Assembly (NCBI GenBank): GCA_964624405.1
Contig: CAZUXA010000004.1
Location: forward strand, 70,572-134,571
Direction of reading: 5' to 3'
Origin: an uncultured bacterium
GTDB lineage: Bacteria > Fermentibacterota > Fermentibacteria > Fermentibacterales > JCC-6
Length of the DNA: 64,000 nt
In this document: positions 1-64,000 of the stretch, one piece after another
How positions within the stretch are numbered: the first letter of the stretch is position 1
Layout of the letters: each line of letters begins with the position of its first letter
Position numbers and translations under genes: made by a program
Notes under the pieces: model-generated
Database searches by the model: none
What the model saw: the letters and a program-made list of their open reading frames with translations, nothing else
Told to the model about the DNA's origin: nothing

Positions 1-421
1 TGGGGCCCTCGGTTACTCGGGAGCCCAGCGGGTTGGGTCTGTCCACCACGAAGACGGGAATCCCCAGTTCGCCGCACTTCCTCATGGCCAGGGCCATGCT
101 GTAGATGTAGGTGTAATACCTGCTGCCCACATCGATGATGTCCACCATCAGGGCGTCGGCTCCGGCCAGCATTTCAGCGGTTGGAACCCGGGTGGCCCCG
201 TAAAGGCTGAAAAGCGGCGCGCCCAGACCGGAATTGTCGTCGCCCTCCCACTCCACCATGTTGTCCTGCGTTTCCGCCCAGAAACCATGCTGGGGGGCCA
301 GAACGGCGTGAAGAACCCCGGCTCTTAGCAAACGGTGGGCGGTGGATTCCAGGCCGCACCCGACGGCGGCGCAATGGGAGAGCAGACAGACCCGGCTTCC
401 GGAAAGGTCAGAAAGGTTCAT
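1..421 (-). CDS. DUF1343 / exo-beta-N-acetylmuramidase NamZ-family protein (5' part; runs off window)
   Basis: Own translation from ATG at 421: MNLSDLSGSRVCLLSH...LAPQHGFWAETQDNM...SLYG...DIIDVGSRYYTYIYSM...DRPNPLG, matching DUF1343 motifs; ATGA overlap with upstream stop; not in ORF track. Confidence 0.85.
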   Translation of the reverse strand, partial: MNLSDLSGSRVCLLSHCAAVGCGLESTAHRLLRAGVLHAVLAPQHGFWAETQDNMVEWEGDDNSGLGAPLFSLYGATRVPTAEMLAGADALMVDIIDVGSRYYTYIYSMALAMRKCGELGIPVFVVDRPNPLGSRVTEGP

Positions 422-1179
422 TCCCCACCAAGCAGGTATGAGTCGCCGTTCGAGGGAATCAGGAAGTCGTTTCCAAGCTCGGCTACGGTCTCGGTGCGAA
501 GGCGCTTCTTAAGGTGGAAAGCGTACTTCGCAACCTCGGGCCTGTTCAGTATTGCCATCTGCTCCCTGGCCAGTGATGGACAGAGGTGGTCGCTGGCGAT
601 GGCAAGGTCGCGGAGACGGTCGGGGAAAGAACATTCCACCCAGGCCATGGACAGCCGGGGGATTTCCCGGGCCCTGTGCCACAACTCCTCGGTGGGGCCT
701 GTATCGCCGCTGTACACCATGGCCGATTTTCCGGAAATGAAAATGAAGCCCCGGGCTCCGGCCGGATGGTTTACCGGAACAGACATGGCCATGATTTCTC
801 CGGGCAGCTCAAACCATTCGAGGTCCGGCATTTCCCGGTACTCAAGAACCGGGCATCCCCCGCTGGATATCCTGCTGAAATCCGGCCAGAGCCTGTCGTT
901 CATGTAATGCTCCCGGATGGTGGCGATGCAGGCACGGCTACCCATGACGGTCAGGGGGCGGTTCCGGAAACCGGTGATGTTGTCCAGCAGAAAACCAAGT
1001 TCAAGAAGATGATCCAGATGGGCATGGGTGAGAAGCACCATGTCCAGGCCGTCCTGAATACGGGGTGGAACGCTGCAGGCGCTTCCGGCATCCAGCATGA
1101 CCCGGTGCCCCAGAAGCATGGTCACCAGCCTGCTTTCCTCCAGTCGGGAACCCTCGCAGCCTATCACGCGGAAATTCAC
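418..1179 (-). CDS. MBL-fold metallo-hydrolase, class II cAMP phosphodiesterase-like
   Basis: THAHLDH motif, N-x-x-x-WPDF, SGDTG, VECSFP, DHLCP; likely GTG start at 1179 overlapping alr stop (GTGA). Confidence 0.75.
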   Translation of the reverse strand: MNFRVIGCEGSRLEESRLVTMLLGHRVMLDAGSACSVPPRIQDGLDMVLLTHAHLDHLLELGFLLDNITGFRNRPLTVMGSRACIATIREHYMNDRLWPDFSRISSGGCPVLEYREMPDLEWFELPGEIMAMSVPVNHPAGARGFIFISGKSAMVYSGDTGPTEELWHRAREIPRLSMAWVECSFPDRLRDLAIASDHLCPSLAREQMAILNRPEVAKYAFHLKKRLRTETVAELGNDFLIPSNGDSYLLGGE

Positions 1180-2318
1180 GGGTCTTCCTTCACGATTATT
1201 CTGGGAAGCAGGGGTGAAACACCGGTAACGATTTCGTAGTTGATTGTTCCGCACCACGATGCGATCAGCTCTGCGGAAATGCGCTCATCACCGGATTCGC
1301 CCATGAGAATGGCCTCTTCCTCGAGACAAATGTCCGGAATGTCCGTCGCGTCCACCATGATCAGGTTCATGCATACCCTTCCGAGAACCGGAGCCCTCAT
1401 CCCCTTCAGCAGTACCCATCCCACATTTCCCGCCGCCCTCCGGTAGCCGTCGGCGTACCCCACCGGAAGCACCGCCATCACCGTCGGGCGCGTGGTGCGG
1501 TAGGAACAGCCGTAGCCTATGTAGGAACCCCGGGGCACCTTTTTTATCTGTACGACCCTGGTCTTCCAGGTCATTACGGGTTTCAACTCCGGAATGGGAA
1601 TACCCGCGGTTTCCGCGGAAAGCCTGGTTTCTCTTGAGGGCCACAGGCCATACACACCGATTCCGGTCCTCAGCATGTTGAAGTGCGTTTTCCCGAACAG
1701 GATGGCGGCGGCGGTGCAGGCGGTGTGTTTCACCGGCGGATCGATTCCGGCGGCAGACAGTTCTCCGCACACCCTTTCAAAGATTTCCAGCTGCATTCCG
1801 GCGTAGTCGTGATCGAGGGTGTCCTCTATGTTGGCGAAATGCGTGCTTATGCCCTCCAACTCAACACCCGGTGTGTTGATGATTTCCCCCGCAAACCCCG
1901 GGGCATCTTCCGGCAGTACTCCCTGCCGCCATGTGCCGGTTTCCAGATGAAGATGAAGCCTGAGACTGAGGTTGAAAGCAGGCAGTGAAGCCACTGCCCT
2001 GAGGGTTTCCCGATTGTAGACCAGAAGCCTTATCTGGGCTTTTCGTGCTTCAGCGAGCCGGGCCAGGTCCACATGACCCAATAGCAGCACCGGGCGGCAC
2101 TCTCCCAGGGCTCTCAGTTCAAGCCCCTCGTCCAGAGAGTTGACAGCCAGCCACTGGGCTTCGGTGACAAGGCTTCTCATCTCCCGAACCCCGTGTCCGT
2201 AGGCATTGGCCTTCAGCACGGCGCAGTGGATGCCTCTGAAATCATGACACCGGCGTATTTCCCGCAGATTGTGGTCAGGGGAGCCGGCCTCGAGTTCAAC
2301 CCACACAAGACTGCTCAT
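1176..2318 (-). CDS. alr: alanine racemase
   Basis: AVLKANAYGHG PLP-lysine motif, GYADG, GRVCM, GTINYE; start trimmed to MSSLVWVEL. Confidence 0.95.
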   Translation of the reverse strand: MSSLVWVELEAGSPDHNLREIRRCHDFRGIHCAVLKANAYGHGVREMRSLVTEAQWLAVNSLDEGLELRALGECRPVLLLGHVDLARLAEARKAQIRLLVYNRETLRAVASLPAFNLSLRLHLHLETGTWRQGVLPEDAPGFAGEIINTPGVELEGISTHFANIEDTLDHDYAGMQLEIFERVCGELSAAGIDPPVKHTACTAAAILFGKTHFNMLRTGIGVYGLWPSRETRLSAETAGIPIPELKPVMTWKTRVVQIKKVPRGSYIGYGCSYRTTRPTVMAVLPVGYADGYRRAAGNVGWVLLKGMRAPVLGRVCMNLIMVDATDIPDICLEEEAILMGESGDERISAELIASWCGTINYEIVTGVSPLLPRIIVKEDP

Positions 2319-2403
2319 GGCGAAAGAATACTCGGAAAGAAAGGCCCATGCAACACCTGCGCGGCTGCTTATATTCACGCTTCCACCGGAAAGGCGGCAG
2401 TCC

Positions 2404-3486
2404 ATGGTTGATGTTTTCTTCCTTCCCGCAGAGGCAATGGATTCCCAGGGCTTCCAAAGGCTTCTGGCTCCCGCGGGCCGGATCATCCCCGAAAAAGGCA
2501 CGAGCCTTGTGGCAGTCAAGATCCATCCGGGTGAAGAGGGAAACACCACATTCGTTCCGGCTTCGCTGGTGAAGATGGCGGTTGACGCCATGGAGCTTCC
2601 ACGGGGCAGAGGGTTTCTTACAGACACCACGGTTCTATACGGAGGCCGAAGAATGTCCGCCCCGGATTATCATGAGCTGGCCGCAGCCCACGGCTTCTCC
2701 ATGCCGGGTCTCCCTCCGTTCATCGTGGCCGACGGCCTCAGGGGAACCGCAGAGATCAAGGTTGACCTCCCAAGCTGGTGCGAAACCCGAACCGCCCGAC
2801 TGGCGGCAATACTTTCCGAAACCGATGCCGCGGTGGTTCTGAGCCATTTCAAGGGGCATCTGCTGGCGGGGTTCGGCGGCGCCATAAAGAATTTGGGAAT
2901 GGGCTTCGCGTCACGGGGAGGAAAGCTGTTCCAGCACTCTTCGGTAAAACCCAGGGTCAGAGCGAAGTACTGCTCAGGGTGCGGAACCTGCATGGAAGCT
3001 TGCGGATTTGAAGCCATATCGCTTGAAGGGAAAACCGCTGTTCTGAACGGAGCGCGCTGTACCGGATGCGGCGAATGCCTTCAGCGATGTCCCTTCGGCG
3101 CCATCGGGGTGGACTGGAACCAGGAATCCGGCGAATTCATAAGACGCATGACGGAATACGCACTGGCGGTGACCCAGGCAGTGAAAGTGAAGTTCTATGT
3201 GAACTTCGTGCTGAATGTCACCCCGGACTGCGACTGCATGCGAAACGGGGGGCACCCGATGGTGGCCGACATCGGAGTTCTGGCCTCGACTGACCCGGTT
3301 GCGTTGGATCAGGCCTGCCTGAACATGGTCACCGCAGCGGAAACCATAGACGGTTCAACGGTTTCAGCTCCCGGGGGCACCGACAAATTCCGGGCTCTCA
3401 GACCGGAAACAGACGGAGCCGTTGCGCTTGAACTCGGGGAAAAAATCGGCCTCGGCAGCAGGGAGCACCGGCTGATGAGGGTATAG
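2404..3486 (+). CDS. DUF362 family protein with 2x[4Fe-4S] ferredoxin domain
   Basis: KIHPGEEGN, SHFKGH...GGAIKNLGMG, two CxxCxxCxxxC motifs, CDC, DPVALDQA. Confidence 0.85.
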   Translation: MVDVFFLPAEAMDSQGFQRLLAPAGRIIPEKGTSLVAVKIHPGEEGNTTFVPASLVKMAVDAMELPRGRGFLTDTTVLYGGRRMSAPDYHELAAAHGFSMPGLPPFIVADGLRGTAEIKVDLPSWCETRTARLAAILSETDAAVVLSHFKGHLLAGFGGAIKNLGMGFASRGGKLFQHSSVKPRVRAKYCSGCGTCMEACGFEAISLEGKTAVLNGARCTGCGECLQRCPFGAIGVDWNQESGEFIRRMTEYALAVTQAVKVKFYVNFVLNVTPDCDCMRNGGHPMVADIGVLASTDPVALDQACLNMVTAAETIDGSTVSAPGGTDKFRALRPETDGAVALELGEKIGLGSREHRLMRV

Positions 3487-3513
3487 CCTTCTCCTGAAGG
3501 CGGATTTCTATCC

Positions 3514-3870
3514 TCAACCACCCCAGTTGTAAGCCGGGTTCACCAGGTCAGCGGGGTCGTTCATGTCCGGAAGGGTCACCTTCCACCTGAAGGAACTCTC
3601 CACTGGAATCGCAAGCCTTATGTACCCGTCTCCATCGGTGTCCACCACCCGAATGTCGTAAACCCCGGGGGCAGTTTCGTGGCTCCATATGGCGCCGAGG
3701 CCGATGAACCCCTGATCACCCAGCAGGTTTTCCCCCCAGGCATCAGCGGATCCAACAGGCCTGATGTACACCTCTTTCAGAACCCAGCCCCGGGTGCCGT
3801 TCATAATTGTGACAGAGGCTCCGCTGGCAAGTGTCGCCATGAGAACCGTGGCTAAAACGGCCCGAAGCAT
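3514..3870 (-). CDS. small secreted hypothetical protein
   Basis: Signal peptide; N-x-T...WGENLLG...G-YDIRVVD beta-sandwich-like pattern; coupled to upstream gene. Confidence 0.7.
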   Translation of the reverse strand: MLRAVLATVLMATLASGASVTIMNGTRGWVLKEVYIRPVGSADAWGENLLGDQGFIGLGAIWSHETAPGVYDIRVVDTDGDGYIRLAIPVESSFRWKVTLPDMNDPADLVNPAYNWGG

Positions 3871-5534
3871 CAGTTGCTTCCCCCCAGATAGACCACTGAA
3901 CGGGACACTGTGTTCCCGTCCAGTTCAAGAACAGCGAAGTACACACCGCTGGGAGCGCCGGTTCCCGGCGTCCACTGAAGGATGGCCTCCCCCGGGGTTG
4001 AAGCCTGGTGTACAAGTCTTCCCGAAGCGTCGAACACCCTCATCACCACGGCCCTGCCGCCGGTCGCGAACTCCATGGACCCGCTGAACGGGTTCGGAGA
4101 AAGCATGGTGACGCCCAGGGAGGGGTTTCCGAGGTTGTCGATGCCTGTCCCCCCGGTGGTGTACGAGTGGAACCAGGTGCCGGGGGCATGGAGCGGGTGG
4201 GCTGTGCTTCGGCCAGAGTTGTCGGAGGCGGTTATGTAGTACTGCACCTGCGTCCCCCCGGCGAACCCGGGAATCTGGGCCTGATAAATACCGCCTCCCA
4301 TGGAGTTCATGACAACCGTGGCAAAGGTGCCTGCTCCTCCGGTCCGGTAGTGCAGATTGTGTCCGGTCAGGGTGTTGTCGGGATGGGGCCGGATGAAAGC
4401 CTCGATGGTGACCGGGGCGGTTCCCTGTTCCTGGTTCACCGGCGTGTGGTTGATCCACAGGGCGTATCTGTCCATCACATTCCGGGTGCGGCAGTGAAGT
4501 GCGTCGGTGTTGGCGAACCCCGAATAGTACACCGTTGTGATGTTGTACCCCGGGAGCGCCGCCTGAAAAGCGGCAATCGCCGCCGGGTCGTTCCCGGTGT
4601 TCCATATCGGCATGTAGTAGGTGTCGTTGTGGAGCAGGCCGTTCACATAGCCCTCGGTGCCGCCGGAATACACTCTGTAGACCTGCCACGGGTGACCATA
4701 GGGGGATTCCATGGTGGACATCAGGTTCGCCACCGCTTCCAGGGCCGCGTAATCCGGGTGGGAGGGAGGCATCTGAAGCACCATGATCCTGTCCGGTGCG
4801 AGTATCTTCGACCAGCAGTCAATGTGATCGATGTAACTCTGCTGGGGATCGGGAAAAACGCTGTATGTGCCCACTCCGAGATAGTCGTTCATCTGCTGGT
4901 CAACCCAGGTGTCCGGTTGATCGTTCTCCGCGTAGACCAGGTCGGTGGACATGGATTCGCCAAGTCCGCTGGACATGTAGTTGCCGCCGGTATGGACAAT
5001 GGATGACGAGTACACCGGAATGCCCCAGGCGTTTCCGATCACGATGGGTATCTGGTTGTCCAGCGGACGGGGCCTGTTGTATTCGTAGTTGAAAATGCCC
5101 TGGGTTCCGTCGGGCAGCGTTATGAACCAGGGCCCGTAGTCCCTTACCCAAATGGTGTTGGTGCCTGCGATGATGAACCCGGTGTTGGTCATGTTCACAC
5201 CCGCGTTCTGCAGTGAACTGTATGCGGTGCTCTGCTGGCTGCTGGTTACGATCACCCAGAGATGTGTGTTGTTGGAAACGCTCACCAGAAAGCTGTAGGG
5301 AACCCCCAGGGGCCAGCGCACCATTACTCCGGTGGCGGCCTCGGACTCTGCGGGGTTCCGCACTCCCGCCGGCGGGGGGGATGTGGGCTCGAATCTTCCG
5401 CCGATTTCGTGAAGCCGGGTGAGTTCCTCGGCGGTGAAACCGATGGGCAGAAGCTCTTCGGTGCCGCAGACTGACCATTCCGCGAAAAGGCTTCGGCAAA
5501 GGGCCATGACAATGATAAAAACAAGGGGTTTCAC
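3870..5534 (-). CDS. secreted agmatine/peptidylarginine deiminase family protein with Ig-like domain and T9SS/FlgD-like C-terminal domain
   Basis: WVRDYGP, GGN, HID, LHC catalytic motifs; signal peptide; C-terminal PNPF...VFDASGRLV...SGVYF; GTG start after GGAGGA. Confidence 0.85.
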   Translation of the reverse strand: MKPLVFIIVMALCRSLFAEWSVCGTEELLPIGFTAEELTRLHEIGGRFEPTSPPPAGVRNPAESEAATGVMVRWPLGVPYSFLVSVSNNTHLWVIVTSSQQSTAYSSLQNAGVNMTNTGFIIAGTNTIWVRDYGPWFITLPDGTQGIFNYEYNRPRPLDNQIPIVIGNAWGIPVYSSSIVHTGGNYMSSGLGESMSTDLVYAENDQPDTWVDQQMNDYLGVGTYSVFPDPQQSYIDHIDCWSKILAPDRIMVLQMPPSHPDYAALEAVANLMSTMESPYGHPWQVYRVYSGGTEGYVNGLLHNDTYYMPIWNTGNDPAAIAAFQAALPGYNITTVYYSGFANTDALHCRTRNVMDRYALWINHTPVNQEQGTAPVTIEAFIRPHPDNTLTGHNLHYRTGGAGTFATVVMNSMGGGIYQAQIPGFAGGTQVQYYITASDNSGRSTAHPLHAPGTWFHSYTTGGTGIDNLGNPSLGVTMLSPNPFSGSMEFATGGRAVVMRVFDASGRLVHQASTPGEAILQWTPGTGAPSGVYFAVLELDGNTVSRSVVYLGGSN

Positions 5535-5689
5535 TGAATCCTCCACTGGTTTCGTGAACTTTTGCGCAACACTGTATGCTGATTATACAATGGCAGTATC
5601 CGCAACGGAATGGCGGTGTTCCTAAAAGCCCCTCGCATCTTGCGAAAGCCGGCCTCAATGGCAATGTTCCGGCAATCCGGAGGTGAGGA

Positions 5690-6103
5690 ATGCAGAAGCA
5701 CATCCTTTACAGCCTTGCCGCCACTCTGCTGTGGGGGGTATGGGCGGTTCTGGTCAAGATCGCCTCGGGAAGGATAGGTCACTGGCCCTCGGTGATGGTC
5801 TACACCATCGCCTCGGTGACCACCACCCTGGTTATCTTCACTGTTCTGGGCAAGAGCCTCAGAGGGATGGATATCTCCGGAACAGCGGTTGCTGCCGCGG
5901 CGGGAATCCTCGGCGGGCTTGCCATCGTCTTCTTCCAGAAGGCGTTGTCCGTGGGACCTGTCAGTACATCCACCGCCCTCACCGCCCTCTATCCTGTACT
6001 CGCGGTAATCTTCGGAGTGTTTTTCCTGAAGGAAAGGCTTTCACCCGTGAACACCATCGGCATAGCCATGGCTGTGGTGGCGGGGATTCTGATTTCACTT
6101 TAG
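5690..6103 (+). CDS. EamA/DMT family transporter (single domain)
   Basis: About five TM helices, LWG...FLKERLS motif; RBS GGAGGTGAGG. Confidence 0.85.
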   Translation: MQKHILYSLAATLLWGVWAVLVKIASGRIGHWPSVMVYTIASVTTTLVIFTVLGKSLRGMDISGTAVAAAAGILGGLAIVFFQKALSVGPVSTSTALTALYPVLAVIFGVFFLKERLSPVNTIGIAMAVVAGILISL

Positions 6104-7246
6104 CTATCTGAGGGCTTCGCTTACTCCGAAATCCCGGTCCGCCCTCATTTGATGCATCACCATGAGATCCGTTTCCGTTGGACTGCCCGCTATCAGCCTT
6201 GCGAGCGCGGCACCGGCGCCGGGCCCAAGCATGAACCCCTGACCGCACATTCCCACCGCGGCGTAACTGCCCTGGGGACCCACCTGACCCATGATCGGAG
6301 ACCCGTCGGGAGTCTGGGGGTAGCATCCCCTCCAGGTGCGGCGGACCTTCAGGTTTCCCAGCCTGGGCCAAAGGTTGACCATTCTCGAGGCCACCTGGGG
6401 GAGGAACACCGATGTCTCCCGGCAATCCGTGCCGATAACTGGAGGGTCCGGGGAGATGCAGAAAACCACCTGACCGGAATCGTACTGGAAGAAGTAGTAG
6501 TTGGAGGAACCGGGAACCCGGCGGAGGTCCACCACCATGGGGTCGAAGAACCGCTTGACCGGTTCCGTGATTCCCGCCTCGTGGCTGTCGGGAACCACCG
6601 GCAGGACAATCCCCAGCATGGCGCCCAACTCACTGGCGCTGGAGCCGGCGCAGTTAACCAGAACCGGTGCCTGGTGGGAATCACGGCTTGTTCTGACCGT
6701 GAAAGCCCCGGCATGATGACGAATGCCCGTCACGGTTTCCCGGAACATGAACGAAGCGCCCAGCCTTCGGGCCTGCTGGTAAAAGGCGTAACAGCTTTTC
6801 ATGGGGCTCGCGCTGCCGTCGCCGGGAGAGAAGGTTCCGCCCAGCAGCCCTTCAGGGTTGATTCCCGGCACGAGTTCCCGAATGAACCCTGCTTCATGCC
6901 AGTCTATGGAGAGCCCGGCCTTCCTCTGGCCGGGAATCATTGCCCTCAATGCTTCGGCAATCTCCTCCTCATAGGCCACGAAGGAGTACCCGCCCTGGCG
7001 CCAGCCTATGGCTTCGCCGTGGATTTCATGCCACGTGCGGAATACGTTCAGCGACTCGAGACAGAGCGCAACCTTTGCAGGATCGCTGTGGGTGGCCCGG
7101 ACCCCTCCGATGGCGCACTTGTTGTTGCCCTGACCGGCGGAAGCCCCGGCGTCAAGCACCAGGGTTCGCATTCCCGCTTCCGCAAGGTACATGGCCAGGG
7201 GCGTTCCCACGCTTCCGGCCCCGATGACTATAACATCGGCGTTCAT
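6104..7246 (-). CDS. FAD-dependent oxidoreductase (DAO / sarcosine oxidase beta / proline dehydrogenase beta-like)
   Basis: GAGSVG Rossmann motif, TPDGSPI, GQGFMLGPG. Confidence 0.85.
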   Translation of the reverse strand: MNADVIVIGAGSVGTPLAMYLAEAGMRTLVLDAGASAGQGNNKCAIGGVRATHSDPAKVALCLESLNVFRTWHEIHGEAIGWRQGGYSFVAYEEEIAEALRAMIPGQRKAGLSIDWHEAGFIRELVPGINPEGLLGGTFSPGDGSASPMKSCYAFYQQARRLGASFMFRETVTGIRHHAGAFTVRTSRDSHQAPVLVNCAGSSASELGAMLGIVLPVVPDSHEAGITEPVKRFFDPMVVDLRRVPGSSNYYFFQYDSGQVVFCISPDPPVIGTDCRETSVFLPQVASRMVNLWPRLGNLKVRRTWRGCYPQTPDGSPIMGQVGPQGSYAAVGMCGQGFMLGPGAGAALARLIAGSPTETDLMVMHQMRADRDFGVSEALR

Positions 7247-9336
7247 CTGGTCTCCTCCCCCGGGTCTGCGAAAAAGCCAAGTTCAACCTCGGAGAACAGC
7301 GGCCTTTCGGTGAAGCCGGTCAAGGCTTCCGGGGAGATGCCTTCCGAGGCGGCGATCCCCTCTATAAGCGCTTTGCAGGTTTTTCCGCCGCATGCCCCGA
7401 AACCCGCCCTGGTCAGGGCTTTCAGGTGATTCATATCCCTAACGCCGTTTCTGAGATGCGTTCGGATCTCTCCGGCTGTGACCCTTTCGCACCGGCATAC
7501 CACCACATCATCGGCAACAACGGATTCCAAAGGTTTCCCCAGGGCACGGGAAGCCTCCGGGGGCTGCACCCTCACCCCCGCCACCCGGCCGGCCACATCC
7601 GCCGCGACCCTGACCTCCAGAAGTCTTGTAGCGGGGAACCCGGGGGCGGGTTTGACTTCGAGAACCCTTCCGGTCCCCAGTGAAACGCCCTCCCAATCCA
7701 TGACCTCAGCGTCGGACCCCGGAGCGGGCATTTCGTCATCAAACTCCCATGGAATCGTTACTGTGGGGAAGGATGAATCCTTCCTGAAATCCACCATGGT
7801 TACCGCGAGCCCAGGGCATACCGCTACGCACTTTCTGCATCCAATGCATCCTGCGGTGTACTCGGGAACACCCATTACGGGATGGCCGGCGGTTACGATC
7901 AGGTTCATGGGACAGATGGTCATGCACGGATTGCATGGAATCTCCTGTGTGCAGTGAAGAACCGGAAAAACACCGGAGCGCTCCCCGGGAGGATTGTAGG
8001 GAAACACCTCGCCGCCAGGGCTTTTCAGGACATCAGCCTTCTCCTTCCAGTCCAGCGGGCAGACGGCTGTGGAGGGGGCGAGTTCGCAGGCGATCTCCCT
8101 TCCCCGGATCCTGCCGCTGAACATGGCCGCGCTGGCCTCGGCGATCTCCTCCGCGTCTCCGGCCAGGCGTGAATCCATGCCGAAATCCAGCGCCTTCAGA
8201 TGAAACTCATTCACAGGGCTGAGGCCCACCGCCACCAGAAGGGTGTCCACCTCGAAACTTTTCTCCGTGCCAGGCAGGGGTCTGAAGCGCTGATCCACTC
8301 CGCAGACCGTAACAGCCTCAAGCAATTCGGTTCCATGGGCGGCAAGCACCGTGTGCCTGGTCAGAACCGGAACTCCCATTCTCATGATCTTGTCCGCGTG
8401 CACCTTGTAGCCACCGCACCGATCCATCCCCTCCACAACCGCCACAACGGTCATTCCGGCCTGAAGGGCATGGTAAGCACCGATGAGCCCGACATTGCCT
8501 CCCCCCAGCACAAGTATCCGCTCGCTGCAGCGGATGAGGTCACGGTTGACCAGGGTCTGAAACGCGCCGGCACCGTAAACGCCGGGAAGGGTGCCGCCTG
8601 GAAAGGGAAAACACTTCTCCCGTGCTCCCGCCGCCACCAGAAGTTTTTTCGGTCTGACCATCCTGTATCCACCGGGGCTTTGAATTCCCACCAGGCCGTC
8701 GCTGAAAACGGAAAGAACCATGGAATTCAGCCAGAGTTCCACGCCGGGATGACCCGCAATACTCTCCGCAAGCAGCTCCGCTATCCGGATACCCCTGGTT
8801 CCAGCATTGCAGTCGGCAACAGAGCCGAAGAACTTGTGGGTTTGAAGAACCAGCTTTCCTCCCGGCCTGTCCTTGTCGTCAACCACCACCACCTTCAACC
8901 CCGCTTTGCCAAGCTCGTCAGCAGCGGCCATGCCCGCGGGGCCCGCGCCGATGACCAGCACATCGGTTTCCACCGTGACAGGGGCAGCCGCCCCCGCGAA
9001 AGGCTGGAAGCCAAGTTCGGGCATTCCTTCCAGGGTCTCCACCCGCATACCCTCCGAAAGTGGAGTAATGCAGCTTTTCTTAGCTATCCCGTCTATCACA
9101 AGGGTGCATTGGGAACACTGGCCGTTGGCGCAGAACAACCCCTGGGGTGAACCATCCTTGTGATGGTGTCCGAACACCCTCTGCCCTGTTCCGAACACCG
9201 CCGAAGAGACCATCTCACCCGCCAGGCCCACGCGTTCCGATCCGTTGAAGAAAAACCTCACCCAGATTCCCTCCCGGGAGGGCAGAATGGGGTGGGTTTG
9301 AACTCTGCCTTCATGTCTCACGTGAATCGCTCCCAT
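7243..9336 (-). CDS. multidomain FAD/NAD oxidoreductase with 2Fe-2S, 4Fe-4S and BFD-like 2Fe-2S domains (sarcosine oxidase alpha / proline dehydrogenase-like fusion)
   Basis: FCANGQCSQC, GAGPAG, GGGNVG, CNPC..CP / CIGCRKC..CP, CRCE...GACGGKTC. Confidence 0.85.
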   Translation of the reverse strand: MGAIHVRHEGRVQTHPILPSREGIWVRFFFNGSERVGLAGEMVSSAVFGTGQRVFGHHHKDGSPQGLFCANGQCSQCTLVIDGIAKKSCITPLSEGMRVETLEGMPELGFQPFAGAAAPVTVETDVLVIGAGPAGMAAADELGKAGLKVVVVDDKDRPGGKLVLQTHKFFGSVADCNAGTRGIRIAELLAESIAGHPGVELWLNSMVLSVFSDGLVGIQSPGGYRMVRPKKLLVAAGAREKCFPFPGGTLPGVYGAGAFQTLVNRDLIRCSERILVLGGGNVGLIGAYHALQAGMTVVAVVEGMDRCGGYKVHADKIMRMGVPVLTRHTVLAAHGTELLEAVTVCGVDQRFRPLPGTEKSFEVDTLLVAVGLSPVNEFHLKALDFGMDSRLAGDAEEIAEASAAMFSGRIRGREIACELAPSTAVCPLDWKEKADVLKSPGGEVFPYNPPGERSGVFPVLHCTQEIPCNPCMTICPMNLIVTAGHPVMGVPEYTAGCIGCRKCVAVCPGLAVTMVDFRKDSSFPTVTIPWEFDDEMPAPGSDAEVMDWEGVSLGTGRVLEVKPAPGFPATRLLEVRVAADVAGRVAGVRVQPPEASRALGKPLESVVADDVVVCRCERVTAGEIRTHLRNGVRDMNHLKALTRAGFGACGGKTCKALIEGIAASEGISPEALTGFTERPLFSEVELGFFADPGEETR

Positions 9337-9342
9337 TCCACT

Positions 9343-9654
9343 TCATCTTCCCGGCTTACTTCTGAAGCGGGGTTTTCCTCTTTTCGCCCGGATAAACCCC
9401 CGGCATCCGGGGTACCGAACGCACCTCCAAACCTTGATGAAACGGTACTCGACTTTTTCGGTGTCACCTTCACAAACAGGGCAACGGGGTGTGTTTCTTC
9501 CGGTAATTCTCTTTTTTTTCGCCAGATCCTTCTCCATCTGCCGGTAGGCATCTCCGCGACTAGGGCCTCCGAACAACTCCGAAGCAACCCGGTACAGGAT
9601 GTAAACCCCGGCGGCAATGGCGCCAAGAATGGGCAGGCTATACAGAAACCCCAT
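9343..9654 (-). CDS. small membrane-anchored protein with topoisomerase-type C4 zinc ribbon
   Basis: N-terminal TM helix; CPVC...WRCVRYPGCRG; basic tail. Confidence 0.65.
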   Translation of the reverse strand: MGFLYSLPILGAIAAGVYILYRVASELFGGPSRGDAYRQMEKDLAKKKRITGRNTPRCPVCEGDTEKVEYRFIKVWRCVRYPGCRGFIRAKRGKPRFRSKPGR

Positions 9655-9700
9655 ATACCTCGTTCCGCGTTTGCCAGTAACCTGCAACATGGAGACGGCG

Positions 9701-9730
9701 TTGACAGCCCTCCCGGTGAAGCGGTAATAT
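9701..9730 (+). promoter_or_regulatory. putative sigma70-type promoter of the EF-G paralog
   Basis: TTGACA-N18-TAATAT about 70 bp upstream of ATG 9802. Confidence 0.45.
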
Positions 9731-9801
9731 TGTGTTCCCGTTACGAAAGCGGTAACAGCTATTTACTTATAGATACAAATGTTAAAAACCAGGAGTACTC
9801 A

Positions 9802-11850
9802 ATGAAAACCTACACACCCGACAAGCTTCGCACCATAGCCGTATGCGGCCACGGTTCCGTGGGAAAGACAAGCCTTTGCGACGCGCTTGTTTTTCGCTCG
9901 GGAGGCGCGGAAAGACAGGGCTCCGTTGACGACGGCACAAGCCTTTTCGATTACACCTCTGAAAGCCGTGACAAAAAGCACAGTCTTACATCAACCCTGG
10001 GAATCTGCGAGTGGAAAGACACCAAAATCAACCTTATAGACACTCCGGGCCTTACCGACTTCCATGGCGATACCATCGCCGCCATCAGCGCATCCGACGG
10101 CGCCCTGCTGGTAATGGACTGCACCGACGGCGTGGAAGTTGGAACATTCAAAACATGGAAGTACACCGAGGATATGGAAACACCCTGCATTCTCTGGGTG
10201 AACAGGGTGGACAAAGACAACGCCGACTTCGAACGGGTGCTGGGCCAGGCCCGGGAAATGCTTTCCAAGGCTGTTATCCCCTTTGTTTTCCCTGTTATGG
10301 AGGGTGATGCCTGTCGCGGGCTTTACAGCCTTATCGACGGAAAGGCGTTCGACCTCGCGGGGAAACCTATTCCTGTTCCGGCTTCGGTGGCGGAAAAGGC
10401 GGAAGAGTATATGGCCGCCCTGGTGGAACAGGCTGCGGAGGCCGATGAGGAACTGATGGAGCAGTACTTCACCAACGATACCCTCACACCTGAAGAGTTG
10501 TCCCGGGGCATCAGCATCTCCGTAAAGAACCGTGGGCTCTTCCCGCTGTTCGCCGGCGTTTCCAGCCCCGCGGTCGGCCAGGATCTGCTTCTTGATGGAA
10601 TTTTGAGTTGTGTTCCCCCGGCGGTGGAATCCAGGGGAGTGCAAACCATCTCCGGGGATACGGTTCCGCCTGATCCCAAGGGGCCCTTCGTCGCCCGGGC
10701 CTTCAGCACCAAGCTTGACCGCCATGTGGGGGAAATGGTCTACATCCGTGTGGTCAGCGGCAGGGCGGAGGGTTCCAGGGAAGTTCACAACATGGAGAAA
10801 AACTCCGGAGAACGGCTGGGCAACTACTACTACATGCACGGACCGAACCGAATCGACGCCTCAGCCATGATCTGCGGCGACATCATCGCGGTGGCGAAAC
10901 TTAAAGGCACCTTCACAAACGACACCCTCGCGGAGAAGAACGCGGGAGTAACACTGGCGCCCATTGTTTTCCCAAGCCCCGTTTATCGTGCTGCAATCGC
11001 GCCGAAAAAGCGCGGTGAGGAAGACAAGATGGGAGTCGGCCTGAACAAGCTGGCCACCATGGACCCCACCTTCATGGCAAGGATGGAACCGGACATCAAT
11101 CAGACAACAGTGAGCGGCATGGGCGAACTTCACCTGAATACCATGCTTAACCGTCTGAAGGATCTCACCGGCGTAGAGGCCGAGATTTTCAAACCCCGGA
11201 TTGCCTATCATGAAACCATCTCCAAAAGCGCCCAGGGAAGCTACAAACACAAGAAGCAGTCGGGAGGCAGGGGGCAGTACGGCCATGTCTTCCTGCGCCT
11301 CGACCCCCTGCCCAGGGGAACGGGATTCCAGTTCGCAAGTGAGGTTGTGGGGGGTACGGTTCCCACCAAGTTCATTCCCGCCGTGGAAAAAGGTGTACTC
11401 GAAACCCTTCACAAGGGCCCTGTCTCCGGAAGCCGGGTTGTTGATGTGAAGGCAGTGGTCTACGACGGCAGCTCACACTCGGTTGATTCATCGGACATGG
11501 CCTTCAAGCTTGCCTCAAGCAAGTGTTTCCAGGATGTTATGATGCAGGCGGGGCCAACTCTGCTCGAGCCCATCATGGCCCTCGAGGTCACTGTTCCTGA
11601 AGAGTTCATGGGTGATGTAATGGGCGACCTCAACTCAAGACGGGGCAAGATTCAGGGCATGGAGGGCCAGGGCGCTTTCCAGGTCATCAAAGCGCTGGTC
11701 CCGGAAGCCGAGTTGTACCAGTACACAAGCACTCTCCGCTCCCTCACACAGGCCCGGGGAAGCTTTTCACAGGACTTCAGCCACTATGAACCCGTTCCAA
11801 GGGAAGTGCAGGACCGTATTCAGGCTGAGTACAAGGCGGATGAATCGTGA
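9802..11850 (+). CDS. fusA: elongation factor G paralog (EF-G2-like)
   Basis: GHGSVGKT, DTPG, GMGELHL, KKQSGGRGQYG, HSVDSS, LLEPIM; start after AGGAG RBS; ORF-track N-terminal extension rejected. Confidence 0.9.
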   Translation: MKTYTPDKLRTIAVCGHGSVGKTSLCDALVFRSGGAERQGSVDDGTSLFDYTSESRDKKHSLTSTLGICEWKDTKINLIDTPGLTDFHGDTIAAISASDGALLVMDCTDGVEVGTFKTWKYTEDMETPCILWVNRVDKDNADFERVLGQAREMLSKAVIPFVFPVMEGDACRGLYSLIDGKAFDLAGKPIPVPASVAEKAEEYMAALVEQAAEADEELMEQYFTNDTLTPEELSRGISISVKNRGLFPLFAGVSSPAVGQDLLLDGILSCVPPAVESRGVQTISGDTVPPDPKGPFVARAFSTKLDRHVGEMVYIRVVSGRAEGSREVHNMEKNSGERLGNYYYMHGPNRIDASAMICGDIIAVAKLKGTFTNDTLAEKNAGVTLAPIVFPSPVYRAAIAPKKRGEEDKMGVGLNKLATMDPTFMARMEPDINQTTVSGMGELHLNTMLNRLKDLTGVEAEIFKPRIAYHETISKSAQGSYKHKKQSGGRGQYGHVFLRLDPLPRGTGFQFASEVVGGTVPTKFIPAVEKGVLETLHKGPVSGSRVVDVKAVVYDGSSHSVDSSDMAFKLASSKCFQDVMMQAGPTLLEPIMALEVTVPEEFMGDVMGDLNSRRGKIQGMEGQGAFQVIKALVPEAELYQYTSTLRSLTQARGSFSQDFSHYEPVPREVQDRIQAEYKADES

Positions 11851-12440
11851 AAAACGGTTTTGCCGCCGTCCTGATACTGCTGACTGCCCTTGGTTCGTAC
11901 GGGTCTCCCGCCGGCTCCGGAGGGGGAGGCTCTTCCAGTTCAGACGATTCCAACCTCGAGGGGTGGTTCGCCCTGGGCGCCGCGGCCCTTGTGGCCGGAA
12001 TTCTGATCTGGGATGTGATACGTGATTCCCGGGCTGAAACCGCGGATGACACCATTGCCGCGCTGGAAGGAACCGGGGTGGACTGGACGGCCCTGTCAAC
12101 ACACACCGATGAAGCAGCGGTTCTTGGGATCTCCGTCTTTCCCGGAACCGACGGGCTTCATCTGGCCCGGTACTTCCAGAAACTCCTGCTTCCCCTGGAA
12201 GATCGAGGCTTCGTCTTCGGCGGCGAACCGTTGAACCTGGGCTCGATTTCACTTACGGAGCAGGCGGCCATGGCCGAGGATTTTCTGGGAATCAACTGGT
12301 TCATTGCTTCTGATGAAGGCTCCTTGTACCTCTTCACCGGCGGCGCTGAACCAGTCTGGGAAAGAACCCTCTCTTCATGGGATTCCCTTTCGGTTCGAAA
12401 CGCGGCTGCCGACTTTCTGGGAGCGGTTCCCTCACTGTAG
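11847..12440 (+). CDS. hypothetical exported/membrane protein
   Basis: Signal peptide, Gly/Ser linker, TM helix; GTGA overlap with EF-G stop. Confidence 0.65.
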   Translation: MKNGFAAVLILLTALGSYGSPAGSGGGGSSSSDDSNLEGWFALGAAALVAGILIWDVIRDSRAETADDTIAALEGTGVDWTALSTHTDEAAVLGISVFPGTDGLHLARYFQKLLLPLEDRGFVFGGEPLNLGSISLTEQAAMAEDFLGINWFIASDEGSLYLFTGGAEPVWERTLSSWDSLSVRNAAADFLGAVPSL

Positions 12441-12547
12441 TGAGTTCGTCCGGTTCTGGAACTCCCGCTTCTGCTTGGGGGTAAGAACAACATAGGTGAT
12501 AATCAAGTTTCTTGAACCTTTATCTGAAACGGAAGGATAGTATCATT

Positions 12548-14911
12548 ATGAAGTTGTTCCTGATCCTTTTACTTCTCGCCGGGTTTGCTTATTCCGGTGA
12601 ATTGACGGTTACCGTACCCTTCGACGGGTCATCGGTTACAATGAGGGATTACGCCGGTTACACGGTGCTGTACTCACCGGAAACCTATCCCATCGCTACT
12701 CCCGGTGTCCCGGCCCTGCCGGTGCTTCCGTTGCAGGTGGCCCTTCCCCCGGAAAGCCGTGCGGTTTCCGTTACGGTGGTGGATGCCGCCTACATCCCGG
12801 TACGGGGACGCTTCGACATTCTTCCAGCAACCGAGCAGGTACCACTGAGCCTGATGGACATAACAGACATTCCCCTGCCCAGTCCCGATCCCGGCATCTA
12901 CAACTCTTCCGAGACCTTCCCCCAGGTCACCGCTGTGTTTGAAAGCTCCGGTTCGCTCCTGGGCTTCCCGGTGGCCCGGATTTCGGTCTACCCGGTACGC
13001 TGGAATCCCGCCAGCGGACAGCTTGAAACCCTTGACAGCGTCACCCTTACGGTGGAGTACGCTCCCGACCCCTCCGCCAGAACCGTTCAGGTAAGAAGCG
13101 TGGGCAGCGAGCAGCGCAGCGGTGACCTGGTCCGCAACCTCGTGATCAATCCGGAAGGGGTGTTTTCCAGCGGTGCCGTCATGGTTGAAAGCCGCGATCT
13201 CACCTTTGGCGAGTATGTGATCATCACCCATCCGGACTATGTGTCCCAGGCGGGCACACTGGCGGAGTGGAAGACCAGGAAGGGCGTTCCCGCCACGGTG
13301 GTTACAACCACATGGGTGAACTCCAACTACTCCGGCGTCGATCTTCAGCAGAGAATCCGCCGCTTCCTCCACGACGCCATGGACAACGGTGTGGACTACG
13401 CCCTGATCTTCGGTGACGACGACAAGGTTGCCGCCCGAAGGATCCGAATATCCTATTCATCCTACTCCGAAAACGCACCGGGAGACTACTACTGGGCCGA
13501 CCTGAACGACAACGCCTACGGCGGCGTCGACCAGTGGGACTCGAACGGCAACGGAATCTGGGGCCAGTACAACATAGACAATGTCAGCTACTACCCGGCG
13601 ATGCTCACCGGCCGCGCCAGCGTGAACTCCGTCACCGAAGCCAACACCTTCGTAAACAAGGTTCTTCTGTACGAGCAGGTCGACAGCCCCACCACCGGAC
13701 CAGTCGAGCTCCGGATAGGTTACAGCACCGAGCAATTGTGGCCCGGCTGCTGGGGAAGCGTAGGCGCCGAGATAATCGCCAACAACTATGTTCCGTCTGG
13801 ATGGAGCCACGACAAGAGGTACCAGTCACAGGGCACAAACAGCTGGGCCGCCACAAACGCCATGTTCAACGGCCTTCAGCACCACATCTATGTTGCCGCC
13901 CACGGAAGCCAGACCAGTTTCAGCGTTCCCGGAGGCAGCTACAGCAACAGTAATTTATTGAATCTGAACAATATAAGCTCGGGTGGCCTTCCCGCGATCT
14001 GGAACAGCATAAGCTGTCTGATCGGCCATCTCGACAGTTACGAGTGCATGCTTGACGCCTGGACCGCCAACCCCAACGGGGGCGGTTTCGGAGCCGCAAA
14101 CGCCCGCTACGGCTGGGGAAGCCCCTCCAGCCCCGGCAACGGAGCCAGTGAGGTTCTCTGCCAGAGGATCTACCAGGCCCACTTCGTGAATGGCCAGAAT
14201 ACGCTGGGGGCCATGCACTTCATGGGCCGCTACACCCTCTGCCCCCCTACTAGCTCCGTAATGCACTGGTGCATAATGAACTACAACCTCTTCGGCTGCC
14301 CCGAACTTCCGCTGTGGACGGTTTCTCCAGCCCAGCTCGATGTTGCGTTCCCCTTAAGCTACAGCGGCGGCAGCTTCACTGTAGTGGTGACCGCAGACGG
14401 TTCGCCTGTCAGCGGCGCGAGGGTTACCCTCTACAAGGGAGACAGCTTCCAGGACGCCGATGTCTACCTGGTGGCCACCACCAATTCATCGGGGGAGGTG
14501 GTTTTCCACCCTGAACCTTCAACCATCGGTGAAATGAGGGTTACAGCTTGGAAATACAATCACATCGCCGCACTCGGCAGCACCACCGTAACCGGCACTT
14601 CCACCGAAGGCCGCGCTGAAGGGATTGTCTCGGTCGTAACCGGTGTCGGCAGCCCGCATCCCAGCCCGGCGGTTTCCATGGCGTCAATTCCTCTCAGCCT
14701 CGATGCCGCTTCCCAGGTATCCCTTCAGGTCTACGACCTCAGCGGACGCCTGGTAACCACCCTGCTTCAGGGTGACATGCCCGCCGGTGTCCATAACATA
14801 GCCTGGGACCTCACCACTGCCTCCGGCGTCCCGGTTCCCAACGGCTCCTACCGTATAAGAGCCACAGCCGGCGATTACATCGGAACCACAAGTCTGATGG
14901 TCCTGCGATAG
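12548..14911 (+). CDS. C25 (gingipain-like) cysteine peptidase with propeptide and T9SS/FlgD-like CTD, paralog 1
   Basis: Signal peptide, G-x-PALP propeptide, WKTRKG, DYYWADL, GRA, AHGS (His) and SISC (Cys) dyad, YNLFGCPEL, VYDLSGRLV tail. Confidence 0.9.
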   Translation: MKLFLILLLLAGFAYSGELTVTVPFDGSSVTMRDYAGYTVLYSPETYPIATPGVPALPVLPLQVALPPESRAVSVTVVDAAYIPVRGRFDILPATEQVPLSLMDITDIPLPSPDPGIYNSSETFPQVTAVFESSGSLLGFPVARISVYPVRWNPASGQLETLDSVTLTVEYAPDPSARTVQVRSVGSEQRSGDLVRNLVINPEGVFSSGAVMVESRDLTFGEYVIITHPDYVSQAGTLAEWKTRKGVPATVVTTTWVNSNYSGVDLQQRIRRFLHDAMDNGVDYALIFGDDDKVAARRIRISYSSYSENAPGDYYWADLNDNAYGGVDQWDSNGNGIWGQYNIDNVSYYPAMLTGRASVNSVTEANTFVNKVLLYEQVDSPTTGPVELRIGYSTEQLWPGCWGSVGAEIIANNYVPSGWSHDKRYQSQGTNSWAATNAMFNGLQHHIYVAAHGSQTSFSVPGGSYSNSNLLNLNNISSGGLPAIWNSISCLIGHLDSYECMLDAWTANPNGGGFGAANARYGWGSPSSPGNGASEVLCQRIYQAHFVNGQNTLGAMHFMGRYTLCPPTSSVMHWCIMNYNLFGCPELPLWTVSPAQLDVAFPLSYSGGSFTVVVTADGSPVSGARVTLYKGDSFQDADVYLVATTNSSGEVVFHPEPSTIGEMRVTAWKYNHIAALGSTTVTGTSTEGRAEGIVSVVTGVGSPHPSPAVSMASIPLSLDAASQVSLQVYDLSGRLVTTLLQGDMPAGVHNIAWDLTTASGVPVPNGSYRIRATAGDYIGTTSLMVLR

Positions 14912-15073
14912 AATTGGGGGACACCATACTAAATTATGTTGAAAACAACACTCCAATTCTTGAATAATGTTCAACCCTGTTTTCACACATTAATAGAGTT
15001 GAGCTACTGTATCAACATTATTTAAGAATTTTGGCTGCCGAGTAAACATAATTTAGTATGGTGTCCCCCAATT
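14912..15073. mobile_element. 162-bp AT-rich MITE/REPIN-like nested inverted-repeat element
   Basis: Perfect 29-bp terminal IR AATTGGGGGACACCATACTAAATTATGTT (14912-14940 / 15045-15073) plus inner 17-bp IR (14955-14971 / 15014-15030, one mismatch) about the same centre. Confidence 0.7.
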
Positions 15074-15083
15074 GGAGGTGCTT

Positions 15084-17438
15084 GTGTTGCTGCTGCTGTT
15101 ATCGGCCATGGCTTACTGCGGAGAGCTGACCGTTAGCGTACCGTTCGACGGATCATCGGTTTCCATGAACTCCTACGCCGGCTATACATCGCTTTACTCA
15201 CCGGAAACCCACCCCATGAACCGCCCTGGCGCTCCTGCCCTGCCGGTGCTCCCGGTGCAGGTGGCCCTTCCCCCGGAAAGCCGGGCGGTTTCCATCACGG
15301 TGTTGGATGCCGTTTACAGCCCGCTGCCCGGGCGATTCAATATTCTTCCCGCCACGGAGCCGGTTCCCCTGAGTCTGATGGATGTCACCGACATTCCCCT
15401 TCCCGGTCCCGACCCCGGTATCTACAACTCCTCCGAGACCTTTCCCGGGGCTGTCGCCAGGCTGGAGTCTTCCGGTTCCCTTCTTGGTTTTCCCGTGGCC
15501 CGGGTTTCGGTGTACCCGGTGCGCTGGAACCCCGCCAGCGGTCAGATCGAAACTCTGAACAGCGCCACACTGAGGGTTGAATACATTTCCGACCCCTCAG
15601 CGAGAACCGTTCAGGTAAGAAGCGCCGGCAGTGAACAGCGCAGCGGCGACCTGGTCCGCAATCTCGTGATAAACCCTGAAGGGGTGTTTGCCAGCGGCGC
15701 CACAATAGTGGAAAGCCGTGACCTCGCCTACGGCGAGTATGTGGTGGTAACCCACCCCACCTACCAGTCGGCCGCCGTCACTCTGGCGAACTGGAAGACC
15801 CGCAAGGGCATTCCCGCCACGGTGGTCACAACCACCTGGGTTCAAACCAACTATCCGGGAATCGACCTTCCACAGAAAATCCGGAGCTTTCTTCACGATG
15901 CGAGGAACAACGGGGTGGACTACGCCCTGATCTTCGGCGACGATAACAGGATTGCGGGACGGAATGTGAAGATTACCGGCGGTGGAAGCACCGAGTTTCC
16001 CCCGGTAGACTACTACTGGGCCGACTTGAACGACACCGGCGTTGGAGGAGTCGACCAATGGGATTCCAACGGAAACGGCGTGTGGGGGGAATACAACATC
16101 GACAATGTCAGCTACTATCCCTCCATTTTCACCGGCAGGGCCAGCGTGAACACCAGTGACGAGGCAGCCACATTCGTCAACAAGGTGCTCCTCTACGAAC
16201 AGGTTTCACTTTACGACCGCTTCACCACATCCCCCAGGGAAATGCGGATCGGCTACAGCACCGAACAGCTGTGGCCGGGTTGCTACGGAAGTGTGGGGGC
16301 GGAGATAATCGCCGGATATGTTCCTTCGGGATGGCACCACGACAAGCGCTACGAATCCCAGGGCACCAACAGCTGGTCCGCCACAAACGCCATGTTCAAC
16401 AACCAGAGGCACCACATCTATGTTGCCGCTCACGGCAGCCCGACCAGCTTCAGTGTTCCCGGAGGCAGCTACACCAACAGCGACATACTGAACCTCACCA
16501 ACATCAGCTCAGGAGGCCTTCCCGCGATCTGGAACAGCATCAGTTGTCTTATCGGCCATCTCGACAGCTACGAATGCATGCTGGACGCCTGGACCGCCAA
16601 CCCCAACGGGGGCGGCTTCGGAGCGGCCAACGCCCGTTACGGCTGGGGCACCCCCAGCAGCCCCGGCAACGGCCCCAGCGAAATCCTTTGCCAGAAAATC
16701 TATCATTCGCATTTTCTGGGTGGTCAGAACACTTTGGGAGCCATGCACTTCATGGGTCGCTTCACCCTTTGCCCCCCCTCGGGAGCGTATGGCGAGTACG
16801 ACCATTGGTGCATCATGAACTACAACCTTTTCGGTTGCCCGGAGCTTCCACTCTGGACGGTTTCTCCAGCGCAGCTCACCGCCACGCACCCCTCCGCCTA
16901 CAGCGGGGGAAGCTTCACGGTCACTGTAACCGCGGGCGGATCTCCGGTGAGCGGGGCCAGAGTCACCCTCTACAAGGGTTCAGGTTTCCGGGACGCCGAT
17001 GTCTACATGGTGGGCACCACCAACTCCTCGGGGCATGCTGTATTCAGCCCCGATCCATCCGAGTCCGGTGAAATGCTGGTCACCGCCTGGAAGTACAACC
17101 ATCTCAGTTACCTGGGCAGCGCTGCGGTGACCGGAACCGGTATGGATGAAACACCGGAGTTCGTGAACAGCATGGGAATCCCGCGTCCCAGCCCCGCGGC
17201 CCACACAGCGGCCATTCCCCTGACTCTGGAAACCGCTTCCCGGGTCAGCATCGATGTTTACGACATCAGCGGCCGCCTGGTTACCGCCCTGATCAGAGAT
17301 GAACTGCCCGCCGGAGCCCACAGCATCTCTTGGGATCTTACCACGGCATCGGGGACTCCTGTTCCCAATGGTGTCTACCGGATCAGGCTGACCACCGACG
17401 GCTTTTCCGCCGTTTCGGGGCTCATGGTGCTTCGCTGA
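15084..17438 (+). CDS. C25 (gingipain-like) cysteine peptidase, paralog 2
   Basis: Collinear with paralog 1; AHGS and SISC dyad; VYDISGRLV...NGVY tail; GTG start after GGAGG. Confidence 0.9.
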   Translation: MLLLLLSAMAYCGELTVSVPFDGSSVSMNSYAGYTSLYSPETHPMNRPGAPALPVLPVQVALPPESRAVSITVLDAVYSPLPGRFNILPATEPVPLSLMDVTDIPLPGPDPGIYNSSETFPGAVARLESSGSLLGFPVARVSVYPVRWNPASGQIETLNSATLRVEYISDPSARTVQVRSAGSEQRSGDLVRNLVINPEGVFASGATIVESRDLAYGEYVVVTHPTYQSAAVTLANWKTRKGIPATVVTTTWVQTNYPGIDLPQKIRSFLHDARNNGVDYALIFGDDNRIAGRNVKITGGGSTEFPPVDYYWADLNDTGVGGVDQWDSNGNGVWGEYNIDNVSYYPSIFTGRASVNTSDEAATFVNKVLLYEQVSLYDRFTTSPREMRIGYSTEQLWPGCYGSVGAEIIAGYVPSGWHHDKRYESQGTNSWSATNAMFNNQRHHIYVAAHGSPTSFSVPGGSYTNSDILNLTNISSGGLPAIWNSISCLIGHLDSYECMLDAWTANPNGGGFGAANARYGWGTPSSPGNGPSEILCQKIYHSHFLGGQNTLGAMHFMGRFTLCPPSGAYGEYDHWCIMNYNLFGCPELPLWTVSPAQLTATHPSAYSGGSFTVTVTAGGSPVSGARVTLYKGSGFRDADVYMVGTTNSSGHAVFSPDPSESGEMLVTAWKYNHLSYLGSAAVTGTGMDETPEFVNSMGIPRPSPAAHTAAIPLTLETASRVSIDVYDISGRLVTALIRDELPAGAHSISWDLTTASGTPVPNGVYRIRLTTDGFSAVSGLMVLR

Positions 17439-17452
17439 CGCTCCGAGTGGGC

Positions 17453-18982
17453 CTACACCCAGTAGTCCCGCTCCAGCGCCCTGAACTGAACCGCCTCGGC
17501 CACATGCGCCGAGGATACCCGGTCTTCTCCGGAGAGGTCGGCTATGGTTCGGGATACCCTGAGAGCCCTGTAGTACGCCCGGGCGGAGAACCCGAACCTG
17601 GCGGCGGCGGCATCCAGCAGTTTCCTGCCCGAGGAGTCCACGGCACAGTGTTTCCGAAGCAGGGATGGGGGCATGCACGCGTTGCAGAACACATCCTTCA
17701 GGTTTCTGTACCTTTCTTCCTGGATGCTTCGGGCTGCTGCCACTCTGGCCCTGATGGGAGCGGAGGGTTCGCCGGGTTCAGCATCGGGGCCCAACTGCCC
17801 GCGGGAAAGGGGGGCCACTTCGAGATGAATATCTATCCTGTCAAGCAGCGGGCCGGAGATTTTCCCCAGGTAGCGCTGAACCTGGGATGCTCCGCAGTTG
17901 CATGCCTTGCCGGGATGGGTGAGATAGCCGCAGGGGCATGGATTCATTGCGGCAACAAGCATGAACCTGGCCGGAAAGTCGGTGGAGGTTACCGCCCGGG
18001 AAACCGTTACCCTGCACGATTCCATGGGCTGGCGCATGGCTTCCAGGGCGTTCCTGTTGAATTCCGGGAGTTCATCGAGAAAAAGGACGCCGTTATGGGC
18101 GAGGCTTACTTCGCCGGGCCGGGGGTGTGTGCCCCCGCCGATAAGCCCCGGAGTGGACACAGTGTGGTGCGGGGCGCGGAATGGCCGTTCCCTGACCAGT
18201 GCCACCCCTTCCGGAAGCAGGCCCGCCACGCTGTGAATTTTTGTGGTTTCGATGGCCTCGATTCTGGAAAGCGGAGGCAGAATGGATGGAAGCCTTTGTG
18301 CCAGCATGGTTTTCCCGGCCCCGGGAGGGCCTATCATCAGCATGTTGTGCCCGCCTGCCGCCGCTATCTCCAGTGCCCTTCTGGGTTGATGCTGACCATG
18401 TACCTCGGCAAAATCAACGCTGTAAACCGGGGCTTCGGGCACCGGAAGCGAACTGGGCTCGGGAAACAGGCCTTCCGCACCCTGAAGCCAGTTCGCCACC
18501 TCCTGAAGTGAACCCGCCGGTATGACCGGGGCTGGGGATGATATGGCTGCTTCCTGCGCGTTCTCGGCGGGAACAAAAACCCCCTCGAGGCCGGGTGGAA
18601 GGCCGGAAGCCATTGGAAGCATTCCCCGCACCGGGCGGATTCGGCCGTCGAGGGCCAGTTCTCCGGCAAAGGCGAATTTTTCCACTCTGGATGCGGGAAT
18701 GAACCCACCCGCTGCCAGAAGGCCAACCGCGATGGGAAGGTCGAATGCGGGGCCTTCCTTTTTGCGCCCCGCCGGGGCCAGGTTGACGGTGAGTTTCTTT
18801 GGGGGAATCGCATAACCCGAGTTGACAATTGCTGCCTGAACCCGCTCTCGACTTTCGCGGACTGAGTTGTCGGGAAGACCCACCATTATGAAAGAGGGAA
18901 GGCCCCGGCTCATGTCAACTTCCACATCGACGGGGAAAGCCTCGATTCCCACCAGGCCCACGGCCCGGGCCACTGCCAGCAT
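17453..18982 (-). CDS. comM: YifB/ComM Mg-chelatase-like AAA+ ATPase
   Basis: VGLPD..VRESRER, NLAPA, GPPGAGKT, RPFRAPHH, LFLDE, NPCPCG, SGPLLDRID. Confidence 0.92.
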   Translation of the reverse strand: MLAVARAVGLVGIEAFPVDVEVDMSRGLPSFIMVGLPDNSVRESRERVQAAIVNSGYAIPPKKLTVNLAPAGRKKEGPAFDLPIAVGLLAAGGFIPASRVEKFAFAGELALDGRIRPVRGMLPMASGLPPGLEGVFVPAENAQEAAISSPAPVIPAGSLQEVANWLQGAEGLFPEPSSLPVPEAPVYSVDFAEVHGQHQPRRALEIAAAGGHNMLMIGPPGAGKTMLAQRLPSILPPLSRIEAIETTKIHSVAGLLPEGVALVRERPFRAPHHTVSTPGLIGGGTHPRPGEVSLAHNGVLFLDELPEFNRNALEAMRQPMESCRVTVSRAVTSTDFPARFMLVAAMNPCPCGYLTHPGKACNCGASQVQRYLGKISGPLLDRIDIHLEVAPLSRGQLGPDAEPGEPSAPIRARVAAARSIQEERYRNLKDVFCNACMPPSLLRKHCAVDSSGRKLLDAAAARFGFSARAYYRALRVSRTIADLSGEDRVSSAHVAEAVQFRALERDYWV

Positions 18983-19037
18983 GAAAACCCCCTTTCCCGT
19001 AAGTACGGCTATCGGGCCCGGGGTTTCAAGACAAGCG

Positions 19038-21488
19038 TCAGGGAATGATGTTCACCAGGCTTCCGGGAACAACGATGACTCGGCGGGGAGAGTTCCCCCC
19101 GAGAATCTGTGTGACTCTTGGAGATGCGAGAGCAAGGGTTTCCAGCTCTTCCTTCCCGGCACCGGAGGGAACTGTTATCCGATCCCGGAGTTTTCCCTTG
19201 ATCTGAACCGCGATTTCCACGGTTTCCTGCTCCAGGTCATCTTCGCAAACCCCGGGCCAGCTGTTGTTGTGCACTGTTTCGCCGGGATACTCAAGCCTTT
19301 GCCAAAGCTCTTCGGCAATAAACGGCGCCATAGGTGCCAGCAGAACCAGAAAGTCCCGGCGGGCTCTGTTCCACTCCTCCTCAGCCGAGCCTGCCCGTTC
19401 CCGGATCGAGGCCATGAAGTTGATGAACTCCATCATGGAAGCCACGGCAGTGTTGAACTGGAACGAGTCAATATCTTCAGTGACTTTTTTCACGGTTTTC
19501 GCCAGATGGTGCCTGATCTCCTTTCGAAGCCTGGGAGCGGATTCAGCCGGGATTACAGGATGCTGGAAGAGGCTCCATATCCTTCTAACGAATCTGTATG
19601 TTCCGGAAATGCCCTCTTCGCTCCACTCAAGCTCCGCCTCGAAGGGACCCATGAAGAGAATGTAAAGCCGAAGCGCGTCCGCCCCGTACTTTTCCACCAC
19701 CTCATCCGGGGTCACCACATTGTTTCTGCTCTTGGACATTTTCTGGTGGTCATAACTGAGAAGCATTCCCTGATTCTTCAGGCAGGTGAACGGCTCTGAG
19801 AAATCCACCATTCCAGCGTCGTACATTACCTTGGTCCAGAATCTGGCGTAGATGAGATGCATCACCGCGTGTTCGGCTCCGCCCACATACATGTCTACGG
19901 GAAGCCACTTCCTGACCGCCTCGGGATCGAAGGGCCTGCGATTCTCATGGGGGGAGGCGAACCTCAGAAAATACCAGCTTGAACAGGCAAAACCGGCCAT
20001 GGTGCTGGTTTCCCTCTCCGCCGGGCCACCGCAGGCGGGGCATGTGGTTCCGACCCAGTCCACCGCCCTGGCCAGGGGGGACAGGCCCGAATCATCCGGT
20101 TCGAAGCTGTCCACATCAGGAAGCTCCACAGGCAGGTCTCTATCAGGAACCGCCCCGCATTTCCCGCAGTGTATTATTGGAATGGGCGCCCCCCAATAAC
20201 GCTGGCGGCTTACCAGCCAGTCCCTGATTCTGAAACGAACTTCCGGCTTTCCGAAAGACTTTTCCCTCGCGTACTCCGCCATGATCCTTCGGGCTTCATC
20301 CGAGGATAGACCTGAAAACCGCCCGCTGTTCATGAGAACCCCATCGGCTTCAACCGCCGCGTCGTCGACTCCCCGGGGAACGCCTCCCGGCGCGATCACC
20401 TCCAGAATGGGGAGGTTGAATCGCTTCGCGAAGTCATGGTCTCTCTGATCATGGCCGGGGACCGCCATGATCGCCGCGGTTCCATAGCCTCCCAGAACAT
20501 AGTCCGCAACCCAGAGAGGCACTTTTTCTCCGGTGAACGGGTTCAGGGCGCAAGACCCGGTGAATACACCGGTTTTCTCACGACCGGTATCGGCCTGCCT
20601 TTCGGTATCACTTCTGGAAGAAACCGCCTTCAGGTACTCCTTCACCTCCCCTGTCATCTGGGTAGTGGTAACAGCAAGCAGATCAGGGTGTTCCGGAGCC
20701 ATAACGCAGAAGGTAGCGCCGAATATGGTATCAATTCTGGTGGTGTAGACCGGCATCTCCAGGGTTCTTCCTCCGGGCAGAACGACAGGAAAAACCACCT
20801 CGGCTCCTTCCGATCTGCCGATCCAGTTACGCTGCATGGCCTTTATTCCCTCTGGCCAGTCCAGGCCTTCAAGGTCGTCCAAAAGCCTTTGGGCATAATC
20901 GGTTATCCTGAAGTACCACTGGGGAAGCCTCTTCTTGGTCACACCGCCACCGCAACGCCAGCATACGCCACCGGCGGCCTCCTCGTTGGAAAGAACTATT
21001 CTGCAGGCGGGGCAGTACATCTGATGGCCGTCGCTCTGGTAGGCCAGACCCCGGTCGAACAGAAGATTGAAAAAGTACTGGGTCCAGCGATAGTAATCGG
21101 GATGACTCGAGTTGATTTCCCGGCTCCAGTCGTAACCCGCTTCAAAGAGCTTCATCTGCCTGCGATAGGTGTCGGTGTTTATTCGGGTAACCTCGGCGGG
21201 GTGTGTGCCTGTTTTTATGGCATACTCCTCCGCCGGCTGACCGAAGGCATCCCAGCCCATGGGATGGAGCACATTCACTCCGTCCATGCGCTTCTTCCTG
21301 GCGATTACATCTGTGGGGATGTAGTTTCTGCAATGCCCGACTGACAGCCCGGCACCGGACGGGTATGGAAAGTAGTCGAGGCAGTAGAAACAGGGCTTGT
21401 CGGGGTTTTCACCCGTGCGATACAGGTTCATCCGCTCCCAGGCCGGGGACCATTTGCTCTGCAGTGCTTTGAAGTCATAACTGTCCAA
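19038..21488 (-). CDS. leuS: leucine--tRNA ligase
   Basis: FPYPSG, HPMGWDAFG, QRNWIGRSEG, SRQRYWGAPIP, GGAEHAVMHL, KMSKS. Confidence 0.97.
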   Translation of the reverse strand: MDSYDFKALQSKWSPAWERMNLYRTGENPDKPCFYCLDYFPYPSGAGLSVGHCRNYIPTDVIARKKRMDGVNVLHPMGWDAFGQPAEEYAIKTGTHPAEVTRINTDTYRRQMKLFEAGYDWSREINSSHPDYYRWTQYFFNLLFDRGLAYQSDGHQMYCPACRIVLSNEEAAGGVCWRCGGGVTKKRLPQWYFRITDYAQRLLDDLEGLDWPEGIKAMQRNWIGRSEGAEVVFPVVLPGGRTLEMPVYTTRIDTIFGATFCVMAPEHPDLLAVTTTQMTGEVKEYLKAVSSRSDTERQADTGREKTGVFTGSCALNPFTGEKVPLWVADYVLGGYGTAAIMAVPGHDQRDHDFAKRFNLPILEVIAPGGVPRGVDDAAVEADGVLMNSGRFSGLSSDEARRIMAEYAREKSFGKPEVRFRIRDWLVSRQRYWGAPIPIIHCGKCGAVPDRDLPVELPDVDSFEPDDSGLSPLARAVDWVGTTCPACGGPAERETSTMAGFACSSWYFLRFASPHENRRPFDPEAVRKWLPVDMYVGGAEHAVMHLIYARFWTKVMYDAGMVDFSEPFTCLKNQGMLLSYDHQKMSKSRNNVVTPDEVVEKYGADALRLYILFMGPFEAELEWSEEGISGTYRFVRRIWSLFQHPVIPAESAPRLRKEIRHHLAKTVKKVTEDIDSFQFNTAVASMMEFINFMASIRERAGSAEEEWNRARRDFLVLLAPMAPFIAEELWQRLEYPGETVHNNSWPGVCEDDLEQETVEIAVQIKGKLRDRITVPSGAGKEELETLALASPRVTQILGGNSPRRVIVVPGSLVNIIP

Positions 21489-21537
21489 CCGGTTCCTCCG
21501 ATCGTGAAAACACCCTGGTGAATATACGAAATCGGCG

Positions 21538-24500
21538 CTATTCCAGGGCCGGAATCAGAACCCTGAGAGCTCCATTGGACTTCAACTCCAGGCGGCAGCC
21601 GTGCTCTTCCAGAAGTGCGGCGCTCACTCCGGTTTCCACCCTGAAATCAAGATGGTTTTCTACCAGGGATTTCAGAACTTCGGGAAGACCGGGAATGTTC
21701 GTTGATTCAAGGATGACCGGCAAATCAACAACCACCCATCCGTCTGCGTATTCCACGGTCAGCCGCTTGCCGGGTGACTCCGGCATGGAAAGAAGCCTTG
21801 CCAGGATTTCAGCCATCCACTCCGGCTCAATGACCACTTCCGGCAAGCCCTCCGATATCACCATGTCCGGCACCCGGACACCGGTTTTCTGAAGCATTCC
21901 CATGGCGTGGTGAAGACATTCCTCCAGTCTGGCGGGCCTTGTTGCCACAGCAGTGGAACCCGCGGCGAGCCGCAGCATGCCCAAAGCTTCCAGGGCTGTT
22001 CCCTGGTCCAGCATCAGTGTGTTCGCCAGACCCCGGAGTGGATCCCTGCCTTCAAGCAACTCCATGAGTGAGTCCAGTGAGAACCGTGATCTCCGGGCAT
22101 TGGTCAGCAAATAATTCACCAGTGACTCCATCAGATCAGTGTTCAGGTGTTTCGCCTTTTCCTCCGGCTCCCCACGGGAAGGATACCAGAGAATCCTGGA
22201 AGGTGATTCGCCGGACATGGCCAACCCCCGAACAGGGCCTTCGACTGGATGGAGCCATGTACAACTGCCCAGGGCCTGCAGTGAGGCCATGGCATCCTTC
22301 GGCGGGGGAGCCCCAAGAAACGCATCGACGGATGAGTACCCGCCCTCGGTCATTACCGTCTCAGGCCAGTTTGAGAACAGAACCCTTCCCTGAAAGTCGG
22401 TAATCATCATGAGCCCCCCGGGAATGCCGGTGATCTTCTCGAGTCTGGACGGAGTAAGTATGGAACTCATTCTGCCGGTAATCTTAAGAACCGACCTCCC
22501 AAGGGTTTCCAGGTTTGATGTTCGGTTCCCGCCGGCGAACTGAAAAACCAGTCTGTTTCCCTCGTGGGTGATTTCCGTTTCCCATTCCGGTTCACCCGGC
22601 CAGTTTTCCATAGGCGCCGAAGCGCTGCCAATCCGGTCAACCGACAACCTCACCGCGTCTGCGCCTGTGAGTTTGAGTGCCCCTTTCGCCCCCCTTCTGA
22701 GAACCTGTGCGGGGTCAGTGCTTTCGTAAACATCCATAAGAGCCCCCAGAAGGGTAAAGGTCAAGCCCGGAACCGCTGTTTCCCCGTCCTCGGGTAACGC
22801 CGAAGCGAGAAAGACGGACTCATCGGCGCCAATCCCTATTGCTCTTATCTTGACTATCTGCAGTCTGTAATCCTTCGTCTCTTCGCCTTCATCGAAAACC
22901 AGGGAACCCTGAACCATGGGTTCACCCCTGGAAAAACGCCCATTGATCTCTGAAATGCTCCCCAGTCCGGAAAGAAGCCCCTCAAGGCAGCGCTGCTGCT
23001 GCGCCACCGGAAGTGAGAAACCATCTTCACCGACAAGGATGGTCATGTCGTCATTCCAGAGTTGAATCTCTCCGGATTCGCTGAACACGAACGCGGGAAT
23101 CGGAAGCCTTCGGAAAAGCTCATCGAAATACCTGTCCCTTCCCCGAAGAAGGTAGGCAAGCTTTTCCGTTTCGCTGTGCTCTCTGTGCAGCATCAGCCCT
23201 GATGTAAGAAGCGCACCGGCAAGTTCTCCCACAGTCATCTCACGGTGCAGGGAGGCTTGGTCGGCCCCGTAGACCGCGAGGATGAAACCCATTGGATTTT
23301 CATCGCCGCCAAGGGGGACAATAGTGCCGCGCCTGAAAATGTCGGCGAGAACTCCCAGTTTGTCGCCGGTGAAGCTCTGACTCGGCCTGCCAAATCCGGG
23401 AAACGAGGGAAACCTCAGTTCATGAAAATCCGCTGTCGGCAAGCCTTCAGGCCAGGCGCCATCCTTGTCGAAAAGCACCAGGCCCGCGAAGGGGTCGTTG
23501 ATGTAAACCGCTATGGCATCGGATTCCAGAATCTCCCGAAGAAGCGCGGCGCTTCCTCTGTCAATCCTCCTCGCTCCCGGAAGCAGAGTGGTCAGGTCGG
23601 CCAGGTTTTCCAGGCTTCTGCCCAGCGCTTCCAGCCGGCTCATACCCTGCACCTGTTCAGTGATATCATCCACATAACCCATGATGTGGGTCACCGCTCC
23701 GGCATCATCCGTGATGGATTGAAGAGACAGTCTTACCACTCTCTCCTCACCGGTTCCTGATAACCAGATCATGTCACCGCTTATGGCGCCCTTTCCGGGG
23801 CGCGCCAAAAGGTTTTTATAGGATCTGTCCACCCATTTCAGCGGCTCATCTGGAAACACATCCCTGATGTGAACCCCCACAAGACTGTTGCTATGACCGG
23901 CTATCCGGGCCATGGCTCGATTGGTCAGAAGAACTCTTCCCTTTACATCAAACATCATTATGCCGGCTTCGCTGGCGCTGAAGATGGCCTGGTTCATCTT
24001 CTGAACCGCCCGAAGTCTCTTCTCGGTTTCCATGACTTCTGTTATGTCGTGAAAAAGCCCTACAATTCCGGAGCCGCCCCGAACAAGCATGCCGCGGTTC
24101 TTCCTGCCACCCGCGGGCAGAAACTCCACCTTGACCTGGTGGCCCATCATTACCGATTTTAAAACGCTGTTCCAGCTATAGAGAACCGGCTGGGGAAGAA
24201 CAGCGGCCACCTCGGAACCGATGCACACTCCGGGATCAAACCCGAACATTTCGCCCATTGCCCGATTGCAGTGCCTGAGTACGCCGGTATGATCCAGGGA
24301 GATAACACCGGCGGGAAGATCAGGGTAGACCGAGTCCATCTCCCCGGACACAGCCACGGCAATAAACACGCTTTCGGTAGAGTTTTCGCATGCTGTAACC
24401 AGCAGCCCATTCCGGGCATCCTCCCTTAGTGGGACGGACGGGTCGTCAAAAGCTTCCTGAAGAATTTCAGGGAGCAGGGGGCGCGGATCGGTAGTGCGTG

Positions 24501-24600
24501 ACAGAGTCTCTGGTGATACACCAAACATGCCGGCGCAGTCACCGGTAACGGTTACGCAGCCCGTAAGCCGGTTGCAGACAATTTTCACCCATCGGCTCAT
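21538..24600 (-). CDS. multi-PAS/GAF sensor protein with degenerate kinase-like C-terminus
   Basis: PAS-type signatures (LPAGVISLD..G.LRHCN, FHDITE, GYVDDITE, LPIPAFVF..G.I..WN); C-terminal HATPase-like remnant. Confidence 0.7.
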   Translation of the reverse strand: MSRWVKIVCNRLTGCVTVTGDCAGMFGVSPETLSRTTDPRPLLPEILQEAFDDPSVPLREDARNGLLVTACENSTESVFIAVAVSGEMDSVYPDLPAGVISLDHTGVLRHCNRAMGEMFGFDPGVCIGSEVAAVLPQPVLYSWNSVLKSVMMGHQVKVEFLPAGGRKNRGMLVRGGSGIVGLFHDITEVMETEKRLRAVQKMNQAIFSASEAGIMMFDVKGRVLLTNRAMARIAGHSNSLVGVHIRDVFPDEPLKWVDRSYKNLLARPGKGAISGDMIWLSGTGEERVVRLSLQSITDDAGAVTHIMGYVDDITEQVQGMSRLEALGRSLENLADLTTLLPGARRIDRGSAALLREILESDAIAVYINDPFAGLVLFDKDGAWPEGLPTADFHELRFPSFPGFGRPSQSFTGDKLGVLADIFRRGTIVPLGGDENPMGFILAVYGADQASLHREMTVGELAGALLTSGLMLHREHSETEKLAYLLRGRDRYFDELFRRLPIPAFVFSESGEIQLWNDDMTILVGEDGFSLPVAQQQRCLEGLLSGLGSISEINGRFSRGEPMVQGSLVFDEGEETKDYRLQIVKIRAIGIGADESVFLASALPEDGETAVPGLTFTLLGALMDVYESTDPAQVLRRGAKGALKLTGADAVRLSVDRIGSASAPMENWPGEPEWETEITHEGNRLVFQFAGGNRTSNLETLGRSVLKITGRMSSILTPSRLEKITGIPGGLMMITDFQGRVLFSNWPETVMTEGGYSSVDAFLGAPPPKDAMASLQALGSCTWLHPVEGPVRGLAMSGESPSRILWYPSRGEPEEKAKHLNTDLMESLVNYLLTNARRSRFSLDSLMELLEGRDPLRGLANTLMLDQGTALEALGMLRLAAGSTAVATRPARLEECLHHAMGMLQKTGVRVPDMVISEGLPEVVIEPEWMAEILARLLSMPESPGKRLTVEYADGWVVVDLPVILESTNIPGLPEVLKSLVENHLDFRVETGVSAALLEEHGCRLELKSNGALRVLIPALE

Positions 24601-24615
24601 GCTGACAGGGTTCCG

Positions 24616-25683
24616 TCAGAGCCTGAACACCGAACCAAGCACCAGTGATATGCTGTTGTCGTCCACACCGTCAGCCTGTTCATTGGGAAACGCATTGGTT
24701 CTGGTTCTTCCCTTCCAAAGGCAGCCTACGGACACTTCCAGGTTCTCTCCGCTTCGATATCCCCCGCCCAAGCCGAAACCAAGGCTGGTTCTTGTGGCTT
24801 GAAACCCCTCGACGAAAACAACCGACGTTCGAAGGTCGAAGCGACTGGTCACCGGAGTATCAATGAAAAGTTTGCCGATGAAATCGTTCGTGTCGAAGGG
24901 CCTCACAACCTCAGCCTCAAAACCTGTTCTGGTGTTGTTGATGTGGGGAGAAATCACGCTTCCGCCGAAGGCAACAGAAGAGTAATGGTAATCGCTCCCG
25001 GAAGAATAAACAACGCCCGCAGAGACAAGATCCGAGATGCTAGCCAGCCCGGCACGCCAACAGAATTCATTCGCCGACACCTCCCATTGGGAGGTGGAGT
25101 CCGCCCCCTGGAAAGTTCTGTCGCTGAAGGTGTAGTCATAATCAGCGGATACAGCCCGGACACCACCGGAGAACCCGGCGTACAACCCGCGATACACCAT
25201 TCCCGACAAACCGGCGACATACTCCCACCGGGTTCCGGAAACCCGGGCTATCTCGACGGATGTCAGCTGTGCGGTGTAGGGATCGATGGTGTTGTGTGTA
25301 CCGAAATAGTCGTAATCCGCCACCTTGGCAGCGCCAAGCGCCACCACCACCGGCCCGAGATGTGCGGCTGCGGCGGCTGTGGCTACACCGAGAACCTGGC
25401 CGCCCCGGTGAATTCTGAAATTGGCATCGTACACGGTTTCCGTCCACCGCTCAAATCCGCCGTCCACACTCAGGGCTTGTCCAGTGATCAGCCCGAGCGC
25501 TCCGGGGTTCATGAACAACCCGGCGGGGGTCGCAATCGGCTGTGCTTTAATGCCGCCAAGAACCGCTGATTCAGCGGTGAAGCCGCCGTTTGGACTGCCG
25601 TTGTTGAATGAATCGTAGTATCCAAAGCCAAGGGTTGTGCCCGATACGGCGAGGATAGCCAAAGAAAGGGTAAAACACTTCAT
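24616..25683 (-). CDS. outer-membrane beta-barrel, PorV/FadL-like
   Basis: Signal peptide; AESAVLGG...LFMNPGALG hatch motif; alternating beta strands; ends VFRL. Confidence 0.65.
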   Translation of the reverse strand: MKCFTLSLAILAVSGTTLGFGYYDSFNNGSPNGGFTAESAVLGGIKAQPIATPAGLFMNPGALGLITGQALSVDGGFERWTETVYDANFRIHRGGQVLGVATAAAAAHLGPVVVALGAAKVADYDYFGTHNTIDPYTAQLTSVEIARVSGTRWEYVAGLSGMVYRGLYAGFSGGVRAVSADYDYTFSDRTFQGADSTSQWEVSANEFCWRAGLASISDLVSAGVVYSSGSDYHYSSVAFGGSVISPHINNTRTGFEAEVVRPFDTNDFIGKLFIDTPVTSRFDLRTSVVFVEGFQATRTSLGFGLGGGYRSGENLEVSVGCLWKGRTRTNAFPNEQADGVDDNSISLVLGSVFRL

Positions 25684-25696
25684 GATTGTTCCAGTT

Positions 25697-26779
25697 CTAT
25701 GGGTTCCAGGTTAAGCCAGCCGTGAGGCCGGAATGAGTATCATTGACTGTGGCCTGCTGGGGATATCCCCCAAATACATCACCGGTGCGGCTCTCGTTGA
25801 TCCATGACACCGCGGTGTCGAAAACCAGGGTGCGGGAAACTTTCAGGCCGATCCCCATGCAAACCCCGGTGGCCTCCCTGCTGTCCGATCCCTGTGACTC
25901 GAACATGAAAACCGCCGCCCTTCCATAAAGGTCGTTTCCGGACAGCGGTGTACCACCGAACAGCCTGGCGGTAAACCTGGTGGAATCTCCGGGAAACTGC
26001 ATTTCCACCTCCGCCCCGAAAGAGGATTCCCAGGCGGTCATGTCCCCGATCGCAAACCCCAGCGACGCCCTTGGAGGGTACTTGTCCATGCCGTTTGTGT
26101 ACGCGGCGCCTATTCTGGCTCTGGAAGCAATCAGTGAGAGACCGACCCTGTAAGCCAGACCGCTTTCCTCCCAGGTTTCCACATCCACAAATGGGCTGTC
26201 CACTGAAGTATCTTGAAAGAAGTCCCAGGTTCCAGAGCCGAATCTGTAGCCCACCGAAGCCCCGGCATGCAGGCCTTCCAGCAGTCTGGCTCCCACTCCC
26301 GCGGATGACTCCCAGATGCTTCCGCTGTTGTTCTGCTGCTGAAAGACTACGACGGTATCGGGGCCTTGAAGTATGAAGTCATAGTACTCACCCTTGTAGG
26401 AGAAATCTGAAAGCCTGGAAATACCGACACCGCAACCGATTCCATCGGTGATGGGAAACGCGGCGGTCATTCCCGTCGAACCCAGCGCAATGGTGGACAC
26501 ATTGAAACGGCCAAAGGGAGTTTCAATGGACTCTTTGGAAAGCACCGGTCCCACACTCATCTGGATTCTCGGAGCTCTGAGAAGACCAAGGAAGGATGGG
26601 TTGAGCAACACCCCTGCTCCGCCAAGATCAACGGCTGTTACCCCACCCAGCGATGCGGTTACGGCATCCAGCCCCGCGAGACTGCTGCCGGTTCCAAAGG
26701 AGGCGGGATAGCCGTATCCCAGAAGGGCCCCGGGAAGAAGAACAAGGACAAGCCACAGAAATAGCGCCTTTTTATCCAT
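25697..26779 (-). CDS. outer-membrane beta-barrel, PorV/FadL-like (tandem paralog)
   Basis: Signal peptide; AVTASLGG...LLNPSFLG; C-terminal AGLTW strand. Confidence 0.65.
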   Translation of the reverse strand: MDKKALFLWLVLVLLPGALLGYGYPASFGTGSSLAGLDAVTASLGGVTAVDLGGAGVLLNPSFLGLLRAPRIQMSVGPVLSKESIETPFGRFNVSTIALGSTGMTAAFPITDGIGCGVGISRLSDFSYKGEYYDFILQGPDTVVVFQQQNNSGSIWESSAGVGARLLEGLHAGASVGYRFGSGTWDFFQDTSVDSPFVDVETWEESGLAYRVGLSLIASRARIGAAYTNGMDKYPPRASLGFAIGDMTAWESSFGAEVEMQFPGDSTRFTARLFGGTPLSGNDLYGRAAVFMFESQGSDSREATGVCMGIGLKVSRTLVFDTAVSWINESRTGDVFGGYPQQATVNDTHSGLTAGLTWNP

Positions 26780-26868
26780 AACAATTCTCCCTTTTCGTAA
26801 CAAAAACCCGCTCACACGCTTCTAATCATGTGGCTGCTCAGGGGAAGACTATCCGCAGGCTCGGATGA

Positions 26869-26901
26869 CCCGGGGCCGGGGAATCCTTCCCCGGCCCCGG
26901 G
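26869..26901 (-). terminator. GC-rich hairpin downstream of the oxidoreductase operon
   Basis: CCCGGGGCCGGGGAA-tcc-TTCCCCGGCCCCGGG, 15-bp perfect stem 5 bp past the stop at 26907; no clear U-tract. Confidence 0.55.
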
Positions 26902-26906
26902 CTGCC

Positions 26907-28346
26907 TCAGAAGGTGTTCTTAACGTAATCGTAACCTTTCTGAACCGCCGAGGCGTTCAGATCTATGATCTCCTGCTTCTTGCCCTTGAACACCGCGGAC
27001 AGCATGCTGACAACATCCTGGGGCTTGAACATCCCGGTGATGGCGGCGTATGCCCCGACGCTCACCATGCTCTGAATCCGGGTGTCGCCCAGTTCGTCCG
27101 CAAGCCCTGTGATGGGGACCGGAAAAACCCGAATATCGTTTCTTTGAGGTTCCACATCTATCAGGGTGCTGTTGTAAACCAGGGATCCGCCTGAAACAAG
27201 AGCTTTCTCGAACTTCTCCATGCTGGGGCGATTCATGGCGATGACCATGTTGGGCCTGACCGCTTCAGCGCCGCCTATGGTTCCGTCCTGAATGTTCACC
27301 GAGCAGTTGGCGGTACCACCTCTCATTTCAGGCCCGTAGCTTGGCAGCCAGGAAACGTTGTATCCGTACTCGAGGGCAACCTGAGCCAGAATCTGGCCGG
27401 TGGACATGATGCCCTGACCCCCGAAGCCCGCAACCCGGATGGACATCCGGGAGTACTCGGAAGACATCTCCCCCCGCTGGAAACCACCGGAAGATCCGTC
27501 GGTGAGGCCCAATCCGGCTTTAACCTGATCCGGGGCCAGCACGGGCATGGGACGAATAACCGGTGACGCCTCTTCACTGTTATCCCTGAAAACGCCCAGC
27601 GGGAAAATGGGAATCATATGCTCCTCGACCCACTTCATGCTGTCGACAGGGTTCTGTTTCCAGCCGCTTGGGCAGGTCGAAAGAACCTCCACGAACTGAA
27701 ATCCCTTGTGCTCCCTGGCGTTTTGAAACGCCTTGCGAACCGCGGCACGGGTTTTCCGTATGTTGGCGGGGTTATGCAGTGAAACCCTGGTCACGAAGGT
27801 CGGCGCCTTGAGCTGGGATATGATTTCCGACATCTGAATCGGGTAACCGTCGGAAGCCAGGTTTCTTCCATAGGGTGTTGTGGTTGTCTTCTGGCCTTCC
27901 AGGGTGGTGGGGGCCATCTGGCCGCCGGTCATGCCGTAAATCGCGTTGTTGACGAAAAACACCACCATGTTCTCGCCACGGTTTGCCGCCTGGAGGATAT
28001 TGTTTCCTCCGATCGCGGCCAGGTCGCCGTCGCCCTGGTAACTGACCACTATCTTGTCCGGGTTGGCCCGGCTTACCGCGGTTCCCACCGCCGGCGCCCT
28101 GCCGTGGGCCACCTGAAAGTGCCCCCCCTCAAAGTAGTAATAGGCGAAAACGCTGCAGCCCACCGGGCTGATTATGATGGTATCATCGATTATTTCAAGG
28201 TCTTCCATGGCTTCCGCTATGAGCTTGTGCAGAATGCCGTGACCACATCCGGGGCAGTAGTGGGTTCTGTCCTTTTCCGCTCCGGGTTTGTGCTTGTAAA
28301 CATCGAGGAATCCCGCGGGTTTTCTGAGAACGGTTTTCTTTTCCAT
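26907..28346 (-). CDS. 2-oxoacid:ferredoxin oxidoreductase beta-gamma fusion (VorA-like)
   Basis: YCPGCGH, GDGD..N TPP motif, YGMTGGQ; gamma domain AGFGGQG, SYGPEMRGG. Confidence 0.92.
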   Translation of the reverse strand: MEKKTVLRKPAGFLDVYKHKPGAEKDRTHYCPGCGHGILHKLIAEAMEDLEIIDDTIIISPVGCSVFAYYYFEGGHFQVAHGRAPAVGTAVSRANPDKIVVSYQGDGDLAAIGGNNILQAANRGENMVVFFVNNAIYGMTGGQMAPTTLEGQKTTTTPYGRNLASDGYPIQMSEIISQLKAPTFVTRVSLHNPANIRKTRAAVRKAFQNAREHKGFQFVEVLSTCPSGWKQNPVDSMKWVEEHMIPIFPLGVFRDNSEEASPVIRPMPVLAPDQVKAGLGLTDGSSGGFQRGEMSSEYSRMSIRVAGFGGQGIMSTGQILAQVALEYGYNVSWLPSYGPEMRGGTANCSVNIQDGTIGGAEAVRPNMVIAMNRPSMEKFEKALVSGGSLVYNSTLIDVEPQRNDIRVFPVPITGLADELGDTRIQSMVSVGAYAAITGMFKPQDVVSMLSAVFKGKKQEIIDLNASAVQKGYDYVKNTF

Positions 28347-28348
28347 GG

Positions 28349-29401
28349 CTACACCCCGTAAAGCTCGGAGATTCTTTTGAGAATCTCCTCTGCGGAAGGA
28401 ACATTGCCGCCCAGGCGGTAATAAAGGTCGCTTTTCAGTGTGCCCTCGAGGGCCAGGTTCACATCGTCAACCAATTGCCCTGTAGACAGTTCCACGGTGA
28501 GTACATTACGGATACCCCGTTCCGGAAGAGCCCGAATCTGCTTCTCCGGGAAGGGGAAGAGAGTGATGGGGCGAAGAAGACCAACCCTGGCGCCCCTTTC
28601 CCGGGCCATGTCCACAGTGTTCCGAAGCACTCTGCTTACGCATCCGTAGCCGATGACCACAGTTTCCGCATCATCCATCCGGTACTCCTCGAAGCGGACC
28701 TCTTTCCTCTTCGCCGTTTCGTACTTGGCAAGTAGAGACTTGTTCCAGTTCTCAAGGTCGTCATGGTCAAGGTAGATGGAGTTTATCAGATTCTTGTTGA
28801 GGGGATTGCCGTACACCGCCCACTGGGATCTGTCCGGTATCTCGGTGACGGGTTCGGGAATCTCCACCGCTTCCATCATCTGACCGATGACGCCGTCGGT
28901 AAGTACGAAGACCGGATTGCGGTACTCATCCGCAAGCTCAAAGGCAAGTTTTGTAAGATCGCACATCTCCTGGCAGCTGTTCGGGGCAAGGACAAGGTTG
29001 CGGTAGTTTCCGTGTCCTCCGCCCTTGACCACCTGGTTGTAGTCGCTTTGTTCCGGGCCGATATTGCCCAGCCCCGGCCCCCCCCGCATAATGTCAACGA
29101 TCACACAGGGAAGCGCGGCTCCCGCGCAGTAGGACAGACCCTCCATCTTCAGGCTGATACCCGGCCCGGAGCTTGCGGTCATGGTTCTTCTCCCGCTGCC
29201 CGCGGCACCGTACACCATGTTGATGGCGGCAATCTCGCTTTCCGCCTGAAGGAAGGTTCTGTTCAGCTTGGGAAAGAGAGTCGCCGCCATTTCAGCTATT
29301 TCGCTGGCGGGGGTGATGGGATAGCCGTAGTAGGCGGTGCAGCCCGCCATTACAGCTCCGTACACCGACGCATGGTTGCCCTTCATCAGCAGTCTCGCCA
29401 T
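28349..29401 (-). CDS. vorB: 2-oxoacid:ferredoxin oxidoreductase alpha subunit (3-methyl-2-oxobutanoate dehydrogenase VorB-like)
   Basis: [25 protein letters not shown]. Confidence 0.88.
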
Positions 29402-29402
29402 G

Positions 29403-29642
29403 CTACGCCTCCTTTCGGGGCTGGTGGTCTTTGAGGTACACTGTCATGGCGCCGGGTTCCGGGCAGTTGTAGAAGCAGTTGCCGCAACCTATACAGCCTT
29501 CTCCGATGTAGGCAGAGTAATGGTATCCCTTGGAGTTCAGCTTCTCGGAGATGACTAGCACCTTCTTCGGGCATGAGGCGACACAGAGGCCGCAACCCTT
29601 GCATTCGTCCGAGTTGATCTCGGGACACGGATAACTGGTCAC
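29403..29642 (-). CDS. 2x[4Fe-4S] ferredoxin (delta subunit)
   Basis: [12 protein letters not shown] and [13 protein letters not shown]; GTG start after GGAGG. Confidence 0.9.
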
Positions 29643-29750
29643 TTTGAAGACCTCCCTATGTTGTGGAAATCGGGATGCAAAAACCCAACATGAAAACTCA
29701 AGTTCGCATAAGATGACAGGGCTTCGCCGGCAAGTCAACTCAAATCCGGG

Positions 29751-30539
29751 CTAGCGTTGAACGAGCTTTCTCCATCTGTCTCCCACCTTGATGAAACCCC
29801 CGATCTCAAGGTGCAGTTCGTCGTGGGGCCACCCGGTCAGGGAAAGGAACCGGAAGCCCCGATGGGCTATTGCCCGTTCGAGAAGAGGCATGTGCTGAGG
29901 TTCCAGTTCCAAAGGCTGCACCAGGGCGGAACGACCCTCCTCGGTAAGCCTGACTTTCCCCAGCGAGTCGCCGCCTGATTGAAGCGCCATTACCCCGTCT
30001 TCACCACACGGAAAAAGCACCGGCATGGACGCCATCCGAAGCCGCCTCAGCCGGGGGGCGGCGAGAATACCCGCCAATGCCGCCAAAGGCGCCAGAAGAA
30101 CAAGGTGCAGCCACATTCCTCCACGCCCGAAGATGCTGAGCGTGGTGGTGATTCCCCCGTGTATCAGAAACGCTCCCCCGATGAAAACCGATAGAACCAC
30201 ACCCTCATTTTCCGGCAGCAGGTTCCTGCCCAGGGATCCCGCCATCCAGGTGAGCGCGGGTTTTCCCCTCAACCCCGCCACCAGAAGAAACAGCCCCAGG
30301 GTGATCTCCGCGAAGGCGAAGGCACCGCCGGGAAACGATGAGACCTCCGCAATGAGGGTGATGGCGGAAAGCAGAAGACCTTCAAGCAGCAGAGAGGGTT
30401 TCGGCTTTCCCGCCAGAAGCGACACCAGGAAAGCTGCGGCGCCTGCTCCGGCGCCTGCCGCGACGGCGTACCCCCCCAGGAAAAGATCCCCGAGAAGAAA
30501 CAGGCCCGCCAGTAACAGCTCGGGCCAGAAGTTTCTCAA
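29751..30539 (-). CDS. hypothetical integral membrane protein
   Basis: About six TM helices plus soluble C-terminus; TTG start overlapping upstream TGA. Confidence 0.65.
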   Translation of the reverse strand: MRNFWPELLLAGLFLLGDLFLGGYAVAAGAGAGAAAFLVSLLAGKPKPSLLLEGLLLSAITLIAEVSSFPGGAFAFAEITLGLFLLVAGLRGKPALTWMAGSLGRNLLPENEGVVLSVFIGGAFLIHGGITTTLSIFGRGGMWLHLVLLAPLAALAGILAAPRLRRLRMASMPVLFPCGEDGVMALQSGGDSLGKVRLTEEGRSALVQPLELEPQHMPLLERAIAHRGFRFLSLTGWPHDELHLEIGGFIKVGDRWRKLVQR

Positions 30540-32023
30540 CAGTCCACCCCGGGCTGACGGAGGGACGCAATCCTGTCCACCGCGTCCCGAAACATCCGTC
30601 TCGCGGTCATTTCTCCCTTTGTCCTGCATTTGCCGGTGACGATCCTTCCCAGCAGCGACAGAAACCGAAGGGGGTGGCTGATCAGCCGGGCAATGTAGAA
30701 GTGCAGGTATGCGGCCCTTCGAAAACGGTCGAGCCGGCGGTAGTCATGTCTCCAGACCGGGGAGAAGCAAAGTTCGTCCATCTCTGCGAATCCCTGCAGT
30801 TCGGGTTCGGCCATGGCGGGAGTGGAGGGGAACGGTGTCATGATGGGCATTACCACCTCCTCCACCCCGCACCGGGCCAGTTTTCTGATGTAGTTTCGGG
30901 TTTCCCGGCGATCATCCCGGGTTTCACCGGGGGTTCCCGCCACGAAAAAACAGCAGGCGGCCACTCCGGCCCTTGAGGCAATCGCCGCCAGCTCCGGTAC
31001 CCGGTCGATATCCGCGGTCTTGTTCATCAGCTCAAGAACCCGCCGGGACCCGGATTCGGGGGAAAGGGAAAAGTAACGCATTCCCGCCCGGATCAGAAGC
31101 TTCAGAAGGCTGTCATCAATGGTTTCCATCTTCAGCCCCGAGGGAAAGCAGAATGTGATGTCGAGTGCGCTGTCTATCAGCCCCCTGCAGATGTCCCTGA
31201 CTCTGTTCCGGTTCACGGCGAAGTTCTCGTCCTGAATGTGGAAATCGGTAACCCCGTAGGTGTCCCGATGCCAACGGATTTCTTCCAGAACCCTTTCGGC
31301 GCTCTTTGAAAGCCAATGTCCGCCGCTCATCTCCGGCGCCTGACAAAAGGAGCACTTGTACGGGCAGCCTCTGGAGGTGAGAATGTTCATGTAACGAACA
31401 CCCCTCATGACCGGCCCGTGACCGTAGCCCAGCTTCCAGTAGTTCTCCAGGGGAAGCAGGTCTACCGCAGCGAAGGGCTGGCTGTCCAGATTCACCGTAT
31501 ACCTGGTTCGCCGGTCCACCATGCCGCCCTGAAAGGCAATACCTTCAAGCCCTTCGATGCTTCTGTCTCCTTCCAGCCGGGCGAGAAGCTCAGGAAGCCT
31601 TCTCTCCCCCTCACCGAGCACCACATAATCCGCCCCGGCCCTGATGAAGTCTTCCGGAACGAAGGTGGCGTGATAGCCCCCGACCACTACAGGCCTGGAA
31701 GGTGCCAGGCTTTTCAGTTCCCCGACAATGGCGCAAGCCATGGAGTGCTCTCCGGCGCAGTGAACGCTGATTCCAGCCACGGCATTCACCGGGGTCAGCC
31801 GGGCTGTCTCCCCCGGGGTAAGTCCCCGGGCCCGGTAACGGTTTCTGAATGAGTAGAACCTGTGCGGCGCCTGGCCGTAAGCATCGATGATGCTCACGGG
31901 AAAACCCGCGGCCCGCACCGCAGAAGCAAGATAGGCGAGCCCGGAGGGTATACCGGGAATACTGCCGTAGAAATCCGCCTTGAGGTGAACCACCGGAGGC
32001 CGGATCAGCGCCAGTTCCGTCAA
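30536..32023 (-). CDS. B12-binding radical SAM protein (1)
   Basis: PSGLAYLA, GGYHAT, GEGE, TSRGCPYKCSFC, DENF, ESGS. Confidence 0.92.
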   Translation of the reverse strand: MTELALIRPPVVHLKADFYGSIPGIPSGLAYLASAVRAAGFPVSIIDAYGQAPHRFYSFRNRYRARGLTPGETARLTPVNAVAGISVHCAGEHSMACAIVGELKSLAPSRPVVVGGYHATFVPEDFIRAGADYVVLGEGERRLPELLARLEGDRSIEGLEGIAFQGGMVDRRTRYTVNLDSQPFAAVDLLPLENYWKLGYGHGPVMRGVRYMNILTSRGCPYKCSFCQAPEMSGGHWLSKSAERVLEEIRWHRDTYGVTDFHIQDENFAVNRNRVRDICRGLIDSALDITFCFPSGLKMETIDDSLLKLLIRAGMRYFSLSPESGSRRVLELMNKTADIDRVPELAAIASRAGVAACCFFVAGTPGETRDDRRETRNYIRKLARCGVEEVVMPIMTPFPSTPAMAEPELQGFAEMDELCFSPVWRHDYRRLDRFRRAAYLHFYIARLISHPLRFLSLLGRIVTGKCRTKGEMTARRMFRDAVDRIASLRQPGVDC

Positions 32024-33480
32024 TGCAGCTGAGGCTCCATGGGCCTCTTCATATACCTTGCAGTGGCGATGAGGGTGAATCCGCTGATGTACTTCCGCAG
32101 ATCAAGAAGGCTTCGCATTCGGCGAATCTTCTTCCAGACAAGTTTCGGTCTCATGTAAAACCTCCGGTGACCCTCCTGGATGAGAAAACGAATCTGGTCC
32201 TCGGTCATGCCGTCGGGAACGAAGGACACATTTTTGAAGTTGAACCTGTCCTTGGTGAACTTTGACGGTTTGATTCTTCCAGCGAGAAGATCGTTGTAAA
32301 CCTCGCTTCCCGGCAGTGGCGTGAGGTTCACGAAAACCGCGTAATCAAGATCGAGTGAGCAGGCGAAGTCGATTGTGGCCAGGCCGTCCTCGAAGGTCTC
32401 CCCCGGAATGCCGAACATGAAGGTTCCATAGGCCTCCATGCCCAGGGCGCTGGTGGCGCTCACCGCCCGGCGGATCTGATCGAGGGTGGTTCTCTTCTTC
32501 AGGGTATCGAGATTTTTCTGAACGCCGCTTTCAACTCCGAAGAGAATTCTCCAGCAACCGGCTCTCTTCATTCTGGCCAGCATGTCCTCCGTGACCCTGT
32601 CCACCCGGGCGTTCACCGCCCAGTCCACATCCAGCCCCTTCTTTTCCATCTGATCGCAGAATGCCTTGACCCTCTCCTCGGACAGGGTGAATGTGTCGTC
32701 CCAGAAGGCGATGTCCCTCACGCCCTGGTGTTTGACAAGCCACTGTATCTCATCGGTGATGTTCTCCGCGCTGCGCATCCTGGTGTGCCGGTCGGTGTGG
32801 CAGAAAATGCACTCATAGGGGCAGCCTCTGGCTCCGATGATATTCGCGTGGGGAAGGCGGTTGTAAAAAGTGGGCGAGGGCAGATACTTCGACGGCGGCG
32901 CCAGTGAGTGGGCGGGAAAGGGCAGTGTGTCGATCTCCTCCACAACCGGTCTTGGAGGATTACGCAATACCGCGTTTCCGCTTCGGTGAATCAGGCCGGG
33001 GATCCCGTCAAGCGGCTTTTCTTCCGAACGCGCTGCCACAAGTTCCCGGAAGGTGTGCTCGCCCTCCCCGTAAACGAGACAGTCCAGGCCTTCGCACTCC
33101 TTCAGGCACCTTTCCCCCCACAGGGTGGGGTGAATCCCTCCGGCTACGAAAAAAGTGCCCGGGAAGCGACTCTTCATCTCGTTGAGCATCCAGCGGGAGT
33201 TTTCCCAGTCCACACTGGTGATGGTCACCCCGACCAGATCGGGCTTCTGCTGTTCAAGCATTTTCAGGGTGTCTTCAAAGGTGTGGAACAACCCCTCGAT
33301 GTACGCGACCTCATGACCATCCTCGATAACGAAAGGCGCCAGGTAAAGCAGCGAAGGGGATGGTACCACATTCACCAGGGGTTTTATCTTCAGCCAGCGA
33401 AGCAGGGGCACCCGCTGATTCATGAAATCATGCTGATCCTGTTCCCAACTGGCCGGCATGGTAAGCAGAACGATCTTCAT
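32020..33480 (-). CDS. B12-binding radical SAM protein (2)
   Basis: GGIHPT, GEGE, RGCPYECIFC, DDTFT, GVESG, GIPGET. Confidence 0.92.
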   Translation of the reverse strand: MKIVLLTMPASWEQDQHDFMNQRVPLLRWLKIKPLVNVVPSPSLLYLAPFVIEDGHEVAYIEGLFHTFEDTLKMLEQQKPDLVGVTITSVDWENSRWMLNEMKSRFPGTFFVAGGIHPTLWGERCLKECEGLDCLVYGEGEHTFRELVAARSEEKPLDGIPGLIHRSGNAVLRNPPRPVVEEIDTLPFPAHSLAPPSKYLPSPTFYNRLPHANIIGARGCPYECIFCHTDRHTRMRSAENITDEIQWLVKHQGVRDIAFWDDTFTLSEERVKAFCDQMEKKGLDVDWAVNARVDRVTEDMLARMKRAGCWRILFGVESGVQKNLDTLKKRTTLDQIRRAVSATSALGMEAYGTFMFGIPGETFEDGLATIDFACSLDLDYAVFVNLTPLPGSEVYNDLLAGRIKPSKFTKDRFNFKNVSFVPDGMTEDQIRFLIQEGHRRFYMRPKLVWKKIRRMRSLLDLRKYISGFTLIATARYMKRPMEPQLH

Positions 33481-33552
33481 TGACAAACCCTTTCAGCGGG
33501 AACGGAATATAATACGGACCCTGCGGAAAGCCTTACCGGACGAAAGGACTGC

Positions 33553-34566
33553 ATGGCTTCGGGAGTAAGTGTGATCATCCCGGCGTGGAACGCTTCAGAA
33601 ACCCTTTGCCGATGTTTGGATGCCCTGAAACGGCAGACCATGCCCCCCCTGGAAACAGTGGTGGTTGACGACGGTTCCAGTGATACCACCGCGGAACTCG
33701 CCCGAAGTTACGGGGTACGGGTCATCCCCCTTTCCGGCAAAATGGGACCGGCCCTGGCAAGGAACGAGGGTGTCTTCGCGGCTTCCGGGGAAATAGCCCT
33801 CTTCGTTGATGCGGATGTGGTGGTCCCCGAGAATCTGGTGGAGCGAATCGCCGGTTTGCTCTCCGATCCCTCCGTCGCCGGGGTTCAAACCCTTTACGCG
33901 CCGGACTGCCCGGGAGAAGGGCTGATCACAACCTATCAGAACTTCTACTACCATCATTCCCTGGCGAGAATGCGCCCGGGGGGCGTGGCGGTTTTCGCCA
34001 CATGGTGCGCCGCGGTTCGCCGTGATGTGTTTCTGGAACTGGGCGGATTCAACACGAATGTTCCGGAGCCCACCGTGGAGGATGAGGAACTGGGCTACGC
34101 CATCGCTGACTCCGGCCGGGTGATTCTGCTGGAAAAGAGCCTTCAGGTAACCCATCTGGCAGAGTACACCTTCGGAACCTTCGCCGGCCGGCGTCTGAGA
34201 ATGGCGGTTGCCCAGGCCAAAAGCGGTTGGAGGCAGGTGAAACAGCGCCTGCTGGCGAGGTACATGAATGTCCACGAAACCGGAACCCATCACAGCAGGT
34301 GGGTGGTTCTGTCCATACTCATCACCTTTCTGGCCTGGCTGTCACCCCTATCAATGCTTTTCACAGGGCCGGCGGGGCTTCTTCTGTTTCCCGCCCTGCT
34401 GTTTCTGGCGCTGCTTTGTCACTGGAGCTTTTTCGCTTCCGCCGTGAAGCGCTTCGGATGGCGGGTATTCCCGGGTTTCGCCGTCATGTGCATAACGGAC
34501 ATGACCATCCTGGGCTTTGGAATCATCAGGGGCACGCTGGAATACCTGTCGGGAAAGCACTACTGA
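33553..34566 (+). CDS. glycosyltransferase family 2 with C-terminal TM helices
   Basis: IIPAWN, VDDGSSD, ARNEG, FVDAD, GGF, VED. Confidence 0.9.
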   Translation: MASGVSVIIPAWNASETLCRCLDALKRQTMPPLETVVVDDGSSDTTAELARSYGVRVIPLSGKMGPALARNEGVFAASGEIALFVDADVVVPENLVERIAGLLSDPSVAGVQTLYAPDCPGEGLITTYQNFYYHHSLARMRPGGVAVFATWCAAVRRDVFLELGGFNTNVPEPTVEDEELGYAIADSGRVILLEKSLQVTHLAEYTFGTFAGRRLRMAVAQAKSGWRQVKQRLLARYMNVHETGTHHSRWVVLSILITFLAWLSPLSMLFTGPAGLLLFPALLFLALLCHWSFFASAVKRFGWRVFPGFAVMCITDMTILGFGIIRGTLEYLSGKHY

Positions 34567-34591
34567 CGAAACCCCGCGCCCCGGTTTCGCC

Positions 34592-35302
34592 CTAAATCCT
34601 TCCCACAAGAAACTTCCATATCGTGTGAAGAACACTGAGCCCGTAGGGAACAGGCCTGAGGCTGGAGTATCCCTGGCCGTGAACGGTGGGAATGGGAACC
34701 TCGGTGACGGACAGCTTGTTTCTGATGGCCCCGACCAGCATTTCCGAATCGAAGTTGAAGGTGTTTGAATAGCGATGGTAGGGTATTACTTCCAGGGCGG
34801 CCATGCTGTACGCCTTGTAACCGCTGTGATAGCTGGTGAGGTTCGCCCGGAAAACGAAGTTTTCAAGCCCGTTGAGAATCACGGTTCCCCAATACCTGGC
34901 CTGACTCATCCCCCCCTTTCGCATGTCGCCGTACTTGGTGCGGCTGCCGCCCACCACATCCGCGCCCTGATGCAGCGGCGCAAGCATCCTTACAAGGAAA
35001 TCCGGAGGGTACTGGCCGTCGGAATGGAGCATCACCACACCCCGGGCTTCCCGCTTCCTGGCCCAGTCGAAGGCTGTTTTCTGGGCGGCGCCGTAGCCCC
35101 GGTTCAGTTCATGCTGAACCAGCCTGATCTTGGGAAACTCTTCGACCAGGCCGAGAACGGTTTCAGCGGTGTGGTCCGTGGAGCCGTCGTTCACCACCAG
35201 AAGCCTGTCAACCGAGTCCCAGGCTTCCGGGGGAATGTTGCGGATAACACCCTCGATGAATCGACCGGTATTGTATGCTGGCATGAAGCATATGAACTGC
35301 AT
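34592..35302 (-). CDS. GT2, polyprenol-phosphate glycosyltransferase (DPM synthase-like)
   Basis: MPAYN, NDGSTD, NRGYGAAQK, HSDGQY, GSR, HSGYKAY, FDSEM. Confidence 0.88.
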   Translation of the reverse strand: MQFICFMPAYNTGRFIEGVIRNIPPEAWDSVDRLLVVNDGSTDHTAETVLGLVEEFPKIRLVQHELNRGYGAAQKTAFDWARKREARGVVMLHSDGQYPPDFLVRMLAPLHQGADVVGGSRTKYGDMRKGGMSQARYWGTVILNGLENFVFRANLTSYHSGYKAYSMAALEVIPYHRYSNTFNFDSEMLVGAIRNKLSVTEVPIPTVHGQGYSSLRPVPYGLSVLHTIWKFLVGRI

Positions 35303-35406
35303 GTTCCACTCTTCCATGAAGGGAAAATCCGGACATGGGACGGGAAACACTACGCAATGCCGGGTGTCACCGCAAGACTGGGGAGGAAGACCGGCTGGAA
35401 AGCTTG

Positions 35407-36093
35407 ATGGAAACCCACCTTGGGGGCCTTGTTCTTGACGTGGCCACGGGAACCGGCAGTTTCATAGGATTCCTTAGATACTACGCCGGTAACGAAGCAA
35501 CCATCGTCGCCGCCGAGCCCTCCCCCGAAGCGGTGCGGTCCGTGGCGGAATCCTTCAGGGAACAGAGTGTTCTGCCGGTGCGGGCCGACGGGGAGTACCT
35601 CTGCTTTCCCCGGGAAATGTTCGACGCGGTTGCGGTTTCAAACTCGGTTCACCATTTCGCCCGCCCCGACCGGGTTCTTGGAGACATGATCCGGGTACTG
35701 AAGCCCGGAGGTCTCTTCGTCCTCAGAGAGATGTTCCGGGACGGAGATCAGACGGAATCCCAGAAAACCCATATCCTTCTGCACCACTGGAGGGCCGATG
35801 TAGACGCGCTTCACGGTGTTTTTCACCATCACACGCTTACCCGGAGGGAACTGGAGGCCGTTCCGGGAAAACTGGGGCTCACCGGGGTTCTCTCAGCGGT
35901 TCAGACAGACATGGAAGCCGATCCGAAGAGCCCGGATAGAATCGAAAGCGTGGAAAAAACCATACAAAGCACAATTGCCCGGGCGGAAGGGCATCCGGAG
36001 CTTCAGGCCCGGGGGGGGCGGATCCGGGAAAGGCTTCAGATCCATGGTTTCTCCGGGGCTTCGTCGGTGCTTCTGGCAGGGATCAGGGCGTAA
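35407..36093 (+). CDS. class I SAM-dependent methyltransferase
   Basis: VLDVATGTG, FDAV, HHF, RVLKPGG; start uncertain. Confidence 0.85.
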   Translation: METHLGGLVLDVATGTGSFIGFLRYYAGNEATIVAAEPSPEAVRSVAESFREQSVLPVRADGEYLCFPREMFDAVAVSNSVHHFARPDRVLGDMIRVLKPGGLFVLREMFRDGDQTESQKTHILLHHWRADVDALHGVFHHHTLTRRELEAVPGKLGLTGVLSAVQTDMEADPKSPDRIESVEKTIQSTIARAEGHPELQARGGRIRERLQIHGFSGASSVLLAGIRA

Positions 36094-37813
36094 CATTCTC
36101 CGGGGCCCACAGGGGTCTCAGATGCCGCTCCGGGGTCAGAGCACGAGCCCTTTCCTGTGTCCAGGGTTCCAGATAACCCTGCCTTTCCCGCATGTAGAAA
36201 AGGTAGGGAGTTCTTCCCTGAAAGAGTTTTTCCATGGCCTCGATGTCATCTTCCGGGGTCTGGTGGGCGCAGAACACGATGTCACCGTCCAGGAACGGAT
36301 CGGTTGCCAGCATCCCGCTCATGATGTTGGGGTAGCCATGCTCTCCGGCTTCCATGAAAACCACTGCCGGAGACTCCGCGTAACGCCTCGCCAGTCTGAC
36401 TGGAATACCGTCGATGGACTGCCAGGGCCCGCTTCTCAGAACGATTCCGTCGGGTATGTACACCATGAGCGTGGCGGTGAGGAAAAGCGCCGAAAAGAAC
36501 AGCACCGCCCAGTTCCCCCGGCGGCGGACCGCCTCGCGGAACCCGAGAGCGCACAGAAGGGCAAAGGCCGGAAGCGTGGTGAAGTAGTGCCGGGGACCGT
36601 AGTCAATGGCGGCGGCGTAATGTACAAACATGAACGGTATCACCGCCAGGATAGGAAGATAGAGCACTCTCCACCTCTTCCGCTCCACCCGGTTGAAAAG
36701 AATCAGAAGCGCCGGCATTAGAGACAGGAACGGCCAGCCGAGAAGAATGGTGCTGCCGGCTCCGGCCTGTTGAGCAAGGTTCAGCAAACCCCGCAGCGGA
36801 GTGTGGGCGTGGTCGCCGTATTCGGGAAACCAGGCCTTGTCCTGGCCGAAGCCCAGAAGGCTTCCGCCTCTGGCAAGGTTGTAGGCCGGAGAAAGGGGAT
36901 CGCCGGTATAGTGCCTGTTGGACAGCAGGAAGAACGCCACGGGCAGCAGCGCCCCCAGAACAATCGTCAGCAACGGGGGAATCGCCCTGGAACGGAACCG
37001 TGCGAAAAACACAATGGTTATGGAGATCGCCCATGGAAGCATGGTATAGGGCTTCGCGCACAGGGCCAGACCCAGCAGGAAACCCCCGATGGCGTGGAAT
37101 CCCGGCGTCTCTTCCCTTGCACCCCTGACAATGAAGTACAGCGCCCATGTAATCAGCATCAGCTCGGTGTTGTGGGCCATGTGCGACGCGCTCATGAACA
37201 GAAAGAAAGGCGACACCGCCATGACAAGAATTCCCAGCCTGGCCGTGGCTTTCCCGGTTATCTGCCGAAACAGCAGGTACGCTCCGATCAGGGAGAGGGT
37301 TCCCAGCATGGGACCCATCAGCGGGGCGATCCCGGTACGGGTGAACGGCGCCATGAGCAGAGAGTGAATCGGTGTGTACATAACGAACCAACGGCCATCA
37401 TCGAAGATGAAATGACGGAAGGGAAAAAGGTCCCTGGGGCTGGAAACCTCCGGTTCCGGCGCGACGGTACGCCCCCGGGCATAGATCCGGCTCTGCACCA
37501 TGTAGGCGGCTTCGTCGCCCCCCTTGGGAATCCCCTCGAGGGGAACCCATGCCATCCATACCGTGAACCCGAGTACAACGGCGCAAAGCGCCGCCAGAAA
37601 CCAGCGGTCAGCGCCACGGGTGAGCAGCCGACGGAACGCTTCCGCGGGTTTTCTCCATGTTTTCAGCACCGAGGCCGCAAGTATTGACCCGGGAACCAGG
37701 GTCAGGAGTTGTACCGCCTTGTCACCGGGGCCGGAAAGTCGGTGGTTTCCGTGGGCGTAGACCACGAACACGCATAGAAACATCAGACAAGCCGCAATCC
37801 GAGCCAGCTTCAT
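36083..37813 (-). CDS. GT-C fold membrane glycosyltransferase (ArnT/PMT_2, GT39-like)
   Basis: Multiple TM helices, DE motif in first loop (GGDEAAY), SP..., GPRHY. Confidence 0.75.
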   Translation of the reverse strand: MKLARIAACLMFLCVFVVYAHGNHRLSGPGDKAVQLLTLVPGSILAASVLKTWRKPAEAFRRLLTRGADRWFLAALCAVVLGFTVWMAWVPLEGIPKGGDEAAYMVQSRIYARGRTVAPEPEVSSPRDLFPFRHFIFDDGRWFVMYTPIHSLLMAPFTRTGIAPLMGPMLGTLSLIGAYLLFRQITGKATARLGILVMAVSPFFLFMSASHMAHNTELMLITWALYFIVRGAREETPGFHAIGGFLLGLALCAKPYTMLPWAISITIVFFARFRSRAIPPLLTIVLGALLPVAFFLLSNRHYTGDPLSPAYNLARGGSLLGFGQDKAWFPEYGDHAHTPLRGLLNLAQQAGAGSTILLGWPFLSLMPALLILFNRVERKRWRVLYLPILAVIPFMFVHYAAAIDYGPRHYFTTLPAFALLCALGFREAVRRRGNWAVLFFSALFLTATLMVYIPDGIVLRSGPWQSIDGIPVRLARRYAESPAVVFMEAGEHGYPNIMSGMLATDPFLDGDIVFCAHQTPEDDIEAMEKLFQGRTPYLFYMRERQGYLEPWTQERARALTPERHLRPLWAPENVTP

Positions 37814-37814
37814 G

Positions 37815-38810
37815 TCAGTACCTTCTGCCGGACAGGGCAGCGCCGGCGGCGGAAAGGGATGCGGGCAAAACCATGAGAAGGTCTGGAATCAGAAGAAACC
37901 CGGCCCGGAAACCCCGGAAGCCGCCGGCGCGGACCATGTGAACCAGCATTGGCGCCTGGGGACCCAGCGCCAGCAGAATACCTCCGAGGAACAGGGGAAG
38001 ACCCCATGAAGCCCCGACGGCGGCCAGAATCGCCCCGACGGGGATCAACCAGGAAAAGACAGCTCCGAAAAGCACAGGAACCATCTCGGAAAAACCCGCC
38101 ACGCTGATGGAGGGGGCTCCCCGGCCCCGTCCGCGCCTGATGATGTAAAGAGCTTTGGCCATCATCATGTTCCACTCGTAACTAAGGAATTCACCAAGGG
38201 TATACTCCCTGAGGTGATAAACCTCGATCAGGGGAGCGATGAGAATTCTGCCTCCCCGGGCCCACAGCCTCTCCGCGAAGTCCGCGTCCTCGATGGTTGC
38301 GCCCCGGATGTTCTCATCGAAGCCTCCCAGCTCCCGAAAGGCACTGGTCTTCACCGCGAAGAAAAAGGTGCCGCATCCCTTGATGTACGGCCCTCGAATT
38401 CTTCTGGTGAATGTGTGGTGGTAGTAGTAGTTCTTGTAGAAAGTGGCCGCCCTGCTTCCGGGAGCGTCAGGGCCGTAGACCGCCTGCACCGCGTCGGCTT
38501 CACGCATACCGGCTTCCAGCATGCTCCGCCAGCCCTCCGGAGGCACCGCGTCGGAATCAAGGAAGAGAATCCACGATGTCTCCGCCGCCATGCCGCCGGT
38601 ATTCCTGGTTCCGGCGGCCCCGGGCTTCCCGAGGGAAGGAATGGCTTCCACTCCCAGTGATTCCAGCAGTTTTACGGAGCCGTCGAAGGATCGGTCGTCC
38701 ACAGCCAGAACCCTGTCGTCCGGATGAAGTTCGCTGATTACAGGGGCAAGCACCCTGCCCAGGGTTCCCTGGCTGTTGTGTACAGGGATAACCACGGTCA
38801 GGGAGGGCAA
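37815..38810 (-). CDS. glycosyltransferase family 2 (paralog of 33553..34566)
   Basis: VIPVHN, VDDRSFD, RNTG, FLDSD, GGFDE, IED. Confidence 0.9.
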   Translation of the reverse strand: MPSLTVVIPVHNSQGTLGRVLAPVISELHPDDRVLAVDDRSFDGSVKLLESLGVEAIPSLGKPGAAGTRNTGGMAAETSWILFLDSDAVPPEGWRSMLEAGMREADAVQAVYGPDAPGSRAATFYKNYYYHHTFTRRIRGPYIKGCGTFFFAVKTSAFRELGGFDENIRGATIEDADFAERLWARGGRILIAPLIEVYHLREYTLGEFLSYEWNMMMAKALYIIRRGRGRGAPSISVAGFSEMVPVLFGAVFSWLIPVGAILAAVGASWGLPLFLGGILLALGPQAPMLVHMVRAGGFRGFRAGFLLIPDLLMVLPASLSAAGAALSGRRY

Positions 38811-38814
38811 CTTT

Positions 38815-40272
38815 CTACCTTTTGTTCCTGGAAAGCCCCAGCTGTTCCCCCAGCATCATGAGCAGGCTTTTCGCCCCGTGCCATATCGCCCTTAGCTGGA
38901 AGGGGGACATGATGTTCCGAAAACGGTAGAGCAGGAATGAGGGTCTGAGGAAGTAGCGGATGTAGGCCAGGCGCCTCAGTTCCATTATCTGGTCGCCGGT
39001 CATGGTGAAGGGCACGAAGCACGGCCTGTCAAGAAGCATTCCCTGATCGTTCAGATTCTCACTCATGGTGCCGAATTTCCCCTGCTGAATGCCTTTGAAC
39101 ATGGGTGTGCCCGGAAAGGGAGTGATCGGAAAAAACTCCACGGTGAAACTTCCCAGGCTTTTGGCGAAGTCTATGGTCTGAAGGCCCTCTTCGAAGGTTT
39201 CTCCGGGGATGCCGAAAATGTATGTGGTGTGGGTCTTGATGCCCACGCTGTGAGCCAGTCTCACCGCGAGGCGGATTCTGTCCAGGGTTTCATGCTTCAT
39301 CAGCGTGTCGAGGTTCTTCTGAACCCCGCTCTCCACTCCGAAGTTGATGCACCAGCATCCGGCGGCTTTCATGGCTTTGAGAATCTTCCTGTCCACCGCG
39401 TCCGCCCGGCACGAGCACCACCATCGCACATTCACATCCCGCTTCACCATCTCATCACAGAATTCATAAACATGCCTGTGACTGTATGTAAAATGTTCGT
39501 CCCAGAATTTGATCTCCCTGGCGCCGAAGTGCCTGATGTAGTACTGGATCTCATCCACTATCCGGGATGGCTTTCTTAGACGGATGTGCCTTCCGTACAT
39601 CTTGTAGCAGTAAAGGCAGGTGCCGTTGCAGCCCCTGCTGGCCAGCATCTGAACCACCGGCACAGTTGACACCTGTTCGAAACTTGGAAAGTACCGCTCC
39701 ATTTCGCACAGATCCACCGCCGGAAACGGAAGGGAGTCGAGATCCTGAACCAGAGGCCGTTCTCCGGTGAACTCAACCCGCCCCGAGGGGTGGCGGAAGT
39801 GTATGCCCTTCACTCCCGCGAGGCTATCTCCCCCGGCAATGGCGTCTATCATCTCCCCGCAGGTCAGCTCTCCCTCGCCCACCACCACCGCGTCAAGGGA
39901 GGGGCATTCCTTGAGAAGCTGCTCCGGCATGGCGGTGGCCCCGTGGCCACCGATAAAGGTGAACAGGTTCGGATTGTCACTGCGGGCGTCGGTAAGAAAT
40001 GGCTCCGCCTTGTGCCAGAGAAGGCTGATTACATAAACCCCCAGGGCCTGGGCGCCAAAGGCTGTTACCCGCTTCCGCATCTCAGCGTTTGAGTGGAAAA
40101 AACCCTCGAGGTAGATTACCTGATGACCCCTTCGGCGAAGCTCTCCGGCGATGTACTGCATTCCGGGTGTGGGCCAGCAACCGGCGATTCCCCGGGTGTC
40201 TTTCGCCCTGATGTCGTCAGGTCCCCAGGGGGGAACCACGAGTGCTACCTTCAACCCATCCCCTTTCGTCAA
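38815..40272 (-). CDS. B12-binding radical SAM protein (3)
   Basis: GGHGAT, GEGE, SRGCNGTCLYC, DEHFT, GVESGVQKNLDTL (shared with protein 2). Confidence 0.92.
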   Translation of the reverse strand: MTKGDGLKVALVVPPWGPDDIRAKDTRGIAGCWPTPGMQYIAGELRRRGHQVIYLEGFFHSNAEMRKRVTAFGAQALGVYVISLLWHKAEPFLTDARSDNPNLFTFIGGHGATAMPEQLLKECPSLDAVVVGEGELTCGEMIDAIAGGDSLAGVKGIHFRHPSGRVEFTGERPLVQDLDSLPFPAVDLCEMERYFPSFEQVSTVPVVQMLASRGCNGTCLYCYKMYGRHIRLRKPSRIVDEIQYYIRHFGAREIKFWDEHFTYSHRHVYEFCDEMVKRDVNVRWWCSCRADAVDRKILKAMKAAGCWCINFGVESGVQKNLDTLMKHETLDRIRLAVRLAHSVGIKTHTTYIFGIPGETFEEGLQTIDFAKSLGSFTVEFFPITPFPGTPMFKGIQQGKFGTMSENLNDQGMLLDRPCFVPFTMTGDQIMELRRLAYIRYFLRPSFLLYRFRNIMSPFQLRAIWHGAKSLLMMLGEQLGLSRNKR

Positions 40273-40293
40273 GGTTGTGGAATATGTGGGTTT

Positions 40294-42900
<2,607 letters not shown>

Positions 42901-42926
42901 GATATCCTCCTTTTCCCGGATATGAT

Positions 42927-42943
42927 AGCAACTTGCCGGCCAA
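42927..42943 (-). promoter_or_regulatory. putative sigma54 (-24/-12) promoter of clpB
   Basis: Minus strand TTGGCCGGCAAGTTGCT = GG-N10-GC, 26 bp upstream of ATG with AAGGAGG RBS between. Confidence 0.6.
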
Positions 42944-43106
42944 TGGAGTACTCTATTTATGCTGGGATTACAACTGTATTATGGCTAAAACCGGAAAATG
43001 GCCTGTCATCTGAGCCTTGCCGGCACACGGTCAGTTTGCATCTTCACAGAGTTTTAGTAGCTTTCAGTCAGGCTTGAAAAAACGACGGGGGATATCGGAG
43101 GTTGCC

Positions 43107-44096
43107 ATGGTGAACATTGGTCTTGTGGGCCTTGGGTACTGGGGTCCGAACCTGCTTAGAAACATCGTCTCAAACAGAAGAGCGGGCAAAGTAGTGATCT
43201 GCGACAAAGACGCCGGCAGGTTGAATCGAATCGGGGACAGGTTTCCAGCCTGTTCGAAAACCCTGAACTTCAAAGATCTGCTTAACTCGGATGAGATACA
43301 GGCCATTGTTGTGGCCACAGATGTTTCCGGCCACTATCCCCTGGCGATGGATGCCCTGGATGCCGGAAAGCATGTTTTTGTGGAAAAGCCCTTCGCCGAC
43401 ACCACCGACAAGGCCCGGGAGATGGTTGAAAAGGCTGAATCCCTTGGGCTTGTGAGCATGGTGGGGCACACCTTTCTCTACTCTCCTCCCGTTGTGGCCA
43501 TAAAGGGAATCCTGGACAGCGGAGAACTTGGCCAGATACGGTTCATAACCAGCAACAGGGTAAACCTGGGGCTTCATCAAAAGGATGTTTCGGTTATCTG
43601 GGATCTGGCCCCTCACGACTTTTCGATGATCTTCCACTGGCTGAACGAAGAGCCATGCCATGTGGAGGCTTTCGGCAGTGGGTACGTACTGGAGGGGATT
43701 CCGGATGTGGCCTTCATCAACCTGCGATTCCCGTGCGGGGCCATCGCGAATGTGCAGGTATCCTGGCTCGCACCTTCGAAACTCAGGAAAACCGTGATCG
43801 TAGGCAGCAGGAAAATGCTGGTTTACGACGATACCGAACCCTACGAGAAGGTTAAGATATACGACAAGGGAGTCGAACTCATCGAGCCGGAAACCTTCGG
43901 AGAGTATCAGCTGGCCTACCGCACCGGAGACATTCACAGCCCCAAGCTGGACAGCTTCGAGCCCCTGGCAGTGGAGATGGATGAGTTTCTCAGATGCGTT
44001 GAAACCGGGGGAGTCCCAAAAACATCTGGAAGAAGCGGTCTCGGTGTGGTGAGAGCTCTTGAGCTTGCGGATGCCAGCCTGGTTTCGGGAAGGTAG
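43107..44096 (+). CDS. Gfo/Idh/MocA oxidoreductase (nucleotide-sugar dehydrogenase-like)
   Basis: GLGYWGPN, EKP, GHTF, WDLAPHD, VSWL. Confidence 0.9.
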   Translation: MVNIGLVGLGYWGPNLLRNIVSNRRAGKVVICDKDAGRLNRIGDRFPACSKTLNFKDLLNSDEIQAIVVATDVSGHYPLAMDALDAGKHVFVEKPFADTTDKAREMVEKAESLGLVSMVGHTFLYSPPVVAIKGILDSGELGQIRFITSNRVNLGLHQKDVSVIWDLAPHDFSMIFHWLNEEPCHVEAFGSGYVLEGIPDVAFINLRFPCGAIANVQVSWLAPSKLRKTVIVGSRKMLVYDDTEPYEKVKIYDKGVELIEPETFGEYQLAYRTGDIHSPKLDSFEPLAVEMDEFLRCVETGGVPKTSGRSGLGVVRALELADASLVSGR

Positions 44097-44104
44097 TGTA
44101 AACC

Positions 44105-45079
44105 TTGCCCGCCGATGGTTCAAGGGCTCTTCTGGAACTGCTGGGGGTTTCCGCTCTTCCCGGACAACCACCGGGAATTGACTTCGTGGTGCTTGGAGGG
44201 TCCATGGCGGCCCTTCTGGGGGAGAAGGAATCGGCAGCCCCGGCCCTGGCGCAGATGGCGGCGGGGCTCCGGGCTCCGGTTTCCGGAAGGGTTCTCGTTG
44301 GCAGAATGGGAGGATTGATGGCCTCCACCTCCTCCCGGGAGGGACGCACGAAGGTCGCGATGATACCCGGGGCTCCGGTTCTTCCCGAGGGTATGACGCC
44401 CGGCGGCATTATCAGCCTCTCCGCGTCCGCTTCCGGTGCCAGAAGGGGGGAAGCCCGGAAAAGAACCGATGAACTTCTTGGCTGGCTGGGCATGACAAAG
44501 CGGGGAGACACTCCCTCCGCCAGGCTTACGGAGGATGAGAGACGGCTTGCCTTTCTCGGTGCCACCCTTGCTTCCGGCCCTTCTTTTCTTGTTGTGGAGT
44601 GCCCCATCCACGAAACCATGATCGAACCCCTGAATGGCTTCGCAACCCACGGACCCGGCCGGGGAGTGCTGTTCCTGGCGTCCAGAGTCGGGGAGATTCC
44701 CCAGGGAACCGACATGATTGCCCTTTGCGACGGTTCCGGAGTTAAGGCAGTGATCAGACACTCGCAGCTTCTGGATACGGTAAAGGGGGGGGCGGAGATC
44801 CGGGTGGCCTTCTACCCTGTTCTTCCAAGGAAGATAATGGAACAGATTCCGGGCATCAGGGGCCTGATCAACCGGGACGGATGCTACTTCTTCAATCATG
44901 AAGACACCACCTATGCTCTGGTGCATGTGTGCAACATCGCCAGGGCCAACGCCCGAACCGTAGCCCATCTCTCCCTGGCACCCCCAACCCCGTCTGCTTT
45001 GCTGGCCGCCTTCCTTCCCGGAAAAGAAAACCTCCAGCCGGACCTGTTCGACACCCCCGGTTCCGAATCGGACACATGA
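44105..45079 (+). CDS. degenerate ABC transporter ATP-binding-like protein
   Basis: ABC layout retained (AGLRAPVSGRVLV, LLGWLGM, DMIALCDG) but Walker A, signature and Walker B altered. Confidence 0.6.
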   Translation: MPADGSRALLELLGVSALPGQPPGIDFVVLGGSMAALLGEKESAAPALAQMAAGLRAPVSGRVLVGRMGGLMASTSSREGRTKVAMIPGAPVLPEGMTPGGIISLSASASGARRGEARKRTDELLGWLGMTKRGDTPSARLTEDERRLAFLGATLASGPSFLVVECPIHETMIEPLNGFATHGPGRGVLFLASRVGEIPQGTDMIALCDGSGVKAVIRHSQLLDTVKGGAEIRVAFYPVLPRKIMEQIPGIRGLINRDGCYFFNHEDTTYALVHVCNIARANARTVAHLSLAPPTPSALLAAFLPGKENLQPDLFDTPGSESDT

Positions 45080-45705
45080 TTCCTCAGACGGTTGCGGTTC
45101 AGATGCTGCGGAGAATCCGTTACCGCACCGATGGTATGTGGATAATGGCTTTTCTGCTGGGGTCATCCCTGGCGGGAATCTCAGCGGGTATCATCCCCTG
45201 GCTGACAGGCCTTCTGGGATTTGGAATACCCCTGACCCTCTGTTTCGGATGGAACTCATCGGCTGAAAGGCAGGGACTGCGCAGATTCTGCTCAAGGCAC
45301 ACCGGCGCGCAGACCCAGCTTGCCATGGCGGAAACGCTGATTCCCGCCGGGACCGGCGCGCTGGCCGCCTCTCTGGCGGCCCTGGCCGGGGAAACCATCC
45401 CCTGGCAGTTCTGGCTGGTTCTTCCACTAACCTCGATAATCGCCGCGGCTCTGATGTTGTTTCTGCAAAGCGTCCTCCCCGGAGGAGCGACGGCTCTGCT
45501 GGGCCTTTACTGGCTGTGGTCCTTCATTGGGCTTGCGGGTGAGGCGGTGGGGATAACCGTTCTCCTTGTACCGGTGTACCCGGCGATGGTGATGGCACAG
45601 AAATCCGGGGCACCTCACAGCGACGGTTTTGTGGCCCTTTCCGCCGCACTCGCCGGAGGAATGATGTATCTGCTGCTCAGGCGAAACCTGAAATCCACTT
45701 TCTGA
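45076..45705 (+). CDS. membrane protein, ABC-2 permease-like
   Basis: About six TM helices; ATGA overlap with upstream gene. Confidence 0.6.
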   Translation: MIPQTVAVQMLRRIRYRTDGMWIMAFLLGSSLAGISAGIIPWLTGLLGFGIPLTLCFGWNSSAERQGLRRFCSRHTGAQTQLAMAETLIPAGTGALAASLAALAGETIPWQFWLVLPLTSIIAAALMLFLQSVLPGGATALLGLYWLWSFIGLAGEAVGITVLLVPVYPAMVMAQKSGAPHSDGFVALSAALAGGMMYLLLRRNLKSTF

Positions 45706-46999
45706 GAGACTCCAGGGCTCTCTCCGACATTGCCCTTCTTCGTCCCCTCCTTCCGCCGGCGGCCCTTATGGGAGGAAACAGCCCGTAATGAACATTGCTG
45801 GGCTGGAACAGGCCGCCGCCGGGAATTGTGGCATGCCCGAGCAGCGCTCCCATTGCGGTATCCGCCGGGGGGGGGACGGGGTCCCTGCCCTGGAGAGACT
45901 CCGCCATGAACAACCCCGCCATGAGCCCTGTGGCAATTGACTCTATGTACCCTTCCACTCCGGTAATCTGCCCGGCCATGGTGAGCCCCGGGCGGCATTT
46001 CATCCCCAGAAACCCGTCAAGAACCTCCGGGCCATTTATGAAAGTGTTCCTGTGAACGCTTCCCAGCCTCAGGAACTCCGCCCCGGAGAGGCCGGGAATC
46101 ATCCGGAAAACCCTTCTCTGCTCTGAATGGGTGAGCTTCGTCTGAAAGCCCACCATGTTCCACCCGCTTCCCGACTCGTTTTCCCTTCTGAGCTGAACCA
46201 CAGCAAAAGGCCTGCCGCCGGTGGCGGGGTCGGTGATTCCAACGGGCTTCATGGGGCCGTGGGCCAGCGAAAGATCGCCGGAATCCGCAATGGCCTCCAC
46301 GGGCTGGCAACCCTGAAAGTGCAGCTCCTTCTCGAAGGAATGCGGGGCAACCCTTTTCGCGCCCTTCAGGGCTGCGATGAAATGATGGTAGGTTTCCTGA
46401 TCCATGGGGCAGTTCAGATAGTCGGCCCCCCCGCCCTTGTCATAGCGGGACTGGAAAAAAGCGGTATTCATGTCAACGGACTCCCCGGAAACGATGGGAG
46501 CTATCGCATCGTAGAAGTAAAGGTGCTCCCCGGTGATCTCTCTTAGAGCTTCGGACAACCCCGGGCTTGCCAGGGGCCCCGGAGCGGCAATCACCGGGCC
46601 GGGTGGAAGAAGGGTAACCTCCCGGGTTTCAAGGGTGATAAGGGTTTCCGACCGGAGTTCATTCAGCACAGTCTCGCTGAACCTGCGCCGGTCAACCGCA
46701 AGAGCATCCCCCGCCGGGATCCGGGTGGAATCCGCGATGCGGATGAGCCGGGATCCGGCAAGCCTGAGTTCCTGCTTCAGAAGCCCCGGCGCGTTTTCCG
46801 GGTTTGCGGATCGCAGGGAATTTGAGCACACCAGCTCTGCGGGGAGCCCGGTGGTGTGAGCCGGCGTGGTTGCCATGGGCCTCATCTCAAGAAGCACAAC
46901 CCCGAAGCCCCGGTCAGCCAGGGCAAAAGCCGCTTCGCATCCCGCAAGACCCGCGCCGATAACGGTCACCGTTCCCGATCCGCAATCAGTGTTCTTCAT
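45677..46999 (-). CDS. trmFO: methylenetetrahydrofolate--tRNA-(uracil-5-)-methyltransferase TrmFO
   Basis: GAGLAG, AELVCSNS, ALAVDR, FYDAIAP, VGFQT, HRNTF, GQITGVEGY. Confidence 0.95.
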   Translation of the reverse strand: MKNTDCGSGTVTVIGAGLAGCEAAFALADRGFGVVLLEMRPMATTPAHTTGLPAELVCSNSLRSANPENAPGLLKQELRLAGSRLIRIADSTRIPAGDALAVDRRRFSETVLNELRSETLITLETREVTLLPPGPVIAAPGPLASPGLSEALREITGEHLYFYDAIAPIVSGESVDMNTAFFQSRYDKGGGADYLNCPMDQETYHHFIAALKGAKRVAPHSFEKELHFQGCQPVEAIADSGDLSLAHGPMKPVGITDPATGGRPFAVVQLRRENESGSGWNMVGFQTKLTHSEQRRVFRMIPGLSGAEFLRLGSVHRNTFINGPEVLDGFLGMKCRPGLTMAGQITGVEGYIESIATGLMAGLFMAESLQGRDPVPPPADTAMGALLGHATIPGGGLFQPSNVHYGLFPPIRAAGGRRGRRRAMSERALESLRKWISGFA

Positions 47000-47137
47000 T
47001 TCAAGTTCCATCTTTGCTTGTGTGGGAATGTTGACCGCAGGAAACGGGAATATCTCAGGAAAAACCAGCCTCGTCACGCTGATACGGTATCCTGACCGAA
47101 GCGGTATTATTCAGGTTGTTTTCACGAAGGGAAAACC

Positions 47138-49027
47138 ATGTGCGGCGTATCCGGAATCGTGACATCCTCCATTCCAGCGGATTCCATGAAAACCCTGCTT
47201 GATCGGATGAACCGGACCCAAAGGCACCGGGGCCCGGATGAAAGCAGGGTGCTTGTAAGGGAACCGGTAGGCATCGCTTTCGACAGACTTGCCATCCTCG
47301 ACCTTGCCACTGGAATGCAGCCCATTACCGCTCCGGAGGACGGAGTTACAATAGCCTGCAACGGCCAGATCTATAACTACCTGGAACTCAGGAGGATGCT
47401 GCCGGGGCAGGAATTTCTCACCACTGGCGACATGGAAGTGGCTCTACACCTCTACCGGAAACTCGGCGCGGAATTCCTGCATCACATGAACGGCATGTAC
47501 GCCGGCGTCATTCACGATCCATTGCGCCGAAAGCTTCTTCTTTTCAGGGATCGTTTCGGCATCAAGCCCCTGCACTACGCAGTTACCCCTGAAGGGTTTT
47601 TCTTTTCCAGCGAGATCCCCCCCCTGCTTTCCATGCCCGGGGTTTCCTGTGAACCGGATCTCAGCCTTCTCCCTGTATTCTTCACCTACCGCTACCTGCC
47701 TGGGGAAAGAACCATCTTCAAGCAGGTTCTCAGGCTTCCTCCGGGTTCCTTCATGGAGCTGAACCTGGACAATGGCAGGTTCCGAACCTCCCGTTACTGG
47801 TCCTACGACTTCAGGGAGCCTGAAAGGTACTCCGACCCCGACGAGGCAGCGCAGGAGTTTCTCCGTTTGTTCCGCAGCTCGGTTGAAATCCGACTCAGAT
47901 CCGATGTGGAAGTCGGCAGCTTTCTTTCCGGTGGAATTGATTCATCGGCGGTGGCCTCGCTGACATCGGTCATCAAGCCTGAACTGAAGCTGTTCACTGT
48001 GGCCTTCGACGAGGATGGCTACGACGAGACCGGCCAGATGGAGCATTTCGTGAAGAACATGGGAAACAGGTTCGGAAAAACAGAACGAATGCTGAAAAAA
48101 TGCACCCGGGAAGCTCTTTCATCCCTGCCTTCAATTGTGCGGGCACTGGGCGAACCGATTTCACTTGGGGCTGTGATTCCCACGGATCAGGTCTGCGCTC
48201 TGGCCGGTGAGCATGTGAAGGTGGTGATGACCGGGGAGGGAGCCGACGAGGTTTTCGCCGGTTACCGCAAGTTTTTGGTGGAAGAAGCTTTAATTCAGCA
48301 CGAAGTTTCCGGGGCGGAAGAGAGGCGGGTGCTGGAGAAGCTGTACCCGGAACTTCAAAAAAGACTGGGGCAGGGTGATATCGGTTCTGCCCGGAGGCAC
48401 ATCGCCACCGAGGCTCTTTTCACACCGGAGGAGCTTCGCCGGCTGCTGGGACGGGAGTGTGGCGGGGATGACCTCTTTCCGGCTGACGCTCTTCCCGATA
48501 TGGAACCGGATATTCACCCGGTCAGGGCGATGCAGGCCATCGAGTGCCGCAGCAGGCTTCCGGACTATGTGGTGGCAAGGCTGGACAGGCTAAGCATGCG
48601 CCACAGCCTTGAGGCACGAACTCCGTTTCTGGACTACAGGCTGGCTGAGTTCGCCGCGTCTCTGCCTGTCAACTTGAAGGTGAGGCCATTCCACTGCCTT
48701 GACAAGTACATCTGCCGAAAAGCCTTCGCCGACTCGGGAATCCTGCCGCGGCAAACAGCCCTGATGCCGAAAAAACCTTTCACCATGCCCATGGCCCAAT
48801 GGTTTGAGAACCCCCGGAACCTTCCGGAGGCACTGAGAGACATCGCCTGCGGTACTGAGGTGGACAGGCAGGGTATACTTGACGGTGACATGGTTCGGGA
48901 GCTGGCTTCAGTCGTAACCGGGAAGGGTGTCGGGCCGGAAACCCTGGTTTCAGGGGCGGACCGGTTCTTCGCTCCACTGGTTTTCACCCTCTGGTACAGG
49001 GAGTGCGTTGAAAAACAACTACACTGA
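47138..49027 (+). CDS. asnB: asparagine synthase (glutamine-hydrolysing) family amidotransferase
   Basis: MCG N-terminus, HRGPD, NGQIYN, RDRFGIKPL, LSGGIDSS, GEGADE, EARTPFLD. Confidence 0.9.
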   Translation: MCGVSGIVTSSIPADSMKTLLDRMNRTQRHRGPDESRVLVREPVGIAFDRLAILDLATGMQPITAPEDGVTIACNGQIYNYLELRRMLPGQEFLTTGDMEVALHLYRKLGAEFLHHMNGMYAGVIHDPLRRKLLLFRDRFGIKPLHYAVTPEGFFFSSEIPPLLSMPGVSCEPDLSLLPVFFTYRYLPGERTIFKQVLRLPPGSFMELNLDNGRFRTSRYWSYDFREPERYSDPDEAAQEFLRLFRSSVEIRLRSDVEVGSFLSGGIDSSAVASLTSVIKPELKLFTVAFDEDGYDETGQMEHFVKNMGNRFGKTERMLKKCTREALSSLPSIVRALGEPISLGAVIPTDQVCALAGEHVKVVMTGEGADEVFAGYRKFLVEEALIQHEVSGAEERRVLEKLYPELQKRLGQGDIGSARRHIATEALFTPEELRRLLGRECGGDDLFPADALPDMEPDIHPVRAMQAIECRSRLPDYVVARLDRLSMRHSLEARTPFLDYRLAEFAASLPVNLKVRPFHCLDKYICRKAFADSGILPRQTALMPKKPFTMPMAQWFENPRNLPEALRDIACGTEVDRQGILDGDMVRELASVVTGKGVGPETLVSGADRFFAPLVFTLWYRECVEKQLH

Positions 49028-49925
49028 CAGTCTGGCGGATGTAATCTCGGAAAGACTCGCTCCCGGAAGGGAAAGGCAGTTCGGTTTTGAGTACGAGTTC
49101 ATGCCCGGAAGAGAAATGGGCTTTGAAGACCTCGAGGGGGTGTGGCGCATACTGGAAGACATGGGATACCGGAAGGAGCCCAATCTCTTCCAGGGAAAGG
49201 ATCACTACATAACTTTCGAACCCGGAGGCCAGATAGAATTCTGCAGCATTCCCATCTCAACCCGGGACAATTCCACGGTGCATTCCATTCTCCTGCAGGC
49301 CGCCACCGTCAATGCCGCCATCAGGGAGCGGATCGGGCTTGAGTACATCCCCACCGGGTTCATCCCCGGCAGGGGGTCGGCAAAGATGCTTCTGGACAAA
49401 CCCAGATATCACAACCTCCACAACCTGCTTTCCCGCACCGGAACCCGGGGCCACGAGATGATGAAGGGAACCGCCGCAATCCATCTTCATGTGGGGCTTG
49501 CTTCCCTTGGAGAACTGCCCCTGATCTGGAACACCGTATGCGAAATGTCCCGAACCGCGGATTTCGCCATGGGATTCGAGAGAAGGCACATATGGGACAA
49601 TACCGATCCCTCGAGGTGCGGACTGATGTGCGGCAGGGAACAGGGGGTGATCACGGATTTCCGGGCGTTCCTGGAAAAGATGACAGAGTTCGGAATGGGG
49701 GCTCTCGACCTGGCCACGGGTGTACCCTTCGGTGAGCTTCCGAACAAGGGGTTTCACGATTTTCTGGATCATCTGACTACTTTGTTCACCGATGTGAGGA
49801 TCAACATGAAGGGCGTTACCCTTGAGCTTCGCACCCTGGACTCGGTTCCCCCGGAAGTTTTTCTGCAGAGATGGCAGCAGTTCCTGAGCCTTGTGCAACA
49901 GAGCCTTGAGATGGCAGAGGTCTGA
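49008..49925 (+). CDS. glutamate--cysteine ligase GCS2-family (GshA/EgtA-like) protein
   Basis: GFEYE, TFEPGGQIE, PRY, MMKGTAAIH, HLTTLFTDVR, LELR; TTG start overlaps asnB end. Confidence 0.75.
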   Translation: MKNNYTDSLADVISERLAPGRERQFGFEYEFMPGREMGFEDLEGVWRILEDMGYRKEPNLFQGKDHYITFEPGGQIEFCSIPISTRDNSTVHSILLQAATVNAAIRERIGLEYIPTGFIPGRGSAKMLLDKPRYHNLHNLLSRTGTRGHEMMKGTAAIHLHVGLASLGELPLIWNTVCEMSRTADFAMGFERRHIWDNTDPSRCGLMCGREQGVITDFRAFLEKMTEFGMGALDLATGVPFGELPNKGFHDFLDHLTTLFTDVRINMKGVTLELRTLDSVPPEVFLQRWQQFLSLVQQSLEMAEV

Positions 49926-49956
49926 ACAGGCGGGAACCGGCTGAAAGGAACGGGCG

Positions 49957-51633
49957 ATGAGCGATTTGAACGAAAAGAAACCACGGGATTTCATCAGGGA
50001 GATCATTGACAGGGATATCTCCGAGGGAAAGCACAACGGCAGAGTGCATACCAGGTTTCCCCCGGAGCCCAACGGCTACCTTCACATAGGGCACGCCAAG
50101 GCCATTTGCACCAACTTCGGGATAGCCGGCGAGTATCACGGCAAGGTTAACCTCAGGTTCGACGACACCAACCCGGTGAAGGAGGAAACCGAGTTCGTCC
50201 ATGCGATAAGGGATGACATTTCCTGGCTCGGCTTCAAATGGGACAATGAACTCTATGCCAGCGACTACTTCGAGCAGATGTACAACTACGCCGTGCAGCT
50301 GATTCTTCAGAACGATGCCTATGTATGCGACCTGAGCCCTGAACAGGTCAGGGAATACCGTGGAACCCTCACTGAACCCGGACGAAACAGCCCCAGCAGA
50401 AACCGATCAATCGGGGAGAACATCGAGTTGTTCCGGGGCATGAGGGAAGGAGTATTCCCCGAGGGAAGCAGAACTCTCCGGGCAAAGATCGACATGGCAA
50501 GCCCCAACATGAACATGCGTGATCCGGCGATCTACAGAATTCTCAAACGGAGCCACCACCGGACCGGCAACGACTGGTGCATCTACCCCATGTACGACTA
50601 CGCCCACTGCCTGGAAGATTCCATTGAAGGCATCACCCACTCCCTGTGCAGCCTCGAGTTCGAAGATCACAGACCCCTCTACGACTGGTTCCTTGACAGA
50701 CTGGGAATCTTCCATCCTCAGCAGATCGAGTTCGCCCGGCTGAACATCACATACACGGTTCTCAGCAAACGATTTCTTCGGCTCCTTGTAGAGTCGGAAA
50801 CCGTGAGCGGCTGGGACGATCCCCGGATGCCAACCCTCAGGGGAATGCGCCGCAGGGGTTTCCCGCCGGAGGCCATAAGGCTCTTCTGCGACCGGATCGG
50901 CCTGGCGAAGCGGGACAGCATGGTGGATATCGCCCTTCTGGAACACATTGTTCGCGAAAACCTCAACGCCACCGCACCCAGGGTCATGTCGGTCCTGAAC
51001 CCGGTAAGGCTGGTGATAGACAACTACCCGAAAAACCAGGTCGAGGATTTCGACTACCAGATCAATCCCGAAGACCCCTCCGCTGGCGTCAGAAAAATAC
51101 CGTTCAGCAGTGAACTCTTCATCGAAAGAGACGATTTCATGGATCCTCCTCCCCCGAAGTTCTTCAGGCTTTCGCCGGGCAGAGAGGTAAGGCTCCGCTA
51201 TGCGTACCTTGTCACAGCGACTTCAGTGGAGAGAAACGCCGAGGGTGAAGTGACAACCATCAGGTGCGTTTACGACCCGGCATCAAGAGGGGGAACCAGC
51301 CCGGACGGCAGGAAGGTTAAAGCCACTCTGCACTGGGTCAGCGCGGCACACAGCATTCCCGCGGAAGCAAGGCTCTACGACCGGCTGTTCAAATGCGAAA
51401 ACCCTCTGGCGGAGGAAGGGGAACTCACGGAGTACCTGAACCCCGATTCACTGAAGGTGCTTTCCGGCTGCAGGGTGGAGCCCCACATGTCCTCATCGAT
51501 ACCCGGGCAAACATTCCAGTTCGAGCGCATGGGGTATTTCACCGTGGACTCACAATCCACCGGAGAATCGCTGGTCTTCAACCGCGCCCTGTCCCTGCGG
51601 GACACCTGGGAGAAAATCAGACGGAAGCAGTAG
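49957..51633 (+). CDS. glnS: glutamine--tRNA ligase
   Basis: [47 protein letters not shown]. Confidence 0.96.
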
Positions 51634-52510
51634 GAGCATCGGCTCTGTCGCCTCTTCCCATTCCTGTGCCCAGCGCGATGCCGGTGATAACCAGCAGGAG
51701 ACCCAGGATGGTGGCTGGAGCTATGGGCTCTTTAACCACCAGGGCGATGACGCCAAGGCTGAGAAAAGGCGTTATGTAGATCAGTCCGCTCACCCGGGAA
51801 GCGCTGTCGCTGCGCTTAAGGGCGGTGTTCCAGAAGAGAAAGGCCACACCCATTTCGAAAAGCCCGATGTAAGAACCCCCAAGCAAAAGCTCCGTTCGAA
51901 GGGAAAAGCGCGCTCCTGTCAGCAGCCCCCAGACCAGCAGATAAGCGGTGCCGAAACAGAAATTCAGCAGAAGATTCCCCGCCACGGAACCCGAAGCTCT
52001 GGTATTGAGTATCCAGTACAGCGCCCAAACAACCGTGCTGAAAAAGGCCAGTAATACCGGAAACAACGGGATTTCTCTCAGCACGCCGCTTCCCGCGAAG
52101 GCCATGAGAACCACCCCGGAGAAACTCACAAGAATCCCTGTTGCCGCTCCGGGTTTCAACTTCTGCCCGAGCAGTGGAACCGCAAGAAGAGAAAGGGTCA
52201 AGGGCCACAGATAGTTGATAACCATGGCCACCTGGGCCGGAAGCCCGTTGTAGGCCGAAAGAAGAATCAGATAGTAAAGGAAGGGGTTCAGAAAGCCCCG
52301 CAGCGCACCGGCCGGAAGCATGCCTGCGGTGATTCTGACGCCTTTTCTGAGAACCACCGCCAGAAACACAAGGGTTGACATTATGGACGCGGCAAAGACC
52401 ACCTGCCAGGGGCTGCCGTGATCCAGCGCGAGGCTGAATGCCGACGCGGCTGTAGACCAGAGGGCTACTGCTCCCATGGCGAAAAGGATCGCAGAAGTGT
52501 TCCTGTCCAT
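51617..52510 (-). CDS. DMT/EamA family transporter
   Basis: About ten TM helices, LWST, INYLWP, YITPF. Confidence 0.88.
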
Positions 52511-52535
52511 CCGATTGAAGCGCCTCCAACGCCGG

Positions 52536-52551
52536 CCACAACATATTGTAT
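52536..52551. promoter_or_regulatory. NrdR box (distal)
   Basis: ccaCaAcATaTtGtat resembles acaCwAtATaTwGtgt. Confidence 0.55.
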
Positions 52552-52651
52552 TCCTGTGCTTTCGCAAACCGTCGACACAACCCGCGGGCAAGGGTTTCAA
52601 ATCGTCGATTGCAGGCCATAAAACCGCATATCATTGCAGAGAAACGAGATA

Positions 52652-52699
52652 GCTCTATATATAGATATTGAAGGGCGCGCTCGGCACAATATATTGTGG
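52652..52699. promoter_or_regulatory. tandem NrdR boxes upstream of nrdD
   Basis: gctCtAtATaTaGata (52652-52667) and gcaCaAtATaTtGtgg (52684-52699), 32 bp apart. Confidence 0.8.
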
Positions 52700-52767
52700 T
52701 TTCCCCCTTGACCCCGTTGTCCGTCGTGTTATCTTCGCCTTTATCAGGCACCGAGGGGGGAGGGCCA

Positions 52768-54882
52768 ATGGACTGGCTTGTCAGAAAACGTGATGGTTCG
52801 ATACAATCTTACACAAAAAGTAAAATAGAGCAGGCCATTCGAAAAGCCCTCGAGGCATCGGAAACCCCGGGGGTGGCCCGGGAAATGGCTGACCAGGTTG
52901 AAACCGCCCTTTACATGGACTTTTTCAAGGGTGGCACTATCCCAACGGTGGAACGAATTCAGGACTGCATCGAAGAAACCCTGGTACTTAGAAATCTCGC
53001 GGCGGCGGCGAAGCAGTTCATCCTCTACCGGGAAAAGCGAAATGAAGCCCGGGAGGTGGATTCCATCTTCAGCGGGGTGGACAATCTCATAGCCGATTAC
53101 CTCGGCCGGCAGGACTGGCGGGTCAACGAGAACAGCAACATGAACTACAGCCTTCAGGGGCTGAACTTCTATCTTTCCTCATCCATAACAGCCAGATACT
53201 GGCTTTCGAAGATATACACGCCCCGAATCCGCGACTTTCAGGAAAACGGCGACATCCATATTCACGATCTCGGCATACTCGGGCCCTACTGCGTAGGGTG
53301 GGATCTTCAGTCCCTTCTCCGAGACGGTTTCCGGGGAGCCAGAGGCAAAATCGAGTCATCCCCTCCCGCCCACCTCAGAACAGCCCTGGGGCAGGTCGTC
53401 AACTTCTTCTACACACTGCAAGGAGAGGCGGCGGGGGCTCAGGCCTTCAGCAACTTCGACACTCTCATGGCGCCCTTTATCCGATACGACGGACTTGACT
53501 ACAAAAGGGTCAGACAATGCATTCAGGAGTTCCTTTTCAATGTGAACATACCCACCAGGGTCGGCTTCCAGACTCCGTTCACCAACATTACCATGGATCT
53601 TCGAGTCCCGGTTACCCACCGTGATGTCAATGTAGTTGTGGGAGGCCGGGAGATGCCGGAAACCTACGGCGACTTCCAGGAGGAGATGAACCTTTTCAAC
53701 CGGGCTTTCTGCGATCTTATGATGAAGGGAGACGCCCGGGGCAGGATTTTCACATTCCCGATTCCCACCTACAATCTCACCAAAGACTTCGACTGGGAAG
53801 ACGACAGCCTTCAGCCCCTCTGGGAAATGACCGGAAAGTACGGAATACCCTACTTCAGCAATTTCGTCAACTCCGACATGAACCCGGAAGACGCCCGAAG
53901 CATGTGCTGTCGGCTAAGGCTGGACAACAGGGAGCTTCGAAGGAGGGGGGGCGGGCTGTTCGGCGCCAACCCCCTGACCGGCTCCATAGGCGTGGTAACC
54001 ATAAACCTTCCCAGAATCGCCTACATGACCCGGGGCAGCATGGAAAAGTTCGAGCAGCGTCTGGCCTCGGTGATGGAGGCTTCCCGGGAATCTCTGGAAC
54101 TCAAGCGAAAATTCATCGAGGAACTCACGGAAAGGGGGCTGTACCCCTACACCAGGCATTACCTGTCCGAGGTGCGGGAAACCTCTGGCAGCTACTGGGC
54201 CAACCATTTCAGCACCATCGGCCTTATCGGCATGAACGAGGCATGCCTGAACTTTCTCGGAGCGGGAATCTCCGCGGAGGAATCAAGGGAATGGGCTCTC
54301 CGGGTGCTGGATTTCATGAGGCAGCGGCTGGAGGACTTCCAGCACACAACGGGAAACTTCTACAACCTCGAGGCCTCTCCGGCGGAAGGCGCCAGTTACA
54401 GCCTCGCCAACAAGGATATGCAGCAGTTCCCCGGCATCATCGCCCAGGGTTGTTCCAACCCGTTCTACACCAACTCGGTCCACCTTCCGGTAAGCACACC
54501 GATGGATGTGTTCAGTCTGCTGGAACACCAGGATCCCCTTCAGGCCAAGTTCACCGGCGGTACCGTGGTGCACATCTTCATGGGAGAGTCGATTCGCGAC
54601 TGGAGGATGGTGAGAACCCTGGCGAGAAGAATCGTGAACCGGTTTCATCTGCCCTATTTCAGCTTCACACCCACCTTCAGCATATGCCCGGTTCACGGAT
54701 ATGTGGCCGGTGAGCACAACCTCTGCCCCCACCCTCACACAGATGAGGAGATGGAGCTCTACGGCGAGGTGGTAAGCTGCGCCGAATCCCTGCCGCAGGG
54801 AAGCTTCAGACGGATATCAGATGAGGAACAAGGAGTAAGACAAGGTTCTCTGTTTCTAAACATGGACAAGGTGGATATATAA
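52768..54882 (+). CDS. nrdD: anaerobic (class III) ribonucleoside-triphosphate reductase large chain with ATP cone, lacking the glycyl-radical loop
   Basis: VRKRDG ATP cone, ENSN, HIHDL, YCVGW, AGAQA, SMCCRL, GSIGVVTIN, YNLEASPAE, GGTV, TPTFSICPVHG; no RxxGY. Confidence 0.92.
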   Translation: MDWLVRKRDGSIQSYTKSKIEQAIRKALEASETPGVAREMADQVETALYMDFFKGGTIPTVERIQDCIEETLVLRNLAAAAKQFILYREKRNEAREVDSIFSGVDNLIADYLGRQDWRVNENSNMNYSLQGLNFYLSSSITARYWLSKIYTPRIRDFQENGDIHIHDLGILGPYCVGWDLQSLLRDGFRGARGKIESSPPAHLRTALGQVVNFFYTLQGEAAGAQAFSNFDTLMAPFIRYDGLDYKRVRQCIQEFLFNVNIPTRVGFQTPFTNITMDLRVPVTHRDVNVVVGGREMPETYGDFQEEMNLFNRAFCDLMMKGDARGRIFTFPIPTYNLTKDFDWEDDSLQPLWEMTGKYGIPYFSNFVNSDMNPEDARSMCCRLRLDNRELRRRGGGLFGANPLTGSIGVVTINLPRIAYMTRGSMEKFEQRLASVMEASRESLELKRKFIEELTERGLYPYTRHYLSEVRETSGSYWANHFSTIGLIGMNEACLNFLGAGISAEESREWALRVLDFMRQRLEDFQHTTGNFYNLEASPAEGASYSLANKDMQQFPGIIAQGCSNPFYTNSVHLPVSTPMDVFSLLEHQDPLQAKFTGGTVVHIFMGESIRDWRMVRTLARRIVNRFHLPYFSFTPTFSICPVHGYVAGEHNLCPHPHTDEEMELYGEVVSCAESLPQGSFRRISDEEQGVRQGSLFLNMDKVDI

Positions 54883-55034
54883 TGGAAAAGGTCAAGGCTG
54901 TAAAAACGGAAGTCTACTCCAGGGTGGTCGGTTACTATCGGCCGGTGCAGGATTGGAACAGGGGCAAGCAGGAGGAGTTCAAGCTCAGGGAGTATGTCAG
55001 CATGGAACCAGAACAGAAGGAAAAAACGGATTGA
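54882..55034 (+). CDS. stand-alone NrdD glycyl-radical domain, 50 aa
   Basis: Own translation: MEKVKAVKTEVYSRVVGYYRPVQDWNRGKQEEFKLREYVSMEPEQKEKTD; TAATG overlap with nrdD and TTGA overlap with nrdG. Confidence 0.88.
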   Translation: MEKVKAVKTEVYSRVVGYYRPVQDWNRGKQEEFKLREYVSMEPEQKEKTD

Positions 55035-55720
55035 TTCGTTCCATTGTCGGCACAAGCCTGATAGAATACCCGGGGCGAATCTGCGCCGTTCTTTTTACCG
55101 GTGGATGCAACCTGGCGTGTCCGTTCTGTCACAATCCCGAGCTTGTTCTTCCCGACCTTCTGGACAGGCAGTTTTCCATCACAGCTGATGAGCTGATCCT
55201 GGCACTTGGAAGACGGCGGGGCTTCATTGACGCAGTGGCGCTCACCGGTGGCGAGCCCCTCTTCCATGACGGAACCATCGACCTTCTACAGCGGATTCGA
55301 CGGGATGTGGGCTTGATGATCAAGCTCGATACCAACGGTACATTCCCGGACAGGCTGGAGAAAGCGCTTCCCCTTGTTGACTACATTGCCATGGACCTGA
55401 AATCCTCTCCGGCGAAGTACCCTTTGGCCACCGGAGGCCACGCGGCTTTCGAGGATGTGCGCGAAAGCATCGAACTGGTCAAAAGCGCCGAGGATTACGA
55501 ATTCAGAACCACCATGGTTCCAGAACTGGTAACACCCGAGGATGTCATGGAACTCCTCTCCATTGTGAGCCCGGTGAAGCGGTATGTTCTCCAGCAGTTC
55601 CGTCCCGGTAAAACCCTGGCGAAATCCATGAACGGGGTTAAACCATACCACACACTCCTTCTGGAGGATGTGGCGGACGACGCAAGAAACCATGCATCCG
55701 AGGTGCTGGTTCGAATCTGA
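55031..55720 (+). CDS. nrdG: anaerobic RNR activating enzyme (radical SAM)
   Basis: SLIEYPG, GCNLACPFCHN, TGGEP, KLDTNG, YEFRTT; TTG start. Confidence 0.92.
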   Translation: MIRSIVGTSLIEYPGRICAVLFTGGCNLACPFCHNPELVLPDLLDRQFSITADELILALGRRRGFIDAVALTGGEPLFHDGTIDLLQRIRRDVGLMIKLDTNGTFPDRLEKALPLVDYIAMDLKSSPAKYPLATGGHAAFEDVRESIELVKSAEDYEFRTTMVPELVTPEDVMELLSIVSPVKRYVLQQFRPGKTLAKSMNGVKPYHTLLLEDVADDARNHASEVLVRI

Positions 55721-55733
55721 CGGAGTGGGCGGG

Positions 55734-56675
55734 ATGTACCGTGTTTTTCTGCCTTCAAGCTCCAATCCGGCACAGGTTTCATTGCTTCAGGATCTTATCC
55801 CTGAAAACATCGAAGTCACCAATGAAGAAAAAAGGGTGGACATGGTCGTCTGCGGAAGACCCACACCCGCAATGCTTCAGGCCTGTTCCCCGAGGGTGCT
55901 TCTGATCCCTTTCGCCGGCGTCCCTCCGGCCACTATCGAGCTGATGAAACGGTATCCCGGAATCGGTGTTCATAATCTGCACCACAACGCCCCGGCGGCG
56001 GCGGAGACCGCCCTGTGCCTCATGCTCGCAGCGGCAAGGGGCATTACTGTGGCGGATGCGGCGCTGAGAAGGGGCGACTGGTCTGCAAGATACAATCCAG
56101 GCACCACCCTCCTGCTGGGCGGCTCCAGGGTGCTGATCCTTGGAAACGGCTGCATCGGCCGGAGGCTGCGGAGGGTCTGCGAAGCACTGGATGCAAAAGT
56201 GGATGCCATCAGGCGAACCCCCGACCCCGACCCCGCCGTCCACACACCGGAGAAGCTGCATACCCTTCTTGGTGGCGTCGATTTTCTTGTCGGCTGCCTT
56301 CCCCTTACCGCTGAAACCCGCGGCATGATAGGCTCGGAGGAGTTATCTCTTCTCCACTCCCGGTCCATTGTTGTCAATGTTGGCAGGGCTGAGGTCTTTC
56401 ACGAGGAAGCGCTTTTCAGCGCGTTGTTCAAGGGGGAGATCGGAGGCGCGGGGCTGGATGTCTGGTACCGCTACCCGGGTGACCCGTCGAACACCCTCCC
56501 TTCACGCTTCCCTTTTCACACCCTTCCCAGTGTGGTGATGAGCCCGCACAGGGGGGGCGCCTGGGGTGTTCCGGAACTGGAGAGGCAAAGAACCGAAGGA
56601 ATTGCCCGGGCAATCCGGGCCGGGGCAAAAGGCATGCCTGTTCCCCATCCGGTTTGTCTGGAACGGGGCTACTGA
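55734..56675 (+). CDS. D-isomer specific 2-hydroxyacid dehydrogenase family protein
   Basis: GNGCIG, LPLT..TRG, NVGRA, GLDVW, SPH. Confidence 0.85.
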   Translation: MYRVFLPSSSNPAQVSLLQDLIPENIEVTNEEKRVDMVVCGRPTPAMLQACSPRVLLIPFAGVPPATIELMKRYPGIGVHNLHHNAPAAAETALCLMLAAARGITVADAALRRGDWSARYNPGTTLLLGGSRVLILGNGCIGRRLRRVCEALDAKVDAIRRTPDPDPAVHTPEKLHTLLGGVDFLVGCLPLTAETRGMIGSEELSLLHSRSIVVNVGRAEVFHEEALFSALFKGEIGGAGLDVWYRYPGDPSNTLPSRFPFHTLPSVVMSPHRGGAWGVPELERQRTEGIARAIRAGAKGMPVPHPVCLERGY

Positions 56676-56684
56676 GGAACCGGC

Positions 56685-57407
56685 ATGAATGGATTCCCTC
56701 ACTCAATGAACATGACGATCTGCCTTGAACTCCCTCATCCTATGGGAACAATCGATGTGGATGTTCTCTTCGATTCAAGAAAACGCATCACCATAAGGGT
56801 GCATCCGGACAAACGCGTTACCGTTCACGCGCCGGTTTCAACCGGGATTCGCCGGGTGGAGGCAGCCCTTGAAAGCAGGCTTGGCTGGATAGCCGGGCAT
56901 CTCCGGGCGCTGACGGAGAACCCGCCGATCCGGCAGCTGTACCACGACGGTTCTACCCACTACCACCTCGGAAACCGGTACAGGCTGATGATTCAAAGGG
57001 GAAACCGGTCCGGAGTACTGCTGAAGGAAGATGTGATGATTCTTACCACCAGGGCGCCCGGGAACCGGGAAAGAGTCAGGGATATTCTGCGGCGCTGGTA
57101 CCGGGAACAGGCGGAGTCAGTGATTCGGGACAGGATTCCCGAGTGGCGCGTGGGGCTTCCCGCGCATGAGATCCGTTATCGATGGATGCGTCGCCGGTGG
57201 GGAAGCTGTTCCCGGCGGGGAGTCATCGTGTTCAACACCCAACTGGTCAAGGCACCGGTGGAATACCTGGATTTCGTTGTGGTCCATGAACTGCTCCACC
57301 TCCTTCATCACAACCACGGAGTGGATTTCCGAAAGGCGCTGGATAACGTGATGCCGGACTGGCGGGCAAGAAGGCGCGGATTGAAAAAGCTTCCCCTGAT
57401 GCTATAA
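56685..57407 (+). CDS. YgjP/DUF45 (SprT-like) zinc metalloprotease
   Basis: MRRRWGSC, HELLH...NH motif. Confidence 0.88.
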   Translation: MNGFPHSMNMTICLELPHPMGTIDVDVLFDSRKRITIRVHPDKRVTVHAPVSTGIRRVEAALESRLGWIAGHLRALTENPPIRQLYHDGSTHYHLGNRYRLMIQRGNRSGVLLKEDVMILTTRAPGNRERVRDILRRWYREQAESVIRDRIPEWRVGLPAHEIRYRWMRRRWGSCSRRGVIVFNTQLVKAPVEYLDFVVVHELLHLLHHNHGVDFRKALDNVMPDWRARRRGLKKLPLML

Positions 57408-57440
57408 TCCCCCCAAGGGTACCAAAAAAAGGAGAATCGT

Positions 57441-58190
57441 ATGAAAGGATTATGCCTGACACTTCTTGCATGGGCAGCTCTTGGTCTGTTCACACCCATT
57501 GCCCAGGCACAGCATATCTACGCCATTCAGGGCGATGTTCTCTACAGGGCGGACACCGGCACGGGAAACTGGACCGAACTCTCGGATACATGGTCGGGAA
57601 CCGGTCTTCTGGTTCCATGCTCCGGAAGCATGTACGCCATCCAGGACGACATGCTGTACAGGGTGGACAGTGACGGCTCCTGGACCTCCCTGACAAATCT
57701 CTGGACGGGTACGGTGGCTCTTGCCGCCGGAAACGGCTGGCTTTACGCGGCACAGAACGAGAAGATCTACCGCGTAAACCCTTCCGACGGAAGCTGGGAA
57801 GCCATGCCCGGCGACTACAGGGGAACCACCCATCTGGCATGGGCGGGTGATGCGCTGATGGTTCTGCAGAACAACACACTTTATCGGACCGACCCGGTGA
57901 CGGGAGACTACACCGAGCTGCCCTCATCATACCGGGGAACCACCGCTGTGGCTGGATCACCAGACGCCTTCTACGTTGTTCAGGGCGATGTTCTTTACAG
58001 GGTCGATCCCCGCACCGGAGATTACGAAAGCCTTGGCGGGGGATACGAAGGCACCACGGTTATGGGTGCCTGGGGCAGTCATGTCTACTGCGTCTGGCAG
58101 GGTTCGCTCTGGAAAACCAACACCCGCACCGGGGCATACGAAAGCCTGGGCGGGGGATGGGAAGGCACTACCGCCCTCTGTGTCTTCTAG
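57441..58190 (+). CDS. secreted six-repeat beta-propeller-like protein
   Basis: Signal peptide; six ~38-aa repeats Y-x-x-Q-x-x-x-LYR-x-D-x-x-x-G-x-[WY]-x-x-L...[WY]-x-GT. Confidence 0.75.
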   Translation: MKGLCLTLLAWAALGLFTPIAQAQHIYAIQGDVLYRADTGTGNWTELSDTWSGTGLLVPCSGSMYAIQDDMLYRVDSDGSWTSLTNLWTGTVALAAGNGWLYAAQNEKIYRVNPSDGSWEAMPGDYRGTTHLAWAGDALMVLQNNTLYRTDPVTGDYTELPSSYRGTTAVAGSPDAFYVVQGDVLYRVDPRTGDYESLGGGYEGTTVMGAWGSHVYCVWQGSLWKTNTRTGAYESLGGGWEGTTALCVF

Positions 58191-58202
58191 CCTGACAGCC
58201 CG

Positions 58203-59159
58203 CTAACCCAGTTGCGACCGGTTTTTCCCGGTGGCCTTCGCCCGGTACAGAGCGTGGTCGGCCCTTTCCAGAAGCGCTTCCGGAGTTTCACACCCCAGCA
58301 TTTGAGCAACACCCAGGGATATGCTCAGGGATTCAACTCCCGGAAGATCGGCGGTTTCCCGGCGAACGGCGCTTCTAACCCGTTCAGCGGCGGCATAAGC
58401 CCCGGAGGCATCGGTAACCGGCAGCACAACCACAAACTCCTCGCCCCCATATCTTGCGATCAGGTCCGTGGGGCGAAGCCTTGATCCGAGAATTGAACCA
58501 ATCATGGCCAGAGCCCCGTCTCCCGCCTGGTGACCGTACCTGTCATTGAAAGCCTTGAAATCGTCAACATCGATCATAAGCACCGAGAGGGGCTGACCGG
58601 CTTTCAGATGCCGTCCAACGATCCGGGCCAGGTTCTCATCCAGCCATCTTCTGTTATGCAGCCCCGTCAGAGTATCTACCTTGGCTTCCTGTTCAAACCT
58701 TCTGCGAAGCTCCACATTCTTGAAAATGGTGAGATTCGTCGCCCGCATCCGCTTTGACAGCAACATGAGCAGATTAACCGAAAATGCGTGGGAAGCCGCT
58801 ACCAGAAGCCAGAAGGTTTCCTCGTCCACCCCCAGTACCCTGCTTTTCTTCAGGGCTTTCACCGTCGCGGAAGCCGGCCTGTCATCTATTACAGAAAGCT
58901 CTCCGATGGTTTCGCCCACTCCGATGGCGGCGATGCTCTCCCGGCATTCGGCATCGAGGTAAACTCCGAACTCCCCGTCAAGAACCATGTACATTGTGCA
59001 ATTTGAACCGCCGGCCTCGAGAAGCAACTCCCCCTCCTCGAGAGACATGACCGGGCAATTGGAAAGAAGGCCATGAACCGCTACCACATCCACCCATTGA
59101 AGCAACTCGAGCTTTCCCAGATCATCCATACCGACATCGTGCAAGGCTTCCGATTTCAT
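58203..59159 (-). CDS. cNMP-binding domain diguanylate cyclase
   Basis: GETIGELS..RPASATV cNMP motif; DTLTGLHNRR, FNDRYGH, RPTD I-site, GGEEF. Confidence 0.92.
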   Translation of the reverse strand: MKSEALHDVGMDDLGKLELLQWVDVVAVHGLLSNCPVMSLEEGELLLEAGGSNCTMYMVLDGEFGVYLDAECRESIAAIGVGETIGELSVIDDRPASATVKALKKSRVLGVDEETFWLLVAASHAFSVNLLMLLSKRMRATNLTIFKNVELRRRFEQEAKVDTLTGLHNRRWLDENLARIVGRHLKAGQPLSVLMIDVDDFKAFNDRYGHQAGDGALAMIGSILGSRLRPTDLIARYGGEEFVVVLPVTDASGAYAAAERVRSAVRRETADLPGVESLSISLGVAQMLGCETPEALLERADHALYRAKATGKNRSQLG

Positions 59160-59297
59160 GGCTCCCCTTTTCTGCAGAACTGCCGAAATCCTGAGGACTA
59201 TATTACCTGAAATCATGTTTGATGTCAGCCCGGGCACGCAAGCTTCCACCCTGAGCCCGGAAGCCGATAGTGGCAATACGGCGGATGTGAGAATTCA

Positions 59298-60530
59298 ATG
59301 AACTCTCCCTACGAAGCATTCCGAACCCCTGTCTTCAAAAGCCTTCTGTTGGGAAACACCCTTGTTCACATAGGCGCATCCGCCCAGAGTCTCGCCATAG
59401 GCTGGGAGATGTACCAGCGCACCGACCAGGCTTTGGCGCTTGGGCTCATAGGCCTTACCATGGCCATCCCCATGCTTCTCTTCACACTGCCAGCCGGCTA
59501 CCTGGCGGACGCCTATGACCGCAGGAAGGTGATGCTTCTGGGAATGGCGGGAACCACCCTGACCTCGCTGGCCCTGGCGGCCTTCAGTATCATGAGGGGC
59601 CAGATAGTCTGGATGTATGTACTCCTGTTTTTCGACGCCACTTTCCACAGGCTGGCCAACCCCGCGTGGTCGGCGATTCTTCCGCTGATAGTTCCTGTGA
59701 AGGCATTCGAAAACGCTGTGAAATGGCGAACTACAGCGTTTCAACTCTCGGCGGTGATCGGCCCGGCGGTGGGGGGCATCATCATCACTCAGAGCGTTCC
59801 CGCCGCATATGTCTTCAGCGCAGCCACCACCATTGTTTTCATGATCATACTGGCGCGCATGTGCATTCCGGAATCAAAACGGATCTCACGGGGGCGTGTT
59901 TTCAGCCAGATCGCCGAGGGCATTAGATTTGTCAGACACCGACAACTGATCCTCGGCTCGATCTCCCTGGACATGTTCGCGGTTCTCCTGGGCGGGGCGG
60001 TTTACCTGCTTCCGGTTTTCGCCCGGGACATCATCGCCAACCCGCCCCTGGGCTCAAGCCCTGAGGAGGTGCTGGGGTGGCTGAGGGCGGCTCCGGCGGC
60101 CGGGGCAATTCTCATGGCCCTGCTCCTTGCTCACCTTCCGCCCATCAGAAGGGCCGGAAGGGTGCTCTTTCTCTGCGTTGGAGCCTTCGGCCTTTCCACC
60201 ATCGTCTTCGGGCTCTCCAGAAACTTCTGGCTCTCCTGGGCCATGCTCTTCCTCACCGGTTTCTTCGACAATGTGAGCGTGGTGATAAGGCAGACCCTTG
60301 TCCAACTCCGAACACCCAATGAAATGAGGGGCAGGGTCTCCGCGGTGAACTCGGTGTTCATAGGCTCCTCCAACGAGCTTGGGGGTTTCGAATCCGGCCT
60401 TGTCGCCCACTTCTTCGGCCCGGTTATCTCGGTGGTCAGCGGAGGTATCGGAACTCTGATGGTTGTGGCTGCCTGGACCAGGCTCTTCCCGAAACTCAGA
60501 AAGGTCGATTGCCTGGCGGAATCGGAGTGA
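59298..60530 (+). CDS. MFS transporter
   Basis: About twelve TM helices, GYLADAYDRRK motif A, PNEMRGRV. Confidence 0.92.
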   Translation: MNSPYEAFRTPVFKSLLLGNTLVHIGASAQSLAIGWEMYQRTDQALALGLIGLTMAIPMLLFTLPAGYLADAYDRRKVMLLGMAGTTLTSLALAAFSIMRGQIVWMYVLLFFDATFHRLANPAWSAILPLIVPVKAFENAVKWRTTAFQLSAVIGPAVGGIIITQSVPAAYVFSAATTIVFMIILARMCIPESKRISRGRVFSQIAEGIRFVRHRQLILGSISLDMFAVLLGGAVYLLPVFARDIIANPPLGSSPEEVLGWLRAAPAAGAILMALLLAHLPPIRRAGRVLFLCVGAFGLSTIVFGLSRNFWLSWAMLFLTGFFDNVSVVIRQTLVQLRTPNEMRGRVSAVNSVFIGSSNELGGFESGLVAHFFGPVISVVSGGIGTLMVVAAWTRLFPKLRKVDCLAESE

Positions 60531-60624
60531 TGCCACCCGGAAACCGCTCCATGGCTCAAGACAGGCTCTTTTTAGGTGGAAAGCGGCTGCGTATCAGGAT
60601 TTTACGGGAATCGAAGGGGTGATC

Positions 60625-61455
60625 ATGATCGAACTGCCCGAAGCGGCAAATCTTGCGACACAGTTTAACAAAACGGTGAGTGGAAAAAGAATAGCCGGGG
60701 TTGTCACCCAAAGCTCGCCGCACAAATTCGCCTGGTTTCACGGGGACCCACGGGGTTACTCCAGTCTTCTCCGTGGCAGAACCCTGGGGATGGCGAAAAG
60801 TTACGGCGGTCTTGTCGAAATCGAGGCGGAGGATGCCCGGCTTCTCTTCGGTGACGGCGTGTCCCTGCGGATGCACGGCCCCGGAAGCAGTCCGCCGAAA
60901 AAGCATCAGCTTCTTCTTGACTTTGAGGATTCCTCCTTTCTCACTGGCTCCGTACATATGTACGGGGGCCTCTGGGTCTTTCCCGCAGGCACTTTCGACA
61001 ACCCGTACTACCATGTGGCGTTGCGCAAGCCTTCACCTCTCACCGATGCTTTCGACATGAAGTACTTCTCCGGAATTCTCCAGGCTCCCGGCGCGGAAAA
61101 GCTCACTGCGAAAGCCCTTCTGGCAACGGAACAACGGATTCCCGGCCTGGGCAACGGTGTCCTGCAGGACATTCTGTGGAATGCGGGGCTTCATCCGAAA
61201 AGAAAGGCCGGAACCCTTGGCCCCGAAAAATGTGAGGATCTTTTCCTGTCTGTCCGCTCAACTCTGAGAGAAATGCTTGAACTGGGGGGCAGGGAAGCCG
61301 AAAAGGATCTTTTCGGGAATCCCGGAGGATACACGACCCTGATGGGCAGGAATGCGGTCGGCAAACCATGCCCCAGGTGCGGTGGCGCCATTGCAAGGGA
61401 AAGCTACATGGGTGGAACAGTGACCTTCTGCCCGGGTTGTCAGAAACTGGAGTAG
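60625..61455 (+). CDS. Fpg/Nei-family DNA glycosylase-like protein
   Basis: MIELPE N-terminus, H2TH (IPGLGN..QDIL), zinc finger CPRC...CPGCQ. Confidence 0.82.
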   Translation: MIELPEAANLATQFNKTVSGKRIAGVVTQSSPHKFAWFHGDPRGYSSLLRGRTLGMAKSYGGLVEIEAEDARLLFGDGVSLRMHGPGSSPPKKHQLLLDFEDSSFLTGSVHMYGGLWVFPAGTFDNPYYHVALRKPSPLTDAFDMKYFSGILQAPGAEKLTAKALLATEQRIPGLGNGVLQDILWNAGLHPKRKAGTLGPEKCEDLFLSVRSTLREMLELGGREAEKDLFGNPGGYTTLMGRNAVGKPCPRCGGAIARESYMGGTVTFCPGCQKLE

Positions 61456-61578
61456 GGGAGCAGGGATTGAATTGAACAGCGCGGATGCAACACAGGAAGA
61501 GCGAGGGGCATGGCATCCATATGACAAGAGCTTCGATGATTCCCGATACGCCATACCTCGGACATGGTTGAGGCGGGT

Positions 61579-62337
61579 TTACCGCAGGGGCTTCCTTCCC
61601 CACACCGCTCCGGCCCACGAATACCGCTGAAGAAACGGGATTTTCCTCAACAGGAACGAATCGAGCCGTTCCACGGCCCGATCCAGCTTCATAGCCCAGG
61701 GGGTCCGATCGGTGGCGTGGCACAATCCAAGGCTGACAGGGCGGAACAGGTGGCAGAAGCAGTTCCCGCTTTCGATCAGCCCGCTACTGAGGTTCTTCAT
61801 CATACTCACGGTGGCGTAACGCTTTATGGCTCCAGCCTTGTTCCCGGTGTACGGGCCGATTCTGATCCTGTTTCCCGTCATACCCCTGAAAGCTCTGAAC
61901 AGGAGAAGGAATGGATTGCGTGCCATGTTCTCAACCAGAACAAGCGCCCCGCCAGGTTTCAGCACCCGGGTCAGTTCACCGGTCGCCCTGGAAATCTCGG
62001 TGTACTGCAGTGTGCTGCGGGACAGAACCAAGTCGAAAGAACCATCGGGAAAAGGCAGTTCTTCGGAACGACCGCAGACGCACGACATGGAAAGCCCTGC
62101 TTTCACGCTCATCTCGGTGACGAATCGAAGTCGTGACATCTGGACATCCAGAGCGGTTGAATCAGCGCCCTTTTGCGCGGCGTAAAGGGAAAAGGAGCCA
62201 TGACCGCAGCCCGCGTCAAGAACGCTGAGTCCCCTTAGCTCACCCAACCCTTCAAAGGCGCATCGCATGCTTCCTCCCTCGAAGGGAGACTGAAAGAGAT
62301 AATCCTCCAGAGCGGACATACTGCTACCTGACTCCAT
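61579..62337 (-). CDS. class I SAM-dependent methyltransferase
   Basis: VLDAGCGHG, LPFPDGSFDLV, RVLKPGG; start uncertain (62337 or 62319). Confidence 0.85.
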   Translation of the reverse strand: MESGSSMSALEDYLFQSPFEGGSMRCAFEGLGELRGLSVLDAGCGHGSFSLYAAQKGADSTALDVQMSRLRFVTEMSVKAGLSMSCVCGRSEELPFPDGSFDLVLSRSTLQYTEISRATGELTRVLKPGGALVLVENMARNPFLLLFRAFRGMTGNRIRIGPYTGNKAGAIKRYATVSMMKNLSSGLIESGNCFCHLFRPVSLGLCHATDRTPWAMKLDRAVERLDSFLLRKIPFLQRYSWAGAVWGRKPLR

Positions 62338-62661
62338 GGGCTGAATGATAGTCTTCCGGTGCTTTGCCGTAAACAGGCTTTCCCTCCGCCCCGGTTCGGT
62401 GGAAACAAGCGCTGCTATCCGGCAGAGCCCCGAAAAAGCCCCCTCAATCATGCGTTCTCCTTCAGCACAACCTTTGTCAATCTGATCCCGGGGCTTCCAT
62501 TCACCAGCACCGCGCCTTCATCTCTCCACGAAATCCATCTGCTCGCACGGAACCCTCAGCACATCGGATGGCACTTGCATCAATGGTAGTTTTAATGACT
62601 TTTCATGATTCTTGTTTATCAGAACCGTTTTTCGCCGTTTCTTATCCCTTGTTTAACATAT

Positions 62662-64000
62662 TCAAAACGGCATATTCACTTTTTTTGAAGTTTCAGGGCT
62701 CTCATGTGAACATAATTTAGTATGGTGTCCCCCAATAAAAGATTGTCTGAGGAGGGGGTTGGAAATTCCACCGGCAATCTCCATTACGGCTTGGACGGCT
62801 TCGTCATGATAACGGCTTGCCTCCCTCGTCAGCGAATCCCCATGGGAATCAGTCGCCAGAGCCGAGAGTTTTCCACAGAGAAGATAGAGTTCCCAAAGGG
62901 TTTCCGAACGGTCGGACATGGTCGGCGACAGCAGCTGATCAACCAATTCCTTGTGCGACAGTGCTTCCTTAACCGCACCCTGAGCGTTTATCTCAAGAAG
63001 AACACCGGCCAGGTGCGCTCTTGTCAATCCGGTTCTCGCATGAGCCCCTGCCTCCTCCATAATGCCGAGGGAGGTTTCCAGGCACTCCTTTGCCTTGTCG
63101 AACCTGCTGGCCCTGCGATGAAGGATACCGATCAGGGTAAGGTTTTCGGCTTCTCCCTCCCAGTCGCAAAGACGCCGGCTGATTTCAAGGGCCTCGCTGT
63201 AGAGTAGAAGGGCGGTGCCCGAATCACCGTTCCGGTCCTTGATAATGCCCATGTTTGTCTTGAGGATGCTGCGCATCATGGGGTCATCAATCAGGTCTGC
63301 CATTCGTTCAGCCTCGGAATAGTACTCAAGGGCCTTGTCGTCCATTCCCACAAACCGGAAGAGGTTTCCCAAATTGTTGCCGGACTGGCAAACACCCTTT
63401 CTGTCACCCAGTTCAGTGTTTATCCTGAGAGCTTCCCGGGTGTAGTCCATGGATTCGTCAAAATGTCCCAGAGCCCGGGTCACAATTCCCAGATTCATCA
63501 TCAGGTTTGCCTGCCCGTCAAGGTCTTCAAGTTCCCTGAGAATTCTCAGGCTTTTCTCGTAATACTCAAGGGCAAGCCCGTTCTCGCCGGAGGACCAGTA
63601 GACCAGGCCGATGTTGCACAGCGTATTCGCCCTGAGGGAACTGATTTCTTCGGGCAGACACATGGAGAGGGCTTTTTCAAAGTACTGCAGAGCCTTGGCG
63701 CTTTCTCCAAGGTTGCATTCCATAAGCCCGATGTTGCTCAGGGATCTCGCTTCCGCTTCCGGGTCTCCCAGGGTCTTCGCCAGTCTCAGGGTTTGCAGAA
63801 AGATTCTTCGGGCTTCCCGGAATTCTCCCTTTCTCCAGAAGTTGATTCCGATTCGGTTCAGTGCGTTGTGATGGCCTGACCGGTCTCCCTTGTTCTGCGC
63901 GATGTCGTACGCCTCTTCCAGTATAGTGCCGGCGGTTTCCAGGTCATCGGTTTCCGTATAGCTGGTTCCAAGGAGAACCTTTGCGTGAACAAGCCCGGGG
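62662..64000 (-). CDS. tetratricopeptide-repeat protein (3' part; start outside window)
   Basis: Frame open to window edge; repeated ~40-aa TPR units (N[IL]G...G....AL.YY..AL). Confidence 0.85.
   Translation of the reverse strand, partial: PGLVHAKVLLGTSYTETDDLETAGTILEEAYDIAQNKGDRSGHHNALNRIGINFWRKGEFREARRIFLQTLRLAKTLGDPEAEARSLSNIGLMECNLGESAKALQYFEKALSMCLPEEISSLRANTLCNIGLVYWSSGENGLALEYYEKSLRILRELEDLDGQANLMMNLGIVTRALGHFDESMDYTREALRINTELGDRKGVCQSGNNLGNLFRFVGMDDKALEYYSEAERMADLIDDPMMRSILKTNMGIIKDRNGDSGTALLLYSEALEISRRLCDWEGEAENLTLIGILHRRASRFDKAKECLETSLGIMEEAGAHARTGLTRAHLAGVLLEINAQGAVKEALSHKELVDQLLSPTMSDRSETLWELYLLCGKLSALATDSHGDSLTREASRYHDEAVQAVMEIAGGISNPLLRQSFIGGHHTKLCSHESPETSKKVNMPF
62709..62736. 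repeat. solo copy of the element arm from 14912-15073
   Basis: AACATAATTTAGTATGGTGTCCCCCAAT identical to 15045-15072. Confidence 0.9.

Follow-up and report, generated by a model that had tools for sequence, protein, structure and literature searches.

Split nrdD genes in the Fermentibacterota: the glycyl-radical loop of a class III ribonucleotide reductase on a separate small gene

Introduction

To our knowledge, every glycyl radical enzyme that has been studied biochemically or structurally has its radical glycine within the catalytic chain. In spirit, GrcA/YfiD, which serves as a spare for pyruvate formate-lyase (PFL), is the one exception that we know of. In ribonucleotide reductases (RNRs) of class III, the activase NrdG creates the radical on the glycine of the glycyl loop of NrdD. 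Class III RNR is the anaerobic, oxygen-sensitive type of this enzyme, which supplies the precursors of DNA. The locus described here raises the question of what becomes of this chemistry when the NrdD chain stops before the loop. It lies in a 64,000-nucleotide stretch of DNA (the window) from an uncultured bacterium of the Fermentibacterota, where the loop is found on a small open reading frame (ORF) between nrdD and nrdG. The split could be an assembly error, a site of recoding, the relic of a broken gene or the plan of an enzyme made in two pieces. As argued below, an obligate two-piece class III RNR whose small subunit carries the radical is considered quite probable. No paper describing a split NrdD was found in the literature searched, although the supplementary sequence sets of PMC9531940 and PMC9669993 might include split NrdDs.

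Architecture of the locus

The locus consists of three genes, all on the forward (+) strand. The first, nrdD-large (52768..54882), encodes 704 amino acids, from an ATG at 52768 to a TAA at 54880-54882. It was delimited from the ORF list and from Pfam and NCBIfam matches, and its MDWLV start is common to its relatives. The second gene (54882..55034) encodes the small subunit, 50 amino acids made up of NrdD's glycyl-radical loop and C-terminal segment, with the candidate radical residue Gly17 at 54930-54932. The third, nrdG (55031..55720), encodes a radical-SAM activase of 229 amino acids with a TTG start and a C-N-L-A-C-P-F-C cluster motif (CX3CX2C). It matches TIGR02495 (NrdG2) at E 8e-49 with 165.7 bits, the cut-off being 131, as well as Pfam Radical_SAM. 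The layout is thus that of a two-gene NrdD: a loopless large gene, a small loop gene with its own start and, next to them, the cognate activase gene.

The three genes are tightly packed. The nrdD/small-ORF junction reads TAATG, so that the ATG of the small ORF overlaps the nrdD stop. At the junction with nrdG, the TTG start of nrdG and the TGA that ends the small ORF share letters in TTGA (55031-55034), a junction also found in relatives. A Shine-Dalgarno-like AAGGTGG (54868..54874) lies 7 nt 5' of the small-ORF ATG, within the last nrdD codons (…D-K-V-D…). An Rfam search over 52300-55900 gave zero matches. Every sequence statement of the original prediction on coordinates, domains, the ribosome-binding-like site and the overlaps was rechecked and holds, and the split of nrdD at these positions is confirmed.

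An assembly or sequencing indel in this metagenome-derived contig can be set aside almost entirely. Solely the prior that assemblies contain frameshifts speaks for it. Against it, contigs from four other runs span 54820-54890 without an indel, so that the split survives this check at the contig level. The stretch is present in 20 runs, and the same split is seen in 32 loci of different species with differing junctions. There are no RNA datasets among the runs listed for the stretch.

A programmed frameshift or a stop read-through would fuse both ORFs into a conventional NrdD chain. The small frame is indeed open for 19 codons 5' of its ATG, back to 54825 and no further, as had been claimed, and in 4 of 50 distinct junctions both ORFs share a frame with only a stop between them. 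However, the relation of the two frames is not fixed: relative to nrdD, the small ORF lies in frame +2 in 27 junctions, +1 in 19 and 0 in the said 4. Its start spans -5 to +126 nt from the nrdD stop, and all three stop codons occur there. The start codon is ATG in 49 of the 50 junctions, and a Shine-Dalgarno-like run of at least 4 nt is found in 47. By eye, no slippery heptamer was seen in 54825-54880. In a fused product, furthermore, a tail of about 55 residues would separate the loop from the metal site, where fused relatives have 3-4. Recoding is accordingly regarded as highly improbable.

The catalytic chain

The large subunit is a recognizable NrdD up to the point where it stops. Pfam NRDD (PF13597) matches residues 121-665, corresponding to profile positions 1-536 of 562 (E 1e-174, 582.8 bits against a cut-off of 26.2). 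NCBIfam NF006126 and TIGR02487 are matched with 976.7 bits (cut-off 548) and 479.6 bits (cut-off 326), respectively. The ATP cone (52780..53046, residues 5-93) is found with PF03477 (E 1e-17). The finger loop S-M-C-C-R-L (53899..53916, residues 378-383, read from the translation) is of the double-cysteine MCCR type, one of the finger-loop classes, MCCR and MGCR, described in the available part of PMC9669993. Across 43 aligned large subunits, C380, C381, R382 and L383 of this loop show no variation, and neither does the barrel cysteine C175. The glycyl-radical motif R-V-x-G-Y is absent from the C-terminus of this chain and is present on the separate 50-residue ORF.

Ahead of the glycyl loop, NrdD has a structural Zn site with four Cys (T4) or with Cys/His-Cys-Cys. 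In fused relatives it reads CxxH...CxxC, as CPxHGY...CPxCG. In the present protein, translation and alignment with relatives reveal a remnant of it, C640-P-V-H643 ... C653-P-H-P-H657 (54685..54738), in which the four predicted ligands would be C640, H643, C653 and H657. The fourth candidate ligand is a His with CxxxH spacing, whereas it is the second Cys of CxxC in single-chain NrdD. The C, the P and the last H of the site are invariant in an alignment of 41 tails. One relative within the clade, L065, has lost all four candidate ligands.

The site is followed by a C-terminal tail of 47 residues (54739..54879), delimited in the same alignment, which is acidic (net charge -7), contains invariant and near-invariant positions and is an addition relative to single-chain NrdD. 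Conserved in it are H-[TS]-x-E-E-[IL]-x-x-[FY]-G, LP-E-G-S-[YF]-R and G-S-L-F-L-N-x-[GD]-K-V. The tail gave zero matches to Pfam and the PDB (best PDB profile-search E-value 0.9), and the best score in an ESM Atlas search was 0.81, under the meaningful level. In a word-indexed search with the tail region, the seven proteins found to have the same tail are all 700-704 amino acids long. The tail is presumed to be a docking element for the small subunit. An origin as a degenerate duplicate of the glycyl loop was also considered, as HMMER aligns its E-L-Y-G-E-V-V with the loop of T. maritima NrdD and with profile positions 650-662. This was rejected: when the profile of 41 tails was compared with that of 49 small proteins, the probability came out at 0.3%, and the fused relative L063 has a tail-like insert plus a genuine loop.

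The loop protein

The loop of the small protein reads …TEVYSRVVG17YYRPVQDWNRGKQEEF… and has almost the same sequence as in fused relatives (E-V-Y-S-R-V-V-G-Y...W-N-x-G-K). In the Pfam NRDD profile, the small ORF aligns with the final 28 positions (533-560 of 562) at 35.8 bits, above the cut-off of 26.2. Since the large subunit covers positions 1-536, the two genes jointly encode one NrdD. All 49 small proteins match PF13597, while none of them matches PF01228, the GrcA/PFL family, at E up to 1. A PDB profile search with the small protein gave no match at E 0.01 or below. No fusion to NrdG was found among six longer loop-holding proteins (P0196, P0178, P0243, P0255, P0227 and P0237).

The genome holds a single NrdD body and a single loop, and no PFL-type glycyl radical enzyme was found in it with PF01228. 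The small protein is therefore left without another visible partner. As the only NrdD body lacks a loop, the small protein is not a spare for a loop-bearing enzyme in the manner of GrcA. It speaks against a two-piece enzyme that the small protein of this lineage has no metal ligand, so that its anchoring would depend entirely on the tail of the large subunit. Taken together, the sequences support that the product of the loop gene must act in trans on the loopless large subunit. The original prediction of a radical carried in trans by a small, replaceable subunit thus stands in part: the translated-looking loop gene and, by comparison, the large subunit without a loop argue for action in trans, while replaceability is a separate matter that is discussed with the mechanism.

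Distribution and selection

The loop ORF was found in 35 of 35 Fermentibacterota (Hyd24-12) genomes and in none of six outgroup genomes, which is beyond chance. In all 32 loci examined in this phylum nrdD is split; the remaining three genomes have open frames of 62-173 amino acids around the loop. A fusion of both genes in close relatives had been named as a finding that would speak against the split, and none was found. When 72 longer proteins were examined, the top-scoring full-length NrdD reached 51 bits and belonged to other phyla, compared with 63-103 bits for the small proteins. The small gene evolves under purifying selection. Within the genus, 14-16 synonymous codon differences stand against 1-2 non-synonymous ones over 32 core codons, and the totals over 40 distinct sequences are 523 and 183. 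The anatomy of the gene, its conservation, this selection and the independence of its reading frame are thereby established.

These data bear on the possibility that a mutation simply broke nrdD, with a class II-like RNR supplying the dNTPs and the two pieces left as relics. A second RNR gene (PF02867) does lie on contig C10 of this genome, and 33 of the other 34 genomes of the Fermentibacterota have one as well, so that NrdD is not demonstrably essential here. A relic, however, would not be expected to look like this: all 32 loci, which come from several families, retain the break and have intact ORFs on either side of it, synonymous changes predominate, the catalytic residues are invariant, nrdG is intact and apparently coupled, and a new tail with conserved motifs has been added. 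Decay is thus very unlikely.

Split forms also occur outside the phylum. They account for 31 of the best 80 genome_contigs loci, with representatives in WOR-3, Aminicenantes, Spirochaetota, Goldiibacteriota and an Iainarchaeum archaeon. Among the best 150 of 2503 cluster representatives, 144 are at most 100 amino acids long and 145 begin with M. The same gene order, with nrdD-large, a loop gene of 58-66 amino acids and nrdG, is found in cultured bacteria, on a 453-kb megaplasmid of Cupriavidus necator and on megaplasmids of Ralstonia solanacearum. The guess that small NrdD fragments are already annotated elsewhere proved right: the 66-residue loop gene of C. necator carries the RefSeq label 'nrdD', and the 58-residue one of Ralstonia is recorded as a 'hypothetical protein'. 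In some records the small gene is not annotated. The nrdDG genes of A. eutrophus were reportedly tested genetically by Siedow et al. in 1999.

The small proteins of C. necator and R. solanacearum are about 40% identical to the 50-residue protein of the Fermentibacterota. Their large subunits, in contrast, have a full CxxH...CxxC site and a short or Ala-rich tail, and in C. necator a 142-nt spacer takes the place of the overlapping stop and start. Given this different cut point, the fission in C. necator and Ralstonia was probably independent of that in the Fermentibacterota. The tree needs at least four changes, at least two of which are forced by well-supported branches; in an AU test, a single clade of all split forms was not rejected (p 0.062).

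Catalytic mechanism

In the proposed mechanism, the operon of nrdD-large, the small gene and nrdG would yield three polypeptides, and the stop/start overlaps suggest that their translation is coupled. The large subunit would bring in the ATP cone, a barrel of ten strands that contains the Cys-Cys finger loop, the Cys-His/Cys-His site and the acidic tail. The small subunit would contribute the glycyl-radical loop and the segment following it only. NrdG, together with S-adenosylmethionine, would abstract a hydrogen from the small subunit's Gly17. Inside the barrel of the large subunit, the loop would face Cys380/381, and the radical would pass from Gly17 to the finger-loop cysteine and back, as it does in single-chain NrdD. 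A substitute for the lost covalent link is probably provided by the tail, which would keep the small subunit's N-terminal strand beside the metal site. We infer from the gene sequences and their comparison that the small ORF is translated, that the subunits assemble, where the radical sits, what the tail does and that translation is coupled.

Among the closest known systems is single-chain NrdD with NrdG, represented by the structures from phage T4 (1H78/1H7A), T. maritima (4COI/4U3E) and P. copri (8P23). The ATP cone, the barrel, the finger-loop cysteines and the adjoining radical-SAM activase are shared, and the mechanism is presumed to be identical. A difference is that the chain here stops after the metal site and short of the glycyl loop, the loop being a separate protein of 50 amino acids. 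Naturally divided RNR chains have a precedent of another kind: Crona et al. reportedly showed in 2015 that the class II RNR of P. aeruginosa, NrdJa/NrdJb, is encoded by two consecutive genes and is active. In that case the catalytic chain is likewise spread over two genes, but the class and the cut site differ and no glycyl radical is involved.

A functional likeness exists with GrcA, which has a length of 127 amino acids. According to the available part of a 2026 review, E. coli GrcA/YfiD and phage T4 Y06I are stand-alone glycyl-radical loops that act in trans with a large body, as the small protein would; spare parts of glycyl radical enzymes are stated there to be known only for the formate lyases, others being yet to be determined (PMC13450708). 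The small protein is presumably activated by its cognate radical-SAM activase, again like GrcA/YfiD. The likeness is functional only, as the small protein falls outside PF01228. Moreover, GrcA is a spare for a PFL that bears its own loop, whereas the large subunit of the split NrdD has no loop to lose, which makes the small protein obligatory. Unlike GrcA, the small protein has merely 50 residues and its gene lies within the operon with an overlapping stop and start.

The two-piece enzyme may be given an additional purpose, which is compatible with the explanation above and does not exclude it. NrdG would activate the free small subunit, the tail would dock it, and copies cleaved by O2 at Gly17 would be swapped while the 704-residue body is spared. 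The oxygen-labile residue would then sit on the cheapest possible polypeptide. Two published observations, each taken from the available part of its source, agree with such an exchange: the GrcA/YfiD glycyl-radical module is activated alone and restores the cleaved enzyme (PMC13450708), and even in the fused NrdD of P. copri the glycyl radical domain is highly mobile and moves as a rigid body (PMC11226230). Several features of the locus point the other way. This genome and all 34 relatives have a single copy of the small gene, and the start overlapping the nrdD stop suggests a coupled and roughly equimolar synthesis. In a promoter scan, no promoter-like site was found between 53776 and the start of the small ORF. 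A phage collection searched with the small protein gave just two weak matches. With one copy, coupled-looking translation and no promoter-like site, there is no sign that the small subunit is made in excess or supplied independently. The exchange of damaged copies is thus a tentative proposal and rather doubtful at present. If it were true, a radical cartridge would be known for the first time outside pyruvate formate-lyase, and the 50-residue protein would be the smallest natural glycyl-radical protein. Class III RNR would then work with a non-covalent radical subunit, akin to the separate radical-generating subunit of class I.

Significance

A first consequence concerns annotation. The small gene is unnamed or uncalled in many records, and the large gene alone consequently passes for a complete NrdD. 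For further work, Cupriavidus necator, with the same architecture, offers a tractable host. A two-piece NrdD that is fixed in a whole phylum and recurs in other bacteria and archaea makes the spare-part question directly testable, with a minimal substrate of 50 amino acids. It bears on how the activase recognizes the glycyl loop, on whether the barrel can take up the loop in trans and on how anaerobes may limit the cost of oxygen damage.

Architecture of the locus

On the + strand of the window, nrdD, a small ORF and nrdG form three tightly packed genes. The large gene (ATG at 52768 to TAA at 54880-54882) encodes a protein of 704 aa that matches the ATP-cone (residues 5-93, E 1e-17 in a profile search), Pfam NRDD (residues 121-665) and NCBIfam NF006126 (977 bits). 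Its translation contains the finger loop S-M-C-C-R-L at residues 378-383. Only positions 1-536 of the 562 in the NRDD profile are covered, in agreement with the original prediction of a NrdD that keeps its ATP cone and finger loop and ends without the glycyl-radical loop. The unusual metal site (C640-P-V-H…C653-P-H-P-H657) is likewise present and is followed by a tail of 47 residues, close to the ~45 expected. The missing end of NrdD is encoded by the small ORF (54882-55034, 50 codons), the product of which matches NRDD positions 533-560 (35.8 bits, cut-off 26.2). Gly17 (54930-54932) is the predicted radical glycine. The ATG of this ORF overlaps the nrdD stop (TAATG) and has AAGGTGG 7 nt on its 5' side, while its TGA is overlapped by the TTG start of nrdG (55031-55720; TIGR02495, 165.7 bits, cut-off 131). 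The claim of a separate gene with overlaps on both sides, directly before nrdG, thus holds, and its frame is indeed open upstream no further than 54825.

Two AT-rich palindromes are located upstream of nrdD, at 52651-52666 (CTCTATATATATAGA, 117 nt before the gene) and 52685-52700 (CACAATATATTGTG, 84 nt before it), and resemble NrdR boxes. A gene for NrdR is found on contig C11 of the same genome (TIGR00244, 182.6 bits). Similar ACACAATAT(A/G)TTGTG words occur upstream of nrdD in five of the compared loci (L028, L031, L037, L044 and L051).

Conservation of the split

The small protein was detected in 35/35 genomes of the Fermentibacterota order, which are all genomes of the phylum in the sample, versus 0/6 outgroup genomes. 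The split itself is conserved in relatives as well: in all 32 loci fetched of these 35, nrdD stops before the loop, which is encoded by another ORF that has a start of its own. The other three have open frames of 62-173 aa around the loop. No fused gene was found in close relatives, neither in these 32 loci nor by searches for longer proteins and for the tail. A word-indexed search of longer proteins gave 72 matches, in which the best full-length NrdDs (named Dictyoglomaceae, Atribacterota, Aquificaceae and similar) reach at most 51 bits; small proteins score 63-103 bits in comparison with that of the window. The seven tail-sharing proteins all measure 700-704 aa.

Open frames of 603-752 aa in four relatives were rejected as fusions, as they represent an alternative frame over nrdD. 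In L012, L013, L014 and L017 (genomes G031, G026, G032 and G028), this frame is open for 600-750 codons across nrdD into the small ORF, so that open-frame lengths falsely suggest a fusion. A frameshifting indel was another concern of the original prediction; none is present across 54820-54890 in the contigs of four other runs (contigs, not raw reads, and one run may be the source of the DNA). In one of these four, an A>G at 54877 turns the last nrdD codon from Ile into Val.

Selection and initiation at the junction

Within a core of 32 codons of the small ORF, differences to genus-level relatives are synonymous at 14-16 codons and non-synonymous at 1-2, and the totals over 40 distinct small-ORF sequences are 523 synonymous and 183 non-synonymous. 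In the large subunit, C175, C380 and C381 are invariant in 43 sequences. The tail alignment contains an invariant C, P, H and one G, near-invariant E9, L23, S27 and L-F-L, and the motifs H-[TS]-x-E-E-[IL]-x-x-[FY]-G, L-P-E-G-S-[YF]-R and G-S-L-F-L-N. Decay of nrdD was rejected because synonymous changes dominate, the three cysteines do not vary and the tail is constrained. By this alignment, the tail is a new constrained element, not a relic.

Among 50 distinct junctions, the frame of the small ORF relative to nrdD is +2 (27), +1 (19) or 0 (4). Counted from where the nrdD stop begins, the small ORF starts at -5 (10 junctions), -1 (12), +2 (10), +3 to +8 (9) or 14-126 nt (9); TGA, TAA and TAG are all used as that stop. 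ATG serves as start in 49/50 junctions, and an SD-like run of at least 4 nt is present in 47/50. Recoding by frameshift or read-through was rejected, since one rule cannot cover such a variety of frames, spacings and stops. Independent, probably coupled, initiation of the small ORF fits it. In most Fermentibacterota, nrdD ends in codons for conserved residues (…G-K-V / D-K-V…), and the SD-like GGAAAGGT or AAGGTGG is embedded in these, so part of this 'protein' conservation may serve the ribosome-binding site.

Distribution and metal-site variants

The 80 genome_contigs loci likest the small protein comprise 31 split, 44 fused and 5 not assignable ones (L057, L091 and L094 without a body in the locus; L058 and L069 without a loop found within 400 nt), a split share that is not a frequency, as the loci were picked by this likeness. 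Beyond the phylum Fermentibacterota, split forms occur in four groups. The tail is shared by those of WOR-3 (L049, L053) and Aminicenantes (L051, L065), and those of Spirochaetota (L084, L098, L109) show its first motif only. Unrelated tails are found in a group with a Goldiibacteriota member (L060, L075, L078, L095) and in an Iainarchaeum archaeon (L080). The small proteins of these last five loci begin with …K-C-x-x-K-T-E-V-Y-S, the Cys of which occupies the fourth metal-ligand place of fused enzymes (C-P-x-C-G-x-x-T-E-V-Y-S), and only three ligands are left on their large subunits; the metal site would hence be built by two polypeptides.

When 1.84 billion cluster representatives were searched exhaustively with HMMER, 2503 matches were obtained. 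Among the best 150 of these, 144 have at most 100 aa and 145 start with M. None of the 150 has a CxxC just before the loop; 42 carry a Cys at -5, 37 at -1, and 68 lack Cys within 8 residues, the type to which the small protein of the window belongs.

Several variants were also encountered. In the split L065 (Candidatus Aminicenantia, same clade), all four ligand positions are replaced (S-V-S-P-T-S-G-Y…D-F-D-P-N) and the tail motifs are kept, so the metal site may be dispensable once the tail exists. The one-chain NrdD of L063 (uncultured bacterium) has a 24-residue insert between metal site and loop (C-D-K-E-H-S-E-A-E-L-K-R-Y-G…) with the first Fermentibacterota tail motif; it may represent a pre-fission state, and forms a long branch in the body tree. 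In three small loop proteins (P0124, P0125, P0156), the glycyl loop segment is repeated exactly and in tandem, so that 56-73 aa hold two loops; these may be either genuine two-loop variants or products of misassembly. P0178 (170 aa), P0196 (348 aa) and P0227 (148 aa) combine the loop segment with other parts: a thioredoxin-like stretch that is weak and stays under the cut-off, a domain for peptidoglycan binding, and a fragment resembling PhoH. Wrong gene calls or a phage context could account for these.

The tree comprises 43 split and 34 fused NrdD bodies (77 in all), each truncated ahead of the metal site; duplicates were excluded, as were rows below 550 residues. The Fermentibacterota, WOR-3 and Aminicenantes forms make up one clade (35 rows, SH-aLRT 95). 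At least four changes of state are needed, at least two of them forced by well-supported branches. The cut points differ, which speaks for repeated fission; a single clade of all split forms is not rejected by the AU test (p 0.062).

Proposed mechanism

NrdG generates the radical on the conserved glycine of NrdD, the loop of which sits in the barrel beside the finger-loop cysteine. The study of P. copri NrdD divides its glycyl radical domain into a Zn site, a buried loop and a C-terminal tail, and describes it as highly mobile with rigid-body behaviour (PMC11226230). The cut in the Fermentibacterota lineage falls within this domain: the metal site is on the large subunit, the loop and C-terminal segment on the small one. 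The two subunits would assemble non-covalently: the acidic tail (net charge -7) would take over from the peptide bond and hold the small subunit, the N-terminus of which is basic (M-E-K-V-K-A-V-K). The chemistry would then be that of the MCCR-type NrdDs (PMC9669993). A PFL-type enzyme as another partner of the small protein was not found in the genome.

The same genome also contains a second RNR (G000:C10:21965-23377; Pfam PF02867, 428.6 bits, 769-aa open frame), probably of class II, and PF02867 is matched in 33/34 other Fermentibacterota genomes. There is thus no argument from necessity for the split NrdD.

Comparison with known systems

The split NrdD has the parts of a class III RNR and would work like one, but lacks the one-chain feature. 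It is alike in principle to GrcA, the autonomous glycyl radical cofactor for PFL; however, none of 49 small proteins matches PF01228, and GrcA is a spare whereas the small protein would be obligatory. An exchange of the small subunit after O2 damage, as the original prediction had it, would fit the GrcA precedent (PMC13450708). According to that 2026 review, spare parts are known only for formate lyases. Such a replaceable part seems rather doubtful here: nothing in the locus points to independent or excess supply, the genome holds one copy of the small gene, its start is overlapped by the nrdD stop, and a promoter scan gave no promoter-like site from 53776 to that start. No description of a split NrdD was found in full-text literature searches, the reach of which excludes ~1.7 million PMC articles and most subscription journals.

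Cultured carriers

The two-gene nrdD also occurs in cultured Betaproteobacteria. In Ralstonia solanacearum, 122 megaplasmid records matched. CP052083.1 (L113), the one that was read, shows three consecutive genes. A 'ribonucleoside triphosphate reductase' of 683 aa ends in C-P-K-H…C-P-K-C and an Ala-rich tail; a 58-aa 'hypothetical protein' (…C-E-V-W-T-R-V-M-G-Y-H-R-P-V…) follows with an ATGA overlap, and then nrdG. Further Ralstonia records name the small gene 'anaerobic ribonucleoside-triphosphate reductase' or do not list it, the gene tables of plasmids being incomplete on purpose. On a 453-kb plasmid of Cupriavidus necator (L114, NZ_CP066020.1), which may not be that of strain H16, a large gene (676 aa) is separated by 142 nt from a gene of 66 aa that RefSeq names nrdD, and nrdG is next. 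For C. metallidurans CH34, the genome paper, in its entry for NrdDG, gives Rmet_5137 and Rmet_5139, one locus tag apart. From these records, the pieces of a split NrdD are already in databases, and a split system probably works in vivo. Because the small gene is called 'hypothetical protein' or 'nrdD', or is unlisted, many records show the large gene as if it were a whole NrdD by itself.
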